Part shown: positions 1 through 19,702 of the stretch, piece after piece
How the letters are laid out: every line of letters begins with the position of its first letter
How positions within the stretch are numbered: the stretch's first letter is position 1
Assembly: GCA_038872135.1 (NCBI GenBank)
Contig: JAVZGN010000019.1
Location: forward strand, 1 to 19,702
Direction: 5' to 3'
Source of the DNA: Candidatus Hadarchaeales archaeon
GTDB taxonomy: Archaea; Hadarchaeota; Hadarchaeia; Hadarchaeales; Hadarchaeaceae
Length of the DNA: 19,702 bases
Made by a program: the position numbers and the translations under genes
The notes under the pieces: generated by a model
Told to the model about the DNA's origin: nothing
The model's database searches: none
What the model saw: only the letters and a program-made list of their open reading frames with translations

Positions 1-591
1 CAGACAACCCCGCTGGACACAAACGCAGGGGTGATTGCAAAACTTCTCTCAGATCTCCCATTCAAACCGAGGCTGCTCCTCCTTCATCGTGGATTCTATT
101 CTACGGAGGTCATTTTGGCCTTGAAATGGAGAAAAATCCACTTTCTAATGCCAGCTCCGAGGACGCCCGGCATCAAGCGGGCGTGCAGGGCCTTTGAGAG
201 TGGAGAGCTTCCGGCCACCATCGAATACCGGCTAAAGGGGCGGAAAGGAGATGTGAAGGTCTGGCTAGCATTTCTGCGCAAGAGAACAAAAGATGGGATA
301 CAGACATTTGTGTTTATCAGCGATCTCCAATTTGACCCAAAAACTGCTGCCAGCATCTACAGCAAGCGGTGGCGCATTGAAACAAACAACAGGGAGCTGA
401 AGCACTTCCTCGCCCGCACCACCACAAGAGACATGAAGATCAGGCGCATTTACTATGGACTTGCAGCCCTCCTCTACAACATTTGGATAGCGATGAGGCA
501 TGCTTTAGAGAAGCTGACCGAGTTCAAGAAAGCGATGCTAAACAGCCTCGTATGCCCGGATGAAGAGAACGCCTCCCTATCACCAGGATAG
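1..591 (+). CDS. ISH3/IS4-superfamily DDE transposase, 5'-truncated by the window edge, probably inactive
   Basis: Frame is open from base 1. It has the Y-x2-R-x3-E-x6-K motif (YSKRWRIETNNRELK) and a C-terminal LLYNIW. The expected D-R-G-F motif reads LHRGF, so a catalytic Asp appears replaced by His. Confidence 0.85.
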   Translation, partial: QTTPLDTNAGVIAKLLSDLPFKPRLLLLHRGFYSTEVILALKWRKIHFLMPAPRTPGIKRACRAFESGELPATIEYRLKGRKGDVKVWLAFLRKRTKDGIQTFVFISDLQFDPKTAASIYSKRWRIETNNRELKHFLARTTTRDMKIRRIYYGLAALLYNIWIAMRHALEKLTEFKKAMLNSLVCPDEENASLSPG

Positions 592-778
592 CGCTCTCCT
601 TTATCCGGCAACGAGGCATCGAAACCTCAGTGGTAGATAAGTTCAATGCCGATTAAAGCTTGCTGAATAACCGGCTCAGGCTCAAAATCGGTTGCGAATC
701 TCTGGTTTTTGATGCTTGCAGAGGATCTGCTATGGGTCCTCTTGGGGGTTCCATCTGGATGTACTTACGGGAGTACTG
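1..778 (+). mobile_element. ISH3-family IS, right part; terminus GGGAGTACTG ends at 778
   Basis: Transposase plus 3' non-coding end. The terminus reads CAGTAC on the reverse strand, as I recall for ISH3 ends. Homology to the copies at ~7400-7475 and 19594-19702 stops at about this base. Confidence 0.8.
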
Positions 779-785
779 GCATGTC

Positions 786-832
786 AGAAAGGTTTATAAA
801 AGTTATCAGATATCTTATTAGTGATATCTGAT
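786..832 (+). promoter_or_regulatory. Archaeal BRE/TATA promoter followed by a perfect 10-bp inverted repeat (candidate operator)
   Basis: GAAAGG then TTTATAAA (793-800), followed by ATCAGATATC (805-814), an 8-nt spacer and GATATCTGAT (823-832). A homologous block lies at 7081-7137. Confidence 0.65.
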
Positions 833-924
833 GTCTACAACAATGAGCCATTGCTTCGAAAAAGACCAAAAAAACAACAAAATTGGTTCTATTAGGTATG
901 CAAGATGGATTGGAAGGACCATAT

Positions 925-2019
925 ATGTCGCCTAAGGGGAGAGTTTTGGACTTGTTTTGCGGAGCAGGGGGGTTTTCACTAGGCTTCGCGATGGCGGGGT
1001 TTAAGATTGTAGGTGGTGTTGATAATTGGAGTGCCGCGATAGAAACCTTTTCTATAAACCACAATTGTCCTTGCCTCAAGGCAGATATAACCCGTCTCTC
1101 GGCCCATCATATCTTTAGAGAATTCGGCGACATTGATGTCCTTGTGGGTGGTCCTCCGTGTCAAGGCTTTTCCACCGCTGGCAAAAGAGCTTTAGACGAT
1201 CCCAGAAATAAACTGGTTGGAGAATTCCTTAGGTTAGTCCTCCAAATTAGACCTAGGGCCTTCGTCATGGAAAATGTGGAAGGGTTCGCCAATTTCTGTA
1301 AGGGTGAGCTAGTGGCGGAAGTAGTCGAGAAAGTGGAACAGGCGGGCTATCTCGTGGTCTGTGGCTGTTTAAACTCGGTCAACTACGGTGTCCCCCAGCG
1401 GAGAAAGAGATTTTTCGTGATAGGGTCGGTTGAAAGAAGACCTAGGTTGCCCAGACCCACCCACTGGAATGGGAAGGGGGACCTGTACACATACTTGCTC
1501 GAGCGCCCTTTAACTTTTCTCGATGCCACCTCCGACTTGCCACTAATCGGACCAGGAGAGAGAGCCAATGAGTATGCCTCGCCCCCAAAAACTCCATATC
1601 AGCGGCTCATGCGTGATGGCTCCACTCTACTCACACTTCACGAAGCTCCTGCTCACACAAACAAAATGGTAAAGCTCTTAGAATTAATACCCCCGGGAAA
1701 ATCTGCTTTTGACATCTTGGACCAAATACCCATCCACCTAAGACCAACTACCGGGTACCCTAATTCGTATAAACGCATTCTTCCGGACGAGCCAGCCCCT
1801 ACTATCACGAGAAATTTTACAACACCCTCCTCGGCGAACTGTGTGCATCCATTCGTCCCCAGAGCCTTGACACTTCGAGAAGGAGCGAGATTGCAGAGTT
1901 TTCCCGACACTTTCAAGTTCGTGGGTTCTTTCACCGATAAGCGACTGTTGATTGGTAATGCCGTGCCTCCCCTCTTGGCCAAAGCTGTGGCTGAAGAAAC
2001 TGGGAGAGCGATTGGTTGA
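925..2019 (+). CDS. DNA (cytosine-5)-methyltransferase
   Basis: Motifs in order: I (DLFCGAGG), IV (GGPPCQGFS), VI (ENV), VIII (QRRKR), IX (RALTLREGARLQSFP), X (GNAVPP). ATG at 925 is preferred over TTG at 883 because GGAAGGA precedes it and motif I follows directly. Confidence 0.96.
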   Translation: MSPKGRVLDLFCGAGGFSLGFAMAGFKIVGGVDNWSAAIETFSINHNCPCLKADITRLSAHHIFREFGDIDVLVGGPPCQGFSTAGKRALDDPRNKLVGEFLRLVLQIRPRAFVMENVEGFANFCKGELVAEVVEKVEQAGYLVVCGCLNSVNYGVPQRRKRFFVIGSVERRPRLPRPTHWNGKGDLYTYLLERPLTFLDATSDLPLIGPGERANEYASPPKTPYQRLMRDGSTLLTLHEAPAHTNKMVKLLELIPPGKSAFDILDQIPIHLRPTTGYPNSYKRILPDEPAPTITRNFTTPSSANCVHPFVPRALTLREGARLQSFPDTFKFVGSFTDKRLLIGNAVPPLLAKAVAEETGRAIG

Positions 2020-2672
2020 TCGAATCCAATTTCGCCGAAACAATAGTGAAGTGGGCACGGACAGACAATCTTCGAGATTTTCCTTGGAGAAGAGAACACA
2101 GGGCTTGGGCGATTGCGGTTGCAGAGATTTTACTTGCGCGGGCACCTGCCAATAGAGTACTCCCAATTTATAACGAAATTTTGCTAAGATTTCGAGATCC
2201 TAGTCAACTGGCTAACGCGAGTGTAAGAGAACTTACCCGCATACTTCGACCTTTGGGACTCCAAGCAAAAAAGGCTATACAACTGAAAACACTAGCTACC
2301 CTTTTTGCTCAACCACTCCCCAGAGAAGTTCTCGTAGAAGAACTTAAAACCGTACCTGGCATGGGTCCATACTCTTACCATGCAACACTTTTGTTTGCGT
2401 TGGGAATCGTACGACCGATGGTAGATGCCAATATCAAGAGGGTACTGATGAGATATTTCGGAACTAGTGAAAAAGAAAACTTTAACCTGCTTGTGGAGAG
2501 ATTCATGCCTAAAGATCCTCAAGCTGCAAGATTGTTTTTTTACGGAGTGCTCGATCTTGCAGCTCTCTTTTGCAAGAAGAAACCCAACTGTGAAAACTGT
2601 CCACTCTCGGAAGGGTGCTCTCATCGTGATAAAGTTCAGCACTTGAAAGCTAGGACAAACCTAAATGGCTAG
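2016..2672 (+). CDS. HhH-GPD DNA glycosylase with Fe-S cluster loop, MIG (T/G mismatch glycosylase)/MutY-like
   Basis: RDFPWR, EILLxR, helix-hairpin-helix VPGMGPY (Tyr at the position where EndoIII has its lyase Lys), MVDAN with the catalytic Asp, RYFG and four C-terminal Cys. The TTG start overlaps the methyltransferase stop (TTGA). Confidence 0.9.
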   Translation: MIESNFAETIVKWARTDNLRDFPWRREHRAWAIAVAEILLARAPANRVLPIYNEILLRFRDPSQLANASVRELTRILRPLGLQAKKAIQLKTLATLFAQPLPREVLVEELKTVPGMGPYSYHATLLFALGIVRPMVDANIKRVLMRYFGTSEKENFNLLVERFMPKDPQAARLFFYGVLDLAALFCKKKPNCENCPLSEGCSHRDKVQHLKARTNLNG

Positions 2673-3445
2673 GGATTATCAGATACTCTCAATATTTCCA
2701 GAGCCCTTTCAGGTAGTTCTTCGCGGAGTGAAAACAGCTCGACTTCTGACCTAGAGATTGTAAAGACTTTTTTACCCCCCCAGTTAGGGTTTGGAGTTGG
2801 CCGTTTTCCCTCGAAAAATTTTGGATCCAACAAGAAATATCGGTCGTTTGGAATTATCACCCACATGTAAATGATGTCCCCTTCTTTAAGCGCCCTTTTT
2901 ATTTTGGTCTCTTTCATGTCGAACGAATCCCTTTCTTCACGAGCCATTTGCAATTCTATGCGCTTAGATTTACCGGACACAGAGTACTTAAAATCGGGGC
3001 GAGTCGTAATTTTTGAGGGATTCTCCCACTCGATTACCCTATCCTTGTCGGTGCCGACAAGACTTATTTGCACATCGGGGAATGCTTTCTTCAACCGAGG
3101 AGACAACCAACCCTTATAAATTATATCCTCTACTAGCCAGCCATCGATCAAATCATAAATATACTCCTCGTCTGTGCGCCTGTTGCGAAAAAAGCTTGGA
3201 AGCCCCACACGACCCCCACTTCGAATATGGAGTAGGGCCTCGTCTAGTTTTTTCTCGTAAAATTCAATTAATTCCGAGACTATCCTCTCTTCCACCTGCC
3301 ATCGAATTGGTACTCCCTTATATTTCTCCCTGAAAGGTCGCCTAGCTTCTCCCGTAAAAGGCCATTCCCTCACATATCTCGGTAGGTTGCCGGGAGTTAT
3401 AAAGATTCTGTCACCAACTTCGGCGAGTTCTTCAGTAGAACGCAT
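2669..3445 (-). CDS. Putative type II restriction endonuclease (PD-(D/E)xK-like)
   Basis: GWLVEDII...TTRPDFKY...RIELQM gives an E...PD...ExQ pattern. The gene converges on the methyltransferase operon and the two stop codons overlap in CTAG (2669-2672). ATG at 3445 chosen because the upstream in-frame part runs into a pseudogene. Confidence 0.65.
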   Translation of the reverse strand: MRSTEELAEVGDRIFITPGNLPRYVREWPFTGEARRPFREKYKGVPIRWQVEERIVSELIEFYEKKLDEALLHIRSGGRVGLPSFFRNRRTDEEYIYDLIDGWLVEDIIYKGWLSPRLKKAFPDVQISLVGTDKDRVIEWENPSKITTRPDFKYSVSGKSKRIELQMAREERDSFDMKETKIKRALKEGDIIYMWVIIPNDRYFLLDPKFFEGKRPTPNPNWGGKKVFTISRSEVELFSLREELPERALEILRVSDNP

Positions 3446-3479
3446 ATGCCTGCTCTCTTCGGGGGATTTGGAGTAAACA

Positions 3480-3721
3480 AGCGGCCCCACTCCACTCCAC
3501 CAGTCCCGCCCACTCCGGCCCCAGCACAGTGTTGGGTATCTCCTCCGAGTAGAGCCCCCCTAAGGTACGGCAGGAAGCGGTAGAGAGGGAGCCCATGCCC
3601 ATCTCCCTCTTGAGGAGGAAGAGCTCTTGTAGCCTCACACTTCCTCCACCGTCCCACCCACAGCATAGAGGATAACTAGGATCGGCCTTTCCCTCTCCCC
3701 GCTGTGTTTCCCCTTCTTCAC
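3480..3721 (-). pseudogene. Frameshifted Panacea/SocA/YwgA-like domain remnant
   Basis: Consecutive pieces in different frames, ILVILYAVGG / RLQELFLLKRE / LYRFLPY / GLYSEEI...GLVEW, rebuild the RLQKxxFL...YxFxPYxxGPYSxE...GLV pattern. Confidence 0.55.
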
Positions 3722-3975
3722 CGACTTGGAAACCGCAGAGGCCTCCAGCTTGAGGATGGCCGCCCTCTTCCTCCCTCCGGGGTGAATTTAAGCATCTTCC
3801 TGAAGGGCCACTCCTTGGACTCTCTCTTCTGGATCAGACCCTCCTTTATGAGTTCCTTGAGCGCATTTCCGCCGTTAGGAAACTCTACCTCGGCCTGAAG
3901 CCCCCTGAGATGCTTCGGCCGCTCGAGCAAGCTGAGGAGAATCCCCGGTGTCTCGCTTCTCCTCAATCTGTACAT
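3718..3975 (-). CDS. Winged helix-turn-helix protein (HxlR/MarR-like), possibly frameshifted at its C-terminus
   Basis: ILLSLLERPKHLRGLQAEV...ALKELIKEGLIQKRE...RKMLKFTPEG matches the wHTH pattern LxxLxxxGLI...LTxxG. Confidence 0.65.
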   Translation of the reverse strand: MYRLRRSETPGILLSLLERPKHLRGLQAEVEFPNGGNALKELIKEGLIQKRESKEWPFRKMLKFTPEGGRGRPSSSWRPLRFPSR

Positions 3976-3985
3976 CCAAGGAGTG

Positions 3986-4321
3986 TCAAAGGTATTTGCT
4001 AATCTTGCTCTTGGGCACAAGCACGATATTGCCTCCTGAAAGAGTTCTAATCGAGTAACTTATCACAATATTCGCTTGAAAGCAGGCATTATTTTTCTTT
4101 GACGAGTACCTACTTCCCCATATTATGCTAGCCCAAGCAGGTTTAGTAGCCCTGCCCATAAGTGGATTCTCCAGTAATTGTCCACTTCTACTTTCCGCCT
4201 TACCAAAACTTGTACGAATCCTCCTCTGAAACTCGAACCGCGCATCTTTGGGAATCGTTGCATAGTGGCATACTCTTTCTGACACCCACAGCCTTTTTCT
4301 GAACACTATCTCTTCTGCCAT
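3986..4321 (-). CDS. Hypothetical ORF with a weakly AbrB/MazE-like N-terminus, probably degraded
   Basis: FRKRLWVSERVCHYATIPKD resembles the AbrB beta-hairpin TIPK motif. TTTAAA lies about 21-27 nt upstream of the ATG on the minus strand. The rest of the ORF is unrecognisable. Confidence 0.3.
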   Translation of the reverse strand: MAEEIVFRKRLWVSERVCHYATIPKDARFEFQRRIRTSFGKAESRSGQLLENPLMGRATKPAWASIIWGSRYSSKKNNACFQANIVISYSIRTLSGGNIVLVPKSKISKYL

Positions 4322-4459
4322 GCTTGAGTTCTGTATCTGGATTTAAATTTTACAACCTCGGCTTTGATGACATGTCGAGTTTCTCGCTTTAGCCAGTTCC
4401 GCCTCCATAAACCATCGATAAAGGAGGCGGTAAAATGTGCCTCTGGAGGTGAGGAAAGA

Positions 4460-5438
4460 ATGAAGTACATAGGGCTGGATGTCCACAAACACACTTGCCA
4501 TGCGACGGTGATGGATGAAACCGGACGAATAGTGAAGCAGGAGAGGTTCAGGAACGCATGTGAGGAATACGAGCTGTTCTTCAGAGACATCCCGGAGGCC
4601 AAGGTCGCGATGGAAGCAAGCTACTGCTGACAGCCAGTGTACGATGTGCTGGAGGCGATCGGCCACGAGGTAAAGCTGGCTCATCCGAAGAAGACGCGCA
4701 TCATCGCAGAGGCGATGATAAAAACGGATGCCAAGGACTCGGAGACCCTAGCCCATCTGCTCCGGAGCAACCTTCTCCCGACTTCTTGGGTACCCCCAAA
4801 GGAGACAAGGGACCTCAGGGAACTCGTCAGGATCAGGACATACCTAGTCAGGGAGCAGACGAGGTTCAAGAATAAATTCGCGCGGAACTCGCGAAGAGGG
4901 GTATAGTTTTCTCGGCGAGTCCGTTCGCCAAAAAGCGGAGGCAGCTTCTGACGGAGTTCGGCATTCCGACCCTAAACGAGTGTTTAGCGGTTCTGGGCGC
5001 ACTGGGACGGCGTATCCGAGAGATCTCAAAGGAGATAGAGCGTAAGGCCGAGGAGAGCGAGGACGCGAGGATGCTCATGAGCATTCCAGGGATAGGCCAC
5101 TTCTCAGCACTGGTGGTCCTGGCGGAGATGGGGACATCTCGAGGTTCCCGGACCCGGAGAAACTATGCAGCTACGCTGGCCTTGTTCCGTCGGTGCACCA
5201 GTCGGATTCAACGGTGAGACACGGACACATAACCAAGGAAGGAAGCAAGATGCTCAGGTGGGTTCTGCTGGAGTGTCTCTGGTCGCACCTGCGGTACGAC
5301 ACGCACATCACGAGGTTCTACCATCGGCCGGCGCGCAAGAAGGGCAAGAAAGTTGCAGCAGTCGCTGCGGCGCGGAAGCTACTCGTGGCCATCTACTGGA
5401 TGCTCAGAAAACGGGAGGAGTTTCACGCTCGACCGTAA
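4460..5438 (+). pseudogene. IS110 DEDD recombinase/transposase, disrupted
   Basis: YIGLDVHK, AMEA, KTDAKD, SIPGIG, SYAGLVPSVHQS, ITKEGS and VAAARKLL are all present, with GGAGGTGA upstream. There is an in-frame TGA at 4628-4630 and frameshifts near 4875-4878 and near 5130-5133. Confidence 0.93.
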
Positions 5439-5441
5439 ATC

Positions 5442-5564
5442 GGGGCGGGGGTACCTCGATTCAGAACATGCGGCTTTGAGCGCGCGGCTTTGATTGAGGG
5501 CCCTTCAAGCGCAAAACCATAGTACGGCTTAGACCGTGGATAGGTGTGTGCGCTCCGCCGCCCC
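5442..5564 (+). ncRNA. Putative bridge/seek RNA of the IS1111-type element
   Basis: A closing stem GGGGCGG/CCGCCCC encloses two hairpins with internal loops. Loop 1 segments match the insertion target and a loop 2 segment matches the element end. Folding was done by eye and the boundaries are approximate. Confidence 0.75.
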
Positions 5565-5801
5565 ATCTTTAAAAGAGGAAGCTCGAGATAAAAATGGAGC
5601 GCGGAACTAAACGCGGAAACTCAACATAGGTGTTCTGAACTCGGGAGATGTGTAGCGTAATTTTACTCCCCGGTATGTGTTTCGGCCGGAGATTCTGGAG
5701 GTTCTGAGTTCTTGCAGGCATCCTTATCAGCTCAAAGTTGCGAATCGGCCCCTGACGAATCTGCTCCCCACTACCCCAGCGCCGGCCGATGCGTCGGGAG
5801 A

Positions 5802-6656
5802 TCAGAGGCTGAGGAGCCTCAACCATGTGTTCCTTCCGAGATGCAGCTTGATCCCCGCGGCTGTTATGGGAGTGGTGCCGAAAGCCATGTGTGGCCTGAC
5901 GAAGTTGTAGAAAGCCCTGAACCCATCGAGCCATCGCTGTCCGGTCTCGCCCCGCTTGAACCCGCGCATAGTCTTCACGCGCATCCGCGTAGTCTGGATC
6001 TTCCGCTCCATGAGGTTTGTTTTCGGCAGACCTTCCCGATAGTGCAGATGCTGTTGGAGTTCGCACCGCCTCCAGCCCAGAAGCCACTTCCCGCCCTCGC
6101 GGTAGGCCTGGAGACCATCGGTGGAGAGAACACTCGGCCTTGCCCCGGCGTTTGTCAAGGCTTCTCCGAGCACCCTCTCGGCCTGCTCTGCCGTGTGCTG
6201 CCAGCCTTCGCTGATTTCGCCTGCCAGCCACAAGCGCGTGTCCGCATGCATGACCTCCCAGTCCCAGCCATCGCCGCCCACGCGCACATGCATCTCGTCT
6301 GCGCACCACTTCCCGGTGAGTAGAAGTCCGAGCTTTCGGAGAACCCCTCGCAGCAGTTCACCGAACCTCTGGGCCCACCTCCAAATGGAGGTCCAGGATG
6401 GTTGCCAGCGTGGATGATGGCGCTTGAAATGGCGTTCTGCCGCGCGCGTGGAGAGATCTTCAAAGTGTATGTCCACCGCTTGCGCCACGACTGATTTTGG
6501 GTACCAGAGACCCAAGGTTCCATCGTCTGGGACGAAACGACGCCTGCGGGTCTTGCAGAGCCAGCGCTGTTTGCGCTCAAAACGGTTATATCTCCATCCC
6601 GCCCTAACTGTATTTGCAGATTCACAGAATCTGCAGGCGGGGTGCTTCACCCACAT
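5802..6656 (-). CDS. IS6-family DDE transposase with N-terminal Zn ribbon
   Basis: CRFC...QRWLCKTR (fourth Cys replaced by Arg), HTH SWTSIWRW, WCADEMHV, LSTDGLQAY, TNLMER, RGFK and YNFVRPH. The exact start codon is uncertain. Confidence 0.9.
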   Translation of the reverse strand: MWVKHPACRFCESANTVRAGWRYNRFERKQRWLCKTRRRRFVPDDGTLGLWYPKSVVAQAVDIHFEDLSTRAAERHFKRHHPRWQPSWTSIWRWAQRFGELLRGVLRKLGLLLTGKWCADEMHVRVGGDGWDWEVMHADTRLWLAGEISEGWQHTAEQAERVLGEALTNAGARPSVLSTDGLQAYREGGKWLLGWRRCELQQHLHYREGLPKTNLMERKIQTTRMRVKTMRGFKRGETGQRWLDGFRAFYNFVRPHMAFGTTPITAAGIKLHLGRNTWLRLLSL

Positions 6657-6813
6657 CACCTTTCGGAGTCGTAGATGGCCCCCGCCTCTCACAGGCCATC
6701 AATTTTTCTATCATCTTTCACCACAATCCAGTTGGGGTGCGTCCAAAAAATCATTTCCCGAGTTTGAAACAGAGCCCAAACCTACCATCTCGAGATTTTA
6801 TGGTTATTAGCAA

Positions 6814-7020
6814 TTACACATGGGAACCCTTCTCTCTAGCGCTCAACGGTGTTGACACCATCTCCGGCTTCCAATGCTCCCCATTCTCCTTCATCCATAG
6901 AGCAATCGCCTCCTCTAGAGCCTTAGTGAGGTACCCTCGCTTCAGCCCGAACTTCTCTATCGCCATCTTCCGGAGCCTCTCCTCTCTCTCGTCGTCCAAG
7001 ATCAGTGAGATCTTACCCAC
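6814..7020 (-). CDS. Ribbon-helix-helix (CopG/MetJ-like) DNA-binding protein
   Basis: Alternating beta strand KISLILDD, helix EERLRKMA, then GYLTKALEEAIALW; 68 aa. Confidence 0.75.
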   Translation of the reverse strand: MGKISLILDDEREERLRKMAIEKFGLKRGYLTKALEEAIALWMKENGEHWKPEMVSTPLSAREKGSHV

Positions 7021-7080
7021 TCTCTCACTTTCAACTATCTGATTTTGCCCTTAAATAAGCCTCGGGCAGAAGTCCGACAC

Positions 7081-7137
7081 TGTCAGATAGGTTTATATAA
7101 GAAATTGTCGAATATCTTATTTACGATATCTGATGTC
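7081..7137 (+). promoter_or_regulatory. Promoter/operator block homologous to 782-835
   Basis: TTTATATA at 7092-7099. Manual alignment to 782-835 gives 46 of 54 positions identical plus one 3-nt indel, and both blocks end in GATATCTGATGTC. Confidence 0.6.
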
Positions 7138-7167
7138 GGACAAAAGGGAAAGAAGGCTGGCCCTGAC

Positions 7168-7475
7168 CAGATATTTTATACAAGGCTTCCGAGTTTTTTT
7201 GGGTCTTTCAAGGCCATCGCCAGGAGGAATGTCATGGGCATCTCAGCCATGTTTTCTCTGGCTGGGAACTCGATACACAATGTACACGCTCTTGCAAACA
7301 CTGTGGTTAAAACTTGCATCAACCGAGCCTCCGCTGAACAGAGCACAAGCCCATCCCCCGACACCCTTCTGAGATGTCTCAAGCAAATTGAAGAGGAACC
7401 TCCAGTTTTGATGCTTATAAAGCTCAGGTATGAGTCCTCTTGAGGGCTATACTATATGCACCTACGGGGATACTG
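7168..7475 (+). mobile_element. Internally deleted ISH3-type relic: transposase N-terminal fragment joined to the right end; left boundary uncertain
   Basis: ~7400-7475 (TTTTGATGCTT...GTCCTCTTGAGGG...TACGGGGATACTG) is homologous to ~700-778. The upstream frame encodes RASAEQSTSPSPDTLLRCLKQ, which resembles ISH3 transposase N-termini. Confidence 0.6.
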
Positions 7476-7482
7476 ACTCAAT

Positions 7483-7496
7483 CGAAAGTGCTATAA
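7483..7496 (+). promoter_or_regulatory. Candidate BRE/TATA promoter of the glucan operon
   Basis: CGAAAG followed by CTATAA, ending 27 nt before the ATG at 7524. Confidence 0.4.
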
Positions 7497-7523
7497 CCCC
7501 TCCAAAGAGTTAGGTTAGAGAAA

Positions 7524-8783
7524 ATGAACATCCTCTACTTCCCCTTCGAGTTTCCCCCATTCTTCGTTGGGGGGCTAGGAACATATGCCTTCGAGATGAC
7601 GAGAAGGTTTGCGAAGATGGGCCACAGCGTCACGGTCATGGCAAAGAATCCTGGAGATGCCATCACCCGCGACCTCGTTGAAGGGGTCGAGGTCCACAGG
7701 CCGCTGACAGTCGACGCCATCGATATCCTCCCCATCACCGTCCCCGAAGACGTGAAGCGGTGGCCACTTCAGTCCCAGAACTACTTCTCAGAAGTCTTCA
7801 TGTACAATATCCTTTCGTCAACAAAAGCTGTAAACCTCCTCGTGAAAACCGACAAGAGAAAATTTGATATAATCGCGGCTCACGACTGGCTCGCCTCAAT
7901 CGCCGGCATCCTCTGCAAGAGGGCCCTTCAGCTTCCCCTTGTCTTTCATCTCCACTCGGTTGAGGAAGGCAGGACGGGGGACGGCTCGCCAACGATAAAA
8001 AGTCTGGAGAGGCTTGCCGGGAAAATCGCCGATCTCATCGTTACCGTGAGCTACGCCATGAGGGACCAGCTCGTCTCCCTAGGATATGAGGAGAGGAAGA
8101 TTAGGGTGGTCTACAACGGGGTGGATGAGAAAAAGTACAACCCGGCGAGATTCTCCTCCCACCAGATCTCAGAGTTCAGGGAGAGGATAGGGGTTGGAAG
8201 TAGCCCAATGCTCCTCTTTGTTGGGAGGCTCAACTGGGTGAAGGGGGCAGACACCCTGGTCAGGAGCATGCCCATCATTCTCAAAGAAGTTCCAGACGCA
8301 AAGCTTGTCATCTTGGGGAAGGGAGATCAGGAGGGCCTCATCTCAAGCCTTGTTGCCCAGCTCGGTCTCAAGGACTCTGTAAAACTCCACTACAGGTATG
8401 TGGATGAAAAAGAGAGAATCTTGTACTATGCCGCCTGCGATGTTGCGGTCTTTCCCTCAAAGTATGAGCCATTTGGAATTGTCTGCACAGAAGCGATGAG
8501 CATGGGAAAACCGGTCATCGTGGGGGCGAGGGGAGTTTCCGGCTTCAGGGAGCAGGTGGTTCCCTCCGGCCCCGGAAGGTGTGGCGCCCACATAAACCCC
8601 GACGATCCTTATGACATTGCAAAGTTTGCCATTGAAATGTTAAAGGACAAACAGCTTAGAGAAAAGCTTGGGGAAAACGCCAGAAAGAGGGTTCTTGAAA
8701 GATTCACGCTGGACAAGGTCGCGGATGAAACAATAAAAGTCTACGAGGAGGTTCTCCCAAAAGAAGGCGGAGGGTTTGGTTGA
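7524..8783 (+). CDS. Glycosyltransferase family 4 (GT-B, glycogen synthase-like)
   Basis: EFPP..VGGLG, AHDW, FVGRL...KG and EPFGIVCTEAM (E-x7-E). Confidence 0.93.
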   Translation: MNILYFPFEFPPFFVGGLGTYAFEMTRRFAKMGHSVTVMAKNPGDAITRDLVEGVEVHRPLTVDAIDILPITVPEDVKRWPLQSQNYFSEVFMYNILSSTKAVNLLVKTDKRKFDIIAAHDWLASIAGILCKRALQLPLVFHLHSVEEGRTGDGSPTIKSLERLAGKIADLIVTVSYAMRDQLVSLGYEERKIRVVYNGVDEKKYNPARFSSHQISEFRERIGVGSSPMLLFVGRLNWVKGADTLVRSMPIILKEVPDAKLVILGKGDQEGLISSLVAQLGLKDSVKLHYRYVDEKERILYYAACDVAVFPSKYEPFGIVCTEAMSMGKPVIVGARGVSGFREQVVPSGPGRCGAHINPDDPYDIAKFAIEMLKDKQLREKLGENARKRVLERFTLDKVADETIKVYEEVLPKEGGGFG

Positions 8784-10750
8784 GGCTCAGCATCGACGGT
8801 GCCCGAGACCTCGAGAATTACCTTAGGAAAGAGTGGTTGATTTCCAACGGGCTGGGGGGATATGCATCCTCAACTGTCCTCGGAATCAACACAAGAAAAT
8901 ATCATGGGCTTCTAGTGGTTCCATTTGCAGCTCCCCCGTTTTCAAGAAAACTCATCCTGGAGAAATTTGAGGAGAGGCTTGAGGGAAGAGAGGTCTTGAA
9001 TCTCTCATCCAACGAATACCCCGGGGTCATCCACCCAGACGGCTACAGAAATCTCATGAGCTACCGGCAGGACCCTCTCCCAACCTTCCATTACTCTTCC
9101 AAGAGCGGGATATCGGTGATAAAAACAGTTTTCATGCCCTATGGACTAAACGCTGTTGTTGCTGAATACTCGATTGAAAACCCGACGGGTGAAAAACTCA
9201 GCTTCAAGATTTTCCCCCTCATCAATTTCAGGGACATCCACTCTCTGACCAAGTTGGGATCTCTGAAATTTCTGGAGGAGCACGGGAAAACATACGCTTC
9301 TCTCAGCCTCAAAGGATCATCCTCCCCATTCATCACCCTATGCTCGGACCAGATGCGCTATTCTCCATCAGAGCTAGAGGAAGAGCAGAAATGGTACAAA
9401 AATTTCCTCTACAGGGAAGAGCGGGAGCGCGGGTATGATTTCATGGAGGATGCCTACTGCCCGGGAACTTTCGAGGCGGAGCTGTCATCTAAGAACACAA
9501 AAATCTTCATCGCAGCCGTGAAAGGGGGTGAAAAAGATTCCATTAAAAAGCTGATATCTCCCGAGGAACTTGAGAAGCTCAAAGAAGAGACAAAGACGAG
9601 ACTGTGGCGCCTTGTTGAAAGAAGCGGCCTGGGAATGGAGTGGAGGCATCTCTGTTGGGCAGCCGACTCCTTCATCACCGGCAACAAAATCATCGCCGGC
9701 TACCACTGGTTCTGCTGCTGGGGCAGAGACACCTCGATTGCCCTGCCAGGCCTGACCCTGGTTACCGAGAGATTTGAAGAGGCTAGAAAAATCCTCCTTT
9801 ATCTCGCCGGGAGGATGAATGGCTGGCTCATCCCCACGTGGTTCGAGGAAGATTCTGCCGGCTATGAAAGCCTAGACCCGTCTTTGTGGTTCATTTACGC
9901 TGTTCACAAATACCTCTCATATACAGATGATGTCGAGATGGCGAAAAGGATGTGGCCCATCTGCTCGGGAATTTTGAGGGCGATATCTTCCGGGAGCATC
10001 AGAGGGGTGAAATTGGAGAGGGATGGGCTTCTTTCCAGCAATCTGATCACATGGATGGATGCAAAGGTTGGGGGAGTCCCGGTGACGCCCAGAGCCGGAA
10101 AGGCGGTGGAAATCAATGCCCTCTGGTACAATGCCCTGAAAAGCGTTGCCGGCATTGGGAGAAGGATTGGAATGAGCTTTCCGCTTGGTAAGCTTGCAGA
10201 AAAAGTTAGAGAGAATTTCTTGCGGGCCTTTTGGGATGAGAAAAGGGAATGCCTTTTCGACGTGGTTGGAGGAGAAGACGGCATTCGCCCCAACCAGATT
10301 TTTGCCATCAGCCTCCCCTTCCCCGTAGTTGACACAAACACCGGAAGAAGAATAGTTGAAGCCGTGAGACGTGAACTCCTCACGGAATTTGGGCTCAGGA
10401 GCCTCTCAAAGGGTAGCCCCTTCTACAAGGGGCGATATCAGGGAAACATCATTGAAAGAGATATTGCATACCATCAGGGGACTGTGTGGAGCTGGCTTAT
10501 CGGGCCTTTCATCACGGCCTTCATAAGGACGGGTGGAAGCAGGGAAGAAGCCATGAACATCTTGAAACCTCTGATCACGACCCACCTCGAAGATGCTGGA
10601 ATTGGAACAATTTCAGAGATTTTTGATGGTGATTCTCCTCACCTTCCCAGAGGGTGCATCTCCCAAGCCTGGAGCGTTGGAGAAATCCTCCGCTGCTATG
10701 CCGAGGACATAAAAGGGTTAAAGCCGGAGTACGAGAATCTATATCGATGA
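8780..10750 (+). CDS. Amylo-alpha-1,6-glucosidase / glycogen debranching enzyme (GH133-like, archaeal type)
   Basis: EWLISNGLGGYASST, TRKYHGLL, AGYHWF..WGRDT, TWMDAK, TPRAGKAVEINALWYNAL, RPNQ, YHQGTVW, EIFDG and QAWSV. Confidence 0.95.
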   Translation: MRLSIDGARDLENYLRKEWLISNGLGGYASSTVLGINTRKYHGLLVVPFAAPPFSRKLILEKFEERLEGREVLNLSSNEYPGVIHPDGYRNLMSYRQDPLPTFHYSSKSGISVIKTVFMPYGLNAVVAEYSIENPTGEKLSFKIFPLINFRDIHSLTKLGSLKFLEEHGKTYASLSLKGSSSPFITLCSDQMRYSPSELEEEQKWYKNFLYREERERGYDFMEDAYCPGTFEAELSSKNTKIFIAAVKGGEKDSIKKLISPEELEKLKEETKTRLWRLVERSGLGMEWRHLCWAADSFITGNKIIAGYHWFCCWGRDTSIALPGLTLVTERFEEARKILLYLAGRMNGWLIPTWFEEDSAGYESLDPSLWFIYAVHKYLSYTDDVEMAKRMWPICSGILRAISSGSIRGVKLERDGLLSSNLITWMDAKVGGVPVTPRAGKAVEINALWYNALKSVAGIGRRIGMSFPLGKLAEKVRENFLRAFWDEKRECLFDVVGGEDGIRPNQIFAISLPFPVVDTNTGRRIVEAVRRELLTEFGLRSLSKGSPFYKGRYQGNIIERDIAYHQGTVWSWLIGPFITAFIRTGGSREEAMNILKPLITTHLEDAGIGTISEIFDGDSPHLPRGCISQAWSVGEILRCYAEDIKGLKPEYENLYR

Positions 10751-12285
10751 CGGCGATAACCCTGAGCTTTGAGGTTCACCAGCCCCTCAGGATAGAGAAG
10801 AACTTTACCGAAGACATGGGGAGGGGAAAATCCCCAGAAGATCTTTTGGAAGTTTACTTTAACAACACTTGGAACAAGGAGATCTTCTTGCGGGCGGCAA
10901 AGAAATGCTACCGGCCCGCCACCCAGATAATCCTTGAAAACATCAAAATGTTCAAGGGGAAGAAAAAGGAGTTCAAGGTCGCCTTCAGCCTCTCCGGGGT
11001 TTTCATTGAACAATGTAGAAGATGGGCACCTGATGTCCTCGACCTCTTCAGGAAAATTGCCGACACGGAGTGCGCGGAGTTCCTCTGCCAGACTTACTAC
11101 CACTCCCTCTCAAGCATTTTCTCCGCGGAGCGGGGAGAATTCATGGATCAAGTGCTGGAGCACAGGAGGGCGATAATGGAAAACTTCTACCAGACACCAA
11201 AAGTCTTTGAAAACACAGAATTCATCTACAACAACTCAATAGCCAAGACTGTTTCATCTCTAGGCTTCGAGGGAATTTTCACGGAGGGGGCTGAGAGAAT
11301 TCTGGGCTGGAGATCTCCAAACTATGTTTACAGGGCTAAAGATGCCCCGATAAAGGTCCTTCTCAGGAATTACCGCCTCTCAGATGACATCTCCTTCAGG
11401 TTTTCCAACCGCGACTGGGAGGGATGGCCGATGACAGCCGACAAATTTTCCTACTGGCTGGCCTGCACCCCTGGAGACTGCATAAACCTCTTTATGGACT
11501 ATGAGACTTTTGGGGAGCACCAGTGGCCAGAAACCGGAATTCACGAGTTCCTCCGATGGCTCCCCGGTGAAATTCTAAAGCATGAGAATTTAGAGTTTAA
11601 AACACCATCAGAACTCATCAAAAAAGAGGCAGTTGGGGAGATAGATGTCCATGATTTCGACACTGTTTCCTGGGCGGATGTTAAGAGAAGCACTGACGCA
11701 TGGCTCGGGAACGATATGCAAAGAACATCCTTTGAAGCCGTGAAAAATTTGGAGCCCTTCGTTAGAGCCACCAAAAACTCTGTACTTCTAAAAATCTGGC
11801 GGCTCCTTCAGACCAGCGACCACATCTACTACATGTACACCGAGCCCGGTGCCTCGGGGCTCGTTCACGGCTACTTCAGCCAACAGTTTCCGACCGAGGC
11901 CTTCTGGAGCTTCCTGAGGATCCTCTCAGATTTCTACATGAAAGTTTCGGAAAATCTTTCAGGGAGGTTAAAAGAGGCCGCCAAACTGCTGAGAGTCCTT
12001 CCACCCGACAGAGCCTTCCACTTCCATGAGGATGGAAGATACATAGGTCTATCCGCCCACAGCCTAGAAGAGCTGAAAAATGCCCTCCCCTATGCATCAG
12101 AGACATCAATTCTTTTCCACATGGCCTGCAAGCACTTTGAGAAGTGGATAAGGTTTACGATAGGGGACTCTGAGCTTGCGGATAAAATTTCTAAGGCTGA
12201 AGGTCGCAGTGCAGCCGAACTCAGGGAAAGGATTTATGAGTTGATAAACCGAAGGATTTTGGAGCTGAAGAGTGTGGTGGAATGA
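10747..12285 (+). CDS. Glycoside hydrolase family 57 (alpha-amylase type) with a C-terminal DUF5752-like domain
   Basis: FEVHQP, QTYYH, NTE (nucleophile), DYETFGEHQW (acid/base) and QTSDH. The start is ATG 10747, overlapping the upstream stop (ATGA). C-terminal AFHF...AHSLEEL...FH...FEKWI...GDSELA. Confidence 0.93.
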   Translation: MTAITLSFEVHQPLRIEKNFTEDMGRGKSPEDLLEVYFNNTWNKEIFLRAAKKCYRPATQIILENIKMFKGKKKEFKVAFSLSGVFIEQCRRWAPDVLDLFRKIADTECAEFLCQTYYHSLSSIFSAERGEFMDQVLEHRRAIMENFYQTPKVFENTEFIYNNSIAKTVSSLGFEGIFTEGAERILGWRSPNYVYRAKDAPIKVLLRNYRLSDDISFRFSNRDWEGWPMTADKFSYWLACTPGDCINLFMDYETFGEHQWPETGIHEFLRWLPGEILKHENLEFKTPSELIKKEAVGEIDVHDFDTVSWADVKRSTDAWLGNDMQRTSFEAVKNLEPFVRATKNSVLLKIWRLLQTSDHIYYMYTEPGASGLVHGYFSQQFPTEAFWSFLRILSDFYMKVSENLSGRLKEAAKLLRVLPPDRAFHFHEDGRYIGLSAHSLEELKNALPYASETSILFHMACKHFEKWIRFTIGDSELADKISKAEGRSAAELRERIYELINRRILELKSVVE

Positions 12286-13448
12286 AAATAGCTATGCTCT
12301 CGTGGGAATCCCTCCACTCGATAAAAGTGGGCGGTCTAGCGATAGTGGTCACGAGGTTGGCCGAGGAATTGGCAAAGAGAGGACATGATGTTCATCTCAT
12401 AACGAGATGGGGGGATGGGCAGACGGATTATGAGTTCATCAATGGCGTTCACTATCATAGGTGCAAGTTTGATCCCGGGATGAACCTCCTCCATTTCGCG
12501 TACAACATGTCAAAATCTTTTGTTGCATGCCTCCATGAGATTGAGAAAATTTATGGAAAGTTTGATATCATCCATGGGCACGACTGGCATGTAGTGGATG
12601 CCCTCCACGATTTGAAGCAGGAGGGGCGAAAGGTTGTCCTGACATTTCACTCCACTGAGTACGGGAGGAATGGAGGGCAGTTTGGAGACTGGTGGGAGTT
12701 CAAGGAAGTTTCTGGAAAGGAGTGGTATGGAGGATATATCGCAGACAGGATAACCACAGTTTCAAACGCCATGAGAAATGAGCTGGCTTGGCTCTATAAA
12801 GTTCCCATTGAAAAAGTTGATGTCATTCCCAACGCCATAGACCCAAGGAAATATCAGATGAAGGTTGACCCCGGGAGGATAAAGGAGAAGTATGGGATAC
12901 ATCCGCTGGCCCCAACGGTCCTTTATGTTGGACGGCTCTGCAAGCAGAAGGGACCTGATCTCTTGGTGGAAGCCATTCCCCGGGTTCTGGCAAACAGGTG
13001 GGATGTAAAGTTTGTGTTCGCTGGGGAAGGAGGAATGAGAGATTACCTCCAGAGGCGAGCCTGGGAGCTTGGAGTTGGGGAAGCTGTGAGATTCCCGGGA
13101 TATCTCGACTACTGGAGGTATGTGGAGATGCTCAACTCCACCGACATCGTCTGCATTCCGAGCAGAAATGAGCCATTTGGATTAACACTGCTGGAGGCGA
13201 TGTCGACGGGCAGGGCAATAGTGGCCACAGATGTAGGGGGACTTGGGGAGAACATTGAAAATTTTGTCGACGGGGTGAAAGTTTACCCAACGCCAGACTC
13301 CATTGCCTGGGGCATCAACTACCTCCTAAACAATCCTGAGGCCATGAGGGAGATGTCATCGAAAGCCATTGAGAAGGTGAAGCAGTTCAGCTGGTCGAAC
13401 AGCATCGGCAAGCTCATGGAATCTTACAGGAGGGCGCTGGGGCAGTAA
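12282..13448 (+). CDS. Glycosyltransferase family 4
   Basis: SWESLHSIKVGGL, HGHDW, YVGRL..QKG and EPFGLTLLEAM; ATGA overlap with the GH57 gene. Confidence 0.93.
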   Translation: MKIAMLSWESLHSIKVGGLAIVVTRLAEELAKRGHDVHLITRWGDGQTDYEFINGVHYHRCKFDPGMNLLHFAYNMSKSFVACLHEIEKIYGKFDIIHGHDWHVVDALHDLKQEGRKVVLTFHSTEYGRNGGQFGDWWEFKEVSGKEWYGGYIADRITTVSNAMRNELAWLYKVPIEKVDVIPNAIDPRKYQMKVDPGRIKEKYGIHPLAPTVLYVGRLCKQKGPDLLVEAIPRVLANRWDVKFVFAGEGGMRDYLQRRAWELGVGEAVRFPGYLDYWRYVEMLNSTDIVCIPSRNEPFGLTLLEAMSTGRAIVATDVGGLGENIENFVDGVKVYPTPDSIAWGINYLLNNPEAMREMSSKAIEKVKQFSWSNSIGKLMESYRRALGQ

Positions 13449-14369
13449 ATGGCGGCACCGAAAATTGTCGCAGTTGGAGACATAAACGCAGACATTATTC
13501 TCAGGACCCCGCTGCCGGCAAGGGGAACTCAGGTGCTTGTTGAGAAGATGGAGATCCATGGGGGAGGATGCGCCACGAATTTTGCCTTCGCCTGCGCAAG
13601 GTTGGGGGCCAAGGTCAAGCTTGTGGCAAGAGTCGGGAAAGATTTGATTGGAGAAATGATTTTGAGAAATCTCAGACGAGGGGGCGTGGATGTCTCGGGT
13701 GTTATCGCTGGAAAAGGCGGTACGGGGCTTACTTTAGCTCTCGTGGATGAGAAGGAGCGATCCTTCATCTCTTTCCGCGGAGAAAATGAAATTTTGTCAC
13801 TAGAAAACATCGACGAAAAAGAGCTGGAGGGGGATCTCGTCCACATCCCCTCCTTCTTCTTGCTTAGATCCCTGCAGCCAGACTACCCCAAGCTCATGAA
13901 GAATGCAAAGAAAAATGGTGCCCTTGTTTCTTTCGACACCGGATGGGATCCAAAGGGGTGGTGGAGCAGAAACCGATTTCTTCTGCCGACGATAAAAGAA
14001 GCGAACATGTTTTTTCCGAATCTCCGGGAAGCTGCAAAAATCCTGGAGAAAAAGGCTTCTCCACAAGCCCTCGCTAGGGATCTCATCAAACTTGGTCCGA
14101 AGATAGTCACAATCAAGATGGGGGAAAAGGGCGCGATTGCAGCTGAAGCCGATGGAAAAATTTACACTTCAAAAGCATTCAAGGTGAAAGTGGTGGATAC
14201 GACTGGGGCTGGGGATGTTTTCAACGCTGGTTTTGTCGTTTCTTACCTTCGCACAAAAGATGTTGATTTTTCCCTGAGATTTGGATGTGCCGCGGCCGCC
14301 CTGAGCATAACTGGAGTTGGATGGGAAAAATATCCGAGCTTTAAGGATGTCGAAATGATGCTCCGGTGA
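13449..14369 (+). CDS. PfkB/ribokinase-family carbohydrate kinase
   Basis: GGCATNFA...RLG, VGKD..G, PNxxE and DTTGAGDVFNAGF; directly abuts the upstream stop (TAAATG). Confidence 0.93.
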   Translation: MAAPKIVAVGDINADIILRTPLPARGTQVLVEKMEIHGGGCATNFAFACARLGAKVKLVARVGKDLIGEMILRNLRRGGVDVSGVIAGKGGTGLTLALVDEKERSFISFRGENEILSLENIDEKELEGDLVHIPSFFLLRSLQPDYPKLMKNAKKNGALVSFDTGWDPKGWWSRNRFLLPTIKEANMFFPNLREAAKILEKKASPQALARDLIKLGPKIVTIKMGEKGAIAAEADGKIYTSKAFKVKVVDTTGAGDVFNAGFVVSYLRTKDVDFSLRFGCAAAALSITGVGWEKYPSFKDVEMMLR

Positions 14370-14538
14370 TTAATCGTTGTAAAGGTATCTATTATTTCCG
14401 TCGCTCGAATCGACTCTTGAGCTGTAACATGCCCGTTTCGAGAATAAATCACTCTGCCTGAGGACCACATCTCCAAAAAAGCGCAATAACCGATTGTCTT
14501 TTATCTTGTTGCTGATATTTATTTCCCGAGGTGATCGC

Positions 14539-15525
14539 ATAGCCAAGATATACTATGATAAGGATGCAGATCTGGAAATTCTGAAAGGGAAAACGATAGC
14601 TATAATCGGCTATGGAAACCAGGGGCAGGCGCAGGCAAACAACTTGAGAGATTCGGGTTGCAAAGTGATCATCGGCAGTATAAAGGATGCCAGCTATGAG
14701 CAGGCTGTAAAAGATGGATTTGAGGTCTATGACATCTCTGAGGCGGCAAAAAGGGGAGACATCGTCCACATCCTCATCCCCGACGAATATCAGGCAGATG
14801 TTTACAAAGAACACATTGCCCAGCACATGAAGAAGGGAAAAACCCTCTGTTTCAGCCACGGCTTCAACATCCACTTCAAGCAGATAGTTCCACCCCCGGA
14901 AGTAGATGTGATAATGATTGCCCCGAAAGCACCTGGCGCAATTCTGAGACGAATGTTCCAGCAAGGGTCGGGAACCCCGGGAATCCTGGCGGTCTACCAA
15001 AATCCCAGCGGAAAGGCCAGAGAAGTGGCTTTAGCGATGGCAAAGGGTGTAGGGCTCACGAGAATAGGAGTTGTGGAAACAACATTCAAAGAGGAGGTAG
15101 AAACAGATCTCTTTGGGGAGCAGGCTGTCCTCGTGGGTGGAGTCTCAGAGCTGATGAAGGCTGGGTTTGAGACGCTGGTGGAAGCTGGCTATCAACCGGA
15201 GATCGCCTACTTCGAATGCATCAATGAACTGAAACTCATCATCGACCTCGTTTATGAACATGGAATCGAGGGGATGATGAAGGCTGTGAGCAACACCGCG
15301 GAATATGGGGGACGCACAAGAGGAAAGTGGGTCATCGATGAAAATGTAAGAAAAACCATGAAAAAGATGCTGGAGGAAATTCAGTCGGGGAAGTTTGCGG
15401 AGGAATGGATAAAGGAGAGCAGGAATGGAATCCCAAATCTCAGGAAGATGAGGGAAGAAGCTAAGGAGCATCTTGTCGAAAAGGTCGGGAGAGAGCTCAG
15501 AAAGTGGGCCGGCATAGAAAAGTAG
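14539..15525 (+). CDS. ilvC: Ketol-acid reductoisomerase (class I)
   Basis: AKIYYDKDAD, IIGYGNQG, FSHGFNIHF, APKAPG and EVETDLFGEQAVL. The apparent start is ATA at 14539 after GAGGTGA. Confidence 0.96.
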   Translation: MAKIYYDKDADLEILKGKTIAIIGYGNQGQAQANNLRDSGCKVIIGSIKDASYEQAVKDGFEVYDISEAAKRGDIVHILIPDEYQADVYKEHIAQHMKKGKTLCFSHGFNIHFKQIVPPPEVDVIMIAPKAPGAILRRMFQQGSGTPGILAVYQNPSGKAREVALAMAKGVGLTRIGVVETTFKEEVETDLFGEQAVLVGGVSELMKAGFETLVEAGYQPEIAYFECINELKLIIDLVYEHGIEGMMKAVSNTAEYGGRTRGKWVIDENVRKTMKKMLEEIQSGKFAEEWIKESRNGIPNLRKMREEAKEHLVEKVGRELRKWAGIEK

Positions 15526-15626
15526 TCCTGCCCACGGAGATGGTAACATTAGTTGAAGGAGATCAGAGTAATAATGATGACGCCGTAATAGTTAAATGTC
15601 AGAAAGAGATGCCAAATTGTGATCAC

Positions 15627-17156
15627 ATGGTCGTCCGTCAAAAAATAGAAATCACGAGAATCAAACAATCACGGGCGGCGATATGGGTAGCCATTTCACT
15701 CACAATGTTGGAAGGGTTTATGGTGGCCGGAGTTGTGGCCGGCGAAGCTCTTTCTCTCCAGTGGAGTTATAAGGCTGATCTTGCTGTCTCAGCCGTGGCC
15801 ATCTCAGAAAATGGTGAGTACATTGTCGCCGGTAGTAAGACTCTTTATTTCTTCAAGAGGGAAAACCGTGAGCCACTGTGGACTTACACCTTTAACCAAT
15901 CCATTACCAAAATCTGCATTACGCCGGATGCAAGATACATCGTCCTAGCGGTAGATGACAAAGTCTATCTCTTCGATAACAACGGGAACAAATTGTGGGA
16001 AAGGTATCTCATGCAACCCGAACAGGAAGGAGAGCTTGTGGGAACCTCTGTCGAAGATGTCGCCATATCGTCCGATGGGAACTATGTGGTAGCTGTGTCG
16101 TCACTCAATATTAACTTATTCTCGAGAACTGGAACCAGATTGTGGTATGCCTACGGAAGCCCAAACTTTGAAGACATCAAAACGGTAGCAATTTCGGGAA
16201 GAGGAGAAAAAATCGTGTGTGGTGACGACTATAGTTCTATTTCTCTGTTCAGCACTGAAGGGGCTCGTGTGGCATCTAAAGATCTCGGCGCCCCTATCGC
16301 GGATGTTGAAATTTCTAGCGATGGCTCTAAGATAGTCGCCATCTCTGCAACTCAGGTGGTTTTGCTAGACTCTGGGCTTAACATCCTCTGGAGCTATTCC
16401 CTCACAGCTGGAAGATACATAGACATCACACCAGCGGGGACTCGCATCGTAGCGGGGGACATAGATTCCGGAGTATATGTGTTTTCTAACACTTCTTCCA
16501 CTCCTTTGTGGCAAAAGCAGATAACGGGGATCAATGGAGTAGCCATCTCTCCCGACGGCCGGTTCGTTTCCATCGCGACTAATACTGGCATCTTGATATA
16601 CAGAGAAGACGGCACCAAAGTGGGCGAATATTCTACCCAAGACATTGTAGAAGCAACCGATGTTGCTAACGGCCCCTACGTGGTCGCCGGCACTTTCACA
16701 AAGGATATCCTCTTCTTCAGCACAAACACTCCACCCCTTCTCAGTGACTACAGCCTCTCGCCGGTTGCCGGTGATGAAAACACTGCCTTCACTTACCGGG
16801 TGAAGTACAGCGACCCAGATGGCGATGCACCTTCTTATGTGCGTGTGTTCATTGACGATATCCCCTATGAGATGACTGGCAAAACAGACAATTACTTTGA
16901 GTTTTCAACCACCCTGTCCGCTGGGTCTCACCTATACTACTTCAAGACAATGGACAACCGGGGCGCTGAAGCAAGACTCCCACCCATACCACCCGATGTC
17001 TTCTCCGGCCCTGTTGTAGCATCTGCGGGTGGGGGAAGTGGAGTACCGGGAAGCGGAGGGGGGGTTAGACCAGAAACACCCTCACTCCCAGTTATCCCAA
17101 TAGCAATTGGCATCATGATTCTAGTGGCAGTGGTAGTTTTAGCGCTTCTCCGATAA
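15627..17156 (+). CDS. Secreted, C-terminally anchored beta-propeller (WD40/PQQ-like) surface protein
   Basis: N-terminal hydrophobic segment, about 7 repeats of (V)AISxDGxxIV...G..LW, a beta-rich domain (NTPPLL...YSDPDGD), a Gly/Pro linker and a terminal transmembrane helix. The start is uncertain; ATG 15627 follows GTGA. Confidence 0.8.
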   Translation: MVVRQKIEITRIKQSRAAIWVAISLTMLEGFMVAGVVAGEALSLQWSYKADLAVSAVAISENGEYIVAGSKTLYFFKRENREPLWTYTFNQSITKICITPDARYIVLAVDDKVYLFDNNGNKLWERYLMQPEQEGELVGTSVEDVAISSDGNYVVAVSSLNINLFSRTGTRLWYAYGSPNFEDIKTVAISGRGEKIVCGDDYSSISLFSTEGARVASKDLGAPIADVEISSDGSKIVAISATQVVLLDSGLNILWSYSLTAGRYIDITPAGTRIVAGDIDSGVYVFSNTSSTPLWQKQITGINGVAISPDGRFVSIATNTGILIYREDGTKVGEYSTQDIVEATDVANGPYVVAGTFTKDILFFSTNTPPLLSDYSLSPVAGDENTAFTYRVKYSDPDGDAPSYVRVFIDDIPYEMTGKTDNYFEFSTTLSAGSHLYYFKTMDNRGAEARLPPIPPDVFSGPVVASAGGGSGVPGSGGGVRPETPSLPVIPIAIGIMILVAVVVLALLR

Positions 17157-17556
17157 ACATTTCTCTGAAATTTTCGCAACAAAATTCATGAACAGTGAAA
17201 AGAATTGGTAGAGAATTAAGAAGTTTCTAAAAAGCCATTTCCAAATAGGTCTGTAGACAATCCGCTTCCCGTCCACAGTTTCCTCTTGGTCAAAAGTCAG
17301 AATTAATCCTTCCTTCAACCTGAACTCCTTCATCGCCAAAAGGAGCGCATCAACTTCTCTCTTTTTTGTGTCTGGAGTTACCTCCCGGCAAACTTGGATA
17401 AGTTGCTTAACCCTCCGCCCCTCCTTAACCACAAAGTCAACCTCCCTCTGCCTGTGATCCTTCCAGTAAAATATTTCCCATTCTCTCCTCCAGTAGTCCC
17501 TTCTTCTCAGAGTTCCACAGCCACAACATTTTCCAGCTCTTTTCCCTGGTTTTCTG
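17139..17556 (-). pseudogene. C-terminal remnant of an AAA+ ATPase/DUF4143 protein
   Basis: SENQGKELENVVAVEL, a frameshift near 17510, then LRRR...EIFYWKD...EVDFVV...QLIQV...KRE...PIWKWL. No P-loop domain was found upstream. Confidence 0.8.
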
Positions 17557-17847
17557 ACACATTGGACTATCTTAGCCATCTCTTTCCACGATTGCCGATT
17601 CAATTTACTCCACCCAGATATTGTAAATCCTAATTCTGCCAAAGTTTTTGAAAATCTTTGCACTGGTAGTGCAAGGATTAACAGAGGATTTTACCCGGTT
17701 GAAAGGAAGGCTCCAAATAATGTAGCTTTGGCTCATAAACGTGGGCGGTATTTCCAGCGCACCACTTTTTTGCTGGCATCATTGCCGAAACAAGACATCC
17801 TAAACTCATGTACTTTGTTGGATTGCTTGGAGGGAAAACTGAGAAAT

Positions 17848-17861
17848 AGGAAGTTTTAATA
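17848..17861 (+). promoter_or_regulatory. BRE/TATA promoter of ilvD
   Basis: Purine run AGGAAG followed by TTTTAATA, ending 28 nt before the ATG at 17890. Confidence 0.5.
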
Positions 17862-17889
17862 CCCTCACCAATAACTCTTCTCGGGGACG

Positions 17890-19545
17890 ATGAAGCTGAG
17901 GAGCAGAGAGGTGGTTGAGGGACTAGAAGCTATTCCAAGAAGAGCTCTGCTGAGGGCTGTTGGAGTAACCAACGGCGAAATGAACAAACCATTTGTGGCA
18001 ATAGCGAACTCGTACAACAACATCGTCCCGGGACACATTCATCTGAGACAGCTTGGTGAGGCTGTTGCTGCCGGTGTGAGGGAAGCTGGAGGTGTCCCCT
18101 TTGAGTTCAACACGATAGGAATCTGCGACGGAATAGCGATGGGAACAGAGGGGATGAAGTACTCCCTTCCTTCCAGGGAAATAATCGCAGACAGCGTCGA
18201 GGCGATGCTGGAAGCCCACAGATTTGACGCTGTCGTCTGCGTTGCCAGTTGCGACAAGATCGTGCCGGGGATGGCGATGGCGATAGCGAGAGTGAACATC
18301 CCTGCAATCGTCGTCACTGGCGGGCCTATGCTCCCGGGTGAATGGAATGGGGAGAGACTGGATGTCATAAGCACATTTGAAGCAGTCGGTGCTCTCAAAG
18401 AGGGAAAGATCACCCAGAGAGAAGCCCTCAAAATAGAGGAGATGGCCTGTCCGACCTGCGGCTCCTGTGCCGGCCTTTTCACAGCAAACACCATGGCCTG
18501 CCTTCTTGAAGCTTTAGGTCTCACTCTCCCAGGAATGGCAACCGCCTCAGCTGTGTCCGCAAAAAAAATGCAGCTGGCCAAGCAGAGTGGCTCTCAAATC
18601 ATGAAGCTTCTGAGGAATGATATAACCCCACGAAAGATATTGACGAGATCTGCATTTGAAAATGCAATTGCTGTTGACATGGCAATCGGCGGCTCCACAA
18701 ACACTGTCCTCCATCTGCCTGCGATAGCGAGGGAGGCTGGAATCGAGCTAACCCTAGATGCCTTCGACAGAATAAGCAGGAGGACCCCATGCCTCTGCAG
18801 CATCAGGCCAAACGGCCCCCACATGATGGTAGATCTGGACAGGGCTGGAGGGGTGCAGGCTGTGATGAAGGCTCTGGGGAAGAGAATTCATGGAAATGCT
18901 CTCACCGTCACAGGGAAAACTGTGAGAGAAAACATAAAGTTTGCTATAATCAGGGACAAAGAGGTCATCCGTCCACCCACAAGACCCTACAGGAAAGAGG
19001 GAGGAATAGCTATTCTCTATGGGAGCCTAGCGCCAGAGGGGGCGGTCGTGAAATATGCTGGAATAAGTCCAAAGATGATGAGGAAGAGAGGAATAGCGGT
19101 TGTTTTCGACTCAGAGGAAGAGGCCACAGCGGCGATTTTAGGAAAGAAGATCAAGCCCGAAAATGTTGTTGTCATCAGATATGAGGGGCCTAAAGGTGGG
19201 CCTGGAATGAGGGAAATGCTCGGCCCGACCTCAGCAATTGCTGGGATGGGGCTAGACAAAGTTGCTCTTGTGACCGATGGCAGGTTCTCGGGAGGGACGA
19301 GAGGTCTCTGCGTTGGGCATGTAACTCCAGAAGCAGCGGAAGGTGGACCGATAGGGGTTGTGGAGGATGGTGACGAGATTTTGATTGATGTCCAGAAGCG
19401 AAAAATCGACCTGCTCATCTCAAAGGAGGAGCTTGCGAAGAGATTGAAAAGCTTCCGCCCGAAACCACCCAAAACTACCAGAGGACTGCTCGGGTATTAT
19501 TCAAAGGTTGTGAGCTCTGCAGCTGAGGGAGCGATAAGAAAGTGA
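17890..19545 (+). CDS. ilvD: Dihydroxy-acid dehydratase
   Basis: [58 protein letters not shown] and TDGRFSG. Confidence 0.98.
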
Positions 19546-19593
19546 GCAATTCTCCCACCGACTTCTGAAACGTGCTGTGTTGCATAATTCGAC

Positions 19594-19702
19594 CAGTACT
19601 CCCGCAGGTGGACTTAGATGGAGCCCTCAAGAGGACCCATAGCTGATCCTCTGTAATTATCAAAAACCAGAGATTCGCAGTTGATTTTGAGCTTGAGCCG
19701 GT
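19594..19702 (-). mobile_element. Right end of another ISH3-type copy, inverted, running off the window
   Basis: Begins CAGTACTCCCG; 92/109 identical, ungapped, to the reverse complement of 670-778 by manual count. Confidence 0.85.

Follow-up and report, generated by a model that had tools for sequence, protein, structure and literature searches.

Going by the title of a 2003 paper by Partridge & Hall (J Bacteriol 185:6371), IS4321 and IS5075, bacterial members of the IS1111 family, are said to target the terminal repeats of Tn21-family transposons. The IS1111 group as a whole is recognized (PMC11187229) by extensions of 7 and 3 nt on sub-terminal repeats of ~11–13 bp, which are a hallmark of the group, and its seekRNAs carry their target guides in an order reversed relative to that of IS110-type RNAs. 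According to PMC11208160, the right non-coding end of IS1111 elements exceeds the left and encodes the guide RNA, and bridge RNAs were predicted in the right end of 93% of these elements. IS6-family ends have a GG tip together with cTGTt and caaa motifs (PMC7986276). For archaea, 662 IS110-family recombinases have been counted (10.1101/2024.06.21.599552), and our literature search found no paper on the guides or targets of archaeal IS110-family elements, although the supplementary tables of PMC11208160 and PMC11187229 may list some. ISSso6 was considered as an archaeal precedent and rejected, as it is listed among the IS of Shigella sonnei.

We analysed a stretch of 19,702 nt from a Candidatus Hadarchaeales archaeon (hereafter the window), in which an IS1111-type element lies within the terminal inverted repeat of an IS6-type element. 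The features of this arrangement are as follows.

4360–4366, minus strand: GGCTTTG, the outermost 7 bp of the IS6-type element's interrupted terminal repeat (IRR), to which the last 7 nt of the guide at 5485–5492 are identical
4365–4366: TG, the last two bases of the outer IRR piece, a core common to the insert and the IRR
4367–5632, plus strand: IS110-family, IS1111-group insertion sequence of 1266 bp, assigned by domains, ends and sub-terminal repeats
4372–4383, plus strand: ATGTCGAGTTTC, the left sub-terminal inverted repeat, lying 7 nt inside the left tip (4365)
4460–5438, plus strand: DEDD transposase pseudogene, followed by three-frame translation, its pieces aligning in order to the intact ORFs of relatives
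5616–5627, plus strand: GAAACTCAACAT, the right sub-terminal inverted repeat, after which come the AGG extension (5628–5630) and the TG core (5631–5632)
5633–5650, minus strand: TTCTGAACTCGGGAGATG, the inner remainder of the split IS6-type terminal repeat
5802–6692, minus strand: gene for an IS6-type DDE transposase, an open frame of 296 aa counted from a GTG start, with a Cys-rich N-terminus
6752–6776, minus strand: the IS6-type element's intact terminal repeat (IRL), which reads GGCTCTGTTTCAAACTCGGGAAATG from its tip

When 4360–4366 was joined to 5633–5650, the resulting 25-nt end matched the reverse complement of 6752–6776 at 20 of 25 positions without gaps. A 25-mer scan of both strands of the window without the insert returned this partner as the sole match of at least 18 besides the query itself, the runners-up being two sites at 17/25 and two at 16/25. 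TG was present at both junctions (4365–4366 and 5631–5632), and excision of 4367–5632 in silico left one continuous repeat with no extra bases and no target-site duplication beyond the shared TG core. The insertion point is located after base 7 of the IS6-type repeat, within its conserved TGT. Because the IS6-type transposase gene is on the minus strand, the interrupted repeat counts as the downstream one, which is IRR in ISfinder usage. An initial annotation of this DNA had claimed an IS1111-type insert in an IS6 terminal repeat, with a duplicated TG core and 7/3-nt spacing of the sub-terminal repeats; all three claims were borne out, the first by the margin of the restored repeat (20/25) over the next best site (17/25), and the last by spacings of 7 nt at the left tip and 3 nt at the right.

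The genome was assembled as a MAG of 34 contigs, where repeats usually end up collapsed, and cover in the single covering run was low (word depth 2–7), as might be expected if the juxtaposition were an assembly or binning artefact joining two repeats. We regard such an artefact as having almost no chance of being the explanation. Separate short Logan contigs from a single hot-spring metagenome run span the two junctions (4246–4537 and 5567–6161) without differing letters or any alternative joint. The two parts of the split end, 7 bp outside and 18 bp inside, jointly pair with the far repeat, and the guides of the insert (see below) spell both flanks, unlike what a chimera would give. The junction-spanning run is probably that of the source sample, and it counters a binning or scaffolding artefact without amounting to independent support. 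Neither an empty site nor a circle junction was seen in the contigs of three runs, of which one had cover and showed no joint or loose end, and contigs cannot show rare forms.

The probable assignment of the host element to the IS6 type draws on its transposase and on the motifs of its terminal repeats, and it is a distant one. The transposase matched Pfam DDE_Tnp_IS240 (PF13610) at 31.4 bits against a cut-off of 27, and the best NCBIfam match was IS6 family transposase (NF033587) with an E-value of 2e-22 and 79.9 bits, below the cut-off of 125; relatives of 35–39% identity span residues 18–294. The intact end (GGCTCTGTTTCAAAC...) carries the GG tip and both the cTGTt and caaa motifs, and the restored end (GGCTTTG joined to TTCTGAAC...) has the GG tip and TGTT, with tgaa in place of caaa. 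The IS6 identity of the host, as claimed initially, is favoured by the above-threshold DDE_Tnp_IS240 match, the GG tip and the two motifs. An 8-bp direct repeat flanking the IS6-type element is absent (ACAACCTC versus CAAACCTA, 5/8); this absence is not decisive, because cointegrate formation re-distributes direct repeats, as described in the IS6 review (PMC7986276). The outer 7 bp of the IS6-type end now lie 1266 bp from the remainder of that end.

Membership of the insert in the IS1111 group of the IS110 family is supported. Pfam DEDD_Tnp_IS110 (PF01548) matched two of its ORF pieces (29.1 and 50.1 bits) and Transposase_20 (PF02371) matched an ORF piece at 26.7 bits, while the NCBIfam model 'IS110 family RNA-guided transposase' (NF033542) gave 65 bits on one ORF piece and 261 bits, against a cut-off of 140, on the intact relative in L002. 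The pieces are collinear with the intact transposase ORFs of relatives (329–333 aa), from which they depart by an in-frame TGA at 4628–4630 (W in relatives) and by frameshifts near 4885–4900 and near 5134. The 12-bp sub-terminal repeats pair at 11 of 12 positions (4372–4383 with 5616–5627). The boundaries of the insert are ambiguous by the 2-nt TG core; with TG assigned to the left, following the 7/3 convention of PMC11187229, the insert covers 4365–5630 and its terminal extensions are TGATGAC (7 nt, left) and AGG (3 nt, right). The non-coding ends measure 93 nt upstream of the ATG (5′) and 194 nt downstream of the stop codon (3′), and the insert fits the IS1111 pattern in having the longer right non-coding end with a structured RNA in it (5438–5575).

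No second copy of the insert or of the IS6-type element was found in its own assembly by blastn, and the RNA model R1 described below had a single match in that assembly, at the insert. The marks of decay in the insert are the nonsense codon, the two frameshifts, an altered left-tip base and a mismatch in an RNA hairpin. The initial annotation had proposed that the host IS would be immobilised until excision; since this copy is a pseudogene and the assembly contains no second copy, self-excision of the insert is not expected.

The 3′ end of the insert contains a region resembling a bridge RNA or seekRNA, with the following parts.

5438–5575, plus strand: structured region similar to bridge RNAs and seekRNAs, within the 3′ non-coding end; it has two internal loops, each with a distal hairpin
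5459–5468, plus strand: first target guide (right-flank guide), ATTCAGAACA, match 9/10
5485–5492, plus strand: second target guide (left-flank guide), CGGCTTTG, identical to 4359–4366 (8/8)
5515–5523, plus strand: 5′ side of the donor loop, AACCATAGT, a weak match (3/4 in the window copy)
5540–5546, plus strand: donor guide ATAGGTG, identical to the insert's own right end at 5626–5632 (7/7)

The consensus fold, obtained from 10 copies, has 25 pairs, and model R1 scored 126 bits at 5438–5575. In an alignment of 28 copies, which was fitted to the RNA model and is hence biased towards structure, 92.2% of the cells were paired compared with 35–52% when the 3′ partners were slid, and changes on both sides were found in 15 of the 25 pairs; the observed values were reached by none of 500 shuffles. 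An Rfam search of 4000–7200 (E up to 1) returned no family over the RNA and two sub-threshold chance matches, sR52 and CPEB3. A single-sequence fold of 5442–5570 (z = −3.5) paired the two target guides with each other, and the consensus fold was preferred to it.

The reverse complement of the right-flank guide, TGTTCTGAAT, matches the TG core plus TTCTGAA (5633–5639) at 9 of 10 positions. In the donor loop, CCAT complements ATGG, the left-end consensus of relatives, where the window copy has ATGA, and the match of this left-end guide is weak (4 nt in relatives and 3/4 in the window copy). The right-flank guide comes first in the RNA, which is the reverse of the order in IS110-type RNAs. Together, the two target guides read only ~16 nt.

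In the relatives found in Hadarchaeia MAGs the RNA scaffold is retained, and the guides differ in step with each copy's own flanks. Of the 13 copies whose right end was readable, 10 had a guide with at least 7 consecutive nt in common with their own core plus right flank, and the remaining three matched poorly (6, 5 and 3 nt in common); among unrelated pairings of guide and right flank, 0 of 150 reached 7 nt. For the left flank, which was readable in six copies, the mean match was 6.5/8 with a copy's own flank versus 3.0 with the flanks of other copies. The donor guide equalled the copy's own right end in all nine aligned relatives in which that end was read, two of which have an AG core instead of TG, with a left flank likewise ending in AG. 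The initial annotation had proposed tabulating the flanks of other copies, and the table places related copies in other sequences, each matching its own guides. These differing flanks are natural re-programming and not a refutation of guided targeting.

Relatives with other guides sit in transposase ORFs, beside tRNA-like sequence and beside host genes. A tRNA as target was considered for three relatives that adjoin sequence resembling a tRNA 3′ end; ARAGORN called no tRNA there, and the sequences are described as tRNA-like only.

The RNA-guided targeting that the initial annotation had inferred is supported, the predicted guides matching 8/8 on the left and 9/10 over the core and right flank and co-varying with the flanks, and guidance of the insert is now backed by the sequence of a conserved two-loop RNA. 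A site chosen by protein–DNA recognition alone, with the flank-like words in the 3′ end being leftovers or chance, would be consistent with the one donor-side match of only 3–4 nt. We consider this very improbable, because guides and flanks vary jointly across copies while the scaffold is fixed, the helices show compensatory changes, and ISEc11, ISKpn4, ISPa11 and IS621 experimentally need such an RNA and can be re-programmed through it (PMC11187229 and PMC11208160). Returning to guidance by RNA, we infer that the predicted guide RNA is expressed and, by homology to IS621 and ISEc11, that the insert may share their recombination chemistry. The anatomy of the site, the guide-to-flank matches and the co-variation of guides and flanks in relatives are all legible in the sequence itself.

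We also searched for further or empty sites. The IS6-end pattern GGCTYTGTTYYRAACTCGGG (up to two mismatches) gave 13 matches in 10 of 65 genomes of the class, compared with two for the reversed control, and three of the 13 were directly upstream of IS6-type transposase fragments. The empty IS6 ends proposed as a check in the initial annotation were found in part: uninterrupted ends with one mismatch (GGCTTTGTTCTAAACTCGGG) occur in relatives, but the exact uninterrupted 20-mer was absent from the 65 class genomes, the genome contigs and the metagenome contigs, the nearest sequence being one mismatch off. A second IS1111-type copy in an IS6-type end was likewise absent from these three collections, and targeting of IS6 ends, as predicted here, rests on one insertion plus the guide match. 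The restored 14-nt target had no exact match elsewhere in the 1.08-Mb assembly, in which there is one single-mismatch site (C11:7929, unoccupied) and there are 132 sites at up to three mismatches. The conserved left-end word was found at three loci in genome contigs, all in genomes already examined, and at none in metagenome contigs. The IS6-type end pattern was found at 16 metagenome and nine genome loci, none with an IS1111-type insert; several of these loci are bacterial and look like chance matches or distant IS6 relatives.

A sister lineage of the insert is associated with the ends of a different IS family. In genome G005, the guides of the copies are TGGGTTTG and the complement of GTCGAATAAC, and GRGTTTG joined to TCGAATAAATCC is the terminal repeat of an IS5-like element of ~1.03 kb. 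This joined sequence had 66 matches in 31 of the 65 class genomes versus eight control matches, and the matches form inverted pairs 1023–1083 bp apart. The right flank of the G005 copy is 68–77% identical over 108–174 nt to the ends of that IS5-like element at six loci, and in both G005 and G012 there are related fragments whose left flank has GGGTTTG as its last bases. The junctions lie after base 7 of the IS5-like end, one being a right junction (L003) and two being left junctions (L014 and L016). GGnTTTG is a tip common to the IS6-type and IS5-like ends. The same position, after base 7, has been hit by two sister lineages in the ends of two unrelated IS families, which suggests a way in which guides could be re-programmed in nature half by half. 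It is also suggested that IS ends are favoured as safe landing sites.

A wider reading, which we put forward tentatively and think may well be wrong, is that the Hadarchaeia IS1111 clade lives mainly on other mobile elements, passes from one IS family to another by keeping its left guide (GGnTTTG) and rewriting only the right one, and acts as a set of hyperparasites that silence the elements whose ends they split. If this were true, guided elements would hold other transposons in check in archaeal genomes of very small size (~1 Mb). It is about equally possible, and in our opinion also on the doubtful side, that the target pool is any copy of the short end sequence, including mini-elements and solo ends, with no special tie to IS6 activity. 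IS6-type ends do occur on a 194-bp mini-element in G041 and metagenome contigs and as single ends without a partner in reach, the guides read so few nucleotides, and differently guided relatives occupy the transposase ORFs, tRNA-like surroundings and host-gene neighbourhoods noted above; the sole observed insertion, however, interrupts a full-length element whose transposase frame is open, and the sister-lineage flank runs 108–174 nt into IS5-like sequence. Such an undiscriminating target pool would alter only the benefit to the element and leave the mechanism unchanged.

For the locus itself, we conclude with considerable confidence that an IS1111-group element was guided by RNA into one exact position of an IS6-type end and then decayed. 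In the course of events that we propose, the element would have formed a circle with its ends joined at the TG core, and the circle would have inserted after base 7 of the IS6-type terminal inverted repeat, inside the conserved TGT. The site would have been picked by a non-coding RNA of the element itself, specified by the stretch from the transposase stop codon to the right end, with a second loop of that RNA probably reading the ends of the element (ATAGGTG on the right). Insertion would have displaced the outer 7 bp of the IS6-type end by 1266 bp, and the split end is most likely unusable by the IS6-type element, with a loss of mobility. The guided element decayed afterwards, with the lesions listed above, and because of this decay the nest is now frozen.

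The arrangement resembles that of IS4321 and IS5075 in that an IS1111-type element with sub-terminal repeats is lodged at one set position within the terminal inverted repeat of a different transposable element. Compared by description only, the two cases differ in that IS4321 and IS5075 are bacterial with a Tn21-family target, whereas the present element is from Hadarchaeia and lies in an IS6-type end of ~20–25 bp, its sister lineage being in IS5-like ends. The initial annotation knew of no described example; this holds for archaea as far as our literature search found, but not for the habit as such, which is known for the bacterial pair.

With ISEc11, ISKpn4, ISPst6 and ISPa11 (Siddiquee et al. 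2024, PMC11187229) the insert shares a DEDD transposase, sub-terminal repeats of 11–13 bp, 7/3-nt extensions, an RNA downstream of the transposase gene, the reversed guide order and the lack of a target duplication. The targets of those elements are a linear site, attC sites and REP sequences, whereas the predicted target here is the end of another IS. The predicted RNA of the insert matches no Rfam family. It is also similar to the bridge RNA of IS621 (Durrant et al. 2024, PMC11208160) in having two loops, one for the target and one for the donor, around a 2-nt core; in IS621, however, the RNA is in the left end, the core is CT and the guide order is the opposite, whereas the insert carries its RNA on the right and has a TG core, which is AG in two relatives.

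The host element, compared with the IS6 family (IS26, IS257 and archaeal clades; Varani et al. 2021, PMC7986276), has in common a DDE transposase that the IS240/IS6 models match, terminal repeats of 15–20 bp or more with the GG tip and motifs, and a Cys-rich N-terminus as in the longer members. It differs in its restored length of 1151 bp, greater than that of most members, in having one end split by the insert, in lacking an 8-bp direct repeat and in an NCBIfam score below the family cut-off.

What is new at this locus is the predicted two-loop bridge RNA or seekRNA in the 3′ end that reads both flanks and the element's own right end. It provides a natural case, from an uncultured lineage of hot-spring archaea, in which target and donor guides are fully readable, and the intact relatives in L002 and L007 (ORFs of 329 aa and 333 aa, respectively), together with their RNAs, are candidate thermostable bridge recombinases. 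The finding extends known biology and introduces no new principle: it is a clean archaeal example of a mechanism known from bacteria, combining a habit like that of IS4321 and IS5075 with the mechanism of the seekRNAs.

Removing 4367-5632 from the window united GGCTTTG (4360-4366) with TTCTGAACTCGGGAGATG (5633-5650), and the restored 25-mer matched the reverse complement of 6752-6776 at 20/25 positions, ungapped. When this 25-mer was slid along both window strands with the insert taken out, the partner at 6752-6776 was its only match of at least 18 besides itself, the runners-up reaching 17/25 (two) and 16/25 (two). The initial annotation had placed an IS1111-type element inside the terminal inverted repeat of an IS6 element, and this pairing bears the placement out. 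The features of the nest are as follows.

4372-4383 and 5616-5627: sub-terminal inverted repeats of the insert, 12 bp, 11/12 paired
4460 (ATG): start of the insert's transposase pseudogene, with DEDD_Tnp_IS110 and Transposase_20 domains on frame pieces
5459-5468: right-flank guide, first RNA loop, ATTCAGAACA; complementary at 9/10 to the TG core followed by TTCTGAA from the right flank
5485-5492: left-flank guide, first RNA loop, CGGCTTTG; same as 4359-4366 (8/8)
5540-5546: donor guide, second RNA loop, ATAGGTG; same as the element's own right end, 5626-5632 (7/7)
5802-6692, minus strand: IS6-type transposase frame, open, 296 aa, between the two host repeats
6752-6776: intact terminal repeat of the host element, reading GGCTCTGTTTCAAAC... 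from the tip

The 296-aa frame matched Pfam DDE_Tnp_IS240 (31.4 bits; cut-off 27), and its best NCBIfam match was 'IS6 family transposase' (E 2e-22; 79.9 bits, under the cut-off of 125). The intact repeat has a GG tip together with cTGTt and caaa motifs, all of which an IS6 review lists for ends of that family (PMC7986276). Once restored, the host element measures 1151 bp; its transposase gene runs on the minus strand, which places the interrupted repeat downstream of that gene. No 8-bp direct repeat was found around the element (flanks ACAACCTC and CAAACCTA), and the assembly contains it as a single copy. Upstream in the window lie genes for a C-5 cytosine DNA methylase (883-2019) and an HhH-GPD base-excision repair protein (2016-2672), followed by three ORFs without a Pfam match before the nest; a glycosyltransferase gene begins at 7524.

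The window corresponds to contig C19 in a 1.08 Mb MAG (34 contigs, 91% complete), and only one sequencing run, annotated as a hot springs metagenome, contains it. Both junctions of the insert are spanned by short contigs of this run, among which no other joint was found at either junction. The run is probably the source sample; the spanning contigs thus speak against a scaffolding artefact, yet give no independent support.

Counted with TG at its left end, the insert spans 4365-5630. Extensions of 7 and 3 nt lie outside its sub-terminal repeats, an arrangement that the seekRNA paper gives as a mark of IS1111-family elements (PMC11187229), and its non-coding ends of 93 nt upstream and 194 nt downstream are as described for the IS1111 group in a further paper (PMC11208160). 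The transposase frame is broken three times, by a TGA stop in frame at 4628-4630 (W in relatives) and by frameshifts near 4885-4900 and near 5134. In addition, the left tip shows a G-to-A change compared with every relative, and the first RNA hairpin holds a mismatch. Judged by these lesions, the guided element is decayed. Since the same assembly contains no further copy to provide transposase, the nest is most likely permanent.

To characterize the guide RNA, we aligned the 3' ends of the window copy and of relatives from related genomes (DNA match in 13/41), which revealed a constant scaffold interspersed with variable stretches. The consensus fold of ten copies has 25 pairs, which make up an outer stem plus a pair of internal loops that each contain a distal GCGGC...GCCGC hairpin. 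A covariance model built from this alignment gave 32 matches in 15/65 genomes of the class; no Rfam family was found for the window RNA. On 28 re-aligned matches, an alignment fitted to the model and hence biased towards structure, 92.2% of cells were paired (35-52% with the 3' partners slid), both-sided changes occurred at 15/25 pairs, and the observed values were reached by none of 500 shuffles. The second loop also bears CCAT, the complement of the ATGG left end of relatives; the window copy has ATGA. The right-flank guide precedes the left-flank guide, the order called reversed for IS1111-type RNAs in the seekRNA paper (PMC11187229).

A guide match in one copy might be due to chance, and relatives bear on this. 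A scaffold regular expression parsed 17 of the covariance-model matches, and the right end was readable in 13 copies, including that at locus L064. The first guide had 7-9 consecutive nucleotides in common with its own core and right flank in 10/13 copies (the remaining three shared 6, 5 and 3), whereas unrelated guide/flank pairings shared at least 7 in 0/150. The second guide matched its own left flank at a mean of 6.5/8 positions, compared with 3.0 for flanks of other copies (six copies with a readable left flank), and the donor guide equalled the copy's own right end in 9/9 aligned relatives. In two tandem copies of genome G014, AG replaces TG in the guide, the right end and the left-flank terminus. 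Programmable guides would be expected to co-vary in this way, and the matches in the window are accordingly very unlikely to have arisen by chance. RNA guidance, as the initial annotation had proposed, is thus supported at the level of sequence: by how the element is built, by its guide matches and by the way these co-vary in relatives. In the G014 tandem (L005/L087, contig C20, about 3375-5841), one CACCGAAAG stretch is read by two guides, the right-flank guide of the upstream copy and the left-flank guide of the downstream one.

The closest relatives of the insert, in genomes G005 and G012, share 70-85% DNA identity across the parts present. The guides of the G005 RNA copies are TGGGTTTG and the complement of GTCGAATAAC. 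An element of ~1.03 kb that encodes an IS5-type DDE transposase has GRGTTTG followed by TCGAATAAATCC as its terminal repeat; at up to 3 mismatches this repeat gave 66 matches in 31/65 genomes (reversed control, 8), forming inverted pairs 1023-1083 bp apart and also 120-bp mini-elements. To the right of the G005 copy, 108-174 nt of flank align at 68-77% identity with ends of this IS5-like element (six loci), and GGGTTTG ends the left flanks of related fragments, immediately before the IS1111-type left end. These guide and flank matches indicate that the sister lineage is likewise inserted behind base 7 of an IS terminus, there of a different IS family; its left guide resembles that of the window's element, and its right guide differs. 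Several relatives are preserved solely as fragments of the 5' end (about 190-320 bp), left flank still attached, at L004 (G012:C20), L016 (G005:C40), L010 (G026:C37) and L009 (G010:C2).

The IS6-type end GGCTYTGTTYYRAACTCGGG, at up to 2 mismatches, gave 13 matches in 10/65 class genomes (control, 2). Three lie immediately upstream of IS6-type transposase fragments and one belongs to a 194-bp mini-element, probably a non-autonomous derivative, between ends GGTTCTGTTTCACCTTCGGG and GGCTTTGTTCTAAACTCGGG (L117, 7666-7859, identical with L073, L131 and L168). On another contig of the window's own genome (C27) lie one degenerate end of IS6 type and two of IS5-like type (7622-7641, 9661-9679 and 10729-10747). 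Across the 65 class genomes, genome_contigs and metagenome_contigs, the exact restored 20-mer was absent in uninterrupted form (nearest, one base off), as was a second IS1111-type insert in an IS6-type end.

Roughly 14 distinct guide programmes can be told apart, and by a rough count about 6 of them lie in or at other mobile elements; some programmes adjoin ordinary host genes. Guided copies were found inside (L002) or beside (L102) IS66-family transposase genes, within an HTH-plus-integrase-core transposase gene (L064) and, at L098, ~80 nt upstream of a transposase frame of IS4/IS5 type. At L002 (G009:C53, 2595-3785) an intact IS1111-type element truncates the IS66-family frame C-terminally, and its guides match a site within the gene, not an end repeat. 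L064 (about 3620-4712 of a Hadarchaeota MAG contig) is a three-level nest, also present at L100 (G061:C42): an IS5-like element (ends GGGGCTGTCTAATAAATCC, DDE_Tnp_1 ORF) lies in the 3' non-coding end of an IS1111-type element, whose guide matches the surrounding transposase gene. In three genomes, at L086 (G024:C9), L088 (G022:C37) and L105 (G061:C90), copies adjoin a tRNA-like 3' end, with a 9-nt guide match; the right flanks, CGGGGGAG..GATTCGAAC, resemble a reversed tRNA T-arm and acceptor 3' strand. ARAGORN gave no tRNA there, and the target is tRNA-like only.

The outer 7 bp of the host end, GG tip included, now lie 1266 bp from the remainder, so the IS6-type transposase should find this end incomplete. 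The initial annotation had the host immobilized until excision: loss of mobility would be the expected consequence of the insertion, and excision is not expected, the transposase being broken and the insert a single copy.

IS4321/IS5075 are reportedly already known to insert into terminal repeats of other transposons. By homology with ISEc11 and IS621, as treated in the papers that described the guided mechanism in 2024 (PMC11187229, PMC11208160), the element would be excised as a circle closed at its TG core, which the transposase–RNA complex would recombine into a target, one RNA loop holding target and the other donor; by analogy, the insert's RNA would have been expressed and its recombination would have followed this chemistry. 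One count puts archaeal IS110-family recombinases at 662 (10.1101/2024.06.21.599552). Full-text searches turned up no paper that deals with the guides or targets of archaeal representatives, or with IS1111-type elements inserted in IS6 ends; supplementary tables of PMC11208160 and PMC11187229 may list some. Both the mechanism and the habit of landing in ends are therefore already known, and the present case extends them, with the modest addition that two sister lineages aim at the same position in the ends of two different IS families.

What the first reader, a model, noticed from the sequence alone, without database searches (positions are those of the whole stretch)
5442..5564. Readable archaeal bridge RNA whose guides spell the IS6 end
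Seen: hairpin 1 (CCTCGATT 5454-5461 / GATTGAGG 5492-5499) carries TTCAGAACA (5460-5468), the exact reverse complement of the right flank plus core (5631-5639), and CGGCTTTG (5485-5492), identical to the left flank plus core (4359-4366). Hairpin 2 (GCGCA/TGCGC, inner ACGG/CCGT) carries ATAGGTG (5540-5546), identical to the element end 5626-5632. The opposite donor guide matches poorly (about 4/9). The guides fit this IS6 repeat (TTCTGAA) and not the other (TTTCAAA). Established: IS110 bridge RNAs have target and donor loops, and IS1111 members encode them downstream of the recombinase. Inference: a compact ~120-nt programmable bridge RNA with a TG/CA core.
Basis: partly seen in the sequence, partly recalled or inferred. 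Interest (0 to 1): 0.9.

Follow-up and report, generated by a model that had tools for sequence, protein, structure and literature searches.

The report
Bridge RNA of a dead archaeal IS1111-type element

Summary
Window 4367-5632 is a 1.27 kb IS110-family element with the IS1111 layout. It has a DEDD recombinase gene (4460-5441), a ~125-nt structured RNA gene downstream (5442-5564), and 12-bp subterminal inverted repeats with 7/3-nt extensions.

A covariance model built from 8 homologues found the RNA in 66 places (58 distinct) among 100 sources. 26 of 27 base pairs show compensatory changes.

The loops covary with the DNA:
- The donor-loop 3' strand equals the element's last 7 nt in 45 of 46 elements, across five variants.
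- Both target-loop strands match their own flanks far better than other elements' flanks. 0 of 2000 permutations reach the observed score on either side.
- The core base agrees between the two loops.

The right guide spells the terminal inverted repeat of an IS6 element (5631-6771).

This copy is a fossil. Its recombinase has an in-frame TGA and two frameshifts, and it is the only copy in the assembly. Bridge RNAs/seekRNAs in the right end of IS1111 elements are already published (PMC11208160, PMC11187229).

Verdict: a real feature, correctly interpreted, and a new member of a known kind. No RNA data were available.

The parts
4359..4366 (+). Left target flank plus core (CGGCTT + TG; core copy at 4365-4366)
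   Evidence: Identical to RNA positions 5485-5492. In the family, RNA columns 5486-5491 equal flank positions L-5 to core1 in 78-97% of 33 elements, against 28-58% expected.
4367..4459 (+). Left end of the element. Contains the subterminal inverted repeat ATGTCGAGTTTC (4372-4383) and a conserved hairpin CCGCCTCC (4399-4406) / GGAGGCGG (4423-4430)
   Evidence: homologues keep a hairpin here with changed letters; 12-nt repeat, 11 of 12 matching, 7 nt from the boundary when the core is counted.
4460..5441 (+). DEDD recombinase pseudogene. In-frame TGA at 4628-4630 (W in homologues), frameshifts near 4873-4876 and 5137-5139, stop at 5439-5441
   Evidence: Three-frame translation. PF01548 and PF02371 on the pieces. 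Profile search of the genome finds it as three pieces with stops. Intact homologues are 325-333 aa.
5442..5564 (+). Bridge RNA / seekRNA gene. Closing stem is 5442-5448 with 5558-5564
   Evidence: Covariance model R1 scores 126.5 bits here, but the window was one of the 8 seed sequences. Family-wide, 92.1% of cells are paired and 26 of 27 pairs show compensatory change. The fold z-score is -2.63.
5449..5503 (+). Target-binding module. Stem 5449-5452 and 5454-5458 with 5495-5503. 5' guide strand 5459-5468 (complement of core + right flank). Inner hairpin 5469-5484 (G-G mismatch at 5473/5480). 3' guide strand 5485-5492 (same as left flank + core)
5509..5553 (+). Donor-binding module. Stem 5509-5513 with 5549-5553. 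5' strand 5514-5522. Inner hairpin 5523-5538. 3' strand 5539-5548, holding ATAGGTG at 5540-5546 (same as the right end + core)
   Evidence: (45 of 46 elements).
5565..5632 (+). Rest of the right end. Subterminal inverted repeat GAAACTCAACAT (5616-5627), 3-nt extension AGG (5628-5630), core TG (5631-5632)
5633..5639 (+). Right target flank TTCTGAA, which is also the start of the IS6 inverted repeat
5631..6771 (-). IS6-family element that provided the target. Inverted repeats 5631-5650 and 6752-6771. Transposase gene 5802-6692 on the minus strand
   Evidence: pair I1, 20 nt, 80% complementary. (PF13610 DDE_Tnp_IS240, E 2.3e-07). Single copy in the assembly.

Best explanation
Window 4367-5632 is a decayed insertion sequence of the IS110 family with the IS1111 layout, in a genome whose closest relatives' records are titled Hadarchaeota/Hadesarchaea.

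Mechanism (inferred from the studied bacterial systems): positions 5442-5564 encode a two-module bridge RNA (seekRNA), transcribed in the sense of the recombinase gene. When the element was active, the DEDD recombinase would have bound this RNA.
- The target loop paired with both strands of the target CGGCTT-TG-TTCTGAA. Its 5' strand pairs with the top strand of core plus right flank. Its 3' strand pairs with the bottom strand of left flank plus core.
- The donor loop paired with the joined ends of the excised circle. Its 3' strand pairs with the bottom strand of ...ATAGG-TG. Its 5' strand pairs with a few bases of the left end.
- Recombination took place at the shared TG core.

The right half of the target is the first bases of an IS6 terminal repeat, so this element landed on the edge of another mobile element.

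Shown here: the anatomy, the conservation of structure, and the covariation of loops with DNA. Inferred: transcription, protein binding and catalysis. This copy can no longer move by itself, because its recombinase gene has a stop and two frameshifts and no other copy is in the assembly.
For: Domains: PF01548 and PF02371 on the recombinase pieces and on an intact homologue.

Layout: the non-coding part is longer downstream (5442-5632) than upstream (4367-4459).

Subterminal repeats: median 13 bp in 32 elements. The window has 12 bp with 7 and 3 nt extensions, as described for IS1111 (PMC11187229 introduction, passage read).

RNA family: 66 matches, 58 distinct, in 100 sources. 92.1% of cells are paired against 72.9% in shuffles, and 26 of 27 pairs have changes on both sides. 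Slid controls give 35-52% paired. Conserved G-U pairs (53, 52 and 57 of 58 rows) fit only the + strand.

Donor guide: identical to the element's last 7 nt in 45 of 46 elements, with five variants.

Target guides:
- Right: own mean 6.39 of 10 against 3.68 for other elements' flanks. 13 of 41 own pairs reach 8 or more, against 9 of 1628 cross pairs.
- Left: own mean 6.22 of 8 against 3.27. 23 of 37 own pairs reach 7 or more, against 12 of 1310 cross pairs.
- 0 of 2000 permutations reach the observed sum on either side.

Core: core base 1 agrees with both loops in 94-100% of 33 elements.

Order of guides: the top-strand complement comes first, as reported for IS1111 seekRNAs (PMC11187229, passages read).

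Literature: bridge RNAs were predicted in the right end of 93% of IS1111 elements (PMC11208160, passage read).
Against: - No RNA evidence of any kind was obtained.
- The recombinase is broken.
- The target-module inner hairpin carries a G-G mismatch in this copy.
- The 5' donor strand complements only 4 of 9 positions here. Family-wide it does not complement the core (5 and 6 of 34) and covers only left-end positions +1 to +4, which hardly vary. That half of the donor loop therefore rests mostly on conservation.
- Many homologues match their right flank imperfectly. 13 of 41 score 5 or less out of 10.
- Two different registers of the 5' target strand had to be allowed.
- Elements are related, so the permutation figures overstate independence.
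- The left-flank 8-mer is also part of the conserved hairpin sequence.
Confidence: 0.9

Rival explanations
1. The RNA is a target-only guide. The target loop is real, but the 'donor loop' is not a guide, and the ends are recognised by the protein through the long subterminal inverted repeats.
For: Long subterminal repeats are present. The 5' donor strand does not complement the core and covers only 4 almost invariant bases. The right-end 7-mer varies at only three positions.
Against: The 3' donor strand follows all five right-end variants in 45 of 46 elements. The core base in the donor loop changes together with the core in the target loop and in the DNA. The module has the same internal-loop-plus-hairpin build as the target module.
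Confidence: 0.07
2. The conserved block acts as DNA (binding sites or an old junction copied into the element) or as a plain 3' UTR or terminator structure. On this view the flank matches are by-products.
For: No transcript data exist. The block lies directly after the stop codon.
Against: Compensatory changes occur in 26 of 27 pairs, and conserved G-U pairs point to a folded + strand RNA. The loop letters change with the flanks in unrelated insertion sites. In a sister lineage the same RNA lies upstream of the gene and still matches its flanks, so it is not a 3' UTR feature.
Confidence: 0.02
3. The matches and hairpins in this window are chance.
For: Each match is short (7-9 nt). The 8-nt and 7-nt matches were reached in 60 and 69 of 5000 shuffles.
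Against: All three matches together were reached in 0 of 5000 shuffles. The family-wide covariation also argues against chance.
Confidence: 0.01

Closest known systems
seekRNAs of IS1111-family elements (ISEc11, ISKpn4, ISPa11, ISPst6; Siddiquee et al. 2024, PMC11187229, passages read)
   Same: - DEDD recombinase of about 330 aa.
- RNA encoded downstream of the gene.
- Subterminal inverted repeats of about 12-13 bp with 7 and 3 nt extensions.
- The guide complementary to the top strand lies 5' of the guide complementary to the bottom strand.
- The two target matches overlap at the insertion point.
   Different: - The hosts here are archaeal.
- The sequence family has no Rfam model match.
- Here a clear second, donor-matching module with the same build as the target module lies inside one closing stem. 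I could not see the published folds, because figures and supplements are not held, so I cannot say how different the shapes are.
IS621 bridge RNA (IS110 group; Durrant et al. 2024, PMC11208160, passages read)
   Same: - Two internal loops, one for the target and one for the donor.
- Each loop has two strands that read opposite DNA strands.
- A shared 2-nt core.
   Different: - The IS621 RNA lies in the left end, upstream of the gene, and its subterminal repeats are only 2-3 bp.
- Here the RNA lies in the right end, the span between closing-stem ends is ~125 nt, the core is TG or AG, and the 5' donor strand does not cover the core.
- That paper says many IS1111 orthologues hold the donor-binding bases in a multi-loop. 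This family has simple internal loops for both.
[quoted passage not shown]
   Same: An IS1111-type element whose target is the terminal repeat of another mobile element.
   Different: Here the prey is an archaeal IS6 element, and only the right half of the target lies in its repeat. The left half is the DNA outside it.

Membership tests
IS110 family (DEDD recombinase elements) | [quoted passage not shown] | tested here: met
   Window pieces hit PF01548 (E 1e-06 and 7.7e-13) and PF02371 (E 0.0011, below the cut-off, and 2.6e-15). The intact homologue L002 has both (E 1.9e-22 and 2.9e-28).
IS110 family (DEDD recombinase elements) | Intact recombinase reading frame (needed for an active member) | tested here: not met
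   In-frame TGA plus two frameshifts. The element is a fossil member.
IS1111 group | The longer non-coding region lies downstream of the recombinase gene | tested here: met
   191 nt downstream (5442-5632) against 93 nt upstream (4367-4459). Of the 66 RNA matches, four (L124, L126, L132, L144) lie upstream of the gene. For the others, the coordinates listed put the match after the gene, read by eye.
IS1111 group | Subterminal inverted repeats of about 11-13 bp with 7-nt left and 3-nt right extensions | tested here: met
   The window has 12 nt (11 of 12 matching) with offsets 7 (core counted on the left) and 3. The median length is 13 nt in 32 elements. 8 of 32 have offsets 7/3 and 14 of 32 have 11/6. 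By eye, the 11/6 cases are the same repeat with a 1-nt indel.
IS1111 group | Recombinase related over its full length to that of IS1111 itself | not tested
   No named IS1111 reference protein was compared, and no tree was built.
Bridge RNA / seekRNA | Target loop whose two strands match opposite strands of the two target halves and covary with them | tested here: met
Bridge RNA / seekRNA | Donor loop whose strands match the two element ends | tested here: inconclusive
   The 3' strand is met (45 of 46). The 5' strand complements left-end positions +1 to +4 (28, 34, 29 and 30 of 34) but not the core (5 and 6 of 34), and there is little variation to test.
Bridge RNA / seekRNA | The same core dinucleotide is written in the target and donor loops | tested here: met
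   RNA positions 5491 and 5545 equal core base 1 in 94-100% of 33 elements. Core base 2 is G throughout.
Bridge RNA / seekRNA | The RNA is transcribed, binds the recombinase, and retargets when its loops are changed | not testable with these tools
   Needs RNA sequencing and recombination assays.
IS6 family (the neighbouring element) | DDE transposase of the IS240/IS26 type between terminal inverted repeats | tested here: met
   PF13610, E 2.3e-07. 20-nt repeats, 80% complementary. No 8-bp direct repeat is seen at its borders (read by eye).

The most novel reading that the evidence does not exclude
These archaeal elements form an undescribed clade of bridge-RNA recombinases. The records carrying them are titled Hadarchaeota, Bathyarchaeota, Woesearchaeota, Micrarchaeota and Methanosarcinales. 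Their RNA is compact and nearly symmetric: about 125 nt, with two look-alike internal-loop modules, each capped by a GCGG...CCGC hairpin, inside one closing stem. The same RNA family sits downstream of the recombinase gene in most lineages and upstream in a sister lineage, and its guides still fit the flanks in both. That would be a close-range example of the RNA gene having moved between the two ends. Intact members would be small candidates for programmable recombination in archaea.
Probability: 0.35. Interest if true: 0.5.

Novelty: new member of a known kind. Interest (0 to 1): 0.35.

Why it matters
It shows that the RNA-guided recombination logic worked out in bacterial IS110/IS1111 elements can be read directly from sequence in uncultured archaea. 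It also supplies a calibrated RNA model and about 40 natural guide-target pairs.

The intact orthologues found here (for example in L002, L005, L006, L007 and L008) could be tested as compact recombinase-RNA pairs. This window's own copy could not.

For annotating this genome, it explains a 1.27 kb stretch as a dead insertion sequence that landed on the edge of an IS6 element. It does not change what is known about the mechanism.

Tried and rejected
- Rfam: no family matched at gathering scores in the whole window. With E up to 10 on 4300-5700, only two meaningless weak hits appeared.
- Sequencing runs: no RNA holder listed.
- Other copies or an empty target in the same genome: none. The element, the RNA model, the recombinase profile and the IS6 each match only this locus. 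The best near-target has 1 mismatch, and the pattern is only about 1.5 times as common as its reversed control (132 matches against 85).
- Earlier notes of this scan: nothing to show.
- Column-by-column covariation of the 5' target strand gave no diagonal, because homologues use two registers. It was redone right-justified in two classes.
- One search failed on a one-base coordinate slip and was repeated correctly.
- In one search my C-terminal query was in the wrong frame. Its hits reflect DNA similarity and were not used.
- tRNA next to the L006/L007 insertions: the flank looks like a tRNA 3' end by eye. ARAGORN called nothing there (it found only a tRNA-Glu 280 nt away in L007), and Rfam called nothing. 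This stays unconfirmed.
- RNAalifold proposed an ACC/GGT pairing inside the donor loop. I dropped it because it breaks in homologues whose right end differs.
- I did not fold the protein or predict a complex, because neither would change the verdict.

Full report
**The observation**

- TTCAGAACA at 5460-5468 is the reverse complement of TGTTCTGAA at 5631-5639.
- CGGCTTTG at 5485-5492 equals 4359-4366.
- ATAGGTG at 5540-5546 equals 5626-5632.

I shuffled 5442-5564 5000 times. The 9-nt match was reached 2 times, the 8-nt match 60 times and the 7-nt match 69 times. All three together were reached 0 times. The opposite senses gave only 4-nt matches. One caution applies: CGGCTTTG also occurs at 5471-5478, as half of a conserved hairpin.

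**What surrounds it**

Between the two TG dinucleotides at 4365-4366 and 5631-5632 lies a 1.27 kb element.

Its reading frame (4460-5441) carries the DEDD_Tnp_IS110 and Transposase_20 domains, but it is broken. There is an in-frame TGA at 4628-4630, where homologues have tryptophan, and there are two frameshifts near 4873 and 5137.

The ends carry a 12-nt subterminal inverted repeat, at 4372-4383 and 5616-5627, with 11 of 12 positions matching. It lies 7 nt (core included) from the left boundary and 3 nt from the right. This is the geometry described for IS1111-family elements (PMC11187229, introduction passage).

To the right lies an IS6-family element. Its 20-nt inverted repeats are at 5631-5650 and 6752-6771, and its transposase gene on the minus strand carries DDE_Tnp_IS240. 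The right half of the target is therefore the first bases of the IS6 repeat, and the left half is DNA outside IS6.

The guide fits the near repeat in 9 of 9 positions.

**Relatives**

A DNA search of 60 related genomes, plus scans of genome and metagenome collections with a protein alignment, gave intact homologues of 325-333 aa. The titled records are mostly Hadarchaeota/Hadesarchaea and Bathyarchaeota. Others are Woesearchaeota, Micrarchaeota and Methanosarcinales.

The roughly 125 nt after the stop codon align well across 8 elements. I built a covariance model with a structure of six helices:
- one closing stem;
- a first module (stem, internal loop, inner hairpin);
- a second module of the same build.

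In 100 sources the model found 66 matches, 58 of them distinct. Of 14 loci with bacterial record titles among those sources, 1 matched (L029, titled Patescibacteria).

On the model-fitted alignment, 92.1% of cells pair, against 72.9% in shuffles and 35-52% when partners are slid. 26 of 27 pairs show changes on both sides. That alignment leans towards the model's structure, but the size of the effect and the pair types (GC, CG, AU, UA in the inner hairpins) are clear. Three G-U pairs conserved in 52-57 of 58 rows fix the folded strand as the recombinase-sense strand.

**Do the loops read the DNA?**

*Donor, 3' strand.* I located the right end by a motif that does not use the guide. The 7 nt of the donor-loop 3' strand then equal the element's last 7 nt in 45 of 46 elements, across five variants: ATAGGTG, ATAGATG, ATAGGAG, ATAGAAG and ATAAGAG. 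12 of the 58 rows had no right-end motif within 200 nt, because of short contigs, divergent ends or the upstream-RNA lineage.

*Target, both strands.*
- Right side: after removing duplicates, 41 right flanks scored a mean of 6.39 of 10 against their own 5' strand, and 3.68 against other elements' strands.
- Left side: 37 left flanks scored 6.22 of 8 against 3.27.
- No permutation out of 2000 reached the observed sum on either side.
- Poor scorers were kept in these counts. Some of them (for example L106, L124 and L139 on the left) probably have wrongly placed ends.

*Column by column.* RNA positions 5486-5491 equal flank positions L-5 to core base 1 in 78-97% of 33 elements. Both 5491 and 5545 follow core base 1, which is T or A.

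*Register of the 5' target strand.* It comes in two registers. 20 elements, the window among them, complement both core bases. 21 elements are shifted by one base.

*Donor, 5' strand.* It complements left-end positions +1 to +4 in 28, 34, 29 and 30 of 34 elements, but the core in only 5 and 6 of 34.

**Mechanism**

By homology with the experimentally studied systems, this is the element's bridge RNA (seekRNA). The target loop pairs with both strands of CGGCTT-TG-TTCTGAA. The donor loop pairs with the joined ends. Exchange happens at the shared TG.

The order of the guides, with the top-strand complement first, is the order reported for IS1111 seekRNAs and the reverse of the IS110 type (PMC11187229, passages). 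Durrant et al. predicted bridge RNAs in the right end of 93% of IS1111 elements (PMC11208160, passage).

Transcription, protein binding and catalysis are inferred, not shown. No RNA data could be had (see Tried and rejected).

**State of this copy**

It is a fossil. The recombinase is broken. The inner hairpin of the target module has a G-G mismatch. Left-end position +4 departs from the family consensus. The assembly (34 contigs, 91% complete) holds no other copy of the element, the RNA or the recombinase, and no empty target.

The guides still match their flanks almost perfectly, 9 of 10 and 8 of 8. This fits a guide-directed insertion followed by decay in place.

**Novelty**

The kind is known. 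Two things are new here: the particular archaeal RNA family, which has no Rfam match, and its anatomy.

I searched the held literature for bridge RNA with IS110 and archaea, seekRNA with IS1111, and bridge recombinase with archaeal. I then read passages of four papers. I found statements that IS110/IS1111 elements occur in archaea, and large-scale mining of bridge RNAs, but no description of this clade. Figures and supplementary tables were not available and may contain it.

I score it as a new member of a known kind, with modest interest.

Noticed in passing
L124:1344-1477, L126:1040-1173, L132:1344-1477, L144:569-699: In four loci the same RNA family lies directly upstream of the recombinase gene, with no recombinase homologue further upstream. 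The guides still fit. In L124, L126 and L144 the donor 7-mer recurs once, downstream of the gene, followed by the complement of the 5' target strand. In L144 the left flank fits with 1 mismatch, and an unoccupied look-alike target lies at about 310-325. One RNA family therefore sits on either side of the gene in sister lineages.
   Followed up: partly
L008:1141-1271 and 2432-2457 (same as L026): This element appears to be inserted inside the donor module of another IS1111-like element's RNA. A weak model match (E 0.0013) ends at its left border. A fragment matching model positions 84-109 starts at its right border. The C-terminal part of a second recombinase gene lies upstream.
   Followed up: partly
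L005 (same as L023), minus strand: Two related elements (recombinases of 326 and 327 aa) lie in tandem, separated by a duplicated 11-13 nt stretch that matches the target guides of both. The first one's right flank is out of register with its guide by 2-3 nt.
   Followed up: no
L002:2598-3734 (minus strand); also L102, L003 and L103 flanks: The L002 element interrupts an IS66-family transposase gene (PF03050, E 3.3e-29). L102, L003 and L103 share a similar right flank. Several members of this clade therefore sit in other mobile elements, as the window's copy does.
   Followed up: partly
L006 and L007, right flanks (L007 from 2238): The right flank begins with a sequence that looks by eye like the reverse complement of a tRNA T-arm and acceptor 3' end. 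Neither ARAGORN nor Rfam called a tRNA there.
   Followed up: partly
window 4399-4406 / 4423-4430: A hairpin in the left end, just upstream of the recombinase start, is kept in homologues with changed letters (for example CCACCTCC...GGAGGTG in L002). Its function is unknown. It may be a regulatory or protein-binding structure.
   Followed up: no
window 5631-6771: The IS6 element has no matching 8-bp direct repeat at its borders (CTCGGCTT on the left, GAGCCCAA on the right). It is single-copy in the assembly.
   Followed up: no
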